The notes beneath the pieces were generated by a model. The model did no database searches. It had not been told where the DNA came from and was given only the letters and a program-made list of their open reading frames with translations. 64,000 bases of DNA from Planctomycetota bacterium. Its GTDB lineage: Bacteria > Planctomycetota > UBA1135 > UBA2386. The stretch is from the NCBI GenBank assembly GCA_965223545.1, contig OZ245006.1:544001-608000 (forward strand), in the 5' to 3' direction. Position 1 is the stretch's first letter. Each line of letters opens with the position of its first letter. Of the stretch, positions 1 through 64,000 are shown one piece after another. The translations under genes were made by a program, and so were the position numbers.

Positions 1-8
1 AAGAGCCC

Positions 9-857
9 GTGATGGGGCTTGCTGCTCTACCCGTCATTGTCCTTCTCCTCGCCGTATCGAGAATCGGGACGTATAAGTATGCGACAGCAAACCGTCATTT
101 CGCCTACGAGCTGCATTTGCACAGGACCCTTCGATCGCAGGATGCAGAACGCGGATGGCAATCTCGGATGCGCACAATAGGCTGGGAAGAAGCTATGCGT
201 GCATGGCGTGTCGTCCAGGCAACTGCGTTTGACCACCTATTCTGGACCAAGCCCCTGATCCCGAACTGGCTCAAGCGAATTCACCGAATTGAGAGGAAAA
301 GAAAAGCGGAAACTGAAAAGAAATACTTCTGGTTCGAGCCAGACCAACTGATCAACCAACAGGCTTCGTATCATGCGGGAAGCTACCTAAAAACGATGCA
401 TACGGTGCTGCATTCACTTGTGTTGGCCTCGCTAATCCCTCCCATAGTAACCATGGTGCAGGTCTATCCAGACTTTGCTACCAAACCGTGGCAAGTCGCT
501 CTCGTTCTAACGGGATTTGTTGCGATCGTGATCTTTGTTGTGCTCCGAATGTGGAAGATCGCTACCCGCCGCAAAATGCTGGAAGGAGGATTCCTTAGCA
601 TTCATTCATGTGCGGTCATGTGGGAAGCGGTCGTTTTGGCTCACTACCGCGCGCTCGAGAAAGATGCTGAGGCGCAAAGTGTGTCTCGACATCCACACCA
701 AGACTATACTCGTCACCTTTCTGAGCAGGCGATATCACTTCGCAAGAACATCTACAACATCCATGACTGGGTTCGCGCAGCAACATCGGACTATCCCGAG
801 CGTGGATTCGAGATCGAGCCTCAGAAGAGAAAGCCGAAGCGAAAAGCGGACGCTTAG
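9..857 (+). CDS. Hypothetical membrane protein (about 3 hydrophobic segments), probably truncated at the 5' end by the window edge
   Basis: The frame is open back to the window edge. Hydrophobic stretches: ALPVIVLLLAV, LHSLVLASLIPPIVTMVQV, WQVALVLTGFVAIVIFVVL. Noticeably more AT-rich than the rest of the window. Confidence 0.7.
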   Translation: MMGLAALPVIVLLLAVSRIGTYKYATANRHFAYELHLHRTLRSQDAERGWQSRMRTIGWEEAMRAWRVVQATAFDHLFWTKPLIPNWLKRIHRIERKRKAETEKKYFWFEPDQLINQQASYHAGSYLKTMHTVLHSLVLASLIPPIVTMVQVYPDFATKPWQVALVLTGFVAIVIFVVLRMWKIATRRKMLEGGFLSIHSCAVMWEAVVLAHYRALEKDAEAQSVSRHPHQDYTRHLSEQAISLRKNIYNIHDWVRAATSDYPERGFEIEPQKRKPKRKADA

Positions 858-918
858 CACGGCCGGCTTGCGGGCCACGCCCGATTACTCTGTTGGTGAA
901 AGAACGAACTTTCCAAGG

Positions 919-1215
919 GCAAGCGTCCGGTGAAGGCATCTCGAAAGCCGCTGGCGGATCGACAGGATGCGGCGGATGACGAAGAGAACCCCCGTGTGGG
1001 CTCGTGCGGAGATGCGCGAGCTGCTTCAAGAGCTGGACACCTCAGGCGTGACGGTCGCCGAGTTCGCGCGCCGCGCGCCGGCGTGGTGTCAACGCAAACC
1101 GCATCTACTGGGCAAGGCGGCAAGCCCGAGCTGTGGCGGCGCCTACGTCCGCGCCGGTGGTGTCGAACTTCGGGGAGCTGGTGGTCGCCGCAGACTGGAC
1201 ACACGCTGCCTCTGA
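919..1215 (+). mobile_element. IS66-family remnant: left-IR-like end and a degenerate TnpA accessory-protein fragment
   Basis: gcaagcgtccggtgaaggc at 919 resembles IS66-type ends (GTAAGCGTCC...). The following peptide EMRELLQELDTSGVTVAEFARR resembles the TnpA N-terminal HTH pattern, then drifts out of frame. No TnpB/TnpC follows. Confidence 0.5.
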
Positions 1216-1446
1216 CGCGGAATACCGTCTCCCTCTACTTGGCCGAGCGACGACAGCCGGAGGTATGTGGCGGCTTTCTCTGCCTTCTTGAAGGCTAACT
1301 CCCGGTAGTAACGAGGAAGCGGGCCAGAACTGTCGCCGCTTCCCAAGAAGCGTTGACGGTCGCCCCGACAGTGATACCACGCGATCAGGGCGTGGGCTTG
1401 GGTCCGAAGGAGACTTGAGGCCGGACGGCCGAGACGAGCAGTATCG

Positions 1447-2697
1447 CTACCGCCGTCTGGGCGGCGAGTCGCTATCGGCTCTGCGCTGATCGAACAGGTC
1501 TTGCTGGACCGTGGTCCCGGTGCCACCCGAGGACGATTCGCCTCTCGGAGCATGAGAAACTGGCTGCACGATCACCGAAACCCCCGGCAGGACCTCGATT
1601 GAACTCGCGTGATGCTTCGAGTCCTCCGATGCCACTCGACCCGTCATCCGATACTCCTCAAAGTTCGAATCACAGTCCGGGTAGTCATCCAGTGACACCT
1701 TACGCTGTAGCTCCCTGAGCAGCAGGTGGCGGAGCGGACCTTGGTCGGCGAGGACGAACTTCCCATGCAGCCCCGCCAGCAGGCCATACCATGGAAGCGT
1801 CTGATACAACGCCGACGGCATGACCAAGTGAGCATGATCGAAGCTGCCTGGGCTGACTCGACTCAGCAGATAGGCCCCGATGAACGCCGTCGCCAGACTT
1901 GGCCTCACGCCCCTAAGCGCGTCCAGAGCACGTTCAACATAGGCGACCCGGGACTCTCTGGAACCGGCTGTGTCGCGGTGAGCGTGCCGAAGCCAGTCAT
2001 GCCCTTCCGTCAGACGCTCCCAGGTCGATCCGGACACCTCCCCACGGCGACTCACCTCTTGGCACGCAGTTCGGATCCCAGGATCAACCGGCGCGTCCAG
2101 TGGAATACCCTTCGGTAGAAGTCCAGCGATCGCAGCCCACGGAGCGAGCAACGGCTCGGCGATGCGCCCTGAGGCGTCCGACCGCCGCCGCGTTTGCCGC
2201 CACGCTTCGCTCACCCTCGCAGCCGGAAACGCTGCCCCATAGACCGCGATACCTCGCGCTATCGCGAATGCATGGGTCGCACGATGCGCGAGAAAAGACA
2301 ATCGAACCCGATCACTTCCGGGACCGGCGAGCATTCTCAGCTCGCCGAGGACAAGCCCTATGCAGGCATTCTGTGCTGCGCCGAGCCCCGGAAAACCGGC
2401 CGCACCCTGACTGAGGGCCGCGTCACTTGATGAGATGACCCGACAGAACGCGGAGAGTGGTCTTGCTCCGCCGACATAGGTGCTCGACCACGCCAAAAAA
2501 TCCGTCAGCCACTCATCCTGGACCACGATGGCAGCGGGCCATTCGAAGTGCTTCTTCGGTGAAACGCCCCAATAAATGCCAGCCAGATCACCAGAGACGG
2601 GCTCAAGCTTGCTGGTTCGACGAAGCTCAAGGTCGCCGATTTCGCGATCCTCCAGGACATCGACGAGTCGGCGGCGATTCAGTTCTGCCACCCACAT
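1447..2697 (-). CDS. Hypothetical protein (~416 aa), third gene of the kinase-helicase operon
   Basis: The ATG at 2697 (MWVAELNRRRLVDVL...) overlaps the helicase TGA (TGATG coupling), so the longer 2907 start is unlikely. No motif recognised. Confidence 0.75.
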   Translation of the reverse strand: MWVAELNRRRLVDVLEDREIGDLELRRTSKLEPVSGDLAGIYWGVSPKKHFEWPAAIVVQDEWLTDFLAWSSTYVGGARPLSAFCRVISSSDAALSQGAAGFPGLGAAQNACIGLVLGELRMLAGPGSDRVRLSFLAHRATHAFAIARGIAVYGAAFPAARVSEAWRQTRRRSDASGRIAEPLLAPWAAIAGLLPKGIPLDAPVDPGIRTACQEVSRRGEVSGSTWERLTEGHDWLRHAHRDTAGSRESRVAYVERALDALRGVRPSLATAFIGAYLLSRVSPGSFDHAHLVMPSALYQTLPWYGLLAGLHGKFVLADQGPLRHLLLRELQRKVSLDDYPDCDSNFEEYRMTGRVASEDSKHHASSIEVLPGVSVIVQPVSHAPRGESSSGGTGTTVQQDLFDQRRADSDSPPRRR

Positions 2698-3866
2698 CAG
2701 GACAGACCTCCGCCGAAGACGTCGTCCAGACTCGGCGGCTTCCGGTCTGGATTTGCAACTCGCCCAACGGCTTCTCCGAAGAACCCTATCAAGGAGCCGG
2801 AGTGGTAGATCGAGAGGGTCGATTGCGCCCTCGTCACAGCAGTAAATGCGGCATTTCGGGGCATCGGTATCCCCCGAAGGGTCTCCGCAAGCGGCATGTG
2901 AAGACAACGAAACTCACAACCCTTGGCGGAGTGGATCGTCGCCACGTAGACCTGCTTGCCAGACTCGAACGAGATATGGCTATCTTCGTCCTGCGACGAA
3001 ACCTGACCTGCGAAGGCAGATGCTTCAAGCGCAGTCCGAACCTCCGCCAGAGACTGCTTCTTCGGCAGGAGGACACCGATGATCTCTCCTGGATACGCTC
3101 GAATCTGCAACTCGATTCGAGCCACCATGGCCGCCAACTGCTCTTGGGAAGTTGCCATCTTCTCCAAGTGCAACTCGCTCGGGTTCTCCTTCTCGTCGTA
3201 GTTCGAGCAATCAACAAGTGGCGGGAAGCTACCCGCGACCTTTGCCAATCCATCCGCGACTGCGCAGATCTTCCGACCGCAGCGATGGTGATGCTGAAGT
3301 TCGGACACGGAGGGCGTCAAACTCCGCAGATCCTCGTCAGTCGCGTTGCCTTGGTAGATCTGTTGTCGGGAGTCAGCGACAAAGAACAGCCTCTCCGCCA
3401 GACGCTTGAAGAGCGCAAGCTCTTCCGGTCTGTAGTCCTGCGCTTCGTCTACCAAGATCGCGCTATACGAATCCTCCAGGTTCCGAGCAGCCACAAGCTC
3501 TTCGAGCTGGCCCAGGAGCTTGCGCCGTGACTCATCGAAGCTGTCCTTGTCGGTGCTGTTCGGGGTCACGCCGTGCTCAGCGAGGAACTTCCTTTGCCAG
3601 TAGCCGTAGGTCTGGACCTTGTCAGCGGGAAACTGATATCGGTCACCGCCGTAGGAAATGAATTCCTTCAAGGTCCGAGTGAACGTGAGAATCAGTATGT
3701 TCTCTCGACCTGCGAGGAACAGATAGTTCGCTCTCAGCACCAGGAGATTGGTCTTCCCCGAGCCTGGAGGACCAAGCACAAGGTGGTCTCCGTCAACCGG
3801 AAGGGCGATCACTTGGCGCTGCTCGTCAATCAGCTCCGACTTTCCGACCCACCAAGACCCCTTCAT
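2697..3866 (-). CDS. Compact superfamily-1 (UvrD/Rep-like) helicase/ATPase
   Basis: Motifs: EQRQVI (Q), GPPGSGKT (Walker A), LTFTRTL (Ia), VDEAQD (II), ADSRQQIY (III), TIHSAKGCEF (V), AFTAVTRA (VI). Only 389 aa. Confidence 0.9.
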   Translation of the reverse strand: MKGSWWVGKSELIDEQRQVIALPVDGDHLVLGPPGSGKTNLLVLRANYLFLAGRENILILTFTRTLKEFISYGGDRYQFPADKVQTYGYWQRKFLAEHGVTPNSTDKDSFDESRRKLLGQLEELVAARNLEDSYSAILVDEAQDYRPEELALFKRLAERLFFVADSRQQIYQGNATDEDLRSLTPSVSELQHHHRCGRKICAVADGLAKVAGSFPPLVDCSNYDEKENPSELHLEKMATSQEQLAAMVARIELQIRAYPGEIIGVLLPKKQSLAEVRTALEASAFAGQVSSQDEDSHISFESGKQVYVATIHSAKGCEFRCLHMPLAETLRGIPMPRNAAFTAVTRAQSTLSIYHSGSLIGFFGEAVGRVANPDRKPPSLDDVFGGGLS

Positions 3867-5219
3867 CTACGCTTCCTCCCCGTCGGTTTGTAGGAACGGC
3901 GTGAGTTCGCCTTCTTGGGTCTGTGCCGCGTCGATCGTGAGCAGGACACGGTGGAACATCTCCTGCGATAGCGCGCTCGGATCAACCGGACTCGCGAACT
4001 GGATACCAACTCCACTGCCTTCTGCCGAATCGCTTCGTGATGCCGAGGCAGTCACGGTCGCCACCTCGTCGGACGACGGATCCGCCTCCAGGCAGAATCG
4101 AACAGTGATCTTGAACGGAATCCTGTGGACCTCGGAAGCCGCCAAGTCGAGTTCGATCCGAAAGCGTGCTTCGGACTCGCGAGATTGACGAATCACGATG
4201 GGAGGAATCGACGACTCCGCTGTGCACAGATCTTGGAGCCTGGCCTTCGCGTGCGCGACCGACCGCTCGAATCCTGCCTGCGACCCATAGCTCGGCTGCG
4301 GCTCCGCCACACCTGAAACCCGACTGCGAATCCGCTGCCGCAGTCGCTCCGTTGAGGGGATGGTGTCGCGATCTCTTCGAGAGAAATCTGACCACGACAC
4401 CAGTTGCAGGCGCTGCTCCGGGTCTTTCAGGAGGCAGTTGCGAGCGACCTTGACGAGTCCCGGGTCAAGACCCTCTGGGAACGTAGGAACCACTGTCCTC
4501 ACAGCCTCTACCATCTTCGCGTAAGGGCTGAACTCACCGAACAGCGGCTTCCGAACGAGCAGGTCGTGGAGCAACGCGCCAAGCTGATAGAATGTCAGGG
4601 CAAGACCGCCACGGGGAGTGTCTTGCTCCTCACGCACCAGAAACTCGGGCGAGCTGTATTGAAGCGTGCCGATGAAGTCATCGCGACTCGTCGAGGGATC
4701 GGCATCAAGGATCCGAATGACGCCCAGGTCGAGGAGAACCGCTTGCGAGTAGTCCGGGCTGAGGACGACGTTGGCTGGTTTGATGTCTCGGTGAACAATC
4801 CCCCGGTCGTGCAGGAAGGCTGCGGCAGACGCTACCTGCTCAATGAGTGCCGGGACGGACTCAACCGGCACTTCGCTCAGTGATCGCTGGACGTTGGTCC
4901 AGCCCTCAAGCAGCTCGGTCACGACGTAGAGGTGATTTGTCGCCCCACACTCCCCACCATCCAGCACTCGGATGAGGTTCGGGTGAGACTCCCCGACAAG
5001 CGTCAGTTCTCGTTGGATACGGTCGAGCTGCTGACCCCTCCCGTATTCCTCCACCAGCTCCGGTTCGAAGATCTTCAACGCGGCCTGCTCACCAGCGTCG
5101 TTGGTGGCTACGAAGACGGCGGCAGACTTTCCGTTGTCGAGATACCCGGTTATCTTCCAGCCACCAACTGGAGCACCTTGCAGTTCGGCCTGGAGTGCTA
5201 TTGCTCGCGCTTCGTTCAT
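3867..5219 (-). CDS. Soluble Hanks-type Ser/Thr protein kinase with an unknown C-terminal domain
   Basis: GYLDNGKSAAVF Gly-loop, AALKIF, HRDIKPANV, DLG, GTLQYSSPE. No TM segment. Its stop directly abuts the helicase ATG. Confidence 0.9.
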   Translation of the reverse strand: MNEARAIALQAELQGAPVGGWKITGYLDNGKSAAVFVATNDAGEQAALKIFEPELVEEYGRGQQLDRIQRELTLVGESHPNLIRVLDGGECGATNHLYVVTELLEGWTNVQRSLSEVPVESVPALIEQVASAAAFLHDRGIVHRDIKPANVVLSPDYSQAVLLDLGVIRILDADPSTSRDDFIGTLQYSSPEFLVREEQDTPRGGLALTFYQLGALLHDLLVRKPLFGEFSPYAKMVEAVRTVVPTFPEGLDPGLVKVARNCLLKDPEQRLQLVSWSDFSRRDRDTIPSTERLRQRIRSRVSGVAEPQPSYGSQAGFERSVAHAKARLQDLCTAESSIPPIVIRQSRESEARFRIELDLAASEVHRIPFKITVRFCLEADPSSDEVATVTASASRSDSAEGSGVGIQFASPVDPSALSQEMFHRVLLTIDAAQTQEGELTPFLQTDGEEA

Positions 5220-5784
5220 CGTGAGTCCAACCGAAGTCGGTGGACGAGACTGCCCACCGTGCAGGATGGGCGCGGAAGATTCGACATCGTTCCACCGGAT
5301 CAGAACTGCGTTTCCAGGCGCGCAGGGCCATGGACTTCGACACCTGGTGGTTGGCGCTTGACGCCGGGTGGCACTTCAGCAGTCCGCGAGAGACCCAGCA
5401 AGACCGACGCTCAAGAACCCGGACATTCTCGCCGACTCCATCCGTGCCACCCGAGAGCACCCGAGGCCGCAACCTCTTGCGTTGTCGAGATTTCGCGGAG
5501 CCACCGGCAACGGAACGCCGCCCGCTTCTCCGGCTCCACGGCGGCCCTACTCACCCCTGGGTGCGGCAAGAGCGAGAACCCGGCGACTACGACGTGGGGG
5601 CGATGCGGCCGGTCGCCGCGACAGTCCAAACTTTGATTCTCGCCTGGCTCAAGAGTCAGGTTCATGCGATCGCCTGAGGGCGAACTGGCGGTCGGTCCGC
5701 GAGGGCGAAAACGGGCGAAGGATTTCTCCCAGAAGTGCACCCAGGTGCTCTCGGAAGCGCCCGACTGAAACCTCGTGCACCGGC

Positions 5785-5813
5785 TTGCAACCGTCCCCAA
5801 GCGGCCGTAGCTT
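5785..5813 (+). promoter_or_regulatory. Putative sigma70-type promoter of the tRNA
   Basis: TTGCAA (5785-5790), 17 nt spacer, TAGCTT (5808-5813), about 60 nt upstream of the tRNA. Confidence 0.4.
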
Positions 5814-5874
5814 GCGCTCCGCTCGGCGCTTCAGGGCGCTTGAGCCGCTTCAGCGGGTCTCCCTGCGAAGTCGT

Positions 5875-5950
<76 letters not shown>

Positions 5951-6280
5951 TTCCCCGAACTCAGGAGCGCGCGATCCGGTTCTCGTGAGTCCTCTCGCCC
6001 GCCCGTGGTGCCTTCCGCGTTGGTGAGCCCCGACGCCCCGTGACGTCGAGCGGCCCAGGACTGGGCCGTCCATTGCTCCCTACCGTTGGGGTCAGTGCCC
6101 GCGGAGCGGCATTCCAATCGTCGGGCCGTCCTCTTCGAAAGTAGCGGCACCGTACGCTTCACGAATACACCGCACGCACATACCGGTCGGCGCTCGATCC
6201 CACCCGCCCCACCGGATACCTGCCTCTTGACTTCGCCTGCCCAGGGCGCCGCCACACAAACGCTACGGTATCCTGCCGCC

Positions 6281-8140
6281 ATGCGCCTTCAGTCCGCGAC
6301 GCTTTGGCACCTCGCCACCGTATGCCCCCTGACTGCGCTCCCCGCGCAGGGCCTCGACGTTGTCGACACCTTTGGCCGAAGCGCACTCTCCCCAGGCCTC
6401 GTGGTGGTCGACTGGGAAGGGCACATCGCCAACCCACTGGTGCGGATCCAGGTGGTGCCTCCGGCGACTGCGACCTTCCCGGCTACGGCGACGGTGACCG
6501 CTGATCACCAGCGCCTCTACTTCAACCGACCGTCGACCGTTGGCGCGAACGGTCCGGGAAAGACGCTTTCGTTCTCGGACGCTACGCCGCGCTCCCTGCA
6601 AATCGCGATCTTCCCCGACCGGGATGCCGTCGACGAAAACTACAACCTGCATGTCGACTTCCGTGACGCGACCGGCGCGGCGGCGATGGCAGACGTGACG
6701 CTGCACGTCCTCGACCAGGACCTGGCACGAGGCCACGAGGTCGACGTGACCTTCGACTACTCCGAGGACAAGAGCGGGTTCTTCGGCACGACCGAGCGGG
6801 GCATTACCGAGACCGCGGTGCGAGAATGGACCTACTTCCTCGCAGATCCCGGCCTCGATCCCGTGGCGGTTGGTGCCGAGCGCCACTTCGTCTGGAATTG
6901 GCCGCTCGCCTGGACCGGGGGTGGCACCACCACCGTGTGGAACTCCGTCCCCTACACCGGATTTCACCTGTGGGTCTACGGCATCGCAACGCCGCAACTG
7001 CGGTCTGGCGGTGAGCCGTCGAACTGCTGTCTGCAGTCCGTCAACGGCGCACCACTGTCAATACGCCGCTCTGGCGGCGTCGAGATCGAGACCCAGGGCA
7101 ACTACAACCGCCTGGGTTGGTTTCGCACCGCCAGCGCCGACGACTGGTGGGTCAGCGGCAACCTCGGCAACGAACCCAACGATCTGTTCTCGATCGCCCA
7201 CCACGAGTTCGGCCACGCGCTGGGGTTCGACGCACGGTACCCGCTGTTCGGCGCGGCAAAGACCAGCGGTAGCCTGAGCAGCCCCGCGATCGTGGCCTAC
7301 TATGGCGGCGCGGTACGGATCGACGCGAGCAGCCACTTCGCCGGGGCAGTGGATCCGGCGAGTGGGCGGGGCGTGTTCGGCAACGAGTATCGTGGCCGGG
7401 TGCCGGCGCGCCGCTGGCTACCGACCAAGCTCGACTTGCTGATGCTCGAGGCCGTGGGCCACACGCTGCGCCCGACCACGCCACTCGCCCCGCTGGTAGG
7501 CACCGCGGCGGCGCTGCCGCAGGGGGCAGTCGGGATCGCCTACCGCTCGACCGTGCAGGCCACCGGAGGCGTCCCGGCCTACGACTTCACGATCGATACC
7601 GGAGCGTTGCCGCCGGGTCTGACGCTCGATCGGTTTGCGGGCATCATTGGCGGCACCCCCACCGCGGCCGGGAGCTTCGCCTTTTCGGTCCGGATCGCCG
7701 ACAGCGGAACCGAGCCCGACCAGCTGGTCAGCGGGCGCATCGACGTCATCACACCACAGTGCCAAGCCGCTTGGACTACCTACGGTGCGGGCACACCCGG
7801 CACGCTGGGCATCCCCACGGTGAACTTGGTCGGTCTCCCACAGCTGGGCCAACCCGTCACGCTCCAGTACGGCAACTCGGCCGGCACCACCACCCAAGGC
7901 GCGCTGCTGTTGGGTACCCAACGGACGACCACCGCTCTGCTCGGCGGAACGCTGCTCGTGCCGCCCTTGACCACTTTGCCAATCCCCGTACCGGTGCCGG
8001 GCGGCGGCGTGGTGCTGACGGTGCCGGGTGACCCGATGTTCGACTGCAGCCGCGTGATGCTGCAGGTCGTCGAGCTCGACCCCGGCGCCACGCAGGGCGT
8101 GTCGTTCAGCCGCGGCGTTGAGCTCACGCTCGGCCAGTAG
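6281..8140 (+). CDS. Secreted zinc metallopeptidase-like protein with a putative Ig (He_PIG-like) domain and a C-terminal beta-rich domain
   Basis: Signal-like N-terminus from ATG 6281 (MRLQSATLWHL...LPAQ). HEFGHALG zinc motif. LPQGAVGIAY...GALPPGLTLD...GTPTAAGSFAFSVRIADS Ig repeat. Confidence 0.8.
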   Translation: MRLQSATLWHLATVCPLTALPAQGLDVVDTFGRSALSPGLVVVDWEGHIANPLVRIQVVPPATATFPATATVTADHQRLYFNRPSTVGANGPGKTLSFSDATPRSLQIAIFPDRDAVDENYNLHVDFRDATGAAAMADVTLHVLDQDLARGHEVDVTFDYSEDKSGFFGTTERGITETAVREWTYFLADPGLDPVAVGAERHFVWNWPLAWTGGGTTTVWNSVPYTGFHLWVYGIATPQLRSGGEPSNCCLQSVNGAPLSIRRSGGVEIETQGNYNRLGWFRTASADDWWVSGNLGNEPNDLFSIAHHEFGHALGFDARYPLFGAAKTSGSLSSPAIVAYYGGAVRIDASSHFAGAVDPASGRGVFGNEYRGRVPARRWLPTKLDLLMLEAVGHTLRPTTPLAPLVGTAAALPQGAVGIAYRSTVQATGGVPAYDFTIDTGALPPGLTLDRFAGIIGGTPTAAGSFAFSVRIADSGTEPDQLVSGRIDVITPQCQAAWTTYGAGTPGTLGIPTVNLVGLPQLGQPVTLQYGNSAGTTTQGALLLGTQRTTTALLGGTLLVPPLTTLPIPVPVPGGGVVLTVPGDPMFDCSRVMLQVVELDPGATQGVSFSRGVELTLGQ

Positions 8141-8149
8141 CGGCGCACA

Positions 8150-8780
8150 GCGATGACGCCGCGCCTTCCTTGTGCTCACTTTGTTGCAGGACGACTGCCT
8201 GCGAAGACAGCCCGACCGACTGGTGACGCTGGGTCCGGGCGCCGAATATCTCCGCGACGGTGGCCGCGACCCGCGGGCCCCGGTGCGGCTTGAGCTTGTC
8301 CTCCGGCAGGCCGGGCCCCTCGCCGTCGATCGCCTTCACCATCGCGCGGCAGATCGCAGTGCCCTACGACTCGTCCTCGCCGACGTACTCGCGCCCCGAT
8401 GCCCCCCGCACGACGAACCTGGGCGGCCACTGCGATTCGTCGCGGGTGGTCGTACCGGGATGCCGCTGCTCCATGACCAACGCCACGCCCGGGGCGGCGG
8501 GCGGATTCTCCGAGAACCTGGAGAGAGCGCTCGACTGACGTGACGCGCTACAGCTCGACGCGCGTGATCAGGTTCCAGGCTGCCGCGCGCGTTATCCGCA
8601 CAAGCCGACGGTGCCAAGCCTCCGGTTCGCAAGACCGATCATCACGAGGTCGGCGTCCGTCAACGAGTCCTTGTCGCCCTGCTGCTGTCGGTCAGTCTCC
8701 GCGAGCGTGTCGCCTCGGCGTTCCTTCGTCCGTTTGAGGCGCGCACCAGAGTCACGGCCACAGGGCGGAACTCTGAGACC
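8150..8780 (-). pseudogene. Degraded gene fragment, possibly a phage ABA-sandwich-like protein
   Basis: Minus-strand protein-like fragments (RITRAAAWNLITRVEL*, ...EYVGEDES*GTAICRAMVKAI) broken by TAG at 8548-8550 and 8364-8366 and by frameshifts. The family resemblance is from memory only. Confidence 0.3.
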
Positions 8781-8815
8781 ATGGCCCGGGGGCCGCGCCT
8801 TGCGCAGCAACCGCC

Positions 8816-9514
8816 TCACTCGCGGCCTTCGAGCCGCGCCAGCAGCGCGAGGCTGGCTCGGCTGACGAGATTGCGAACCGAGTCCACGGTGCGGCCCATG
8901 CGCTCGGCGATCTCTGCTTGACTCAGGCCAACGATGCGCGCGAGCAGCAGTGCTTCGCGCTGGGCCTCGGGCAGACCGTCCATCGCCGCTTCGATGCGCT
9001 GCGCCTCTTCGTCGGCGATCGCGTTCTGGCTCGGGCTCGGCTCGAAGCTGCAAAGGCTCACGTAGATCCCGACCGAGGTCCGCCCCTGCCCAGCGCGCAC
9101 CTCGCGCCCGGGGTCGCGCCGCTGCGCGCGGTGAAACTCGCCTTTCTGCCGGACCTTGTTGAGCGCGGCCGTGAACAGCCAGGCGCGGAAACTCCCGGCC
9201 CCGCGGAACTCGAACTTCGGCAGATCCTCGAGGACTTCGCGGCAGATCGACTGCACGAGGTCCGACCCCGACTCGCGCAGCCGGAGGCGCGCATCGCTCT
9301 GCAGCCGGACGAATGCGCGCAGGTCGTCGAGGTGCTCACCAATGAGCTCATCGATGGCCCCGGGCCGCTGCTGCTGTGCGGCAACGAGCAACATCTCGGT
9401 GCGGTCGTCGGATCGGCCGGTCCGCGGAGAGTCTTGCACGCGAAGATTGTAATGTAGCCGAGCACGCTCCGACTCTCGTCTGTTGGAGTCCACCCAGCTC
9501 CGCACGCAAGGCAT
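8816..9514 (-). CDS. ECF-type RNA polymerase sigma factor (true start may be further downstream)
   Basis: Region 2: DLVQSICREVL...SFRAWLFTAALNKVR. Region 4: LPEAQREALLLARIVGLSQAEIAERMGRTVDSVRNLVSRA. Confidence 0.92.
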   Translation of the reverse strand: MPCVRSWVDSNRRESERARLHYNLRVQDSPRTGRSDDRTEMLLVAAQQQRPGAIDELIGEHLDDLRAFVRLQSDARLRLRESGSDLVQSICREVLEDLPKFEFRGAGSFRAWLFTAALNKVRQKGEFHRAQRRDPGREVRAGQGRTSVGIYVSLCSFEPSPSQNAIADEEAQRIEAAMDGLPEAQREALLLARIVGLSQAEIAERMGRTVDSVRNLVSRASLALLARLEGRE

Positions 9515-9546
9515 CGAAGGCGCCCTGACGTATCCTGCTCATCGCG

Positions 9547-12813
<3,267 letters not shown>

Positions 12814-12868
12814 GTCCGGATTCCGAGAATCCGCGAGAGGACCGACGGCGGCTCCGACTCTCGCCCGA

Positions 12869-15484
12869 ATGCAGACCAGACCGCATCCGACCGGGGCCTT
12901 CGCGGCCGCTCTCCTCGGCACCCTGCTGGGGTTGCCCGTCGCTATCCTGCCGGGCCAGCAGCAGTTCGACGCACTGGGCAAGCGACACCTGCCCGCCACG
13001 GGCGGGGGGCCAACCGTCGTCGTCGACGTCGATGGCGACGGCGACCAGGACGCTGTGATCCTCGACATCGTGTGCCGGAACGACGGCGAAGGCGTGTTCA
13101 CGGCCGCCGGGCGCCTGCCGGCCATGCCCCCCTTCGTCGGAGATCTGGCCGCGGGTGACGTCGACGGCGACGGCGACGCGGACATCGTGGTCGCGGTCGG
13201 ATCCGGCCAGCAGAACTTGCTCTACGTCAACGACGGCACCGGCGCGTTCACCGCCGCCGCGCCGGCGCGCATGCCGGTCGCCCTCGACAGCTCGAACGCC
13301 GCAGCGCTCGACGACGTCGATCGCGACGGCGACCTCGACATCGTGTTCGGCAACGCGCCCGGCCTGCCCGCCAACCCGCAGAACCGGCTGTATCTGAACG
13401 ACGGTGCCGGCGTCTTCACGGACGTGACCGCGGCGCGGATGCCCGCGATCCAGGACAACACGGCCGCGGTAGTCGTCGTGGACGTCGACGGCGATGGCTC
13501 TGGCGACATCGTCGTCGCCAACAACAACGAACAGACCCGCCTGCTCCTGAACGACGGCGGGGGGTTCTTTGCCGATGCCACGGCCACGCACGTGCCCCAG
13601 GACACCGGCGCCCAGGCCATCGCGTGGGCCGATGTCGACGGCGACAACGATCCGGACCTCGTGCTGGCGCGCGGGCAGACGCCGCTCCAGAACCGGCTGT
13701 ACCTGAACGACGGCAGCGGCATCTTCACCGACGGGACGGCGGCGCGGATGCCCGTCGACGACGACTGCACGTACGCCGTGGCGCTCGACGACGTCGATCG
13801 CGATGGCGATGTCGACGTCGTGTTCGGGAACTACGGTCAGGACCGGCTCTACCGCAACGACGGCAGCGGGGTCTTCGTGGACGCCACCGCGACCCACCTC
13901 CCGGACGACCAGTCGGGGACGGGCGTGCTCGTGTTCGGCGACGTCGACAGCGACAGCGACGCCGATCTGCTGCTCGGCGATCGGCTGTACCTGAACGACG
14001 GCGGTCGCAGGTTCGTCGACGCCACGGCCGGGCACGTCCCCAGCACAGAGGAGTACTTGTTGGCCGCGGTGCTCGACGATCTGGACGGAGACGGCGACCT
14101 GGACCTCGTCGGCGGGGGCGGATCTCGAAATCGGCTGTATCTCAACGACGGCCGCGGCACGTTCACGGATGTCACGGACGCGAGGTTGCCGCCCGACTCG
14201 GGGATCGCGCCCGTGGCGCTCGGCGACGTCGACGGTGACGGTGACCTGGACCTCGTCGCTGGCGGCGGCCCCTTCTCTGGCTCCGGCACCGGCCAGACAC
14301 GGCTCTTGCTGAACGACGGCAACGCGACGTTCACGGACGCGACCGCGGCACGGATGCCCGTCGACAACGACGCGACCGCCTCGGTCGTGCTGGAGGACGT
14401 CGACGCGGACGGCGACCTCGACCTCGTCCTCGGCAACACGAGCTGGTCGAGCAGCGGCCCGGGCGTCCAGAACCGCCTCTATCTCAACGACGGTAGCGGT
14501 ACCTTCGCCGATGCCACCCCCGGGCGGATGCCGCCGGACACGGACCGGACGGCGGTCGTCGTGCTCGTCGACGTGGAGGGTGACGGGGACCCGGATCTGG
14601 TGTGCGGCAACGTGGGACATTACTGGGGGCAAACGGGTCCGGACCGGCTCTACCTGAATGACGGCAGCGGCTTCTTCACCGAAGCCACCGCGGGGCGGCT
14701 GCCCGCGGTCTCGTTCGGAACCACCGCCATGGTCTCGGCCGACGTCGACGGCGACGGCGATTTCGATTTGTTCGCGACAGGCTCCGACTACGCCTTCTAC
14801 CAGCCGCTGTCGGAGCAGCTCTACCTGAACGACGGCAGCGGGGCGTTCACCGATGTCACCGCGTCCCGACTACCCGGGACCGCCGGCGGCGGGCCCGCTG
14901 CGGCCGGGGACGTCGATGGCGACGGCGATCAGGACTTCGTGCTGGGAGGCGACCCGAAGGCGCTCTACCTGAACGATGGCAACGGGTTCTTCTCCGACGC
15001 GTCCTCACCGCGCATGCCGGCACGCCGCTCCTCCTCGGAGTACTTCGCGGCGTGCGCCCTCGGCGATGTGGACGGCGACGCCGACCTCGACATCGTGTGG
15101 GGTGGCCAGCGCTCGCTGGTCCTGGACTTCAACCTTCAGCGCCAGCTCGACGCGCCACTGCTGATGCGCAGCGGCCGCACCTACACCCTAGAAGTCTACG
15201 CCCGCTACGGCCCGCCGAGCGTGGCCGATGTCGCGGTGCCGTTCATCTCGACCGGCACGGCCCTGATCCCCCTGCCGCCACTCGGCACGCTGGGCCTCGA
15301 CCCCACGCAGATGCTGGCGCTCCCCGTGTTCGTCATCCCCCAACCGGCTGGCGTGGGCTCGGTGAGCCTCTCGGTCCCGAACCTGCCGGGTCTGGTCGGG
15401 GTCACCATCTACTCCCAGGCGCTGCTGATGCAGGACCCATACGCGCGGCGGCTGACCAACGTCGCGGCCGACGTGATCCTGTGA
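12869..15484 (+). CDS. Secreted FG-GAP/VCBS-repeat protein
   Basis: Signal peptide, then more than ten repeats of DVDGDGDLD(L/I)V...NRLYLNDG.G.F.D.T..RMP, then a C-terminal beta-rich domain. Confidence 0.92.
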   Translation: MQTRPHPTGAFAAALLGTLLGLPVAILPGQQQFDALGKRHLPATGGGPTVVVDVDGDGDQDAVILDIVCRNDGEGVFTAAGRLPAMPPFVGDLAAGDVDGDGDADIVVAVGSGQQNLLYVNDGTGAFTAAAPARMPVALDSSNAAALDDVDRDGDLDIVFGNAPGLPANPQNRLYLNDGAGVFTDVTAARMPAIQDNTAAVVVVDVDGDGSGDIVVANNNEQTRLLLNDGGGFFADATATHVPQDTGAQAIAWADVDGDNDPDLVLARGQTPLQNRLYLNDGSGIFTDGTAARMPVDDDCTYAVALDDVDRDGDVDVVFGNYGQDRLYRNDGSGVFVDATATHLPDDQSGTGVLVFGDVDSDSDADLLLGDRLYLNDGGRRFVDATAGHVPSTEEYLLAAVLDDLDGDGDLDLVGGGGSRNRLYLNDGRGTFTDVTDARLPPDSGIAPVALGDVDGDGDLDLVAGGGPFSGSGTGQTRLLLNDGNATFTDATAARMPVDNDATASVVLEDVDADGDLDLVLGNTSWSSSGPGVQNRLYLNDGSGTFADATPGRMPPDTDRTAVVVLVDVEGDGDPDLVCGNVGHYWGQTGPDRLYLNDGSGFFTEATAGRLPAVSFGTTAMVSADVDGDGDFDLFATGSDYAFYQPLSEQLYLNDGSGAFTDVTASRLPGTAGGGPAAAGDVDGDGDQDFVLGGDPKALYLNDGNGFFSDASSPRMPARRSSSEYFAACALGDVDGDADLDIVWGGQRSLVLDFNLQRQLDAPLLMRSGRTYTLEVYARYGPPSVADVAVPFISTGTALIPLPPLGTLGLDPTQMLALPVFVIPQPAGVGSVSLSVPNLPGLVGVTIYSQALLMQDPYARRLTNVAADVIL

Positions 15485-15572
15485 CGCGCGCGGGCGTGCT
15501 GGGGGCACGGGCGTCTGCGCTCAGCGTGGCCGTCCGGTCGCATCTCCCGCACAGACTTCTTCGAGGAGGGGG

Positions 15573-15600
15573 TTGACCGACGCCGATGACCTGATACACA
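15573..15600 (+). promoter_or_regulatory. Possible promoter of the ilv leader
   Basis: TTGACC (15573-15578), 16 nt spacer, TG-n-TACACA extended -10-like element. Confidence 0.25.
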
Positions 15601-15722
15601 TCTCCGCCCTTTATCCCATGAAGCACACGCCGTCGACCCCTGCCGCATGCAACGTGAGCACACTCACGTCGGCGCTGTCGTGCGCGCGTCGTAACGGGAT
15701 TCTCGGGGCGTTCGGCCCGTGC

Positions 15723-15800
15723 ATGGCGGCTTCGCAGGTCGCCGCGTCGCCGGTCGTCGTCGTACTTCTTTCGGTTATCGACCCCGGAGGGGTGCGGTAG
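15723..15800 (+). CDS. ilvL: ilv operon leader peptide MAASQVAASPVVVVLLSVIDPGGVR
   Basis: 25 aa ORF with a run of branched-chain codons (VVVVLLSVI) directly before a terminator and the ilvD gene. An upstream in-frame ATG at 15618 is an alternative start. Confidence 0.8.
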   Translation: MAASQVAASPVVVVLLSVIDPGGVR

Positions 15801-15828
15801 GCAACGCGGCTGATCCCAGCGCACGTAG

Positions 15829-15871
15829 AGAGCCCCGCACTCCTCCGAGGAGTGCGGGGCTCTTTTCGTTT
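15829..15871 (+). terminator. Intrinsic attenuator terminator of the ilv operon
   Basis: Perfect 16 bp stem AGAGCCCCGCACTCCT (15829-15844) / AGGAGTGCGGGGCTCT (15848-15863), followed by TTTCGTTT, about 50 nt before the ilvD ATG. Confidence 0.88.
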
Positions 15872-15923
15872 GCCCCGGGATCGCCGTTCGCGCGACGCAC
15901 CTGCTCGAACCAGCAGACCAGCG

Positions 15924-17638
15924 ATGAACAGCAATGCGATCAAACTGGGCCCCGAACGGGCTCCCGCCCGCGCCATGCTCAAGGCCACCGGCCTCGACGA
16001 TGCAGCGATCGACCGACCGTTGGTCGCGATCGTCAACACGTGGACCGAAGTCACGCCGTGCAACCTGCATCTGCGAGACCTCGCCCCTCACGTCAAGCAG
16101 GGCGTCCGGGACGCCGGTGGCACGCCGCTCGAGTTCAACACGATCGCGGTGTCCGACGGCATCGCGATGGGCACCGACGGCATGCGCGCGTCGCTGATTT
16201 CGCGCGAGGTAATCGCCGATTCGATCGAACTCGCCGTGCGCGGGCACAGCCTGGATGCCGTGATCGTGCTGGTCGGCTGCGACAAGACGATCCCGGCCGC
16301 GGCGATGGCGCTGGCGCGACTCGACCTGCCGGGCGTGATCCTCTACGGCGGCTCGATCGCGCCAGGAACATTCGACGGTCGCGACGTCACCATCCAGGAC
16401 GTGTTCGAAGGGGTCGGCGCGTTCGCGGCCGGCGCGCTCGATCGCGACGGGTTGCGACGGCTCGAGGACAACGCATGCCCCGCGGCCGGCGCATGCGGCG
16501 GGCAGTTCACGGCCAACACCATGGCGCTTGCACTGACCATGCTGGGCCTGTCGCCGATGGGCGCCAACGACGTGCCGGCGACACACCCCGACAAGGCCCC
16601 AGTGGCCCGCCGCTGCGGGGAAATCGTCATGCGCGCGTTCGCCGAGTCACGCAGCGCGCGCGCCCTGATCACCGAGAGTTCACTGCGCAACGCCGCGACC
16701 GCGGTGCTGGCGACCGGCGGCTCGACCAACGCCGTGCTCCACCTGCTCGCGATCGCCGGTGAAGCCGGAGTCGCCTTCCCGATCGACACGTTCAACGAGT
16801 TGTCCGAACGCACGCCGGTGCTCACCGACCTGAAGCCAGCAGGCCGCTTCACCGCCGTCGACTTCCACGCGGCCGGCGGCACACCCGAACTGGTGTCGCG
16901 CCTACGGGCCGCCGACCTGTGCACCGACACGCCGACGATCACCGGCGAAACGCTGTTCGAAGCAACCGCAAGGACGGACCTCAACGCCGATCGACGGCCA
17001 CCAGCACAGCCCGTGTTCCGCGACCTCGACGGGGCGCCAGAACGCGGCCTCGCGATCCTGTTCGGCAACCTCGCCCCTGACGGGTGCGTGGTCAAGCTCT
17101 GTGGCCACACGGTGGATCGGTTCGCGGGACCCGCGCGCGTTTTCGACGGAGAAGAACCCGCGTTCGCCGCCGTGCAGCACGGCGAAATCGCACGCGGTGA
17201 CGTGATCGTCATCCGCAACGAGGGACCGCGCGGCGGCCCGGGCATGCGCGAGATGCTCTCGGTGACCGCAGCGGTCATCGGCCGCGGCCTCGGCGAGCAC
17301 GTCGCCCTGATCACCGACGGTCGCTTCAGCGGCGCCACCTACGGCCTGATGGTCGGCCATGTCGCACCGGAGGCCGCGGCCGGCGGACCGATTGCCAGGT
17401 TGCGCGACGGCGATCGCATCACGATCGACGTGACCGAGAAGCGCCTCGCGACCGATGCCGTCCTCACTGCTCGCGCCTCGACGCTGCCCACCCGGCCGGA
17501 GCCGCCTGGCGCGCTGACCAAGTACGCCGCGCTTGTGCAGTCCGCCGCGATCGGTGCACCCACCAGCACACCGAACACGACTTCCCCCGCTACCTGCGGC
17601 AGTTCCCCCTCCCAACGCCAAACGACCGGAGAATCACG

Positions 17639-17642
<4 letters not shown>
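15924..17642 (+). CDS. ilvD: Dihydroxy-acid dehydratase
   Basis: [80 protein letters not shown]. Confidence 0.97.
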
Positions 17643-18663
<1,021 letters not shown>

Positions 18664-18667
<4 letters not shown>

Positions 18668-20424
18668 ACCCGCAACTCGCGCGCAACCGTGAACACGACG
18701 CCTCGGCGCACGCCGGAGCGAACGACATCGGCGCGTCCACGGCCAGCGACAACGAAACCGGCGCACAGGCGCTCGTGCGCGAACTCGAGGCGCTCGACGT
18801 GCGACGCGTGTTCGGCTACCCGGGCGGCGCGATCATGCCCGTCTACGACGCGTTGCTCGACAGCGGGATCGAGCATGTGCTGGTGCGGCACGAGCAGGCG
18901 GCGGCACTGGCGGCATGCGGGCAGGCACGGGTGAGCAACGACGTCGGCGTCTGCATCGCGACGTCGGGCCCCGGCGCGACCAACCTGATCACCGGCATCG
19001 CCGACGCGTTTGCCGACTCGGTGCCGCTGGTCGCGATCACTGGCCAGGTGCCGACGGCGCTGATCGGCACGAACGCGTTCCAGGAGGTCGACATCTTCGG
19101 CATGACGCTGCCAATCGTGAAGCACAGCTTCATGGTGCGCTCGGCGGAAGACGTGCGTAATACGCTGCGACGCGCGTTCGCGATCGCGCGCTCAGGGAGG
19201 CCGGGGCCCGTGCTCGTCGACCTGCCGAAGGACGTGGCGCTGGCCTGCGTGGGTCGCAATCCGTCGCCACGCGAAGGCGATGCGACGTCGCCGAACGCGT
19301 CGCCAGAACCCGGCCTACTCGAACGAGCGACCCGGCTGATGCGAACGGCCAACCGACCGATCGTCTACGCCGGCGGAGGCATCGTGCGCGGCGAGGCGAC
19401 CGCGGCGTTCCGCGGCTTCGTCGAGCAACTCGGCGCACCGGTGGTGACCACGTTGAACGGCATCGGCACGCTGCCGAGCGATCACGAGCTGCTGCTCGGC
19501 ATGCTCGGCATGCACGGTTCGCGCGCGGCGAACGTCGCCGCGCAGGAAGCGGACCTGCTGATCTGCCTCGGCGCACGCTTCGACGATCGCGCCACCGGGC
19601 GGCTCAACGCGTTCGCGCCACGCGCGCGCGTACTGCACGTTGACATCGATCGCGCCGAACTCGGCAAGCTGAGGCAGGCGCATCTGGCGATCGCGGCGAA
19701 CGTGCGCGACTTCCTGACCCACGTGACAATCGACCGACCGGCGATCGAAGCGTGGCGACGGTCCTGCCTGCACCGACGGGATGACGACGCGCAGCACGTC
19801 AGCAGCCACGGCGACTCGATCGATGCCCCGAGCTTCCTGCGCGAGCTAACCGGGCGCGACCCCGGTCGCTGGATCGTGACCTGTGACGTCGGCCAGCATC
19901 AGATGTGGGTCGCGCAACACGCTCGCTTCACCGAACCGTGCCAGCACCTGTCGAGCGGCGGCCTCGGCACGATGGGGTTCGGTCTGCCGGCCGCGATCGG
20001 CGCCGCGCTCGCGCGTCCGGACCGTGACGTGATCACCATCTCGGGCGACGGCAGCTTCCTGATGAACGTGCAGGAGCTGGCGACGGTGCGCCGCTACCGG
20101 ATCCCACTCAAAATTGTCGTGCTGGACAACTCCGCGCTCGGCCTGGTGAGGCAATGGCAGACGCTCTTCTACGAACGGCGACACAGCGAGATCGACCTCT
20201 CCGACAACCCGGACTTCGTCGCGGTCGCCGAGTCGTTCGGCATCCCGGCGTTGCGCTGCGCGCGGCCAGCCGACGTGCCCGGGACGATCGACGCCCTCGA
20301 GTCGACCAATGGCCCGCTGCTCGTGCACGTGCCGATCGACGCACGCGCGAACGTGTGGCCGCTGGTGCCGCCCGATCATGCGAACGACCAGATGCTGGAG
20401 GAGCCGCCATGCGGAGCATACTGA
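18664..20424 (+). CDS. ilvG: Acetolactate synthase large subunit (IlvG/IlvB type)
   Basis: FGYPGGAIMPVYDAL, RHEQAA, TSGPGATNL, DVGQHQMW, SGGLGTMGFGLPAA, GDGSFLMNVQEL. ATG 18664 overlaps the ilvC stop. The G versus B assignment rests on the short IlvM-like partner. Confidence 0.92.
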
Positions 20425-20699
20425 AGCTCGTGTTCGACGACCAACCCGGCGAGCTCCTCCGGCTGCTCGGGATGATCGAGCGTCGCCTGTTTCGCATCGA
20501 AGCGTTGCGCACGGAGCCGGTCGCGACGAGTGGCATGACGCAGGTCACGGTCGAGCTGAGCGGCACCAACACCCCACACGTCCTCGCCAGGCAGCTCGCC
20601 GTCCGTGAAGGCGTCGAGGCCGTCACCACGACCCTACTGACCGCCAACCGTTCCGCGATCCCCCAGCTTCGCTCCGCAGACTCCACACCCACGCCATGA
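20409..20699 (+). CDS. ilvM: ACT-domain acetolactate synthase small subunit (IlvM-like)
   Basis: 96 aa MRSILKLVFDDQPGELLRLLGMIERRLFRIEAL...LARQL, a single ACT domain lying between the large subunit and ilvE. Confidence 0.75.
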   Translation: MRSILKLVFDDQPGELLRLLGMIERRLFRIEALRTEPVATSGMTQVTVELSGTNTPHVLARQLAVREGVEAVTTTLLTANRSAIPQLRSADSTPTP

Positions 20700-21712
20700 G
20701 CACCGCCTCCTTCGGAAACATCACGACCCCGCACATGCTGCGCCAACGCCATCGCGGCGGCCGCTGGCATGCCCCCGAAATCGTGCCATTCGGCGAGATC
20801 TCGATGTCACCGCTCGCCAAGGGGATCAACTACGGGCAGAGCGTCTTCGAAGGTATGAAGGCCTACCGCTCGACCGATGGCGATGTCGCCCTGTTCCGTC
20901 CGCGCGATCATCTGCGACGGCTGCAGCGGTCGGCCGCGCGGCTGTGCATGCCCCCGGTCGACATCAGCACGCTGCTGCCTGCGATGCTCGAGCTGATCCG
21001 GCGGGACGATGCCTTGGTCCCGGCGCATCCCGGCTCGCTCTACGTACGCCCCGTGCTGTTCGCATCGGAGGCTACGCTGATGCCGTGCGCGGCGGACGAG
21101 TTCGAGCTGGTCGTCGCGTTGTGCCCGGTACAGGACTACATCGCCGCACCCGACGGCCTGCGGCTGGCCACGTGCAGCGACTACGTGCGCGCCGCGCCCG
21201 GCGGCACGGGGTCGATCAAGTGTGCGGGCAACTACGCCGCCGCGATGCCAGCCATCGAACGCGCCCGCCGCGACGGATTCGACGAGGCGCTGTGGCTCGA
21301 CGCGGTTGAGCGGCGCTGGCTCGAGGAGGCCGGCTCGATGAACCTGCTTTACGTTCGTCACGGGCTCCTGTTGTCACCGCCCGACAGCGACACCGTGCTG
21401 CCCGGCATCACGCACGCCAGCTTGTCTGCGCTCGCGCACGAGAGCGGCCTCGAGGTCGGTCGGGAACGGCTGTCGATCGACGCACACGACTGGCACGACA
21501 TCGAGGAGGTGCTGGCTTGCGGAACGGCCGCCGGCCTGATGAGCGTGCGCGAGGTCGTGCACGACGGGGCGCGGCTGTTCTCGCGAGAGTCTCCTGGCCC
21601 CGTCTATCACGACCTCGCCAACCGGCTCACCGCCGCACGATTTGGTCACGACGGTGACCCGCGTGGCTGGCGTGTAGGGGTCGGTTCGCACTCGAATGCG
21701 CTAACCTGGTGA
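20696..21712 (+). CDS. ilvE: Branched-chain amino acid aminotransferase
   Basis: INYGQSVFEGMKAY, LFRP..H..RL..SA.RLCMP, GSIKCAGNYA (PLP Lys), EEAGSMN, LPGITH, CGTAA. Confidence 0.93.
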   Translation: MSTASFGNITTPHMLRQRHRGGRWHAPEIVPFGEISMSPLAKGINYGQSVFEGMKAYRSTDGDVALFRPRDHLRRLQRSAARLCMPPVDISTLLPAMLELIRRDDALVPAHPGSLYVRPVLFASEATLMPCAADEFELVVALCPVQDYIAAPDGLRLATCSDYVRAAPGGTGSIKCAGNYAAAMPAIERARRDGFDEALWLDAVERRWLEEAGSMNLLYVRHGLLLSPPDSDTVLPGITHASLSALAHESGLEVGRERLSIDAHDWHDIEEVLACGTAAGLMSVREVVHDGARLFSRESPGPVYHDLANRLTAARFGHDGDPRGWRVGVGSHSNALTW

Positions 21713-22578
21713 CCCTCGGGGTGACCATCCCTCTGAAGCGCGCCCCAGCATCGGCTCAACCCATGGTGACCTCTCCCGTCTCCCCCGTCCGATTCGCGTC
21801 TCGGCCAGCGTCGACGCAAACGGCGGCAACTGTGGACGGCTACAGCATTCTGGAGTGGCCGCGCGAGGTTCCACCCCCCGAAGTCATTACGCCAGCTCCA
21901 GGCGCGCGGCTGGTCTTCATTCTGAAAGGCGCGGCAACGGCGCCAAGAACTCGGTCCGCTTGGCCATCCAAACTGGCAATCGCCCAGCACGTCGCGCCGA
22001 TCGCGATTCGAAGCAGCGCCGCGCTGCGAATCCTCGAGGTGAGGCTCCGCCCAGGAGCTGCGCGTGCACTGTTCGGTATTGATCCCCGCAGATCCCCCAT
22101 CGTTTCCCCAATGGAGACTTGGCTCGGTCGCACACTGTTCGGGATCGAGCAATCGCTGCACGCGCACACGGACGACGAGGGCAGGCTGGCCGCAGTGGCG
22201 TCCGCAGTTGAGGCGATAGTGGCAACCTCGCGCCGAACCGTTCCGCCTTTGGTCGAGGAGGCAGTGCGGCGACTCGATCAGACCCCCGCCTCCTCGATCT
22301 CGAAGCTCGCTCGCGAGCTGGACGTCCACGAGCGCAAGCTCGAGCGGCAGTTTCTCGCCTGGACGGGCTTGCCGCCCAAACGGTATGCCCGCCTGTCCCG
22401 ATTCCTCGGGTTCGTGGCAGAGCTGAAGCGCTGCGCAGGGAGAACGCTGGCCGAGCTGGCCCACCGCCACGGATTCAGCGATCAGGCTCATCTGTCGCAC
22501 GAAGCACGGCGCCTCTTCGGTGCGACTCCGGGGACTCTCCGGCACGATGCACCACGCTATCGATCGACCCGGCACTGA
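21709..22578 (+). CDS. AraC-family transcriptional regulator (start uncertain; ATG 21763 possible)
   Basis: C-terminal double HTH: LARELDVHERKLERQFLAWTGLPPKRYARL.RF...LAELAHRHGFSDQAHLSHEARRLFGATP. Confidence 0.88.
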   Translation: MTLGVTIPLKRAPASAQPMVTSPVSPVRFASRPASTQTAATVDGYSILEWPREVPPPEVITPAPGARLVFILKGAATAPRTRSAWPSKLAIAQHVAPIAIRSSAALRILEVRLRPGAARALFGIDPRRSPIVSPMETWLGRTLFGIEQSLHAHTDDEGRLAAVASAVEAIVATSRRTVPPLVEEAVRRLDQTPASSISKLARELDVHERKLERQFLAWTGLPPKRYARLSRFLGFVAELKRCAGRTLAELAHRHGFSDQAHLSHEARRLFGATPGTLRHDAPRYRSTRH

Positions 22579-22775
22579 GCCTCGGGGTCCGCGAATCTTC
22601 GAGCGGCGACAACACTTCCGAAGGCCGGTTGACGTCACGAGTTCCATACCGCAACTCCCGGACGCTGAGAAGCAACACTGGCGTCTGCGCTCAGCGCGGC
22701 GGCGGATGTGTCAGAACTTCCAACCCGCTCCGGCAGGAGCGGCATCCGTGCTTGGTTGCGGCCCCAGCCGCGCTG
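22576..22775 (+). repeat. ~200 bp structured intergenic repeat, copy 1
   Basis: Aligns by eye over its whole length with the reverse complement of 32964-33163, including long identical runs such as caacactggcgtctgcgctcagcgcggcg and cggatgtgtcagaacttccaacccgctccggca. Confidence 0.92.
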
Positions 22776-22849
22776 GGAAGTGACCCGCGATTGGAACGCT
22801 GTCGGATCTCTACAAGACCTGCGCCCGACCAGCTTGTAGAGATCGCGAC

Positions 22850-23908
22850 ATGTCACCCTCCAGTCGTTTCGTGGCCTGCATCCTGGCCGCCCTATCACCC
22901 TGTGCCCATGGTCAAGACCTGACCCATGAACTCGACAAGCACTTCGAGAACCGCGCAGCCGACGGGTTCTCAGGCGCGGTGCTCATCGCCGAAGGCGACG
23001 ACGTGCTCCTTCGTGCGGGGTACGCCGGGTCAGACGTGGCAGAACATGCCCGCATCACTCCGCAAACCGGTTTCGACATCGGCTCGCTGACGAAGGTCTT
23101 CACCGCCGCGGCGATCTACAAGCTGATCGCGGAGGGTAAACTGACGCCGTCCACGACGCTGGCAGACGTCTTCGGCGACGTACCGGAGGAGAAGTCCGAA
23201 ATCACGATCGCGCAGCTCGTGCGACATACGTCCGGGCTGCCGGATCTCGTCGACGCTCGCGCCCGCGAGACGCGCTACGAGGTGGCCTACGACGAAGAGC
23301 TCGTCGAACGCGATGAGCTCGTGCGACGCGTGATGGCGACTGAGCTGCGTTCGAACCCAGGTGAGACGCGACGCTATTCAAACCTCGGCTACAGTCTCCT
23401 CGGGGTCGTGATCGAGGTCGTCGCCGGTCGTCCCTACGAGGAGTACGTTCGCGAGGCGATTCTCGTCCCCGCCGGGATGAACCGCACTGGCTACACTTCG
23501 GTCGAGTGGGACAAGGCCGACCTCGCAGTGGGGTCTCTCGATGGCCAGCCGTGGGGCACACCGCTCGACCGAGCATGGCTCTCCGACGGCCCATCTTGGA
23601 ACCTCCGAGCCGCTGGGGGAATGATCTCCACCATCGACGACCTGCATCGTTGGGTACGCGCACTCGAGGAGGGAACGCTGCTCCCTCCCGGCATTCAAGA
23701 CGACTTTCTCCAAGCGATGGGAGTGCGAGCGAACTCTCGCGGAGTGCGAAGCATGGGGCCTGCAGGCTCGAACGGGATCTTCAGCGCCGTCTATCTCTGG
23801 CGCATCGAGGAGCGTCGACTCGTGATCATCCTGGCCAACGTCGACGCCCATCCCGCGGAGGACGAGATTCGCGCACTGATGTCCGCTTGGCGGCGGAGAC
23901 GCAAGTGA
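22850..23908 (+). CDS. Secreted serine hydrolase, beta-lactamase class C-like family
   Basis: Signal peptide; FSGAVLIA; IGSLTK (SxxK); HTSGL; YSNLGY (YxN); AAGGMIST. Confidence 0.92.
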   Translation: MSPSSRFVACILAALSPCAHGQDLTHELDKHFENRAADGFSGAVLIAEGDDVLLRAGYAGSDVAEHARITPQTGFDIGSLTKVFTAAAIYKLIAEGKLTPSTTLADVFGDVPEEKSEITIAQLVRHTSGLPDLVDARARETRYEVAYDEELVERDELVRRVMATELRSNPGETRRYSNLGYSLLGVVIEVVAGRPYEEYVREAILVPAGMNRTGYTSVEWDKADLAVGSLDGQPWGTPLDRAWLSDGPSWNLRAAGGMISTIDDLHRWVRALEEGTLLPPGIQDDFLQAMGVRANSRGVRSMGPAGSNGIFSAVYLWRIEERRLVIILANVDAHPAEDEIRALMSAWRRRRK

Positions 23909-24381
23909 ACGCCGCGACGTCCAGGGCGGGAAGATCGCAGCCAGTGCTCGCCGACACGCCAGCGCCACCCGGATCGCTTCCACGGCGGCATCCGTGACTG
24001 GACGCGGCCGAGCCGTGTGGTGCTGAATCCACAGGAGTTGGGGCAGTGCCGAGAAGCCGGATGATGAGCAGTGAGCAGGCGACACGATACCCCCGGGCGC
24101 CCTCCTCCTAGGCAGCCTCGCCGGCGGTTGTGTAGAGGCCCGAGCAGGTACTCGGCGAGGTCCGGCGGACAACGCTCCCCGGAGCAAGCAGATGCCCGGC
24201 GTCGCCGCCATCATCGCTGCTGCGCCGCAGCGACTGACGCACTGACGCACAGGAAGGAACACACTCAGGCGGCAACTACCCTGACTCAGGGGGGTGGAGC
24301 CTCCCGGAAACAACGACCTTTTCGTTGAAGCTCTTCACCGTCTGGCTTCCGCGTGGGGACAGGAGCGGAGGCGCCTCATCG

Positions 24382-25305
24382 TTAGCTCTCGCTGCGGCGA
24401 TCGATCTCCGCGATCGGGAACGCCGAGCCCACGAGGTCCTCGGACACGGACCAGAGTCTCGACGCCACGTCTTCCTGTTCTGAGTACTCGGTTCGGGAGG
24501 CGCGGCCAGGCGGACCCTTCAGATCCATGAACCCCTGAGGGCCATAGTAACCGCCACCCTTGACATCAGGAGAGAGGGCCGCATGCAGAGGCGATCTTGC
24601 CGCGCTCTCGTTCGAATGCAGGATGAAGGGCTTAAGAAGCTTGAACGTGTAGTACACGACTCTCGACATGTCGTCGAAGAGACCAGAGTCCGTGCCGCCG
24701 GGGTGCGCGGCTACGGAAATGAGGCTGCGTCCGGCGCGCTTGAGACGCCGGTCGAGTTCGATCGCGAACATGAGGCAGGCGAGCTTGGATTGCGCGTAGG
24801 CAAAGTCCTTCGCTGGGGGGTTGTCGCAGTTGAGGTCTTCAAACGCGATCTCGCCCTTCTTGTGCGCCAGACTACTCAATGAGACCACGCGCGAGTCGGG
24901 CCTATCCGGTAGCAAGTCGAAGAGGAGAGACGTAAGCAGAAAGTGGCCAAGGTGGTTCGTGGCGAACTGAAGCTCGATCCCGTCGTCGTTGCGACGCCCC
25001 GAGTAGTCCAAGACCCCCGCATTGTTCACGAGGATATCCAGCCGGTCGTGTTGTTTTCGGAAGCTCTGGGCAAATGCGCGCACGGATGGGAAGCGACTCA
25101 AGTCGAGCTCGGCGACCTCCAGAACTGCCGCCGGGACGCGCTCTTGCGCCATCTTCATGGCAACGCGGGCCTTGTCTAGGCTCCGACATGCCAGGACGAC
25201 TCGGAGGCCAGCCCTGGCCAATCCAATCGTGGTCTCGTACCCGACTCCCGAGTTGGCACCCGTGACAATCGCCACCTTCGTTCGCTCGCTGGATACGTCG
25301 CTCAT
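24382..25305 (-). CDS. Short-chain dehydrogenase/reductase (retinol-dehydrogenase-like)
   Basis: VTGANSGVG, NNAGV, NHLGHF, YAQSK (YxxxK), HPG. ATG at 25305. Confidence 0.93.
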   Translation of the reverse strand: MSDVSSERTKVAIVTGANSGVGYETTIGLARAGLRVVLACRSLDKARVAMKMAQERVPAAVLEVAELDLSRFPSVRAFAQSFRKQHDRLDILVNNAGVLDYSGRRNDDGIELQFATNHLGHFLLTSLLFDLLPDRPDSRVVSLSSLAHKKGEIAFEDLNCDNPPAKDFAYAQSKLACLMFAIELDRRLKRAGRSLISVAAHPGGTDSGLFDDMSRVVYYTFKLLKPFILHSNESAARSPLHAALSPDVKGGGYYGPQGFMDLKGPPGRASRTEYSEQEDVASRLWSVSEDLVGSAFPIAEIDRRSES

Positions 25306-25419
25306 TCTGGATCCTCGGTAGTGCTCGACGTCGCGCAGACGTTCGGCCGGACTGCGCACCGAGTCAAGGATTAGCGCGAACCCATCGAACATCGGCGCGG
25401 CGTTCTGAACGGGAGCGGG

Positions 25420-25522
25420 ACGCGCACTCGAGGAGGGAACGCTGCTCCCTCCCGGCATTCAAGACGACTTCCTCCAGGCGATGGGAGTGGGAGAGAACTC
25501 TCGCGGAGTGCGAAGCATGGGG
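25420..25522 (+). repeat. 103 bp direct copy of an internal part (23656-23758) of the serine hydrolase gene
   Basis: Aligned by eye: 4 mismatches in 103 nt, no indels. Confidence 0.9.
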
Positions 25523-25545
25523 TTTGGCGAACCTCGCGAGCCACG

Positions 25546-26577
25546 TCACTCCCCGCCGCGCTGCCGGCCTCCCAGCCCTCCCGGCGACGGCGGGTACACA
25601 GTTGGCTCGCCGATGGTGAGACGGGGTATGGGACGCAATCCCGCGTCGGCCAGCGTGACGTGCCACGTCTCCGAGAGCCACAGTTGGTGAACGTGTGGGA
25701 GCACGGGACGGACCGAGAGGTAGACCTCGGGGCCGGCCGCGACGGCGAAGCCGGCCTCCTGGAAGCGCAGCAGGGTGAACACATCCGAGGTCCAGAAGCG
25801 CGTGTGCACCGGTGCGCGCGTGTCGACGAGGATGGCGTGGAGAAGCGCGCGGACCGAGTCCGCATTCTCGGGCTCCACGGCCCAGTCGAGGATCAGACGA
25901 ACGCCGCCCGCGTCGCGGGTGATCGCCACGCCGGTGCGTTCGCCGGCCCGCCAGGCCTGCCAGAGGCGATCGGTGCGTCCCGGCGCCGCCGCCCGCCAGG
26001 CGTCGAACACACCGTTGTGGCGCACGCCGCACTGGCCGACGCCGAGCGCGCTGGCGGGCCCCCGGCCGTCGCCACCCCGCGTGATGACGGTCCCGTCCCC
26101 GCCGAGTTCGGGGACGGGTCGATCGGCCGGGCGCCGCAGATCGATGGACGTCGCGACAGCGTCGTGCCCGCGGGCGCGTCGCAAGTGCCACCAGTCGGCC
26201 TCGTCCCACTGGCCGAAGACGGCGCCGAGGCGCTCGCGGCGCTCGAAGGTCTCCCGGAACAAATCGTCGAGGGCGGCGAAGAGGCTGTGCACGCCGCCGG
26301 TGCGGTAGGCCGGTTCGATGAAGCAGCTGTGGAAGCGACCGAAGAGCGACGGCTCGCCCTTCACGAGCATGGGGACGTGCGTCACGCCCAGGTGCGCGAT
26401 GATGCGCCCGTCCGGGTCGGCGGCGAGGACGCCCGAGGAGCCGTGCGGGTTGTCTCGGAACGCGTAGGTGACGTGCTGTCGGATCCGGCGGGCATCACCA
26501 CCGGTGGCCCTCGCGAACCCGTCGCCGATGCCGGCCCAGTCTTCATCCGTCGCGATGCGAAGCTCGAACTGCCCCAT
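25546..26577 (-). CDS. GNAT-fold acyltransferase, paralogue of the upstream gene
   Basis: N-terminal GNAT pattern (ELRIATDED...DNPHG..GVLAADPDGRIIAHLG...FIEPAYRTGG) and C-terminal WHVTLAD, both matching the neighbour. Confidence 0.65.
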   Translation of the reverse strand: MGQFELRIATDEDWAGIGDGFARATGGDARRIRQHVTYAFRDNPHGSSGVLAADPDGRIIAHLGVTHVPMLVKGEPSLFGRFHSCFIEPAYRTGGVHSLFAALDDLFRETFERRERLGAVFGQWDEADWWHLRRARGHDAVATSIDLRRPADRPVPELGGDGTVITRGGDGRGPASALGVGQCGVRHNGVFDAWRAAAPGRTDRLWQAWRAGERTGVAITRDAGGVRLILDWAVEPENADSVRALLHAILVDTRAPVHTRFWTSDVFTLLRFQEAGFAVAAGPEVYLSVRPVLPHVHQLWLSETWHVTLADAGLRPIPRLTIGEPTVYPPSPGGLGGRQRGGE

Positions 26578-26611
26578 CAGCGTCGTTGCGCCCCAGTCCG
26601 GAGGAATCGCA

Positions 26612-27610
26612 TCAGAGGATGTCGAGGTCGGCCAGCGTGTAGTACCAGTGCTCGCGCAGAAAGCGCGGCTCGAGCTGCGGCGCGAACGGAATCGCCATCA
26701 TCATGTAAGGCGACGGACGGACGCAGAATCCCCAACCCTGAAACGCGCCGAACCAGGGCGAGGACGTCGGGCAGACGAACGCGACGTTGGCACGGCCAAG
26801 CCGAGCGTAGTGCGCACGCACGGCAGCCTGCAGCGACCAGGCCGCGGCGTGGTCGGCGGGGTCGCAGAGCCAGTCCACCAGGACGCCGACGTCGTTCTCC
26901 ATGAGGCGCGCGAGGCGGTGCACGGCGTAGGCGCGGAGCGTGCCGTCGGTCGCACTCCGGGCGAAGGTGATCCGGTACGGCGAGGCCGGCGCGTCCAGGA
27001 AGCGCCAGCGAAGGAACCGCGCGTCTCGTCGCGTCATGCAGCGGTAGCGCGGCAGCAGGCGCTCACAAAGGGCGGTCACGTCGTCGTCGACGCGCGTCAC
27101 CTCGTGGACCTCGACACCGGTGCCGGCCGATCCCGACGACTCGCCCCGCGACACGAGCAGCCACTGTTGACGCAGGATCCGGTAGTCTGCATAGCGGCTG
27201 CCGATGCGATAGCTGCGCTGATTGGGGAAGCCGAACATGACGGCGGTGCCGCCGGGGATGCCGTACGTCGAGTTGTAGGCCTGGGCCAGGCGGACGAAGA
27301 CGCCGGGGTTGCGCAGCCCGCGGCGCACCGCGGGGTCCGTGCACGCATCGCAGCCCTGCGCGAACGTGAACGACTCGTTGTCGGCGCGGACGTCCAAAGG
27401 AACGCCACCGAAGTGCCCGACGATGCGCCCCTCGCCGTCCTCGGCCACGAGTCCCTGGAAGCCGGCCGGGTTGCCACGGTACTTCCAGTGCCACCACGCC
27501 GCCCCGAACTCGGGCGTGTCGTCGCCGCCAAAGGCGGCGTTCACGAGACCCGCGATGGCCTCGGCGTCGTCGGGGTTCGAGCGGCGCATGATGAGTTCCG
27601 CGTTCGTCAC
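26612..27610 (-). CDS. GNAT-fold acyltransferase
   Basis: WWHWKYRGNPAG, VAEDGEGRIVGH, DACTDPAVRRG (acyl-CoA loop), FGFPN, RDARFLRWRF, WYYTLADLD. GTG start overlaps the ketosynthase stop. Confidence 0.8.
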   Translation of the reverse strand: MTNAELIMRRSNPDDAEAIAGLVNAAFGGDDTPEFGAAWWHWKYRGNPAGFQGLVAEDGEGRIVGHFGGVPLDVRADNESFTFAQGCDACTDPAVRRGLRNPGVFVRLAQAYNSTYGIPGGTAVMFGFPNQRSYRIGSRYADYRILRQQWLLVSRGESSGSAGTGVEVHEVTRVDDDVTALCERLLPRYRCMTRRDARFLRWRFLDAPASPYRITFARSATDGTLRAYAVHRLARLMENDVGVLVDWLCDPADHAAAWSLQAAVRAHYARLGRANVAFVCPTSSPWFGAFQGWGFCVRPSPYMMMAIPFAPQLEPRFLREHWYYTLADLDIL

Positions 27611-28818
27611 GGTTCGTACCGCCGCAGCACCAGGCTCGCATTCGTCCCACCGAAGCCGAAATTGTTCGTCATGACCGTGGACAGGCCGGCGGCGTCCCGG
27701 CGCTCGGCGACCAGCGGCAGGTCGTCGAGCTCAGCGGCGGCGTCGGTCGCGTTGATCGAGGGTGCGACAAAATCGTGCTCGAGCATGAGCATGCAGTGGA
27801 TCGCCTCCAGCGCGCCGGCGGCCGCCAGGGTGTGGCCTCCCATCGACTTGGTCGACGAGAACGGCGGCACGCCGCCGCCGAAGACCGTGCGCAGCGCGTC
27901 GACTTCCCTGAGGTCGCCGAGCAGGGTACCCGTGCCGTGCGTGTTCACGTAGTCGATGGGCGTGTCGACCGTGTCCAGCGCCAGCCGCATGCAGCGGACG
28001 GCGCCCTCCCCCGAAGGCGCGACCATGTCTTCGCCATCCGACGTGGCGCCGTACCCCACGAGCTCGGCGTGGATCCGCGCCCCGCGTGCCAGGGCATGGT
28101 CGAGAGCCTCGACCACGACCATGCCCGCGCCCGCCGACATCACAAAGCCGTCGCGAGCCCGGTCGTAGGGTCGCGACGCCTCTGCGGGGGTCTCGTTGAA
28201 GCGCGTCGACAGCGCGCCCATCGCGTCGAACCGGCAGGCGATGGTCCAGTCCGCCTCCTCGCTGCCGCCAGCGAAGACCACGTCCTGCTTGCCCCACTGG
28301 ACCTGCTCCATGGCGACGCCGATGCAGTGAGCGCTCGTCGCGCAGGCCGACGTGACGCCGTAGCTGAGGCCCAGGATGCGGTACGCCGTCGCGAGATTCG
28401 CGGCCACGCTGCTGGCCATGGTGCGTGGCGCGGCGAAGGGGCTGACCCGGCGCAACCCACGGCGGCGCAGGGCGTCGACGCTCTCGACGAGGCTCGCTGC
28501 CGAGGAGGCGCCCGCCGCGGCAACGACGCCGATGCGCGGATCGGAGATGGCGTCGGGCTCGAACCCCGCATCGTGCAGGGCCTCGCGCATGGCGATCCAA
28601 GCATAGACCGCCGCCGTGCACATGTGGCGACGGGAACGTCGGTCGAGGGGCGCTTCGACGTCGACGAGGCCCGAGACCTGCGAGCGCAGGCCGACCTGCC
28701 GGTACGTCTCGTCGAAGACGATGCCCGAGCGGCCGGCGCGCAACGAGGCGAGAACCTCGGTCACCGAGTTGCCCAGACAAGAAACCGCACCCATCCCGGT
28801 GATGACGACTCGTCGCAT
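27607..28818 (-). CDS. fabB: Beta-ketoacyl-ACP synthase I-like ketosynthase
   Basis: MRRVVITGMG, TSACATSAHCIG (Cys), NTHGTGT and KSMGGHTL (His pair), NNFGFGGTNASL. Confidence 0.92.
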   Translation of the reverse strand: MRRVVITGMGAVSCLGNSVTEVLASLRAGRSGIVFDETYRQVGLRSQVSGLVDVEAPLDRRSRRHMCTAAVYAWIAMREALHDAGFEPDAISDPRIGVVAAAGASSAASLVESVDALRRRGLRRVSPFAAPRTMASSVAANLATAYRILGLSYGVTSACATSAHCIGVAMEQVQWGKQDVVFAGGSEEADWTIACRFDAMGALSTRFNETPAEASRPYDRARDGFVMSAGAGMVVVEALDHALARGARIHAELVGYGATSDGEDMVAPSGEGAVRCMRLALDTVDTPIDYVNTHGTGTLLGDLREVDALRTVFGGGVPPFSSTKSMGGHTLAAAGALEAIHCMLMLEHDFVAPSINATDAAAELDDLPLVAERRDAAGLSTVMTNNFGFGGTNASLVLRRYEP

Positions 28819-28824
28819 TGCCGA

Positions 28825-30357
28825 TCACGCGGGTAGATGCCCAGCGCTCCACGCGACGTCACCGTCCGCCGTCCGCGGCAGCTCTTCGAGGATGTAGACG
28901 CGCCGCGGTTGCTTGTAGTGGGCCAGCCGCGCCCGGCAGAACGCCATGAGCGTGGCTTCCTCGACCGGGCCTCGCAGCGTGACCGCTGCGACGATGCGCG
29001 CCATCCCCCGCGCATCCTCGACGTCGGTGACCGCGCTCTCGGCGACCGATGGGTGCGACTCGAGCACCCGGGAGACCTCCTTCAACGACACCTTCCAGCC
29101 GCCGACGTGCACCACGCCGGGACGGGTGCGGTGCAGGCGGAGGAGCCCGTCAGCGCCGAGGCAACCGATGTCACCGGTCCAATAGCGGCCATCCCGAAAC
29201 CCGCCCGTGTCGCGTCGTGTCGCCACTCGAACGTAGCCCGCCGCGGTGGCCGCCCCACCGATGACGACCTCGCCGCGACTCCCAGCGGGCAACGTCTCGC
29301 CGTCCGGGCCGACGATGCTCAACTGCACGCCGCGCATGGCTCGTCCGACGGAACTCGGGTGCCGGGCCGACTCCGAGGGGTGACACAGGGAGATGCCGCC
29401 AGTTTCCGACGACCCGTAGTGTTGGCAGATCGTCGCGCGGAACCGTTCGGAGAACGCCTCGGCGACGTCGACGGGGAGCGGCGCCGTACACGAGAGCAGA
29501 TAGCGGGTCGCCGACAGGTCCGGGGCGGGGTCGACGCGAGTGCGGTTCAACAGCTGGTACATGGCCGGCACGCCGAGGAACACCGAGACCCGCCCGCCGG
29601 CGAGCTCGCCGAGGATCGCCTTCCAGGCGGGGCGCCTGCGGATGGCGAGCGAGGTTCCCGCGAACAACACGGGCAGGAGCCCGAGGTCGAAACCGTAGGA
29701 GTGCGCGAGCGACACCGGCGCCAGCACGAGGTCCGACGCATCGAGGCCGAGGGTCTCCACGACGTTGGCGGCCGCCGCGCACACGTTGGTCGCGGTCCAG
29801 AGCACGGCCTTGGGCGCGCCCGTCGAGCCGGAGCTGAACTTGACCAGGGCGGGGTATGAGCCCACATCGCGAAGTCCGAAGCGCCGGCGCACGTCGAGGA
29901 CACTGGGGACCGTCGATCGGAGAAGCAGAAGCCGCAAGGTCTGGCCGCTGCCGGGATCCGTCAGGTCGTGCTCGGATTCGACGTCGAGTCGCGCCGCGGC
30001 CTCGGCGGCGTGCTGCGGCAGGGCGAGGACGAAGTCGGGTCGAACGGTGGCGGCGATCGTCCGGAGCTCGGATTCCCGGTAGCGCGTCGACACGAGTGCC
30101 GCCGTGGCGGGGAGCTGGGCGAGTGCCAGGAAGGCGGCGACGAAGGCGCCCGAGCTCGGCAGCATCAGTAGGCCCAGCCCGTGCTCGCGCACCCCGGCCG
30201 CGCGCATCGCGATCGCGAGCTCCAAGGCGCGCTCCGCCAGCTGCCGTCGGCTGCAGGTCGCGTCGGGGATGTCCAGCGCGGGCGCGTTCGGATCGGCGTG
30301 CACCGTCCGCTCGAACGTCTCCCAGAGAGTGGTCGCGTCCCGTGCGACGGAGCTCAT
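28825..30357 (-). CDS. Class I adenylate-forming enzyme (acyl-CoA/acyl-ACP ligase-like)
   Basis: FSSGSTGAPK P-loop, YGSSETGG, TGDIG. ATG 30357 with GGAG upstream. The terminal A10 motif reads PRTADGDV. Confidence 0.87.
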   Translation of the reverse strand: MSSVARDATTLWETFERTVHADPNAPALDIPDATCSRRQLAERALELAIAMRAAGVREHGLGLLMLPSSGAFVAAFLALAQLPATAALVSTRYRESELRTIAATVRPDFVLALPQHAAEAAARLDVESEHDLTDPGSGQTLRLLLLRSTVPSVLDVRRRFGLRDVGSYPALVKFSSGSTGAPKAVLWTATNVCAAAANVVETLGLDASDLVLAPVSLAHSYGFDLGLLPVLFAGTSLAIRRRPAWKAILGELAGGRVSVFLGVPAMYQLLNRTRVDPAPDLSATRYLLSCTAPLPVDVAEAFSERFRATICQHYGSSETGGISLCHPSESARHPSSVGRAMRGVQLSIVGPDGETLPAGSRGEVVIGGAATAAGYVRVATRRDTGGFRDGRYWTGDIGCLGADGLLRLHRTRPGVVHVGGWKVSLKEVSRVLESHPSVAESAVTDVEDARGMARIVAAVTLRGPVEEATLMAFCRARLAHYKQPRRVYILEELPRTADGDVAWSAGHLPA

Positions 30358-30416
30358 CGCCCCACTCCGCTGGTGCCGTTGACACGACGCCGGCAGCTCC
30401 ATAGGGTCGCCGCAGG

Positions 30417-31130
30417 GTGACGGTTGAAGACCTGATGAAGCATTCTGCGGCCCGGGTGAAGAAGCTCTACGGAGAGACGCTGCCTCCCGCGTACGACGAC
30501 CGCCCGTCGTTCCGTCACCGGGTGCTGCGTGCGGCGAAGATGGTCGTCGGCAACGCACTGTACGACTTTCACGCGCAGTCGGTGCGGGCCATCGAGGCCG
30601 TGGGGCTGAACACCGGCGACCGGGTGCTCGTGTTCTGCTGCGGCACCGGCCGGGAGTTCGCCGCCATCCGGGAGCGGATCGGCGTCGAGGGGACCATCCT
30701 CGGCGTGGACTTCTCCGCCGCGATGCTGGCCCGGGCCCGGTACGGCATGCGACGCGAAGGCTGGACCAACGTCACCCTGCTCGAAGCCGACGTCACGGAG
30801 TTCGAGCCGCCGGACGGGACGTCCTTCGACGTAGGCCTCTGCACCTGTGGGATGTCGATCGTCCCCGGCTGGGCGGCGGCGTTCGACGCCCTGGTCGGCG
30901 CGGTGCGGCCCGGGGGCGGCGTGGTCGTGGGCGACCTGCAGCTGGCGACGGGCGTCCGGGCGCTGCTCAATCCCCTCGTCGCGTGGTGGACCCGACCGTA
31001 CGGCGGGTCGCTCCAGGGCCACGCCAACACGCGCGCGCTGTTCGAGCGCATGGAGCGGGAGCTCGACGTGATCGCGACCGGCGAGGACGGCCACGGAACC
31101 TATCGGTTCTGCGCGGCGCGCAGAACCTAG
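30417..31130 (+). CDS. Class I SAM-dependent methyltransferase
   Basis: RVLVFCCGTG (motif I), GVDFSAAMLARA, NVTLLEADV, VRPGGGVVVGD. Confidence 0.87.
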   Translation: MTVEDLMKHSAARVKKLYGETLPPAYDDRPSFRHRVLRAAKMVVGNALYDFHAQSVRAIEAVGLNTGDRVLVFCCGTGREFAAIRERIGVEGTILGVDFSAAMLARARYGMRREGWTNVTLLEADVTEFEPPDGTSFDVGLCTCGMSIVPGWAAAFDALVGAVRPGGGVVVGDLQLATGVRALLNPLVAWWTRPYGGSLQGHANTRALFERMERELDVIATGEDGHGTYRFCAARRT

Positions 31131-31141
31131 GGCGCGGCGGG

Positions 31142-32908
31142 TCATGAGACTTGCGCCGCCCGCAGGTCGCGGGCGAGCCAGCGGGGGACCACGCCGCAGA
31201 GCACCTCCTTGACCTGTCTCTTCGCGGCGTCCCCGAGCTCGCCCTCCGCGCCCCGCATGCACTTGCTGAGCGCATCGCTGGCGAGGCGCGCTTGCTGCAG
31301 AGTCAGGCCCCAGCTCATGTACTCGACGATGCGCATCTCGTTCGAGAGCTCGAGCCCGGCGTCCAGCACTTCGGCGGTCCCTGCGGCGACGAGGGCGGCG
31401 GCCTGGTCGGAGTCCATGGTCTCGTGCCGCCACTGCAGGCCTTCACCGCGGAGGCCGAACGTCTCCATGGCGCGACCGCGCACGGGAGCCTTGTCGACCA
31501 GGTAGAACTGGCCCAAGGCGACCGAGTCCGGGCGCGTGTCGAGCAGGAAGTCCAGCGTGTTGCGGAACGACTCCTCGGTCTCGCCCGGGTAGCCGACGAT
31601 CATGTTGATGTGAACGAACAGGCCGTGGCGTCGCGCCACGGCCAGGCCCTCGCGCGCGTCAGCGACGTCGTGTCCCTTGCGCATGAGCTTGAGGATGCGG
31701 TCGTCGCCGGACTCGACCCCGAAGAAGCAACCCCAGCAGCCCGCGCGACACATGAGCGCGGCGAGCTCGTCGGACAGGTCGTCGACGCGGCTGTAGCACG
31801 ACCACTCGAGGCCGAGATCGAGCTCGATCATGAGCCGGCAGACATCGAGCGGGTAGTCGCGGTAGCCCGGCGGACCGTCGGTGAAGTTCGAGTCGCCGAC
31901 CCGGTAGCGGGTGATGCCGAGTTCGGCATTGCGCACGAGCTCGGCGCGGACTTCGTCGAGCGGACGGACCACCTTGCCGCGGTCGTAGGCGCAGTAGAAG
32001 CAGTTGTACTTGCAGCCGCGGCTGAACTCGATCGCGTAGACCGTGTCGCGTGAGCGCGGGTACAGCGACCAGTCCGGGATCGGGATCGCCTCGTCATCGC
32101 GGATGCGGTAGGCCGCGTCGGTGCGGCCGACGCGCGCCAGGGCGCGTGACGCGGTCCCGTAGGTCACGCTGCCGTCGGGTTGCCGGATCGCCAAGCCGGG
32201 GATCGACGCCGGGTCACTGCCGGAATCGAGGGCCGCGAGCAGTTGAACGAGAGGGCGCTCGCCGGAGCCGAAGATGGCGTAGTCGACGAGCCCATGCAGC
32301 GACTCCCGGCGCCGCACCGTGGGGCCGCCCAGCACGATCGGCGTGTCGGGCGCGAGCCTGCGGATGAGCTCCACCGCCTCGATCACCTCGCGTTCGGAGA
32401 GCAAGAACGTCGTGGTCAGCCCGATCAACCCCGGCCGGCGCTCGGCGACCAACCACTCCACGCGCGCACGGCGGTGCGAGTAGCGACCGACGTTGTCGAC
32501 GATGGCCACCTCGTAGCCGGCATCGCGAGCGACCGTCGCCAGGTCGCACAAGGCCAGGGACGGCCGGTGCGGCAAGCGCAACACGTCGCCCCGGGAGCGG
32601 AAGCGCGACCAGAGGTCGGGGTCTTCCACGCCCAGCTCGGCCGTCGCGGCGGCTCGCTCGGTCTCGTCGAACGTCGGCCAGACCTTGGCCATGCGGAAGC
32701 GCTGGTTGAGGTACTCGTCGTCGGCGAACGACAGCGACTCCTCGGCGAGCAGGAGCAGGTCGAGGCGGCTCACGGAAAGGCCCAATCCCTTCGAAAGAGG
32801 ACGATCGACGATATTGTAGCCCTTGGGTTGCGCGACGCCTGCCGCCCCCCGCTCCGGGCGACGAGCCCGGGAGAAACGCGGTGGCGACTCGCCCGACACG
32901 ATCGCCAT
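31142..32908 (-). CDS. Cobalamin-binding radical SAM enzyme
   Basis: EFSRGCKYNCFYC (CxxxCxxC), DSNF, FGVESGDDRILKLMRK, IVGYPGET. Upstream B12-type domain GLIGLTTT...PIVLGGP. Start 32908 or 32935. Confidence 0.9.
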   Translation of the reverse strand: MAIVSGESPPRFSRARRPERGAAGVAQPKGYNIVDRPLSKGLGLSVSRLDLLLLAEESLSFADDEYLNQRFRMAKVWPTFDETERAAATAELGVEDPDLWSRFRSRGDVLRLPHRPSLALCDLATVARDAGYEVAIVDNVGRYSHRRARVEWLVAERRPGLIGLTTTFLLSEREVIEAVELIRRLAPDTPIVLGGPTVRRRESLHGLVDYAIFGSGERPLVQLLAALDSGSDPASIPGLAIRQPDGSVTYGTASRALARVGRTDAAYRIRDDEAIPIPDWSLYPRSRDTVYAIEFSRGCKYNCFYCAYDRGKVVRPLDEVRAELVRNAELGITRYRVGDSNFTDGPPGYRDYPLDVCRLMIELDLGLEWSCYSRVDDLSDELAALMCRAGCWGCFFGVESGDDRILKLMRKGHDVADAREGLAVARRHGLFVHINMIVGYPGETEESFRNTLDFLLDTRPDSVALGQFYLVDKAPVRGRAMETFGLRGEGLQWRHETMDSDQAAALVAAGTAEVLDAGLELSNEMRIVEYMSWGLTLQQARLASDALSKCMRGAEGELGDAAKRQVKEVLCGVVPRWLARDLRAAQVS

Positions 32909-32963
32909 CTCGGCGGAGCCCGATCGGCGGCTCACCCCGTAGCCGGAGACGTGGAACGAGCCT

Positions 32964-33163
32964 CAGCGCGGCCGGGGCCGCAACCAAACTCGGATGCCGC
33001 TCTTGCCGGAGCGGGTTGGAAGTTCTGACACATCCGTCGCCGCGCTGAGCGCAGACGCCAGTGTTGTTTCGGAGCGTCCGGGAGTTGCGGTATCGAAGTC
33101 CTGACGACAGCGGGCCTTCGGCAATGTTGTCGCCGCTCGAAGACTCTCGGCCCCGGACGCTCA
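32964..33163 (-). repeat. ~200 bp structured intergenic repeat, copy 2 (inverted relative to copy 1)
   Basis: Its reverse complement matches 22576-22775. It begins at the TGA of the antiporter gene. Confidence 0.92.
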
Positions 33164-34840
33164 CTGGTGTAGTGGGCGATTCGACTCGGCCTCTTCCGAC
33201 CCGCGCACGAGAATCGCAGCCCGCTGCCCCAGCAGATTGCCGACCTCCTGCTCCTCGTCGACGATGGCGCTGGCGCCGGCAGGTTCCAGAAGCTCGATGT
33301 GCATGTGGTAGCGGGATCGCACGACCACGGGAACGTCCGGGGCCTGGCACCGGATCGCCCGCACTACTCTCTCCGCGATCCAGGGGTCGGGCAGCGCCAC
33401 CACGACAACAGAGGCCGAGGCCACATGCAGGTGCTCGAGGACATCCGGATGCGCGCCGTCGCCGACGTGCGCATCAAAACCGTCGGTCCTCGCTTTCGCG
33501 GCAAGGTTGGGATTCAGGTCCAGGATCGAGATCGCAAGAGCGGCTTCGCGGAGCGCCAGCGCACACTTCTGTCCCGCCGGGCCATAGCCGATGAGAACCA
33601 CGTGACCCGAGGACAGTTGTCGCTGTGTCTCCGGCTCGGACGGGTTCAGCCTCACGATTCCGAGCCTGGCGAGTCGCTCTAGAATCCCATTCGCCAATTG
33701 CGGTGCCCCGGCGATCAAGTACGGGGTGACACAGAGAGTCACCATCATGGTCGACACGATCACCATGAAGAGCTCATCGTCGACGAGCGTCCCGCGCGAC
33801 GTCTCGGCGATCACGAAGGCGAACTCCCCTACCTGGGAGAGGCACAGGCCCGCGGCCAGCGATGACCTTGCACTCTGCCCCATGCAGAGAAGGGCGGCAA
33901 AGCAGACCAGTGCCTTGACGATGAGTACACCTGCCGCGACCGCGGCCGTGAGGCCGATGTTCGCACCGATCCACGCCGGGTCGGCAAGCATCCCAATCGA
34001 GCTGAAGAACACCGTCACGAGAAGGGTCCGCAGCACGGACAGGTCGGCTCGCACCTGAGTCGCGAATGGGGACTCGCCGAGAAGCATGCCCGCAATGAAC
34101 GCGCCGATGGCGGGAGACAACCCGAGCTCGTGCGCCGTGTAGATCGCACACAGAGCGCCTACCACCGCGAAGAGAACCGGCAGTTCGCGGTTCTTGAGCG
34201 AGGCGGTCGCGAGAAGAACGCGCGGCACGACGTGGTTGAAGGCCACGTAGAAGGCAGCGACCATCAGCAGAAGCATGACCGCCGTTCGGCCGAGCCCCCA
34301 GAACGCTGACAAGTCAGAACTGGGAGCGCCGAGAAAACTCGTGAGCAGGACGAGCGGAATGACGGCGAGATCTTGAAACAAGAGGATGCCGAGCGCGTGC
34401 CGTCCGTGCACGCTGTCCAGCTCGGAACGAGCCATCAGGACGCGCAAGACACCAGCAGTGCTGCTGAGCGCGAACGCGGATCCGATGACCACTGCCGTCG
34501 GGCCGGGAACGCCCACGGACGCTGCCACCAAGCCGATTGCGCCGAGCGTCAGGCCAACTTGGAGCGCACCGCCGCCGAGTGCCGTCGAACCCAGCGCCCG
34601 GAGCCGGCGCCACGAGAACTCAAGCCCGAGCGAGAAGAGGAGCAGGCACACGCCGACCTCGGCGAGCCCATCGACCTCCTTGCTCGATGAGATGACGTCG
34701 AGCGCATTCGGTCCGAGGAGCATCCCCGCAAGCAGGTAGCCCAGGAGGGCACTCTGTCGGAGACGTTCGCAGAGAGCGCCGAAGACGAAGGCGACGCCGA
34801 GAAGCACGCCCACGTCGAACAGGATCGGCCACAAGTCCAT
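33161..34840 (-). CDS. CPA2-family cation:proton antiporter with a TrkA-N (RCK) domain
   Basis: Many TM helices, LGYLLAGMLLGP, ALSSTA, GILLFQD, LSQVGEFAFV. C-terminal HVVLIGYGPAG...GDG. Confidence 0.93.
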   Translation of the reverse strand: MDLWPILFDVGVLLGVAFVFGALCERLRQSALLGYLLAGMLLGPNALDVISSSKEVDGLAEVGVCLLLFSLGLEFSWRRLRALGSTALGGGALQVGLTLGAIGLVAASVGVPGPTAVVIGSAFALSSTAGVLRVLMARSELDSVHGRHALGILLFQDLAVIPLVLLTSFLGAPSSDLSAFWGLGRTAVMLLLMVAAFYVAFNHVVPRVLLATASLKNRELPVLFAVVGALCAIYTAHELGLSPAIGAFIAGMLLGESPFATQVRADLSVLRTLLVTVFFSSIGMLADPAWIGANIGLTAAVAAGVLIVKALVCFAALLCMGQSARSSLAAGLCLSQVGEFAFVIAETSRGTLVDDELFMVIVSTMMVTLCVTPYLIAGAPQLANGILERLARLGIVRLNPSEPETQRQLSSGHVVLIGYGPAGQKCALALREAALAISILDLNPNLAAKARTDGFDAHVGDGAHPDVLEHLHVASASVVVVALPDPWIAERVVRAIRCQAPDVPVVVRSRYHMHIELLEPAGASAIVDEEQEVGNLLGQRAAILVRGSEEAESNRPLHQ

Positions 34841-34944
34841 CGAACGAAGTTATCATGCACCTTGGCGCGAATCCGCTGCGCGGTGGGCACTGTCGGACGG
34901 TGCTCGCGAGGGGGTGGCGATCGCCGAACGCTCCTGATCCGCAG

Positions 34945-37419
34945 TCAACGCTCGCGAAACGCAGCGAAGGCGCGGCGATGCCGCGCAAGCTCGCGGTCAC
35001 TCGACGCATCCACGGGCAGGGCCGAGAGCTCTTGTGCCACCTCCGTTCCGCGCGGGCCGTCGCCGTGCGCGTCCAAGGCGAGACCCAGCAGCTGCAGCAG
35101 CTTGCGTTGCATACCCAGGTAGCGCACGTCGCTGGGATAGGCCGCCAACGCCGCACCGTTGCTGCGCGCCCCGGCTTCGACGACGTCGATCAGCTCGTCG
35201 AGCTCCGCCGCGCCGCCGGCGAGCTGACCGACGAGCGCGGAGCCCAGCTCGTACGCCGCCTGGCCTCGCTTGTGCGCGGACTCGAGCACGTGCGGGAACT
35301 CGGTCAGCAGCTGCTCGAACGCGACGATCGCCTGGCGCAGCCGCACGATTCCGCGCGTCACCTCGCCCGCGGCCAGCTCGAGCTTGCCGGCGAGCAGGTG
35401 TCCGTCGGCGACGATCTCGGCGCCTTGCCTGCGCTCCGGGTGCGCCTCCGCCGCGCCGTGCCCGAGCCCGATCGCCTCTTCGACCAACGGCAGGGCTGAT
35501 TCGAATGAACCGGCGCGGGCGTGGAACAAGGCGCGCGTGGTGAGCGCCTTGGCGAGAGTCGGGGCGTTCTCGGGACCCTCCGGCCAACGCTCGACCAACT
35601 CGCGCGCCAGCGCCAAGGCGCCGTCGACGTTGGCGACCGCGTCGCGCATCGCACCATCCGGACCGAGCACGAGCTCGCCGAACTGCATGCGTTGCTCGGC
35701 AAGCCAACGCAGGTGCAGAGGCTCCTGCGGCTGCGCGACCCGCAACGCCACGAGCTCCATCTCGGCGCGGTGGAACCACCGCGCCGCCTCCTCGCGCCGG
35801 CCGGCCAACGCATGCAGAGGGTGCAACATGCAGCAGACCTTCGCATAGGAGGAGGCGAGATCCGGCTCCGCGTCGGCGGACCGCCGCAGCTGCTCGAGTG
35901 CGGTTGCGGCTTCTTCCAACTGCTCCCGCGCCTCGCCAATTCGGCCAATGGTAAACAGGCCCTGGCCGAACTCGACCTGACGGCGGGCAACGCGGACCTG
36001 CAGATCGCGGCTGTCCGGCCGGCGCGCCAGCAGCCGTTGCAACGCCTCCAGCGCATCGCCGCGGAAGCCGACCTCGATCTCGGTCGCGCGCGGCACGTTC
36101 GCCAAGTGCACCTCCGAGCCGCGCACCAACAACTGATCGACGGTATCGAGCGCATCGGCGAGATCCCGATGCGCCAGAAGGGTCTGCTGCCGCGCCTCGC
36201 GGAGACCGAGCCCCACGCCGACCAAAGCCATGGTCAGGCCCAGCAAGAGCGCGAAGCCGAGCGCGAAGCCGACGCGGTGCCGGCGGACGGCCTTGCAGAC
36301 CGCGTAGACCTTGCTCGGCGGAGCGGCGACCACCGGATCGCCGCGCAGGTGGCGGCGCAGGTCGTCGCCAAGCTCGGCGACCGAGCCGTAGCGCCGGTCC
36401 GGCTCCGGCGCGAGCGCGCGCAGCGCGATCCAATCGAGCTCGCCGTGCAGCCGGCGGCGCAGCAAATCGACCGTCGCGCGCCGACTCCGCGCGACTGCGG
36501 CGCCCGCGCCGGCGAGGCCGTGCACGCGCGCACTCGGCGACGGAGGCCCGGCGGCGTCGCGCAACGGCGTGGCGCAGTCGGCAGGCAGCTGGCCGGTGAA
36601 CAACTCGTAGAGCACGACGCCCAACGAGTACACGTCGCTCCGCGTGTCGATGCCGGCCGCACCTTGCCCGGCCTGCTCGGGGCTCATGTACGCCGGTGTG
36701 CCGATGATCTCGCCGACCTCCGTATGCACTGCCCTCTGTTGCGCGCTGTCGTCGACCGCCTTGGCCACGCCGAAGTCGATCACCACGGGAACCGCCGTGC
36801 CGTCCCGCTCCCCCACGAGGATGTTCGACGGCTTGAGATCGCGGTGGATCAGGCCGCGCCGGTGCGCGTGCTGCACGGCATCGCAGACCGGCAGGAGCAG
36901 CTCGATGCGCCGCTCGATGCTCAGCTGGTGCGCGTCGGCGTAGACGGTGATCGGCTCGCCTTCGACCAACTCCATCGCGAAGAACGGACGACCGTCGGGA
37001 ACGATCCCCGCGTCGAAGATCGTGGCAACGTGCGGATGGCTCAAGCGGGCGAGCGCCTCTCGCTCGGACTCGAAACGGGCCAGCAGACCCTCGGTGTCCA
37101 TCCCCCGCTTGATCAACTTCAGCGCGACGCGCCGCTGCACCGGCCGCTGCTGCTCGGCGAGCCACACCGTGCCCATGCCCCCGGTGCCGAGCCGTTCGAG
37201 GATGCGATACGGGCCAAACGACTCGAGCGTGTCGAGCGGTCCATCGGCGCCGACCAACCCGATGCCGCGCAGCCGCTCGAGCCGCTCGCGCACGGCCTCG
37301 GCGAGCTGCGGCTCGTCGGCGCAGACCACGGACACCGGATCCGGAGCGCCGCGCTCGAGCTCTTCGACGCACTGCGCCACGAGCCGTTGGATTCGGTCTG
37401 CTGATGGCGATCCGGCCAT
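34945..37419 (-). CDS. Ser/Thr protein kinase with a TM segment and a TPR-like helical C-terminus
   Basis: LGTGGMGTVW, VALKLIK, HRDLKPSNI, IDFGVAK, GTPAYMSPE, DVYSLG. TM GFALGFALLLGLTMALVGVGLGL. Confidence 0.93.
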   Translation of the reverse strand: MAGSPSADRIQRLVAQCVEELERGAPDPVSVVCADEPQLAEAVRERLERLRGIGLVGADGPLDTLESFGPYRILERLGTGGMGTVWLAEQQRPVQRRVALKLIKRGMDTEGLLARFESEREALARLSHPHVATIFDAGIVPDGRPFFAMELVEGEPITVYADAHQLSIERRIELLLPVCDAVQHAHRRGLIHRDLKPSNILVGERDGTAVPVVIDFGVAKAVDDSAQQRAVHTEVGEIIGTPAYMSPEQAGQGAAGIDTRSDVYSLGVVLYELFTGQLPADCATPLRDAAGPPSPSARVHGLAGAGAAVARSRRATVDLLRRRLHGELDWIALRALAPEPDRRYGSVAELGDDLRRHLRGDPVVAAPPSKVYAVCKAVRRHRVGFALGFALLLGLTMALVGVGLGLREARQQTLLAHRDLADALDTVDQLLVRGSEVHLANVPRATEIEVGFRGDALEALQRLLARRPDSRDLQVRVARRQVEFGQGLFTIGRIGEAREQLEEAATALEQLRRSADAEPDLASSYAKVCCMLHPLHALAGRREEAARWFHRAEMELVALRVAQPQEPLHLRWLAEQRMQFGELVLGPDGAMRDAVANVDGALALARELVERWPEGPENAPTLAKALTTRALFHARAGSFESALPLVEEAIGLGHGAAEAHPERRQGAEIVADGHLLAGKLELAAGEVTRGIVRLRQAIVAFEQLLTEFPHVLESAHKRGQAAYELGSALVGQLAGGAAELDELIDVVEAGARSNGAALAAYPSDVRYLGMQRKLLQLLGLALDAHGDGPRGTEVAQELSALPVDASSDRELARHRRAFAAFRER

Positions 37420-37899
37420 GGTCGGGTGGCGACGACTTGGCGTCGCCCAGCCCATTGTGCCGCCACGAGAGCTCCCGCACGAGCCTCCCTACGGGCGGGG
37501 GGACGAGCTCGGATTCCGTGAATCCGCGAACATCGCCCCGCGGCGTGTCGCTCTTCCCTCTTGGCAACCACCGGCACGTGCCCGGAGTCACCGCATGCTA
37601 CGCAGTTCCATTCGCTCTCGTGCTTGCCGTCCGCGCGTGCCGGACAACTCCGACCCAGCTGTTCTCGGCCACCCCCGTGTCGTCGACGCCGGTGATCGCC
37701 GACGTCGCCTACGACGCGACGCATGACGTCTACCGGGTCGCCTGGCAAGAGGGCGGGTCCGGCCGAATCCCGAGCGCCAGGCGGAGATTGCCGATCGCAT
37801 GAACCGGAGCGCAGGCTCGGTCCGCAACCCTGCCAGCCGCGCCAGCCTGGCCCTGCTGGCACGGCTGGAGGGCGGCGCGTGAGCCGCCCCCCGTCCAGC

Positions 37900-39462
37900 T
37901 CACTGGATCGTGAACTGAACGCTCGGGCTGAACTTCTTCACCTGGAAGTTGTAGCTCGGGTTGAGGGTGATGCCGGCGGTTGCCAGGTTGATGCCGACCA
38001 GGGCCGGCACGTTCGGGATGAACAGGCTGGCGACGCCGGTTTCGTTCGCTGGCAACGTGCCGATGTTGCCGGGGATCACGCCGGGGATCGCCGAGGTCGC
38101 CAGGATGTTGTCGTTCCGCAGCGCGATCTGGCGGGCGCCGATCACGATCGGCGGCGAGACGCCACCGGACACGGCGATCCAGTAGCCATCGCCCGCATCG
38201 CCCGGACTGTTGTACGAGAGCGTCGTGGTGGTGCCGATCTGGCCGGTGCCCTGCAGAGTGAGCGACGACGGCTGCACCCCGATCGGGGTCAGCTCGAAGT
38301 CGACCACGATCGTGCTGTTGTAGGACGGCGTGCTCACCGTGCGCGTCGCGGTCTGGTAGCCGGGCGCGCTGCACTGCAGCGTGTAGTTCTGGTTCTGCGG
38401 CAGGAACGTCACGTAGCGACCGTCGCGCGGGCGGCTCTCCGCGTACTCGCCGTGGTTGAAGATGCTCTGCGTCACGGTGATCCGCGCCTCGAGCGGCTGC
38501 CCGGTGATCGACTGCACCTTGCCGCGGATCGACGGGGCCCAGGTGGTGAGCACGCGCCGCAGGCCGGGCCAAACGCGCGCCTCCTCATTCACCGTGCTGT
38601 TCCATGTGGGCTGGAACGACCCACCGACCTCGACCAACAAGCCCATCGCGCCCCCCTGACCCCAGTGGTTGGTCGGCGCCTCTCCGGAGGCGGACATGGT
38701 GCGCGTGGCGTAGTTCATCGGGTTGCGCAGGTTGTTGATGAAGAAGTTCGTCATGTTGCGCACTGGCGAAGACAGCGTCAGGCAAGACGGTCCCATCGAC
38801 AGCACCTCGCGGCCAAAGCTGTGGAAGTCGATGTACACGTCCGGCCGCACGAAGCGCATCAGCGCGAGCATGCACTTCGTCTCCGGCTCGCTGCCGGCGG
38901 AGGGGCCGCGGTAGGTGTCCGAGCTGGTCCTGGTCGACGCACCGCAGCGCCCCCACAGGAACGGGAAGTTGCGGTTCAGGTCGACACCGAAGGTGCCGTT
39001 GCCGTTGTTGCGCCGGTTCTTGCGCCAGCTGTTGTTGGTCGACCAGCAGTAGTCGACCCCGTCGGGGTTGGCGCACGGCACGAAGTACAGCTCGTTGTTG
39101 TCCACGGCCGCCGTCAACGCCGGGTCCACGCCGTAGGCACTCGCCACGCGGCGCATCGCGCCGACGACCATGTGCGGCGCGTTGAACTCGCGCGCGTGGT
39201 GCTGCGCGGCGAACACCATCGCCGGCTCCTCCTCCTCGACGGCGACGTTGTCGGACAGCTTCAGCGCCCAGAGACGGTTGCCGTTGTGAGTGAGCGTGCC
39301 GCCCGGCAGCTTGGTCAGGTCGACCTTCTTCGCGATCGCCGGATTGCTGGTGACGATGGCATCGATCTCCTGCTCGATCTCCGCCGACGTGTAGTAGTTG
39401 GTGCTCTGGCACGGCAGAGCTGCTGCAATCACGAGGAGAGTCGGGATGGCTTGTGTGCGCAT
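37900..39462 (-). CDS. Secreted M14 zinc carboxypeptidase with a C-terminal beta-rich domain
   Basis: Signal peptide MRTQAIPTLLVIAAALPCQ; HHARE, NPDG, WRKNR, GVDLNRNF, SEPET, DFHS. Confidence 0.92.
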   Translation of the reverse strand: MRTQAIPTLLVIAAALPCQSTNYYTSAEIEQEIDAIVTSNPAIAKKVDLTKLPGGTLTHNGNRLWALKLSDNVAVEEEEPAMVFAAQHHAREFNAPHMVVGAMRRVASAYGVDPALTAAVDNNELYFVPCANPDGVDYCWSTNNSWRKNRRNNGNGTFGVDLNRNFPFLWGRCGASTRTSSDTYRGPSAGSEPETKCMLALMRFVRPDVYIDFHSFGREVLSMGPSCLTLSSPVRNMTNFFINNLRNPMNYATRTMSASGEAPTNHWGQGGAMGLLVEVGGSFQPTWNSTVNEEARVWPGLRRVLTTWAPSIRGKVQSITGQPLEARITVTQSIFNHGEYAESRPRDGRYVTFLPQNQNYTLQCSAPGYQTATRTVSTPSYNSTIVVDFELTPIGVQPSSLTLQGTGQIGTTTTLSYNSPGDAGDGYWIAVSGGVSPPIVIGARQIALRNDNILATSAIPGVIPGNIGTLPANETGVASLFIPNVPALVGINLATAGITLNPSYNFQVKKFSPSVQFTIQ

Positions 39463-39574
39463 GGTTGCTTCGAGGATCCGCAGAGGAGGGCAGGCGCGTG
39501 GATTGTGGCCGCTGGGAGAGCCGCAGGAAAGCCCTTGGCTTGTCTCTCCACGCAAAGGGTTGGAGAAACCCTGA

Positions 39575-41923
39575 CTACCGGAGCAAGAAGGCCCGCTCCT
39601 CTTCCGGCAACAGCGCCCGCGGTCGAAGCCGCTGCGAAAACGCCACGGCATCGAGCGGCCACCACGCCAACTCGCCGTCGGAGGTCGCGGTCACGACGGT
39701 GCGTCGTGCCGGGTCCACGGCCGCGCTCGCCAACTCGAAGCCGACATCGGTGCGGATTATCTCCAACCCCGCGCCAACCGAAACCACCCGCACGACCCCA
39801 TCTGCGGCGCCGCACAGCACCGTGCTGCCGTCGTCGAGCAACGCCAGAGCGTTGACGGACTGTCGGGTGGCGCTCGCCAAGCGGCATCGCTCCTCGCCGG
39901 TCTTGCTGTCCCATACGGCGACATCGCCGCGGATCGAGCCAGCCGCGATCACACCGCCGCTCGCCGCCAGCGCGACGGCAGCGCCGCCGAGATCGAGCTC
40001 GAGGACGGGCATCCCTCCGGTCGCCGCCTCGTACAACCGCACTCCCCCGTCGAGGCTCGCAATCGCCACCCGGGTTCCCGCGTCGATGAACATCCCAACC
40101 GTGAGCCGCTCGCGATGCCCGCGGTAGCTGGCGAGCCGCTCTCCATCCGACGCGCCAAAGAGGTAGGCGTCGGCGCCGGCGGTGGTGACCAAGACGCTCG
40201 ATCCGCTGGGGTGGAAGGCCGCGTCGACCACGCCGCCGGGGGCTCGCCAATGCGCGACGCGTGCTCCGGTCGCCGGATCCCAGACGCAGAGGACACCGTC
40301 CAGCGAGCCGGTCACCACTCGATCTCCGGCAGCGGAGAACGCCGCCACGCCGATCGCCACGCGGTGCGCTCCGGTCAGCGCGATGCGCCGCGGCGAACCT
40401 CGAAGCCCGCTCCACACCGCCGCGCCGCCGCGCTCGTCGCCGACGACCACGCGGCCCGAACCGTCAGTCGCGACTCCCACCGCGGTCGGCGGCGCCGCGT
40501 CCCCGTCGCTTGCCAACACGCGCCACGAGTCGAACCCATGCGCGCTCTGCAGCGCCGTGTGCAGCTGGCCGTCGCCGTCCACCGCCGCCACCCGTCCCGT
40601 GGATTCGTCGACCGCCACCACCACCGCCGGCGTCAACCCCGAGGGCACCAGTGAGTGCGTCCGCAGCGCTTTGCCTGGGTGACGCCGCCAGCTGCGCACG
40701 GTGCCGTCGCGGCCGGCCGAGGCGAGGCGTTCCCCGCCGATGAACCAGGCGAGTCCGCTGGCATAGCCGCGGTGGCCGAGGAGCACGGCTCGCCGCGCAC
40801 CGTCGAAGTCGACCAGTTCGACCTCCCCGTCCGCTCTTGCCAGCGCCACGATTGGCTCTTGCGGGGCGAGCGACGCGCTCAAGGCCGAGCCGAGCCGCAC
40901 GACCCGATCCGGCTCCGTCGTGGACTGGAGCGTGTACACGCGGCCGAACTGACCGCGCACGCCGACGAGCAGCCGGCGTCGGTCTCGTGCGAACTCGAGC
41001 TGCTGCACCGGCGCGGACGCGCGCAGCTGCAAGAGCCGGTCGCCATCGCGCACCGACCAGACCAGGATCTCACCGTCCTCGGCCCCCGTCGCGAGCCACG
41101 TTCCATCCGCGGAGAACACCGCCGCGGTGATCCCGCGCTCGTGCCCAACCAGCTCGTGCACGAGCCGGCCGTCGACGTCGGTCAAGCGCGCCGTGCGATC
41201 CGCCGAGTACGACAGCAGCCGCATCCCGTCGGGAGCGAAGCACACCCCGTGGACGGGCCCCGCATGGCCATCGATCTCCTCGTGCTCGCTGCCGTCGGCG
41301 GCGCTCCACACGCCAACCCCACCGCCGCGCAAGGGCGCGGCGACCCACTGTCCATCGATGCTGAACACCGGCCGGCCGCCACCCACGAGCGTCGCGAGCC
41401 GCCGGCTCGCCTGGACATCCCAAAGCTGCGCGCCGGTCCACCCGTCCGCCGACTGCGTCAGCAGCCGCGACCCGGCGCGACCGAACGCGAGGTGCTGCAG
41501 CCGCCCGCCTGGCTCGAGCGTCCACACCGGCGCGCCATCCGCGCCAAACAGGTTGACGACTCCATCCTCGCCGCCGCTCGCGCACGCCCCGTCCGCCGCG
41601 AACGCGACGCAGGTCGCGCCGCCTTCGTGCCGACCGAGCACGGCGACCTCGTGCAACGCGTCGGCGATGCGCAGCAAGGCGTGGTGGACGCGAGGCTGCA
41701 CCGCACTCAAGTCCGATTGGGCGGCGACGCGGCGGGCGGCCGCCAGCGCGACCGACAGCGCTTGACCCGGATCGTGCTCGGCGGCGAGCTGCGCCTCGGC
41801 CAGCAGGCGGCGCACGTCCAGGAGAGCCGGGTCTGGCTGTGCACGGACGGGCTCCGCGGCAGCCAGCATGCAAGCGAACAGCGCGGGCCAAGCGGTCGAC
41901 GGTACGGGCGGACGAGCGAGCAT
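39575..41923 (-). CDS. WD40-repeat protein with a signal-like N-terminus
   Basis: Repeated GH...V..V.F..DG..L.S.S.D.T...W units. N-terminus WPALFACMLAAAEPVRAQ. Confidence 0.88.
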   Translation of the reverse strand: MLARPPVPSTAWPALFACMLAAAEPVRAQPDPALLDVRRLLAEAQLAAEHDPGQALSVALAAARRVAAQSDLSAVQPRVHHALLRIADALHEVAVLGRHEGGATCVAFAADGACASGGEDGVVNLFGADGAPVWTLEPGGRLQHLAFGRAGSRLLTQSADGWTGAQLWDVQASRRLATLVGGGRPVFSIDGQWVAAPLRGGGVGVWSAADGSEHEEIDGHAGPVHGVCFAPDGMRLLSYSADRTARLTDVDGRLVHELVGHERGITAAVFSADGTWLATGAEDGEILVWSVRDGDRLLQLRASAPVQQLEFARDRRRLLVGVRGQFGRVYTLQSTTEPDRVVRLGSALSASLAPQEPIVALARADGEVELVDFDGARRAVLLGHRGYASGLAWFIGGERLASAGRDGTVRSWRRHPGKALRTHSLVPSGLTPAVVVAVDESTGRVAAVDGDGQLHTALQSAHGFDSWRVLASDGDAAPPTAVGVATDGSGRVVVGDERGGAAVWSGLRGSPRRIALTGAHRVAIGVAAFSAAGDRVVTGSLDGVLCVWDPATGARVAHWRAPGGVVDAAFHPSGSSVLVTTAGADAYLFGASDGERLASYRGHRERLTVGMFIDAGTRVAIASLDGGVRLYEAATGGMPVLELDLGGAAVALAASGGVIAAGSIRGDVAVWDSKTGEERCRLASATRQSVNALALLDDGSTVLCGAADGVVRVVSVGAGLEIIRTDVGFELASAAVDPARRTVVTATSDGELAWWPLDAVAFSQRLRPRALLPEEERAFLLR

Positions 41924-41968
41924 GTCGCGATGCTACCGGGGCGCATGCGCGATCGGCGTCGCGCCTCG

Positions 41969-43429
41969 CTACCGGCTGGGATCCGCCGTGAAGACCCGCG
42001 GATCGCCCCGGCCGGTGTAGACGATCTCATGGCCTGCACCAGCCGATGCTTCGCGAAACACCAGACGCTTGCCCGTGGCGCTCCAGAACTCACCTGGCGC
42101 CTTGCAGAACAGCCGCATCGGCTCGCCGTCGTCCTTGCTGTAGACGAGATGGCCGTCATCGAGCTGCACCGAGATCTTCTCCTCTGGGCACAAGTAATCT
42201 CCGGCGTAGCTGGCCAGATGGTCGGGATCGAGCTCGTGCTCGACTGCGGGAGCGATCTTCAGCCCGCGCTTCTCGAGCGCGGCGCGCGCGTTGGCCTGCC
42301 AGGGGTTGGCGTCGATCGCCATCCGGTAGAACGCGACCGTCAGCTCGTCACGCGTCTCGTCGCGCGGCTTCTCCCCGTCCACAGCCTCCTCGAGCGCTCT
42401 CCCCGCGAACATCGCCGCCAACTCGGGGGGCAGGCCGAGCTCCGCGAGCCCGCTCTCGCCCAAGAACTTCTTGGCGGCGGCGGCCTCGTTGCGCTCCACC
42501 ATCATGAAGATCGCGTTGAGGATCGGGTCGTAACCCGGCTCGTAGTCGTATCGGTAGCGCGACCGGGCGCGCGCGACGCGCGCCACCGCGGCGTCCCAGG
42601 TCCCCGCGAGGGCGGCGTCGGCCGCGTCCTCGAGCTGCCAGTCCTCGAACAAGAACAGGAAGCCATCGCGCGTCGACAGATGCGGCACCGAGCCGTGCGT
42701 CTCTTGGCTCATGTGATGAAACTTCCAGCGCAGACCCTGCGGCGGGGAGACGTCGAACAGACCGGCAGTCCGGTAGCAAGCGCCGACGAGGCCGTTCTCG
42801 TTCGCGGCCGTCATGTAGAGCGCGCTGTCGACCGTCGGATCCGTCGCCAACCACGCCTCGATCTGCGCCGCTTCGTGCTGGTCGTCCCACTGCAGGCTCG
42901 GGCTGATCGCGATCAACCCGCTGAAGAAGTCCGAGCGCGTGCGCAGCGCGTGGAGGGCGACGAGCCCACCGAGCGAATGCCCGATCATCAGCCGCACCGG
43001 CCGCGTGCGGTAGTTGTCGTCGACCCACGGCGTCAACTCGTCGCAGATGAACTTCAGGAAGTTGCCGGTGCCGCCCTGCGTCGGCATCGGCACGCTCTTG
43101 TCGACCGTCGGCGTCATATCGCGCATACGGTCGGTGTTGGTGATGCCGACGATGATCAGCTCCGGCATCAGCTCGTTGCGGGCGAGAAACTGCGCCGTGC
43201 CGGCCGTGTGCAGCATGTGTGCATCACCGTCCAGCAGAAACAGCACCGGATAGCGATCTTCCGAGGACTCGTAGCGGCGCGGCAGGTGCACCCAGACCTT
43301 GCGGTCCTCGCCGATGGCGTCGCTGTGGACGACGTGGCGGGTCGCGACGACCATTTTGTCGCGGTCGGGCTGTGCCGGGATCGGCAGGAGGAGCAGGGAC
43401 AGGACGGTGAAGGGTCGTGCGAAGCGCAT
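41969..43429 (-). CDS. Secreted alpha/beta-hydrolase esterase (IroE/Fes-like) with a C-terminal extension
   Basis: YPVLFLLDG, RMRDMTP, GHSLGG nucleophile elbow, ETHGS. Signal peptide. Confidence 0.87.
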   Translation of the reverse strand: MRFARPFTVLSLLLLPIPAQPDRDKMVVATRHVVHSDAIGEDRKVWVHLPRRYESSEDRYPVLFLLDGDAHMLHTAGTAQFLARNELMPELIIVGITNTDRMRDMTPTVDKSVPMPTQGGTGNFLKFICDELTPWVDDNYRTRPVRLMIGHSLGGLVALHALRTRSDFFSGLIAISPSLQWDDQHEAAQIEAWLATDPTVDSALYMTAANENGLVGACYRTAGLFDVSPPQGLRWKFHHMSQETHGSVPHLSTRDGFLFLFEDWQLEDAADAALAGTWDAAVARVARARSRYRYDYEPGYDPILNAIFMMVERNEAAAAKKFLGESGLAELGLPPELAAMFAGRALEEAVDGEKPRDETRDELTVAFYRMAIDANPWQANARAALEKRGLKIAPAVEHELDPDHLASYAGDYLCPEEKISVQLDDGHLVYSKDDGEPMRLFCKAPGEFWSATGKRLVFREASAGAGHEIVYTGRGDPRVFTADPSR

Positions 43430-43528
43430 TTGGCTCGGTAGCGAGAGATCAGTGCGGCGTGCACCAGGGTTTCTCGGCCCGCGCCCAAATCGTAGAGCGG
43501 GCAGCCCCCTACCGGGCGCCTTCCACCA

Positions 43529-44578
43529 CTAACGGAGCAGATGGCCCGCGACGGCGGCCGCCATCCGCCGATTGGCGAGCGGCCCGTAGTGACCGTCGAA
43601 GGGCACCGTGGGTGCGCGGCCCAGCTCACGCGCAGCCGCGGCCACGGCGTCCTCCAAGTCGATCACCGCTACACCGGAGTCGACGGCGAGCGCGGCGAAG
43701 CGCGCGCCGACGTCCTTGGTCCAGTGATCCGCAACCCCAACCGCGTTCCAGTCCGGGATGATCGCGACCACCAGCAGGAAGCGGCGCTCGACCGAAAGCG
43801 CGATGAACCGCTGCAAATAGGCCGCCTGGCGTCGCATCGCGCCGGCGAGCGCCTCGTCCGTCGGCTCGTTGCCCATGTAGGGGCCCCGGAACGCGTCGTG
43901 CAGCACCATCGCCAGCGCGCTGCGGCGCACGAGCTGCTTGGCTTGCCATCTCCACCACACCCACCCCTCCATCGGTGCGCCGGTGTCGAATGCCACCGGA
44001 CCCGATCGCTGCAGGCGCGCGTAGGTGCCTTCGATGTCCTGCTCCTCGATGTCGTTCCAATACCAGAACACCACCACCACGTCGGGCTCGATGCGAGCGC
44101 CGAGCTCCTCGAGCAGTGCCAGCTCCTGGTGCGTGCTGTAGGCGCGGTGTCCGGCGTTGATCGTGGCCCAGCGCACCCCCGGTCGCGTGCGCGCGTTGAG
44201 GATCGTCTCGAGATGCGCCGGCAGCGTCTCGTCGTCGGCGACGCCCTGCCCGTAGGTCAAGCTGTCGCCGAGGCACAGGACGCGCATGTCGGTCGCCCGC
44301 TTCTCACCGACCTCGGCGCCGCGCAAGCCGAGCGCATTCACCTCGACGCGGTGCAAGTACGTGTAGTGCGCTTGGCTCGGCACCATCATCCAACCGCGCT
44401 TGGCGTTCGCCTGGATCTCCAGCACCGGCAGTCGCTCGGCCAACGGTGCGCCGAACCACGCGCGCACCACCAACTCGGCGAGCACACCGCTGACCAGCAG
44501 CGAACCAGCGACCAGGCCACAGCGCCGGATACGCTGTCGGCGGGTCGGGGCGGATGCGACGCCGGTCACTCCCTCCAA
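43529..44578 (-). CDS. Membrane-anchored SGNH/GDSL hydrolase
   Basis: N-terminal TM; NALGLRG; LGDSLTYG; INAG; WND; DGHY. Confidence 0.87.
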   Translation of the reverse strand: MEGVTGVASAPTRRQRIRRCGLVAGSLLVSGVLAELVVRAWFGAPLAERLPVLEIQANAKRGWMMVPSQAHYTYLHRVEVNALGLRGAEVGEKRATDMRVLCLGDSLTYGQGVADDETLPAHLETILNARTRPGVRWATINAGHRAYSTHQELALLEELGARIEPDVVVVFWYWNDIEEQDIEGTYARLQRSGPVAFDTGAPMEGWVWWRWQAKQLVRRSALAMVLHDAFRGPYMGNEPTDEALAGAMRRQAAYLQRFIALSVERRFLLVVAIIPDWNAVGVADHWTKDVGARFAALAVDSGVAVIDLEDAVAAAARELGRAPTVPFDGHYGPLANRRMAAAVAGHLLR

Positions 44579-44706
44579 GCTTAGCGAGCTCTACCGCACG
44601 CGCCACGCGTCGGCTTTGGCCCGGTGCCCCCCCATCGGGTTCGAGCACAGCCCACGCCTCGTCGTCCCGCCTCGAACAAGTGTTTCACGGTGACTCGCCG
44701 ACCCCA

Positions 44707-46035
44707 CTACCGGGTCTCGCCGCCTTCCGCGGCAGCGGCCATCCGCACGATTGCATCGAGGATCTCGCTCTCGCCACCGAGCGCGGTGAGCGCCTTCGCG
44801 AGCCGCGCCCGCCGCACCGCCTCCTGCGCCTCGTCGTAGCCCATCTCGCGCACCGCCTCGATCGTCAGCTCGATCGCGTGGTCGAGCGTCACCCCGCGCT
44901 CTTGGAACGGCGTCACGGTCGGCTCCGCCATCGGCCATCGGCTGTAGGCGAGTGTGCTGCCATCCGCCGCGACCGACTTCTTGACGCCGGCCTCGGCGCC
45001 GGCGGTCGTCCCGCCGATGGTCGTCGCTCGACCGGCATCGCGCAGAATCCGCGCGGTCCACTCCGCACCGCTCGCGCTCCTCTCGTCGACGAGCACCGCG
45101 ACGCGGCCCGCGTAGTGCGGCTCCCGAGGAACCACATCGCGCGTACTGCCGCCCGAGTTGCCCCACCGGTAGCTGCGGCGCCGCTGCAGGAAGTGTCCGA
45201 GAAACGGATCGGAAGCGCTGACCCGGCCACCGCCGTTGCGCTGCACGTCGAGGATCAGCGCCCGCGTGTCGAGCATCGCTTCGAGGTGCCGGCGGAGAGT
45301 CGCGACCATCGCGCTCACCGACTCCGCCGCGCAACGGTCGGGGCTGAACGTCTTGATGCGCAAGTAGCCGATCCCGCCGACTCGACCGGAGACCACCCAG
45401 CGCTCGCCGAACTGCTCCTTGGGCGGAGGTAGGTTGCGCCGCGTCGGGCGCCGGAGCTCGTGCTCCGACTCGCTGCCATCGGCCCAGCGCAAGCCCAGCC
45501 GAACCGGGGTTCCAACGGGGCCGGCGGCCAGGATCTCGGTCGCGCATCCGATCGGCGTACCCTGGACGGCGACGAGCTCGGGGACTCCGTCCCGGCCCTC
45601 GGGTGCACGGTGCGGCCCCCAATCGACGACGTAGAGTCGGCGACCGATCCGCTCCGCGCGCACTTCGGGCCGCGACCAGCCCGCCACGGTCTGCATCGAC
45701 GGAATGAACGAAACGTGCGGATCGCGCAGCACCGACAGCATCCGCGCCATCTCCCAGGCAAATGCGGTGCCGTCCGCAGCCAGCACCGCCCGCGGCCGGT
45801 GCTCGTGGCGCTCGGCGTCCCAGTCGACCCCGTAGAGCTCGAAGTAGGGATACCCATCGCGCAGCGCCTGCCAGTGCGCATCGAACAGGGCCGCGTAGTC
45901 CACGGCCTTCTGCGCGGCGGCCGGTGCGGCGAATCCTGCCGCGAGAACCCCGGTCAGCGCTCGGGCACCGACCCAGGCGCGACCGGACAAGCGGACATGG
46001 GGCGGGCGAGAATCGGCTCGGGTGGAACGGTGCAC
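44707..46035 (-). CDS. S41-family peptidase (start uncertain)
   Basis: L.DPH, IGYLRIKTF, LILDVQRNGGG, VLVDERSASGAE, IGGTTAG, GVTLD. Confidence 0.85.
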   Translation of the reverse strand: MHRSTRADSRPPHVRLSGRAWVGARALTGVLAAGFAAPAAAQKAVDYAALFDAHWQALRDGYPYFELYGVDWDAERHEHRPRAVLAADGTAFAWEMARMLSVLRDPHVSFIPSMQTVAGWSRPEVRAERIGRRLYVVDWGPHRAPEGRDGVPELVAVQGTPIGCATEILAAGPVGTPVRLGLRWADGSESEHELRRPTRRNLPPPKEQFGERWVVSGRVGGIGYLRIKTFSPDRCAAESVSAMVATLRRHLEAMLDTRALILDVQRNGGGRVSASDPFLGHFLQRRRSYRWGNSGGSTRDVVPREPHYAGRVAVLVDERSASGAEWTARILRDAGRATTIGGTTAGAEAGVKKSVAADGSTLAYSRWPMAEPTVTPFQERGVTLDHAIELTIEAVREMGYDEAQEAVRRARLAKALTALGGESEILDAIVRMAAAAEGGETR

Positions 46036-46239
46036 GGCGAAGGAGTTCTTCTGGGCACCGCTCGGGACTCACGCTTTTTGCGCCCGGCCGCGGCACCCGC
46101 GGGTCGAGGGTCTTTCTGCGCCGATTTGGTGGCGCGGCTGCGGCCGACCGAGCGTTGGCTCAGGAGAGACCGAACGCGATCCGGCCGTGCGGCACGTGCC
46201 CACGGCCCGACGCGTGGACCCCTCGACGCGGAGAATCTC

Positions 46240-47514
46240 ATGCTTCGATGGTACTTGGTAGCGGCCGGTGTGGCCGCGACGATGAGCGTGCCCGGCGCGC
46301 AACCACCGCCGGCAATCACGCAGTTCGACCCGGCGTGCGCACCGCACGCGGAGGCCAGCCTGGACCCGGCGACGTTCGTCTGCCCCGGTCCCATCCCCGC
46401 GATCGGCGTGGGAGGAACCCTCGGTCAGCTCGAGCTGCGGCCGATCGGTGGCGGGGCCTTCCGATTGGCAGCGTCGGTGACCAACGCCAACGCATGCGCG
46501 GGCGGTGCCGGGGGCTGGGACCTGATCGAGGGGACCTACACCCCGGGGGCAGTTCCGGGAATCACCAACTTGGCGGCGGGTCTCAACACCGCCGGCGACG
46601 AGTTCTCGTTCTCGATCTCCAACGACGGGTGCGTCGCCGTGTACGACGACTTCGGCGCCGGGCCGATGCTGTCCCGTCGCCCGCCACCGTGCAACGGCCC
46701 GTGGCCGGCGCCGGCGCCCATCATCGGGCTGCCCGCCGGCGCCGGCGACTCCAAGGTGTGGAATGACCCCGCGTCGCCGACCGGCTACGCCTTTGCCTTC
46801 ATCGATCCCGGCGGCGGCATCTCGATGGGCATCCTCGACCCGGTGGTGCCGGCGGTGTTTGCCATCGCGGTGGCGATCAACCCCATTCCCGGGGCGATCA
46901 CCATGCACTCCCACCACCCGGTCCAACATCCGACGACGTGGGAGCACGTCGGCTGGATCGTGTCGGCCGCGTTCGCCGGTGGCGACTCGGACTCCTACTG
47001 GGTGGGCTGGCGAGACGACACCAACCACCCGCCCCTGCGCATCTACGACGACGCGGGTTGGCAGTCCAACCCGACGACGTTGGGCGAGAGCGGCACGACC
47101 TACTGGGCCTCGACGACGGTCGGGCCAGGGCCGGCGGCGCTGCCGCTGATCGCCTGCAACGGCTACGACGTTCCCGGCGGCGGCGGCGTGATCTCGCTGC
47201 GGACGTTCGTGCCGCACGGGCCGGACCCCTGGGCCACGGTGTTGGTCCTCGGCCCGAGCACGCCGGAGTTTCCCGTCGCCGGGACGATCGGCAACGTGCA
47301 GTACCCCGCCGGCCTCCCCTGTCCGCCCGCCCCGCTGGGCCGGGTCGCGATCCTGCCGCTCACCACGGTGACGGCGCTGGCGCTCCCGTTCAGCGGAGGC
47401 GCCACGGTGACCGCACCGGTGCCGTGCTGTTTGCCGCCGATCGACTTCCAGTGCGCCGCCGCGAACCTCGTCACCGGCGAGATCTTCATCGGCAACGCCG
47501 CGCAGATCTACTGA
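46240..47514 (+). CDS. Secreted Pro/Gly/Cys-rich hypothetical protein (possible beta-propeller plus C-terminal domain)
   Basis: ATG 46240 after GGAG; signal peptide MLRWYLVAAGVAATMSVPGAQ; typical high-GC3 codon use. Confidence 0.75.
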   Translation: MLRWYLVAAGVAATMSVPGAQPPPAITQFDPACAPHAEASLDPATFVCPGPIPAIGVGGTLGQLELRPIGGGAFRLAASVTNANACAGGAGGWDLIEGTYTPGAVPGITNLAAGLNTAGDEFSFSISNDGCVAVYDDFGAGPMLSRRPPPCNGPWPAPAPIIGLPAGAGDSKVWNDPASPTGYAFAFIDPGGGISMGILDPVVPAVFAIAVAINPIPGAITMHSHHPVQHPTTWEHVGWIVSAAFAGGDSDSYWVGWRDDTNHPPLRIYDDAGWQSNPTTLGESGTTYWASTTVGPGPAALPLIACNGYDVPGGGGVISLRTFVPHGPDPWATVLVLGPSTPEFPVAGTIGNVQYPAGLPCPPAPLGRVAILPLTTVTALALPFSGGATVTAPVPCCLPPIDFQCAAANLVTGEIFIGNAAQIY

Positions 47515-47545
47515 GGGGGCGCGCGCGCTTCGCCTCGTGCATTCG

Positions 47546-48916
47546 TCAGCGCTGGCCGATGTGCGCGCGCAAACCGTTCGTCGTCGTGAAGCCGGCGGGG
47601 TTTGCAGCGGGATCGACGACCAGCGCCTGCAGGAACACGTCGAGGCCGATCAGGCTGGCCACCGCGGGGACCGGGACGGTCCAGGAAACGGTGGCGACCG
47701 ACGTCGGCAGGGGCTGCGCCACCTCGGGGCTGACCCACACCGAGCAGCCGGCGGCCCCCAAGAAGGCCAGCGGCGCCGGCAGCGCCCCGCCGACCCACGA
47801 TGTCGACGAGCTGCCAACCCAGCCGACCGCGAGCGCGGCGGGAACGTTGGTCACGTGCACGGTGAAGCTGCTGCCCAGCCACGGCAACTCCCACGCGGCT
47901 GCTTGCACCAACGCCGGCGTGCCGGTGGATCCCGCGCAGGAGGTTCCGATCGGATCGAGCCGCGCCGCCACTGCGGGTGCGTACTCCCAGGTCTCGTTCG
48001 AAAAGTTCGAGCTGGACCGCCCGCCGAAGAGCACCAGCGTCTCCCGCGCGGTGTCGTAGACCAACTCGCCATCCTGCTTGGTGCCGGGCTGCGGGCTCAG
48101 CGGACGCGCTGCCCAGTCGGCGCCGTCGAACTCCCACGTGTCGAGGTAGCGGGACCTGCCGAAGCCCGGCACCAACACCGTGCGGTCGCGCCGGGGGTCG
48201 TACTCGAGCGCGGTCGCGGTCATGGCCGGGGGCTGGACGCGGGTCGGGACCCGAGCCCAGCGCGTTCCGTCCCACGTCCAGGTGTCGTCGTGATACCCAG
48301 GCCCACTGCGACTCAAACCGCCGAACACCAGCACGACACCCCTGCGCTGGTCGTACGTCATGCCGTGCATGGCGCGTCCAGGCGGCCTCTCGGCCGGTCG
48401 ACGCTCCCGCCAAACCACGCCATCCCACTCCCAGGTGTCATCGAGCAGCGGCGGGTTGTAGTTGGCCCCACCGAACAGGACCACGACTTGCCGCCGCTCG
48501 TCGAAGACCATGGCGTGGTGGGCCCGCGGAGACGGCGCGTTCGGGGTGACGGCCTGGGTCCACGCCAGACCATCCCAAAGCCACGTGTCGTTGTGCAGGC
48601 CGGTCGAGTACTTCGCACCGCTGAACATCACCGCCACGCTCCGCGCCCCGTCGTAGGCCATGGCGTGCCAGGAGCGGCGCGGCGGGGACGCCGCGGGTTG
48701 GAGCTGGGTCCAGAGACTGCCGTCCCATTCCCACGTGTCGTCCAGCACGCGGCGACCGTCGCCGGCGAAGAGCAGCGTCACGCCGCGGGCCGCGTCGTAG
48801 ACCATGGCGTGGGCATCGCGGGCCGACGGCGACAGGGACGGGGCGCGTAGGTGCCAGACCTGACCCGGGGCGATGGCGGTGAGGACGAGGGGCAACAGGA
48901 TGGGAGCCGCACGCAT
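47546..48916 (-). CDS. Secreted Kelch-repeat protein
   Basis: About six repeats of P..R..HAM.YD..R...VLFGG...DTWEWDG..W, a signal peptide, and a C-terminal beta-rich domain. Confidence 0.9.
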   Translation of the reverse strand: MRAAPILLPLVLTAIAPGQVWHLRAPSLSPSARDAHAMVYDAARGVTLLFAGDGRRVLDDTWEWDGSLWTQLQPAASPPRRSWHAMAYDGARSVAVMFSGAKYSTGLHNDTWLWDGLAWTQAVTPNAPSPRAHHAMVFDERRQVVVLFGGANYNPPLLDDTWEWDGVVWRERRPAERPPGRAMHGMTYDQRRGVVLVFGGLSRSGPGYHDDTWTWDGTRWARVPTRVQPPAMTATALEYDPRRDRTVLVPGFGRSRYLDTWEFDGADWAARPLSPQPGTKQDGELVYDTARETLVLFGGRSSSNFSNETWEYAPAVAARLDPIGTSCAGSTGTPALVQAAAWELPWLGSSFTVHVTNVPAALAVGWVGSSSTSWVGGALPAPLAFLGAAGCSVWVSPEVAQPLPTSVATVSWTVPVPAVASLIGLDVFLQALVVDPAANPAGFTTTNGLRAHIGQR

Positions 48917-49033
48917 GAAGCGGAGGGTAACGCCTACGGGGGAGCAGGTCTCGACGGGCCCCCGCCCCCGGAGGGGTGGATCATCCTGCGCTATTTTCTA
49001 GCGGCAACTCATTTTTGTGCTAGAACAATTGTC

Positions 49034-49996
49034 ATGGAGCTTCCCCTTACCAAGGGTGGCGCGGTGCCGCTGTACCGCCAGATCGCGGAGTCGATCCAGT
49101 ACAAGATCGCCACCGGGACCATCCCGCCGGGGACGGTGCTCCCCACGCTTCGCGAGGGTTCACTGGCCTGGCAGGTCAACGTGCACACGGTCGGCCGGGC
49201 CTATCGAGAGCTCGCGGAGCGCGGGCTCGTCAAGATGCACGGCCGGTCGGGCACCCGTGTCGTCGGCTCCGCGCGGAACCTCAGTCAGCGCGGGCGATCG
49301 AACGAGGTGGTCGGCGCGTTCGTCGCGCGGATCTTGCTCGAGGCCCGCAGGGACCATGGGCTCGACCGCCGCGACTTGGCCGAGCTCCTCGACCAATGGT
49401 CCGCCGATCGCGAGCCCTTCGTGCCCACGGTCCATGTCCTCGAGTGCAGCGAGGATCAGTGCAGGAACCACGCGGACGAGATCGAAGCGCGATGGGATGT
49501 TCGAGCCGTTCCGCGTCCGCTGGACGACCCCGGCGAGCTGCCCCCGGGCCCGGTCATCGCGACCTACTTCCACTACCACGAAGTACGGTCGCTGTGGCCC
49601 GAACGTCGCAACGACATTCGGTTCGTCGCCATTCGACCGGATCCCGATCTGCGCAGACTCCTGCAGGCGCGCACCATCGCTCCGGGTGAGCCCATTCTCC
49701 TCTGCGAGTTCGACGAACCCAAGGCGCAGAACACGATCTCCGAGCTCGCCGTGCTCATGGCCCCGGAGCAGCGGCGGTTCCAACCGGCCGTGGTCGAACG
49801 GGCGGGAGAGCTCCTCGACGAGGGACGCTCGACGGCACCCATCCTGTTTCCGCCCCGAGTATGGGCGGCTCTGTCCGAGGACGAACGCGCGCATCCGAGG
49901 GCGGTCCCGCTGCGATTCTACTTCGAACCCGAGGAGCTCGACGCGCTGGGAGCCACGATGGGTTGGTGCGAACGCGCGATGGAGGCTGTCTCGTGA
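49034..49996 (+). CDS. GntR-family (YtrA-like N-terminus) transcriptional regulator
   Basis: VPLYRQIAESIQYKIATG...PGTVLPTLRE....VNVHTVGRAYRELAERGLV. Long C-terminal effector region. Confidence 0.87.
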   Translation: MELPLTKGGAVPLYRQIAESIQYKIATGTIPPGTVLPTLREGSLAWQVNVHTVGRAYRELAERGLVKMHGRSGTRVVGSARNLSQRGRSNEVVGAFVARILLEARRDHGLDRRDLAELLDQWSADREPFVPTVHVLECSEDQCRNHADEIEARWDVRAVPRPLDDPGELPPGPVIATYFHYHEVRSLWPERRNDIRFVAIRPDPDLRRLLQARTIAPGEPILLCEFDEPKAQNTISELAVLMAPEQRRFQPAVVERAGELLDEGRSTAPILFPPRVWAALSEDERAHPRAVPLRFYFEPEELDALGATMGWCERAMEAVS

Positions 49997-52900
49997 GTCG
50001 CCACCATCGTCATTTCGGCTTGCTCGCAGCGGTCGGCCTGCTGGCGCCTTTCTCGATGGCCCAGCCGGCCGGGCCGGCGTTCGTCCTCGTCGAGGATCAC
50101 CCACTCATGGCCGCGCGCGCGAGCACCGGCGGGATCGCGTGGGTCGACTACGACGGCGACGGAGACGATGACGCGTTCGTCGCGAACGGCTACGACGTCA
50201 GCGCAGGGAGCGCCGCGCCACAGATGAACCAGCTCTACGAGAACGTCGCCGGACGCCTCCTGCTCCGAGACAGCGTCCTGTCGAAGGACGCCGCGTTCTC
50301 TTCGGCAAGCGCTTGGGCCGATTTCGACAACGACGGCCTGATCGACGTGTTCGTGCCGAACCAACGAGGACAGAACAACCTCCTCTACCGCAACGTGGGC
50401 AACGGCGCGTTCCAGCTCCTCGACGAAGCACTGCCGACGCGCGACCGCGGGAGCTCGTTTGCCGCAACCTGGGGCGACGTCGACGGCGATGGGTTCGTCG
50501 ATCTCGTGGTCACCAATGGTGGACTGAGCGGCGCCGGGCCGGACTTCCTCTACCGGAACAACCGTGGCGTCTTCGAGCGTGGCACGATGGGGCCGGTCGT
50601 CGAAGGGAGCCGCCAGCCCGGCGGGCCGACCTTCGTGGACTACGATCTCGACGGTGATATCGACCTCTTCGTTCCCGGCGCCCGGAATCGCATGTACCGC
50701 AACGATGGGCGTGGCAGTTTCGCCCTCGACGACCGGTTCCTCTTCGCCAGTGAAGGACAGCTGGGGCTCTCGGTCTCCGGTGCTTGGGCCGACTACGACA
50801 ACGATGGTGATTTCGACCTGTTCCAGGTGCCGAGGAACGGCCAACCCCGGCGGATGTACGTCAATGACGGCGACTATCGCTTTCGCTCCGTAGACATCGG
50901 CGACGCGACGCGAGATGTCAGTGAAGCGTTCCATTCTCTCTGGGTCGACGTCGACAACGACGGCTTCCAGGATCTCGTCATCGCCAACTGGGGCGCCCCG
51001 GCGCACGTGTATCGAAACCGCGCCGGCGAGCTCCTCGAACGCGTGGTCTTGGGAGAGCTCGGTGAGCGCGACTGGCACGCCTCGATGGTGGCGAGCGCCG
51101 ACTTCGACCAAGACGGGGACCTCGACCTCGTCGTCGGCAACTGGCCGAGCCGCAGAGGCGACGGCGAGGCGAATCTCCTGTACCGCAACGACAGTCCGGT
51201 CGGCAACTGGCTCGCCATCCGGCTTCGCGGCACCCGGTCGAACGCATCCGCCATCGGCGCGCGCGTCGAAGTGGAGCTTCGGGACGGCACGCTGGTTCGA
51301 GAGGTCAGATCGCAAGACGGGTGGCGCAGTCAGTCGTCGCTCGAGCTGCACTTCGGACTGGGGACTCGGGATGCGGTGCGCAATGTTCGCATCCACTGGC
51401 CAGCGGGCGGAGTGCAAGAGCTCGGCCCGATGCGCGCCGGACAGCGACGCACCATCGTCGAATCCACGACCGCGAGCGCGCGAATCGTCCGCCCCGCGCC
51501 CCAGGCGCCGCCCGAAGCCGCGCCCGCCGCACCGACAGTGCCAGCGAGACCAGCGGTCTCGCAATGTGACCTGACGGTCGACGCGCGCACCGAAGCCGGA
51601 AGCCTGCTGGTGACCGGCACGGTGCGACTCCCCATCGTCCGAAGAACATCGGGGGCGGCAGTCCGTTTCCGGCTGCTGGCCAACGCGTCGGAGCTCGAGG
51701 TCGGCATCATCGACGATTCTGGAGTGCGCGCGCCGCGCGATGCCGAGCAAGTCGGGAGCTTCGGCGGGAGTGGCCTACGGGCGGTCCGGGTTTGGGAGGT
51801 CGACCTCGTGGAGACGCAGCTGACCGGCGACGAGGCCGTCCTGTGGTTCTCGTTCGCCGTAACCGGGACGCAATCGATCTTCCACGTCGACCGCGGCCTG
51901 GCGTTCGCGAGTGGGCTCAACCTGCCCTGGTATCCCCAGGCCGCATCCGTCACGAAGGCTCTCGGCAAGCTCACCATCCTGACTCCCCCTGCTTTCTCGG
52001 CAGCCGCGGCCGGCAGACGCACCAGCACCGCGGAGGACGAAGCGGAGGGACGCTTCGTCTTCCAGATCGATACGCCGAGCAGCCCATCCTTTGCCGTCAG
52101 CAAGTGGCACGCGAGCACATACACCGGTGGCTCCGTCCCCGTGCACATGTTTCGCGAGTCCCCGCACCGGGACAGCCTGTCCCAGGCGCGGCGAATCGCG
52201 GAGATCATCGAGTTGCTGGAGCGGGAGTTTGGCCCGTATCCGTATCCCGAGTTCTCCATCGTCGAAGTGCCCGGCGCAGTCGCGAACGATGCCGGCTTCG
52301 GTGGTGTCAGCCTCGACGGGTGGATGATCGCCTTGGGACCGGCTTGGCACGAAGAGCTCGCCATCAGCTTCTTTGCCCACGAGATTGCCCATCAATGGTG
52401 GGGCAACCGCGTTCGACCCCGCCGCGGGAGCATCCCCGACGGGTTGCTCGACGAGGGAATCGCGCAGTTTGCCGGCCACGTGATCGTCAACGAGCTGCTG
52501 GACTCCAGTGCGGCGCGCCGACACCGAAAGTTCGGGAGCAAGCTGTTGGGATGGCCGGTGGGCGCGCTGGGTTACTTCGCCCAGGTGGCCGCCGGAGAAG
52601 ACCGATCGCTCGAGCAGCTCATGCCGTCACGCGCGACGGAGTGGTTGAAGGACAACAAGCTCGCCTTCGTTTGGCTCGAGCTCCAGCGAGTGCTGGGCGA
52701 GGAAGGCCTACGCAAAGGCCTGCACGAGCTCTTCCGCCGACATGCCGGGGGCTCGGCGTCGTACGGGGACGTGATCTCGGCGCTCGAGCACGGAGCGGAA
52801 GTCAATCCTGGCGAGCTCCAGTGGTTCTTCGAACAGTGGATGAGGCGGCCCGGCGCACCGGAGCTCGGGCTCAGCTGGCACCAAGCGGGAGAGCAACTGC

Positions 52901-53517
52901 GACTCGAGCTGACGCAGCCCGCGCCGGCGTATCGTCTCGAGGTGCCGATTCGCATCCATGGTCGCAACGGCGCGACCCTCGACGAATCGGTTCGCTTCGA
53001 CGACCTCACCGCCAACTACAGCCTCGACTGCGCCGGCCTCACAGTCTGGCACGTCGAGATCGATCCCGAGTACACCTTTCTGCACCTGACGCCCGAACTC
53101 CGCGCGGCGGCAGCCCCCATGGGCTACTACCTGCGCGCCTTGTCCGAGCGTGACTTGAGCAAGTCCCTGGCGCTGATCGAGCGCGGGCAGGAGTGCATTC
53201 CACACCCCGATCGGCATGCGGCCGGCATGTTCCTCGAGTACGCACGGGGCACCGTGCACGGCCGCCACGGCCAGTGGACCGAGGCCAAGGAGCACTTGCT
53301 CGCGGCCGTGCAGTGCCCCACTCGCCGCGCCGACTTCCTGCCGTCGGTGTATCTGTCCTTGGCGGAGGCTGCGATCCAGCTTCAGGATCGCTCCCTGTTC
53401 GACTGGTCACGCGCCGCGATCATCGCCGCGGACGCGGCGGCGGGTCGAGTCACCTCTGCGCCGAGTCGAGCCGAGAGGCTGGAGTTTCCCAGCTCGGGAG
53501 CAGGCGCCGGGCGATGA
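49993..53517 (+). CDS. FG-GAP/ASPIC-UnbV (CRTAC1-like) protein fused to an M1-type aminopeptidase and a TPR-like tail
   Basis: GTG overlaps the GntR stop, with GGAGG upstream. W.D.D.DG..D repeats; GNWLAIRL.G..SN.SAIGARV...LHFGLG; AHEIAHQWWG...DEG. Confidence 0.88.
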   Translation: MSRHHRHFGLLAAVGLLAPFSMAQPAGPAFVLVEDHPLMAARASTGGIAWVDYDGDGDDDAFVANGYDVSAGSAAPQMNQLYENVAGRLLLRDSVLSKDAAFSSASAWADFDNDGLIDVFVPNQRGQNNLLYRNVGNGAFQLLDEALPTRDRGSSFAATWGDVDGDGFVDLVVTNGGLSGAGPDFLYRNNRGVFERGTMGPVVEGSRQPGGPTFVDYDLDGDIDLFVPGARNRMYRNDGRGSFALDDRFLFASEGQLGLSVSGAWADYDNDGDFDLFQVPRNGQPRRMYVNDGDYRFRSVDIGDATRDVSEAFHSLWVDVDNDGFQDLVIANWGAPAHVYRNRAGELLERVVLGELGERDWHASMVASADFDQDGDLDLVVGNWPSRRGDGEANLLYRNDSPVGNWLAIRLRGTRSNASAIGARVEVELRDGTLVREVRSQDGWRSQSSLELHFGLGTRDAVRNVRIHWPAGGVQELGPMRAGQRRTIVESTTASARIVRPAPQAPPEAAPAAPTVPARPAVSQCDLTVDARTEAGSLLVTGTVRLPIVRRTSGAAVRFRLLANASELEVGIIDDSGVRAPRDAEQVGSFGGSGLRAVRVWEVDLVETQLTGDEAVLWFSFAVTGTQSIFHVDRGLAFASGLNLPWYPQAASVTKALGKLTILTPPAFSAAAAGRRTSTAEDEAEGRFVFQIDTPSSPSFAVSKWHASTYTGGSVPVHMFRESPHRDSLSQARRIAEIIELLEREFGPYPYPEFSIVEVPGAVANDAGFGGVSLDGWMIALGPAWHEELAISFFAHEIAHQWWGNRVRPRRGSIPDGLLDEGIAQFAGHVIVNELLDSSAARRHRKFGSKLLGWPVGALGYFAQVAAGEDRSLEQLMPSRATEWLKDNKLAFVWLELQRVLGEEGLRKGLHELFRRHAGGSASYGDVISALEHGAEVNPGELQWFFEQWMRRPGAPELGLSWHQAGEQLRLELTQPAPAYRLEVPIRIHGRNGATLDESVRFDDLTANYSLDCAGLTVWHVEIDPEYTFLHLTPELRAAAAPMGYYLRALSERDLSKSLALIERGQECIPHPDRHAAGMFLEYARGTVHGRHGQWTEAKEHLLAAVQCPTRRADFLPSVYLSLAEAAIQLQDRSLFDWSRAAIIAADAAAGRVTSAPSRAERLEFPSSGAGAGR

Positions 53518-53544
53518 CGTGAAGAGCCCGAACGAGGTGGCGGA

Positions 53545-53630
53545 CCTCAGCGCGGCCGGGGCCGCAACGGAGCATTCTGCGACCCGAGCGTCGGTCGCAG
53601 GTCCGGCGGTCGCCGGCGGCCGCGCTGAGC
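53545..53630 (-). repeat. Shorter third member of the structured repeat family
   Basis: cctcagcgcggccggggccgcaac is identical to 32961-32984, and the element closes with cgcgctgagc. The internal hairpin has a different sequence. Confidence 0.75.
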
Positions 53631-53676
53631 CCGGAGGCACTGTGTGTGTCAAGCTGTCGAAGCAGCCGACACCCTG

Positions 53677-56295
53677 TCACGGACGGATCCGCAGCCGTCC
53701 CCCGTTGCTGCTGACCACGCCGCGCGGGTTGACCGCATCGAGGTGGAAGTTCTGCAGATAAACCGTGGCGTCGGCCAACGCCGGCGGCAACGGTAGGACG
53801 TAGCCGGCACCGACTCCCGGCAGCGCGAGGTCGATGCCGGCGAGGAGATCGCAGCCGGTGAAGCCCGCCGCGGTCAACCCGAGCGGCAGAGCAACACCGC
53901 GCCACTGCCGGTTGGAGCTTCCCAACGCCAACGCGGTGGGTGTGCCGGGCGCGACACCTCGCACGCCGATCGAGAACGGTAGGCCGGGCTGCGGCACGCC
54001 ACTCCATGCCAATCGCGCGCGCCCCGCCGAACCGGCGCACGCCGTCCCGTAGCTCGAGAACGAGCTGAAATCCGACACCGGGCCCATGGCGTGGACGTAG
54101 CCGCCACAAGAGATCCCCCGGGCGCGGGCCGCAATCGCCACGCGCCGCGGCCCGGCCGCCGCGGAGGCGACGAAGCCCACCAGCTTGCCGATCTCGTTGG
54201 AACTCCAACCGGGGAACACGTCGAGCTCGCTGCCGTCGCGGGCGATCACGATCGCGCTCGCGTTCCAAGACGATGTACCGATGACGACGTCCTCTTGGCC
54301 ATCTCCGTCGTAATCTCCCGTGGCGATGGCGTCACCCAACGCTCGGACGGGGCGAGCTGGGTTCAAAGGGCCCAGCGGGGCGCCCGTCGCGCCCGAGAAC
54401 CTCAGCACGCTGCCGCCCGCCGCGAGGTTGGGCTCCGGTGCGCCCGCCAGGAGATCGTCGACCCCGTCGCCATCGAGGTCGGCGACGCGGGCGAGGGCAG
54501 CGCCGAGCGCCATCCCGTTGCGCGTCTCGTGGAAGTCGTACAGAAGCGCCCCGGTGCGGCCGGACCGCACCTCGAAGCGACTCGCCGTATTCCACTGACC
54601 CGGAGCGCCAATGGCGAAGTCCGCCGCGCCATCACGATCCAGATCGTCCAGCACCGCGAGCGCAGCCCCGTACTCGTCATCCGCGACGGTGCTCTTCAAC
54701 TCCAACAGCACCGCGCCATCGGTCCCGGACCGAATCTCGACGGTGCGCTCGTGCGGGGGCCATGCAAAGCGCGGAGTACCGACCAAGACGTCCGGAGTCC
54801 CGTCCGCGTTGTAGTCGATGCCGCTCGCCAAACTCAGCGCCCAGCTGTGGTCGGGGTTGCTTTGCCGCCAGAGCACCGCGTGATCGCTGCCGCGCCGCAA
54901 GACCAGCTCGTTGGCCGCCCCATCGATCTGCTTGCAGACGAACTCCGCTCGCCCATCCCCATCAAGGTCATCCAACGGGGCAAACCCGGTGATGCCCTGC
55001 ACGGTCGAAGAGGTCGTCCACTCGTGGATGACGGTGCCGTCGACACCGCTGAGGACTCTCCAGCGATGATCCGTGGAAGCCGCGAGGAACGGTGACTCCA
55101 GCACGACGCTTCCGATGTCGGCGGTGCCATCGCCATCGACGTCGCCGACGATGCCGGCGGCCTCCAGCGCCGGCCCGACCCTCGGGTCTCCCTCGAGCGG
55201 CAGGTGCCACGACTCGCGTTGCGTGGCTCCCGACCAAAACACGTAGCTCAGCCCGAACGCGCCAACCAAGTCGCAGAAGCCATCGTCATCGACATCACCG
55301 ATCATCTGCGGGGTGCTGCCAGGAGCAACGCGCAGCAGGAACCGAGCGTCGCGACCCGAAAACACGACGCCGTAGCTCGCGAAATCCAACGCGCCGTCCG
55401 CATCGACATCACCGCCGCTCGAGATCGGGCCGCCGAAGAACGTCGCGCAAGAGCCACCCGCGACGACGCCGGAATACGTGCCGAGGGTTCGATCGCCAGC
55501 GACGTCGTAGACCTCGACGAAGCCTCCGGAGCCCAGGGCTCCCGAGACCGACAACGCGAGATCGTCCCGACCGTCGCCGTTCACATCGCCGATCGCCGCC
55601 GCGTGCATCGTCGTCGTCGGCGCGCGGTGAATGCTGCGCAGAACGGCGCCGGTGGCCCCGTTGCGCACTTCGACCCAATCGCCGGTCGTGCCACCGCCGT
55701 CCGAGACACGCAGAAAGAAATCGCCCCGCCCATCACCATCGACATCCCCGGCCGGCGCGACGCCGAGCAACACCCCCGCAGTGCTCGGTTGCACCGCCGA
55801 TCGCAACAAGACTCCGGTCCGCCCCGAGTAGATCTCCGTGGTGTCTGGCCGCGTACGCCGCAGGATGGCGACGTCGTCGTGCCCGTCGCCGTCCACATCC
55901 CCGATGCCGGCGAGGTGCTCCGCGCCGCCGGGCCACGTGTGCAGCAACGCACCCGTAGCTCCGGAATGGGCGAACGCGTTGCCGCTCGCAGAGCGGTCGC
56001 TGACGGCGAAATCAGTGCGCCCATCCCGGTCGAGGTCACCGGCGACCGCCATGTCCAAGATTCCGCCCGGAATCGTCACTTTGGCGATCAGACCGCCATC
56101 GCGGCCCGACAACATGCGGACGTCGTTTTCGTAGTGACGCGTGGCGAACAGATCCGGGATCCCGTCCAGGTCGAGGTCGCCCGCTGGCTCGAGGTGGCGC
56201 ACCAACTGCGATTCCGTCGTGCTGAAGAGCACGCGCTGCGCACTCACGCCCGACACCACGACGGCAAGAGAAACGGCGAGCTGCGCGGCTGTCAT
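53677..56295 (-). CDS. Secreted integrin-alpha-like FG-GAP repeat protein
   Basis: Repeats of GD(V/L)DGDG..D....GAP...V...SG.(D/T)G. ATG 56295 with GGAGGAG upstream. Signal peptide and C-terminal beta-rich domain. Confidence 0.88.
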   Translation of the reverse strand: MTAAQLAVSLAVVVSGVSAQRVLFSTTESQLVRHLEPAGDLDLDGIPDLFATRHYENDVRMLSGRDGGLIAKVTIPGGILDMAVAGDLDRDGRTDFAVSDRSASGNAFAHSGATGALLHTWPGGAEHLAGIGDVDGDGHDDVAILRRTRPDTTEIYSGRTGVLLRSAVQPSTAGVLLGVAPAGDVDGDGRGDFFLRVSDGGGTTGDWVEVRNGATGAVLRSIHRAPTTTMHAAAIGDVNGDGRDDLALSVSGALGSGGFVEVYDVAGDRTLGTYSGVVAGGSCATFFGGPISSGGDVDADGALDFASYGVVFSGRDARFLLRVAPGSTPQMIGDVDDDGFCDLVGAFGLSYVFWSGATQRESWHLPLEGDPRVGPALEAAGIVGDVDGDGTADIGSVVLESPFLAASTDHRWRVLSGVDGTVIHEWTTSSTVQGITGFAPLDDLDGDGRAEFVCKQIDGAANELVLRRGSDHAVLWRQSNPDHSWALSLASGIDYNADGTPDVLVGTPRFAWPPHERTVEIRSGTDGAVLLELKSTVADDEYGAALAVLDDLDRDGAADFAIGAPGQWNTASRFEVRSGRTGALLYDFHETRNGMALGAALARVADLDGDGVDDLLAGAPEPNLAAGGSVLRFSGATGAPLGPLNPARPVRALGDAIATGDYDGDGQEDVVIGTSSWNASAIVIARDGSELDVFPGWSSNEIGKLVGFVASAAAGPRRVAIAARARGISCGGYVHAMGPVSDFSSFSSYGTACAGSAGRARLAWSGVPQPGLPFSIGVRGVAPGTPTALALGSSNRQWRGVALPLGLTAAGFTGCDLLAGIDLALPGVGAGYVLPLPPALADATVYLQNFHLDAVNPRGVVSSNGGRLRIRP

Positions 56296-56437
56296 CGTCG
56301 ACTCCTCCATGGCGGTCGTGTCATCATAGCGACGCGAGGGAGACCCGCGCACGACTCCCCGCCGATCGCGTTACTCCCCTGCCAACGCGCGGTAGTCCAG
56401 GTGATCGCACGGTCCACATCGCCCAGGAGCCCTCTCG

Positions 56438-58162
56438 ATGTGTATCCCCCAGAGTCCATCGTTGCTCTCGCTCGGCGCTTCCCTCGTCGTGGCCGGCGTC
56501 GCGCTGGCACAGGAGCGCCCAACCGAGGCCCAACGCCGCACGACAGCGGTCCTCGAACGTGCGTTCGCCGCGACGCATGCACCGGTCAGCGCCATCGTCG
56601 CGATGCGCGGACAGCCGGTCGCCACCTGGTCGCAGGGCACGGACGCCACTGGCAGGGAGGTGGCTGGGGACAGCCTGTTCGCCGCGGGCGCGGTCACCGA
56701 GACGATCACCGCAATCGCCCTGCTGCGGCTCTTGCAGGAGGGGAAGATCAGCCTCGATCGCTCGATCGAGCACTACCTTCACGACGTGCCCCGCAGCGCG
56801 CAGCGGATCACCGTGCGCCACCTGCTCCTGCACAGTACGGGACTACCGGCGGCGTTCGACCTGGATTCTCGCGGCGACGACGACCTCGATGCGTTCACGG
56901 CCGCGGCTCTGCGCCTGGCCCCGGGGGTGCGGCCCGGCGGTTTCGTCCAGTATAGCCAACTCGATTTCGCCCTCGCCGCCGCGCTTGCCGAGCGCGTCAT
57001 CGGCGAGCCGCTGGCGCCGCACTGTGAGCGCACGATCTTCAAACCGGCCGGCATCGATGGCATGGGGTTCGCGAGCGGGGACCTCGACCGCCGGCGTTTC
57101 GTGCGGGCGGATGGCCACCAACCGATCCTCGCCGCGGAACAAGGTCGGTCGGCTCGCGGCGCCGTCGATCTGGTCGCGAGCACGAACGGCCTGCTCCAAC
57201 TCTACCGCGCGCTGCGCGAAAGGCTCCTCCTCGACGACCGCAATCACGAGCGCCTGTTGGAGGTGCAGACCGACGACCGCACGTTCGCCGGCTACGCCGA
57301 GCTCGATGCGAACGGTCGTTTCGTCCGTCTCCGCGCCCAGGGGAGCATCGGCGCGTTCCGAGCGTGCTGGTCTTGGGATCCCACCGCCGATCGCTGCGTC
57401 GCTCTGCTCGCCGCCAGCGGCGATGCCGTGGATCTCGTCCACGTCGAGCGCGCGTTGATCCAGGAGTTCGACCGACCCGACGGCGGCGACACCCTCACTG
57501 CCGATGCCGCGCTGACCGCCAAGTTCGAGCCGTACACGGGGCACTACCGCCTCGACACCGACAACGGCTTGGAGATCGTGGTGCGCGGCGACGAGCTGCT
57601 GCTGTGCTCGATTGGCCAAACCGCGAGCGCCCGCCTGGCGCACGGCCAACCCACCTTGCCGGAGTGGCCGACGTTCTACGCCGAAGTCGAGCAGCGCGCG
57701 CCGGTCCTCTTGCGCCCGATGCTGCAGAAAGACACCGAGAGCTTCGCGCGCAGCTTCTACGACCGCGCCGATCCGGCCAGCGCTGCCAACGGAGTCCGGT
57801 TGGTCGAGACCCTGGAACAAGAGCTCGGTGCCGTGGGGCAACATACGCTGGTCGGCACGAGCGGCGCGAACGGGCTGCAGTCGTGGTTTCGCGTCGAGTT
57901 CGGCGAGACGCGCGTGTCGCTGCGGATCACGTGGCACGGCGAACGCTTCGCCAGCATCGTGCGCGATCCGGAGCCGCTCCCGTTCCGCGTACCGCTGACC
58001 GCGGCGGGCAAGCACCGCTTCAAGGCGCGCAGCCTCGACGGCAACGCCGATCTCGAGGTTCGGTTCCAGGGAGTCGGCCGCAACAAGCCGGCGCGCGGCC
58101 TCGTGCTGTACGACGCGTCGAAGTCGGGCCGGCGAGGCCTCCGCGCGCGTCGCAAGCCCTGA
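56438..58162 (+). CDS. Beta-lactamase-fold protein lacking the SxxK motif, with a C-terminal extension
   Basis: The fold signature is present (EGKISLD..I..YL, ITVRHLLLHSTGL, PG....YS), but the SxxK position reads GAVTE. Confidence 0.8.
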   Translation: MCIPQSPSLLSLGASLVVAGVALAQERPTEAQRRTTAVLERAFAATHAPVSAIVAMRGQPVATWSQGTDATGREVAGDSLFAAGAVTETITAIALLRLLQEGKISLDRSIEHYLHDVPRSAQRITVRHLLLHSTGLPAAFDLDSRGDDDLDAFTAAALRLAPGVRPGGFVQYSQLDFALAAALAERVIGEPLAPHCERTIFKPAGIDGMGFASGDLDRRRFVRADGHQPILAAEQGRSARGAVDLVASTNGLLQLYRALRERLLLDDRNHERLLEVQTDDRTFAGYAELDANGRFVRLRAQGSIGAFRACWSWDPTADRCVALLAASGDAVDLVHVERALIQEFDRPDGGDTLTADAALTAKFEPYTGHYRLDTDNGLEIVVRGDELLLCSIGQTASARLAHGQPTLPEWPTFYAEVEQRAPVLLRPMLQKDTESFARSFYDRADPASAANGVRLVETLEQELGAVGQHTLVGTSGANGLQSWFRVEFGETRVSLRITWHGERFASIVRDPEPLPFRVPLTAAGKHRFKARSLDGNADLEVRFQGVGRNKPARGLVLYDASKSGRRGLRARRKP

Positions 58163-58186
58163 GGTCGAAGCCCGCGGCAGAGTCGC

Positions 58187-59137
58187 TCACACGACGCTGC
58201 GGAACAAGTTCAACGCGCGTCGCAGGTGCGGCCGGCCCCTCCCCTTGGCGGCGAAGAATCGCTCCAGGGCCGCCTGGGTCTCGAAGTAGTCGCTCAGCTG
58301 CCCGGCCGCGGCCGTCAACACCGCGAACAAGCAGCCCTTGGCCATCAGAGCCACGCCGAGCAAGACGACGGTGACGCTGGCGGCATCCGGCCCGAGCAAG
58401 CTCGCCCACAGCGGTTGGATCGCGGCAAACACGAACAACGGTGCCAGCGCGTAGCGCGGAATGGACATCAGGTGGCTACCCAGGCGAGCGACGAAGAACA
58501 TCGTCGACACCGAGACCATGACGGCCCCCACGACGATCCACTCCGGTCCCACCGGCAGCCAACCGGCCGCCACGGCGACGACCCACAGCGTCACCGGCGC
58601 GTAGATCCAAAGGCAACGCGCTGCGGTCGCGCGGCCAGCACCGACCGTGGGTCGGTCGAGGACCACGAACAACCAGTGCAGGCAGAGTCCACTGAGGAGA
58701 TTGAGCACCTCGGACACCGCCCGGGGCCAACCGCGGTCAGCGTCGAGCTCGAGCCACGGCGCCGCGATCAGCCACGCGTACAACAGCAGCCACGCCAGCC
58801 ACAGCGCCAGAGTGCCACGGCGAAACTGTCGCCATGCTCTTGCCGCATCGCTGTCCGTGATCGACTCGACGAATGGCCGGCGGAGCTGACCGGCGAGGAT
58901 CCCCGCCAGCAGAGCGAGGTGCAGCGCGCACAGCACTCCCGGCCCCCACGTCAGGCCGGCAATGATCACCGCGATCAACGCCGCGCCGAAGCAGAGTGCG
59001 AACCGACGCGGCTCGAGGATGCCGGACGGCCGCGGCGGCGCCGCGCTCTCCTTGGACGCGGCCTCACCGATGCTCTCCAGCAGCGCGTCCCACTCGCGCT
59101 CGGCGGGATCGCTGGGCAGCCACGGCCCGTCATGCAT
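58187..59137 (-). CDS. Multi-pass membrane protein, candidate anti-sigma factor or sensor
   Basis: Short acidic N-terminal helix followed by about 8 hydrophobic segments. Start overlaps the upstream sigma-like gene. Confidence 0.7.
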   Translation of the reverse strand: MHDGPWLPSDPAEREWDALLESIGEAASKESAAPPRPSGILEPRRFALCFGAALIAVIIAGLTWGPGVLCALHLALLAGILAGQLRRPFVESITDSDAARAWRQFRRGTLALWLAWLLLYAWLIAAPWLELDADRGWPRAVSEVLNLLSGLCLHWLFVVLDRPTVGAGRATAARCLWIYAPVTLWVVAVAAGWLPVGPEWIVVGAVMVSVSTMFFVARLGSHLMSIPRYALAPLFVFAAIQPLWASLLGPDAASVTVVLLGVALMAKGCLFAVLTAAAGQLSDYFETQAALERFFAAKGRGRPHLRRALNLFRSVV

Positions 59138-59747
59138 CGTCGAACAGCCTCCGCCGGATGTGCTCCATCCGCTTGCGCGCCAACGACCGCTGGTTCAACA
59201 CCGTTTGCACCGCCACACCCAAGCGACGCGCCAGCGACTCCGCCGGCGCCGGACGGCCAGTGCCGTCCAACGCGGCTTCGAGATCCGCCTCCAGTACGGC
59301 GCACTGCAGCGGCGTCAGCTGCCGCCGCCGCACCGCGAGCCGCAGCTCCAAGCGCACGCGGTCGACGAGGTCCCGCGCTTCGAGCGGGTCGCGCGGCCGT
59401 GCCGACCGCGGCTCGACCAGCCGGAGACGGTGCGCGCTCTGCGCCGACGCACGGCGCTGCTCGCGGGCCTTGAGCACGACGATTCCCTGGACCCAGGCAT
59501 CGAGTGCGCCCCGCCGTTGGTCGAAATCACCACCCCGATGCAGTGCGGTCTCGATGGCCTCGTGCACCGCGTCGCGCGCCTGAACTCCGGGGACCGGTCC
59601 GGAGCCGCGCACGCGCCGCGCCACGACGAGCCAGCGATCGAAGCGTTCGTAGAGCAGGCCGCGGGCCAATGCGATCTCGCCGCGCTGCCACAGCGCCGCA
59701 AAGCGGGCGCCGCGCGGGTCGACGGGTTCGGGCATCGGGCTGAGCAT
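59130..59747 (-). CDS. Divergent ECF sigma factor-like protein
   Basis: LLYERF..WL...ARR, ARDAVHEA, FDQRRGALDAWVQGIV, LTPLQ, LARRLGVAVQTVLNQRSLARKRM. Confidence 0.72.
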   Translation of the reverse strand: MLSPMPEPVDPRGARFAALWQRGEIALARGLLYERFDRWLVVARRVRGSGPVPGVQARDAVHEAIETALHRGGDFDQRRGALDAWVQGIVVLKAREQRRASAQSAHRLRLVEPRSARPRDPLEARDLVDRVRLELRLAVRRRQLTPLQCAVLEADLEAALDGTGRPAPAESLARRLGVAVQTVLNQRSLARKRMEHIRRRLFDDA

Positions 59748-59835
59748 CGCGGTCCGCCTCTTTCGTCGGCGGCGGGTCCACCCTACCGCGAAAAACGACC
59801 CGGGGAGCGAGGCGACCCGCCCAACAAGAGGCGGC

Positions 59836-61143
59836 ATGGTTCGAGACGCTCCTCGTGGCCGCGGCTTCGCCACCGAGCGCGGGTTCGTGCTGGCGGCGGT
59901 CGGCAGCGCCGTCGGCCTCGGCAATCTCTGGAAGTTTCCCTACATCACCGGCACGCATGGCGGCGGCGCGTTCGTGCTCGTCTACCTGCTGTGCATCGCC
60001 GTCGTCGGTTGGCCGTTGATGCACGCCGAGCTCATGATCGGTCGGCGCGGCGGCGACCGCGGCGGCGGCGGCGTCATCGATGCGCTGGCTCGGGCGGCCC
60101 AGGGTCGGGCGAAGCCGGTGCGCCGCCTCGCGCTGGGCACCGGTGGCCTCGCCGTGGTGGCGAGCGTGATGATGCTGTCCTTCTACGCCGTGGTCGCGGG
60201 GTGGGCGCTGCACTCCCTGTACCGCGCATTGACCAGTGGCGTCGACCCGAGCCGGGCGGCGCAGGAGTTCGCCAGCATGCGCGCGAACGCGGTGGCCGGC
60301 GCGGCGTGGGCCACGGTCTTCCTCGCCATGACGGTGGCGGTGGTCGTGCTGGGAGTGCAGCGGGGCATCGAGCGCGCCAGCCGAGTCCTCATGGGGGGCC
60401 TGTTGCTGCTGCTGGTCGCGCTGCTGATCTACGTCGGCTGCACCGGCGGCCTGGGCCAAAGCCTGCACTTCTTGTTCGCCCCCGACTTCAGCGCCCTCAG
60501 CGGCGAAGCCGTGCTGGCGGCGCTGTCGCACGCGTTCTTCTCCCTGTCGCTCGGCATTGGCGCGATGATCACCTACGGCAGCTACACGAACAGCGACCGG
60601 CACGTCTTGCGCGACGGCGTCGCGATCGTCGTGCTCGACACAGGCGTCGCCCTCCTCGCTGGGACGGTGATCTTCGCGGCCGTGTTCCGCGCCGGGAGTG
60701 CGGCCGACCACGGTCCGGGCCTGCTGTTCGCGACGATGCCCGCCCTGTTCTCGAGCATGCCGGGCGGCGGCGCCGTCGGCGTCGCGTTCTTCTCCCTGGT
60801 CGTGTGTGCCGCATGGTCGTCGGCCATCGCCCTGCTCGAAGTCCCGGTCGCGTTCCTCAGCCGCGGCGGCCGCTCCCGCGTCCAGGCGACCGCGGTCGCC
60901 GCCACGATCTGCTGGGTCGGGGCAGTGGCCTGCGCCGTGGCCCCCCGGGTGTACGCGGCGATGGAGAGCACCGTCGACCACCTGCTGCCCATCGGCGGTC
61001 TGCTCGTCGCCATCCTCGCCGGACACTTGCTGGACCGCAGCACCCTCGCCCCGCCCCACCCGAGGCTGGCGGTTCTCTGGACCGTGTCGGTCCGCTGGAT
61101 CGCGCCCGCCCTGGTCGCCGGCGTCCTCGCGGCGCAGATTTGA
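59836..61143 (+). CDS. Sodium-dependent transporter, NSS/SNF family
   Basis: GFVLAAVGSAVGLGNLWKFPY, GGGAFVLVY, GIERAS, AFFSLSLG.G.MITYGSY, GPGLLF. Confidence 0.93.
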   Translation: MVRDAPRGRGFATERGFVLAAVGSAVGLGNLWKFPYITGTHGGGAFVLVYLLCIAVVGWPLMHAELMIGRRGGDRGGGGVIDALARAAQGRAKPVRRLALGTGGLAVVASVMMLSFYAVVAGWALHSLYRALTSGVDPSRAAQEFASMRANAVAGAAWATVFLAMTVAVVVLGVQRGIERASRVLMGGLLLLLVALLIYVGCTGGLGQSLHFLFAPDFSALSGEAVLAALSHAFFSLSLGIGAMITYGSYTNSDRHVLRDGVAIVVLDTGVALLAGTVIFAAVFRAGSAADHGPGLLFATMPALFSSMPGGGAVGVAFFSLVVCAAWSSAIALLEVPVAFLSRGGRSRVQATAVAATICWVGAVACAVAPRVYAAMESTVDHLLPIGGLLVAILAGHLLDRSTLAPPHPRLAVLWTVSVRWIAPALVAGVLAAQI

Positions 61144-61218
61144 CGCCAACCACCCGCGGCTCGCTCCTTTCTTGGGATGATCTGCATCCTGAGGGGAGCT
61201 CCCGCGGAAGAAGTCGCG

Positions 61219-63807
61219 ATGACCGTGCCTACCGTCGAACAGGACTTCGCCCGGTGGCGCGCGCGCTGTGATCCACGGGCGCTGGAACGCGTGTTCGACG
61301 CGCTGGCTCCCGAGCTACTCGTCATCGCGCACCATGTCGCCGGTGCGCAGCCCGCCGAGGACCTCGTGCAGGCCACGTTCCTCGCCGCGATCCAGCACGG
61401 CGACCGTTGGGACGCCGCGCGCCCGCTGCTGCCCTGGCTGATCGGCATCCTGGTGCGGCACGCCCTGCGCGAACGCGAGCGGCTGCACCGCCGTCCGGAC
61501 CCGAGGCGGCTGCCGGTGCGCTCGACCCCCGATCCGGCAGAGGTCGCCGAAGCCGAAGAGCTCGCCGCCGCCGTCGACGACGCGCTGCGGCAGCTGCCCA
61601 AGACCTACCGGCAGACCCTCGCCCTCCGGCTGGTGCACGGCCTCACTCCCACCGAGATCGCGCACGCGCTCGGCGAGCCGATCGCCACCGTCAAGAGCCG
61701 GCTGGCGCGCGGCCGAGAGCTGCTCCGCCGCGCCCTACCCGCCGGTGTGCACGCACCCGGCGCGGCGTTCCTCACCGGCATGCCCCTCGAGCAAGTGCGC
61801 GCCGAGATCCTGAACGCGGCGGCCCGACACGCCTCCTTCACCGCGGCGACCACCACCGCCGCGGTTGCTCCATCGATCGGAATCGCCATCATGACGCCCA
61901 AGCTGATGCTGTCCGCCACCGCTGGTCTCGCGCTCACCGGAGCGCTGGCGCTGGCTTGGTGGGTCCCCCACGCGCGCCTTCCCGATCCAGAAACCCCGGC
62001 GCAGAGCCAGACGCCCGCCACAGTGGTTGCGCCGCCGGGCGCACCGGACACGCCTGCGGCGGCGGCGAGCGCCGATCCGCGGGTCGCGCTCGCGCCGGCC
62101 ACGTCGACCGCCGATGACGCGACCGAGGCGGGCGCTTTCTTCCACGGCCGCGTCGTCGACGAGAACGGCCAGGGGATCGCCGGCGTCACCGTGCTGCTGG
62201 GGTTGCCCGGCCGCACCGACGCGCTACGGAGCGAGGCGAATTTCTTGATCGACCGTTCGGTCAACACCGGCGAGATCCGGACTCCGGAGGACGGCGCGAA
62301 GACCGCGACCGCCGCGGACGGCGGCTTTCGCTTTCGACGTCCGGACGATGCGATGCACCGCGCCCTGGTGGCGTGGTCGGCGGAACTCGGCTGTGCTCGG
62401 GTCGAGCTCCCCCCGGAGCACGTCGGCCCGATCGACATCACTCTGGCTCGCGGCGAAGCCCTCGCCGGCACCCTCCGCGACGCCACCACGCAGCAGCCGA
62501 TCGCGGACACGCACGTGTCCTTCTATCCCGAGCGCAGCGGAATGCCGATCGCCTGGCCGCAGACCGATGCCCTCGGGCGCTTTCGGACACCGCCGCTGCC
62601 GGTGCAGGGCTACCGCGCGATCGCCCGCCCGGACGGCTTCGTCGAGGTGGACCAGACCGTACCCGCAGGCCAGCGCGAGCTCCTGCTGGAGGCGGATCCC
62701 TTGCCACGTCTCGACGCGGTGCTCGCCAACGCGAACGGCACGGCGTGGACCGCGGCGCGCATCGCCGACGCACTCGGCGGCGACCGGGCGCTGCGCTTCG
62801 AGCTGACCGCGCGGCCGTACGACCGCTACAGCGCGTTGACGGCCGACCACTTCGACCGGGCTCGGCTCGAGCTCGAGCTCGAGCTCGAGCCCGACACCGG
62901 GTCGTTGCGCGGGGCCGTCATCGACACCGACGCACGGCATCTCTCCGTTTGGGACAGTGGCAAGCGCGTCGGCCAGGCGGTGCTCGACGACTGGCACACG
63001 AAACACATCCTCATCGAGCTCGCGCCTGAGCCAACCGTCAGGCTCGGCGCACGCATTCACCTCGATCCCACTCCACGATCTGCGGTCGAGATCGAGGCCA
63101 CCTTGACCGATGGACTCCGGCGCAGCGTGCCCCTGGCGACCGCGCGCGGCGACGGCCTGCTCCACTTCGACGTGCCGAGCCACCTCTCCGGCCACCGCTG
63201 CGGCCTGCTGATCGAGGCCGATGGCTACGCCGAGCACTTCGCCATGCTCGAGATCCCGACCGCGGCGACCGAAGCGTGGTACACCGCGACGCTCTCGCCC
63301 GCCGAGTGGACCGCGCACGGTCAGGTGCTCGGGCCCGCAGGCGGACCGCCGACGGCGGCGACGGTCACCGTGCTGCGGGCGGACGGCACTCCCCTACTGC
63401 GGCCCGAGCGGGCCACCGTGCTGCCGCGCGACGACGGCCTGTTCCGCTTCGAAGGCCTACCGCGCGCACCCGTCTGGGTCATGGTGCAGGCCGATGGTTG
63501 CGCGGCGCATGGCGTAGAGATTTCCGCCGACACGACGGAACCGGTCACGGTCGAGTTGGCGGCAAGCCGCGAGCTCGAGATCCAGTGCACCGCGAGTTCG
63601 AAGAAGCAGTACCGGATCCTGGATGCACAGGGCCGCCCGCTCCTCGACGACCGCTGGGCTGGCGTCTATCGATTCGGGCACGGTACCCACTTGGACATCG
63701 GCGCGCGTGCCGCGACGGTCGAGGTCTACGACACGGTCAGCGGCGAACTGCTGGGCAGCGGCGCCGTGCCGGCGAACGACGCGCTGGAGATTCGCGCACA
63801 CCAGTGA
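61219..63807 (+). CDS. ECF sigma factor fused via a TM helix to carboxypeptidase-regulatory-like beta-sandwich repeats
   Basis: AEDLVQATFL, LLPWLIGI, LPKTYRQTLALR...EIAHALGEPIATVKSRLARGRELLR. TM AGLALTGALALAWWV. GRVVDENGQGIAGVTV, TDALGRFR, DDGLFRFEGLP. ATG 61219. Confidence 0.88.
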   Translation: MTVPTVEQDFARWRARCDPRALERVFDALAPELLVIAHHVAGAQPAEDLVQATFLAAIQHGDRWDAARPLLPWLIGILVRHALRERERLHRRPDPRRLPVRSTPDPAEVAEAEELAAAVDDALRQLPKTYRQTLALRLVHGLTPTEIAHALGEPIATVKSRLARGRELLRRALPAGVHAPGAAFLTGMPLEQVRAEILNAAARHASFTAATTTAAVAPSIGIAIMTPKLMLSATAGLALTGALALAWWVPHARLPDPETPAQSQTPATVVAPPGAPDTPAAAASADPRVALAPATSTADDATEAGAFFHGRVVDENGQGIAGVTVLLGLPGRTDALRSEANFLIDRSVNTGEIRTPEDGAKTATAADGGFRFRRPDDAMHRALVAWSAELGCARVELPPEHVGPIDITLARGEALAGTLRDATTQQPIADTHVSFYPERSGMPIAWPQTDALGRFRTPPLPVQGYRAIARPDGFVEVDQTVPAGQRELLLEADPLPRLDAVLANANGTAWTAARIADALGGDRALRFELTARPYDRYSALTADHFDRARLELELELEPDTGSLRGAVIDTDARHLSVWDSGKRVGQAVLDDWHTKHILIELAPEPTVRLGARIHLDPTPRSAVEIEATLTDGLRRSVPLATARGDGLLHFDVPSHLSGHRCGLLIEADGYAEHFAMLEIPTAATEAWYTATLSPAEWTAHGQVLGPAGGPPTAATVTVLRADGTPLLRPERATVLPRDDGLFRFEGLPRAPVWVMVQADGCAAHGVEISADTTEPVTVELAASRELEIQCTASSKKQYRILDAQGRPLLDDRWAGVYRFGHGTHLDIGARAATVEVYDTVSGELLGSGAVPANDALEIRAHQ

Positions 63808-64000
63808 GGGCGCACCGGCCCGCGACAATCACCACCGGCGGCGCGTTGCGAACACGCTGAGGCTGAATGCGTTCTCCGATCGCGAGCGCCGCGCTTGCCG
63901 CTGCGGCGACACCCTCGTAGTGTCGCCGCCGGGGCGACCCTTCCGTCGGCCACCGGCGAGCGTCGTCCTCTCGCCTCTCGACCCCGGAGGATCCTCGTGC

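Follow-up and report, generated by a model that had tools for sequence, protein, structure and literature searches.

Several described defence systems share parts with the operon analysed here. DarHTG (also known as Liu-DS3) comprises a UvrD helicase lacking domain 2B, DarT and the ARH-like protein DarG3; its defence requires the helicase ATP site as well as DarT catalysis, and DarG3 behaves as an essential antitoxin (PMC13069673). The same source describes a type II of Gabija in which GajC replaces GajA (PMC13069673). In ARG-centred systems, an ARH/ARG domain occurs without an active cognate transferase and with variable effectors; the ARG, accompanied by phosphatases, chaperones and Nudix/WYL repressors, is proposed to be active and to respond to ADP-ribosylation made by phages, the bacterial detection of which is there called barely understood (PMC9503650).

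Against this background we consider a kinase–helicase–ORF3 operon from a bacterium of the Planctomycetota, located in a window of 64,000 nt (the whole stretch of DNA that was analysed; Table 1). An earlier note on this DNA had not recognised the triad as a named system, and this impression holds: there was no match in PADLOC 2023 or NCBIfam June 2026, and no description of the triad in the literature searched, which comprised few subscription papers and no supplementary tables of predicted systems. We regard it as quite probable that the unit is a virus-defence system without a name so far; with at least 718 ORF3 clusters, it would represent an apparently unnamed, testable defence family.

Table 1. 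Features of the operon and its surroundings (positions in the window).
Feature	Position	Strand	Basis or remark
Membrane-type ORF, 361 aa, 3' part	1..857	+	Same low-GC island; begins 228 nt before the window
Piece of a multicopy repeat (IS66 end/tnpA remnant)	921..1195		blastn; Pfam IS66 TnpB/TnpC upstream
ORF3, 416 aa	1447..2697	-	Fusion of two ADP-ribose enzyme folds, both apparently degenerate
ORF3 residues 106-333, ADP-ribosylglycohydrolase (ARH/DraG) fold	1699..2382	-	VIA
Small alpha/beta domain with weak ADP-ribosyltransferase resemblance (DarT, Tpt1), ORF3 residues 1-95	2413..2697	-	VIA
Minimal SF1A (UvrD/HelD-like) helicase-ATPase, 389 aa	2697..3866	-	Pfam UvrD-helicase, UvrD_C_2
Soluble Hanks-type Ser/Thr kinase, 450 aa	3867..5219	-	Pfam Pkinase, E 9e-28
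tRNA-Gly(CCC)	5875..5950	+	Right edge of ~12-kb low-GC island

The operon resembles DarHTG in combining a 2B-less helicase of the UvrD type with a module of ARH fold and another that is weakly like the DarT fold. In contrast to DarHTG, both folds reside in a single protein and a kinase or another enzyme is added; the ARH metal ligands are lost, the ART-like fold is reduced to ~95 residues, and both domains are apparently dead. The likeness is one of parts and fold, and none of 30 DarT loci (±1.5 kb) carried a helicase of the unit's family. Gabija shares the short SF1 helicase and the exchangeable effector, and one of our loci has a TOPRIM first gene; the unit differs in lacking an OLD-family ATPase–TOPRIM or MazF-like protein and in its extra ORF3 core. 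GajB models match the helicase only piecewise (best E 1.6e-18), and GajA models match neither gene flanking it. With ARG-centred systems the unit has in common an ARH/ARG-type domain, the lack of an active cognate transferase and variable effectors, but the ARH fold of ORF3 is without a metal site. We rejected an assignment to these systems: no phosphatase, chaperone or Nudix/WYL gene recurs among the unit's neighbours.

Kinases, too, occur in known systems: Stk2 acts by abortive infection, and in Mokosh type I, MkoA is a kinase fused to a helicase and is accompanied by a PLD nuclease. The unit resembles stand-alone defence kinases (PD-T4-6, Stk2, MAD6, PglW, KKP PfkA/B and the HipA-like DS-6) in having a soluble kinase that is likely an abortive-infection effector, and differs from them in that it has no phosphatase and its kinase is tied to a helicase–ORF3 core. 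PD-T4-6 and Stk2-type systems were rejected as candidates, with matches that stop at the generic kinase domain and are outscored on the same models by housekeeping kinases of the host, as were MADS and BREX-2, whose MAD6 and PglW models gave 61.9 and 24.7 bits against NCBIfam cut-offs of 460 and 990, respectively. Mokosh type I and TerY-P also have a kinase and helicase, or a kinase, within a defence operon, but helicase family and architecture differ, and the unit has no PLD, vWA or PP2C gene. Mokosh type I itself was set aside: kinase and helicase are separate here, the MkoA match covers the kinase domain only, and a PLD match was not obtained.

The operon and its kinase

The earlier note described three same-strand genes without spacing in a lower-GC block flanked by an IS66-like remnant and a tRNA, all of which is borne out. 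No base separates the kinase TAG from the helicase ATG, and the ORF3 ATG shares 1 nt with the TGA that ends the helicase. GC content is 0.602 in the operon versus a genome mean of 0.697, and equally low values occur in 0.4% of 2137 same-size windows of contig C1. The repeat on the left flank recurs at 10 further genome sites at 91–94% identity by blastn, one copy lying immediately upstream of an IS66 tnpB–tnpC pair 5' of the window. Neither a duplicated tRNA end (att mark) nor an integrase was seen at the low-GC island, the membrane-type ORF showed no linkage to the operon at other loci, and neither a sigma-70 promoter nor a terminator was found at the operon. The operon is not an assembly artefact, because contigs from two runs match it: in run X4, which may belong to the source study, a 4806-nt contig spans positions 1104–5909 with zero differences, and in run X6, from another study, five short contigs are 96–99% identical to parts of all three genes.

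The kinase domain occupies residues ~20–280 and is followed by a variable C-terminal domain at ~290–440, for which (residues 285–445) an Atlas search gave no usable match. The protein had been called soluble, and it indeed lacks a TM segment, its maximal 19-residue hydropathy being 1.25, versus 1.94 and 2.25 for the window's two other kinases. The atypical motifs reported for it are real and family-wide: DLG (L165 in 26 of 29 kinases) and a Thr replacing the subdomain-IX Asp (T209 in 28/29) accompany a family-specific GKSA glycine loop and HRDIKPxN. All 29 kinases retain K49, H143-R144-D145, N150 and D164, as well as E192 and R270, and the catalytic residues of a Hanks-type kinase (VAIK Lys, HRD Asp, Asn, DFG Asp and the APE Glu–Arg pair) are thus intact. 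We propose the kinase as the effector of the unit.

A helicase–ORF3 core and its first gene

The helicase belongs to a family of 921 proteins at E ≤ 1e-30. Its SF1 motifs do fit within 389 aa, as the sequence had suggested, with Q16, K38, D140-E141, Q168, R195, K315, E318 and R346 present in 121/121 sequences. Alignment, rather than structure, indicates that domain 2B is absent and 1B reduced: profile positions 210–300 correspond to E. coli UvrD residues 301–550, and motifs IV and V are separated by ~90 profile positions, versus ~250 in UvrD. The best solved relatives are HelD (E 3e-20), UvrD, PcrA and GajB, with GajB not nearer than HelD.

Among 74 distinct related loci, counted after dropping one without an ORF match (L100) and two that duplicate others, the helicase lies immediately upstream of ORF3 in 66 of the 67 with upstream DNA, and 64 of these 66 have a gap of -7 to 23 nt. 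The first gene is a kinase in 35 of 52 informative loci and, in the remaining 17, a HEPN-like gene (12), an ATPase (3), a TOPRIM protein (1) or none (1; the bare helicase–ORF3 pair of locus L023), frequencies that are biased because the loci were drawn mostly from patterns of ORF3 subgroup A2. In every kinase locus counted, all found via ORF3, the order is kinase, then helicase. Gene order is thus conserved among homologues, but the phosphorylation-controlled three-component module of the earlier note must be revised: with the kinase missing from a third of informative loci, the constant core is the helicase plus ORF3.

In a quick helicase tree, kinase-less loci fall in four separate lineages; kinase loci are scattered, and the HEPN-like and ATPase loci form one clade each. 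The HEPN-like gene (gap -8 to 10 nt) is as tightly coupled as the kinase in 11/11 measured loci, and the TOPRIM first gene has a gap of 7 nt. Spacing in the ATPase variant is loose (36–151 nt), and its ATPase may be a mere neighbour. The HEPN-like protein has an invariant R253-H254-G255 and a helical pattern; no family was found for it in the libraries, an hhalign comparison with an AbiJ_NTD4 protein was not significant, and the label HEPN-like refers to a putative Rx4-6H motif.

Since the kinase is absent in four lineages and other enzymes are equally coupled in two, it is better read as an exchangeable output than as a regulator. We consider it unlikely that the kinase instead regulates a defence system by phosphorylating helicase or ORF3, with the helicase–ORF3 pair itself antiviral (for example, by stripping or blocking phage DNA) and the non-kinase loci representing kinase losses beside unrelated defence genes. 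Such an arrangement would suit the kinase's lead over all other first genes in both number and spread, the bare pair of L023, the loosely linked ATPase, and the invariant E248, D343 and E348 of ORF3, acidic residues that could make a new active site, but it sits poorly with an equally tight HEPN-like gene in a diverged clade and with a unit that has no phosphatase gene, unlike KKP or TerY-P.

Folds of ORF3 and a proposed mechanism

ORF3 had been described as having no recognisable motif, and this stands in so far as neither ORF3 itself nor 2–4 family members matched Pfam, PADLOC, NCBIfam or PHROG; the protein is no orphan, however, with at least 718 family representatives at E ≤ 1e-3 and recognisable folds. 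Family members are mostly ~460 aa long, and the AF2 model has pLDDT 88.9 and pTM 0.88. The two folds are followed by a C-terminal beta/alpha segment, which is conserved, and then by a basic tail, with at least 5 K/R among the last 20 residues in 130/140 sequences. The ORF3 profile gave nothing below E 0.08 in the PDB, and Foldseek against the PDB and BFVD found no significant match (two viral ARHs at E ~1–1.6).

For residues 106–333, each of the top 9 VIA rows is either a ribosylglycohydrolase-type chain or an entry that contains one (rmsd 4.5–4.9, 198–223 aligned), with Z of 8.8–10.6, under VIA's caution line of 13 for helical proteins; the next row has Z 5.2, and Foldseek missed the match. 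The metal-binding motifs [ST]DD and DxD[ST] occur in 0 and 3 of 140 ORF3 sequences versus 9 and 9 of 9 control ARHs, in a register taken from a non-significant hhalign and secondary structure. Residues 1–95, folded by themselves (pLDDT 89.7), recover ART-fold chains at VIA ranks 1, 2, 5, 6, 9, 10 and 19, led by DarT (Z 4.7, in the range below 5 that the tool calls common; rmsd 3.5, 87 aligned) and Tpt1 (Z 4.5), with unrelated rows at 3.8. Foldseek found nothing significant for this domain (Tpt1 at E 2.5), its first strand is variable with no conserved His/Arg, and the DarT profile PF14487 had no match in ORF3 or anywhere in the host genome. All hhalign comparisons of ORF3, with 9 ARHs, 16 DarTs, an Antarctobacter protein and, as a candidate bridge, a protein of Deinococcus gobiensis (5 sequences) whose gene comes after that of a sister helicase, were non-significant, and there is therefore no sequence bridge. 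From the model, ORF3 seems to be a fusion of two disabled ADP-ribose-handling enzyme folds, a structural identity for a protein missed by four profile libraries.

The modest Z-scores and the lack of a sequence link, together with HelD as the helicase's best solved relative, could suit an accessory module for DNA damage or transcription stress (repair, or RNA polymerase recycling of the HelD kind), unrelated to defence, in which the ARH/ART likeness of ORF3 is a chance helix arrangement. We find this quite improbable: 9/9 top structural rows belong to a single family, 3.6 Z clear of the next row, a language-model search independently indicates ADP_ribosyl_GH (borderline, 0.90), the first gene is swapped for nuclease-type proteins, and the distribution is rare, low-GC and island-borne.

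On balance, we slightly favour reading the unit as a rare system against phages or plasmids that has spread horizontally, consists of a core of two proteins and an exchangeable effector, and works by the following mechanism. The 2B-less helicase would consume ATP and load on ssDNA, DNA ends or such replication intermediates as arise during infection. ORF3, as a DarT-like and DarG3/ARH-like fusion presumed to have lost both activities, would be its partner and switch, and may still bind ADP-ribose, either free or attached to nucleic acid or protein. Once activated, the helicase–ORF3 core would free the first-gene product, either the kinase, which would phosphorylate host targets and arrest the cell (abortive infection), or, in other loci, a putative RNase or TOPRIM nuclease. 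The unit could thereby represent a chassis of the DarHTG kind in which the original ADP-ribosylating toxin died and a borrowed effector took over. It is possible, if rather doubtful, that the fused and inactive DarT–DarG3 pair is a pseudo-enzyme ADP-ribose receptor that, with the helicase, protects the cell from ADP-ribosylated DNA or from the ADP-ribosyltransferases of phages (T4 Alt/Mod type) by triggering the plug-in effector (kinase, RNase or nuclease). If true, a toxin–antitoxin would have become a sensor–effector system, with the helicase kept, the enzymes silenced and a new effector plugged in; a bacterial immune sensor would have been built from a dead writer–eraser pair, and bacterial detection of phage-made ADP-ribosylation would become testable. 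The natural effector swaps would offer a ready chassis for separating sensing from killing.

Distribution and defence neighbourhood

In the host phylum, the helicase and ORF3 families occur in the same 4 of 401 genomes (next helicase match, E 1e-18), and across three phylum sweeps all 5 matches beyond this locus have the helicase directly upstream, 4 of them with a kinase. Records span Planctomycetota, Acidobacteriota, Bacteroidota, Bacillota, Ignavibacteria and Proteobacteria, and the unit is patchy, in ~1% or fewer of sampled genomes; the viral contigs and phage records searched gave no match to it. It occurs on plasmids and beside integrases, resolvases, relaxases and transposases. The copy in Ralstonia SL3022 has a GC of 0.535 versus 0.64–0.69 in its flanks, and in GMI1000 the unit is absent from the corresponding site.

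The neighbour scan covered the nearest 121 of 324 ORFs, 4 of which were dropped as core genes or wrong-frame calls, and excluded generic PADLOC matches (kinases, ankyrin, HTH, IstB, TrwC/RecD, sigma-54 activator, weak DEAD-box and HEAT). Specific PADLOC models were matched by 26 of 117 neighbour proteins in 19 of 57 loci (≤1.7 kb), versus 0/38 for host genes beyond the island, in one genome and with identical exclusions; the other 38 loci had no specific defence neighbour among the genes scanned. The Rhizobium copy, for example, adjoins DUF1837 plus a DEAD helicase (Hachiman-type) and DarT. These observations support a unit that is conserved, co-inherited, mobile, rare and found in defence neighbourhoods.

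Carriage on mobile elements and patchiness would also be expected of an addiction module, in which a toxic kinase is neutralised by ORF3 and the helicase and the whole is kept for element stability. A fully conserved ATP-driven helicase would be superfluous for pure addiction, however, and many bona fide defence systems are among the neighbours; we hold this alternative to be quite unlikely. Addiction and phage-defence roles can coexist.

The operon, its island and its neighbours

The three genes lie on one strand with abutting junctions, as a re-reading of the sequence bears out, and with the search thresholds applied each occurs only once in the genome. The operon is present with zero differences in contigs of sequencing run X4, and parts of all three genes are matched at 96-99% by contigs of run X6, from a separate study. 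The lower-GC block described in the earlier note is real (GC 0.602 vs 0.697 for the genome, with values as low in just 0.4% of equal-size windows, n = 2137), and the operon makes up the right-hand portion of a ~12-kb island ending at the flanking tRNA; an IS66 element lies in the same island, left of the window. The membrane-type ORF of the island, which had no family match, is possibly a further defence gene.

Features of the island, the window and related loci (L001, host DNA including the left edge of the window; other L handles, separate loci)
Feature	Location	Remarks
ISKra4 transposase		Island, left of window
DUF2971 gene	L001:13993-14733	Same island, between ISKra4 and IS66 elements; matches PADLOC candidate PDC-S31
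IS66 element		Island, left of window
361-aa membrane-type ORF	L001:17772-18857; window 1-857 (window part)	GC ~0.54
ORF3 C-terminal region	window 1447-1560	Much of helical stretch missing
tRNA-Gly(CCC)	window 5875-5950	Right end of island
ECF-sigma-like gene divergent from TM kinase-WD40 gene	window 8816-12813	
Second TM kinase	window 34948-37455	
Another sigma-like N-terminus	window 61177-63807	
DarG-type macrodomain	L020:13032-13646	Adjoins operon
Arr-type ADP-ribosyltransferase	L038:12074-12484	Adjoins operon
Nudix gene	L040:2796-3887	Adjoins operon
Helicase-ORF3 pair without first gene, with flanking genes	L023:5473-12186	
Locus with sister short helicase, Deinococcus gobiensis plasmid P4	L118:856-8827	After DrmA-DrmB
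Locus with sister short helicase, Streptomyces fungicidicus plasmid	L135:2020-8077	After DrmA-DrmB
Hsp70-family operon, Antarctobacter plasmid	L117:3112-8543	

We scanned the 121 nearest ORFs (≤1.7 kb) in 57 loci, setting aside 4 that were core genes or in the wrong frame. Specific PADLOC models were matched by 26 of the remaining 117, in 19 loci (pAgo, Shedu, Hhe, IetA/S, PD-Lambda-2, HmaC, HerA, DarG, GmrSD, methylases, Vsr and several PDC candidates); the earlier note had proposed enrichment near defence genes as a check. With the same exclusions, the 38 host genes scanned beyond the island, all from one genome, gave no such match. Pfam added SRA-HNH, vWA-TIR, PIN, DUF559 and RelE neighbours in five further loci, along with many integrases, resolvases, relaxases and transposases. 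In Rhizobium the operon sits beside a Hachiman-type pair and 8 kb from a DarT; in Ralstonia SL3022 it forms a low-GC insert that the same site in GMI1000 lacks. The viral contigs and phage records searched held no copy. It is likely that the operon defends against phage or other mobile DNA. An addiction module is improbable and a stress or repair module slightly more so. The macrodomain, Arr and Nudix neighbours, at one locus each, are too few for a pattern.

Gene order and the variable first gene

Starting from 92 loci, plus L008 and minus L100, collapse at 90% ORF3 identity left 74, of which 7 lack upstream DNA. The helicase lies directly upstream of ORF3 in 66 of the 67 informative loci, the sole exception being one whose ORF3 is truncated by a transposase. 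These loci were drawn from patterns of one ORF3 subgroup, which biases the sample; in less biased sweeps of 401, 371 and 371 genomes (4, 3 and 1 matches, centres counted), the helicase precedes ORF3 in all five non-centre matches, and the kinase accompanies it in four. Plasmid records of Cupriavidus, Rhizobium and Ralstonia also carry the full triad, and we regard it as a real, conserved, candidate defence family.

The gene upstream of the helicase could be scored in 52 loci: a kinase in 35, a 290-aa helical protein with an invariant RHG motif in 12, an Sll1717-family ATPase in 3, a protein matching retron RT-TOPRIM models in 1, and none in 1. The helical protein may be HEPN-like, a label that no library confirmed. 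The helicase is separated by no more than ~20 nt from kinase, HEPN-like and TOPRIM genes, and by 36-151 nt from the ATPase genes. On a quick helicase tree, HEPN-like and ATPase loci each form one clade amid kinase loci (four changes in total), so the 12 HEPN-like loci count as a single event. At the locus with no first gene, the pair is flanked by a divergent TIR protein plus short pAgo pair and a convergent AbiJ_NTD4 (PDC-S32) gene.

The window's kinase matches Pfam Pkinase (E 9e-28) and, as claimed, has no TM segment. K49, H143-R144-D145, K147, N150, D164, E192 and R270 are invariant in 29 orthologues; its atypical motifs recur there as well (DLG in 26, Thr replacing the subdomain-IX Asp in 28), and on this alignment they are family traits rather than decay. 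Its C-terminal 160 residues received no assignment in an Atlas search. We rejected identity with the defence kinases for which models were run: these match the generic domain only, far under cut-off, and ordinary host kinases outscore it on them. The high-GC sigma-like and TM kinase genes of the window, labelled by eye, look like host core signalling.

Predicted domains of ORF3

ORF3 has no library match, in keeping with its description as lacking a recognisable motif, but it has 718 representatives (50% clustering) and structural likenesses. With its AF2 model (pLDDT 88.9), the nine best rows among 48,161 chains are ADP-ribosylglycohydrolase (ARH)-type chains or entries containing one, including MJ1187, ARH3, ARH1 and ART-ARH toxin-immunity pairs (Z 8.8-10.6, rmsd 4.5-4.9, 198-223 residues aligned across 106-333; next row Z 5.2). 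An independent Atlas feature search gave ADP_ribosyl_GH clusters at a borderline 0.90. Foldseek and hhalign miss the link, which is thus remote and structural only; we consider an ARH fold for residues 106-333 likely. Residues 1-104 modelled alone (pLDDT 89.7) place DarT, Tpt1, two further DarT2 entries, CteC, DarT1 and TreTu at ranks 1, 2, 5, 6, 9, 10 and 19, matches that are weak though consistent (best DarT, Z 4.7, 87 aligned; Tpt1, Z 4.5), and we lean toward an ADP-ribosyltransferase (ART)-like fold.

The [ST]DD and DxD[ST] metal motifs occur in 0 and 3 of 140 ORF3 sequences, vs 9 of 9 control ARHs for each; a non-significant alignment places GLILGEA over GLAxGDA and CxST over TDDT. Neither His nor Arg is conserved in the first strand, and D66 is the sole conserved acid of the N-terminal domain. 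From these motifs we infer that both domains would be catalytically dead. In ORF3 and its two closest relatives, P0005 and P0006, all three of 409-423 aa, most of the C-terminal helical region seen in the 460-aa majority is missing but a charged tail remains; they are a natural short subfamily.

The helicase and a possible mechanism

No SF1 motif varies among 121 helicase sequences, which upholds the earlier reading of core SF1 motifs. Motifs IV and V are ~90 positions apart vs ~250 in UvrD, so 2B is taken to be absent. The nearest solved structures are HelD, UvrD, PcrA and GajB. Its sequence sets it apart as a family of its own (921 proteins at E≤1e-30): a search of 401 genomes gave four matches at E<1e-126, the next best being 8.5e-19.

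The nearest described system is DarHTG, which, according to PMC13069673, combines a 2B-less UvrD-like helicase, DarT and ARH-like DarG3, and requires DarT catalysis and helicase ATP binding. The likeness is one of fold: the operon seems to hold the same three folds, the ART-like one by a weak match, but it has no active DarT and we rejected membership. It also falls outside Gabija, PD-T4-6, MADS, BREX, Mokosh and, as PMC9503650 describes them, ARG-centred systems. As the earlier note supposed, the triad apparently has no name: no description was found in the literature searched, whose coverage is incomplete, nor in the available part of the DefensePredictor preprint. The family probably belongs with helicase-sensor/effector systems, with a core that is probably pseudo-ART/pseudo-ARH.

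Our best model, held at little better than even confidence, makes helicase and ORF3 a sensor-switch and the first gene an effector, since it is the first slot that differs between loci, with a nuclease-type domain in at least one of the replacements. For binding, trigger and targets we infer throughout: the helicase would recognise ssDNA or DNA ends, a role that PMC13069673 gives as proposed for the helicases of Gabija-type systems, and ORF3 would bind the helicase, perhaps ADP-ribose too, restraining the kinase until infection. Of the phosphorylation-controlled three-component module proposed earlier, a defence role is likely, but the kinase as regulator is unlikely, ranking below the effector reading.

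The DrmA-DrmB-linked sister helicases match the operon family in hhalign (99.7%, E 1e-25). That of Deinococcus is followed by a 576-aa protein whose N-terminus looks ART-like by eye; comparison with ORF3 and DarT gave nothing significant. The Antarctobacter plasmid has an operon that is possibly another system built on a similar helicase: it encodes an Hsp70-family protein, a short helicase that is more distant (E 4e-15) and a protein of 456 aa with no assigned family.
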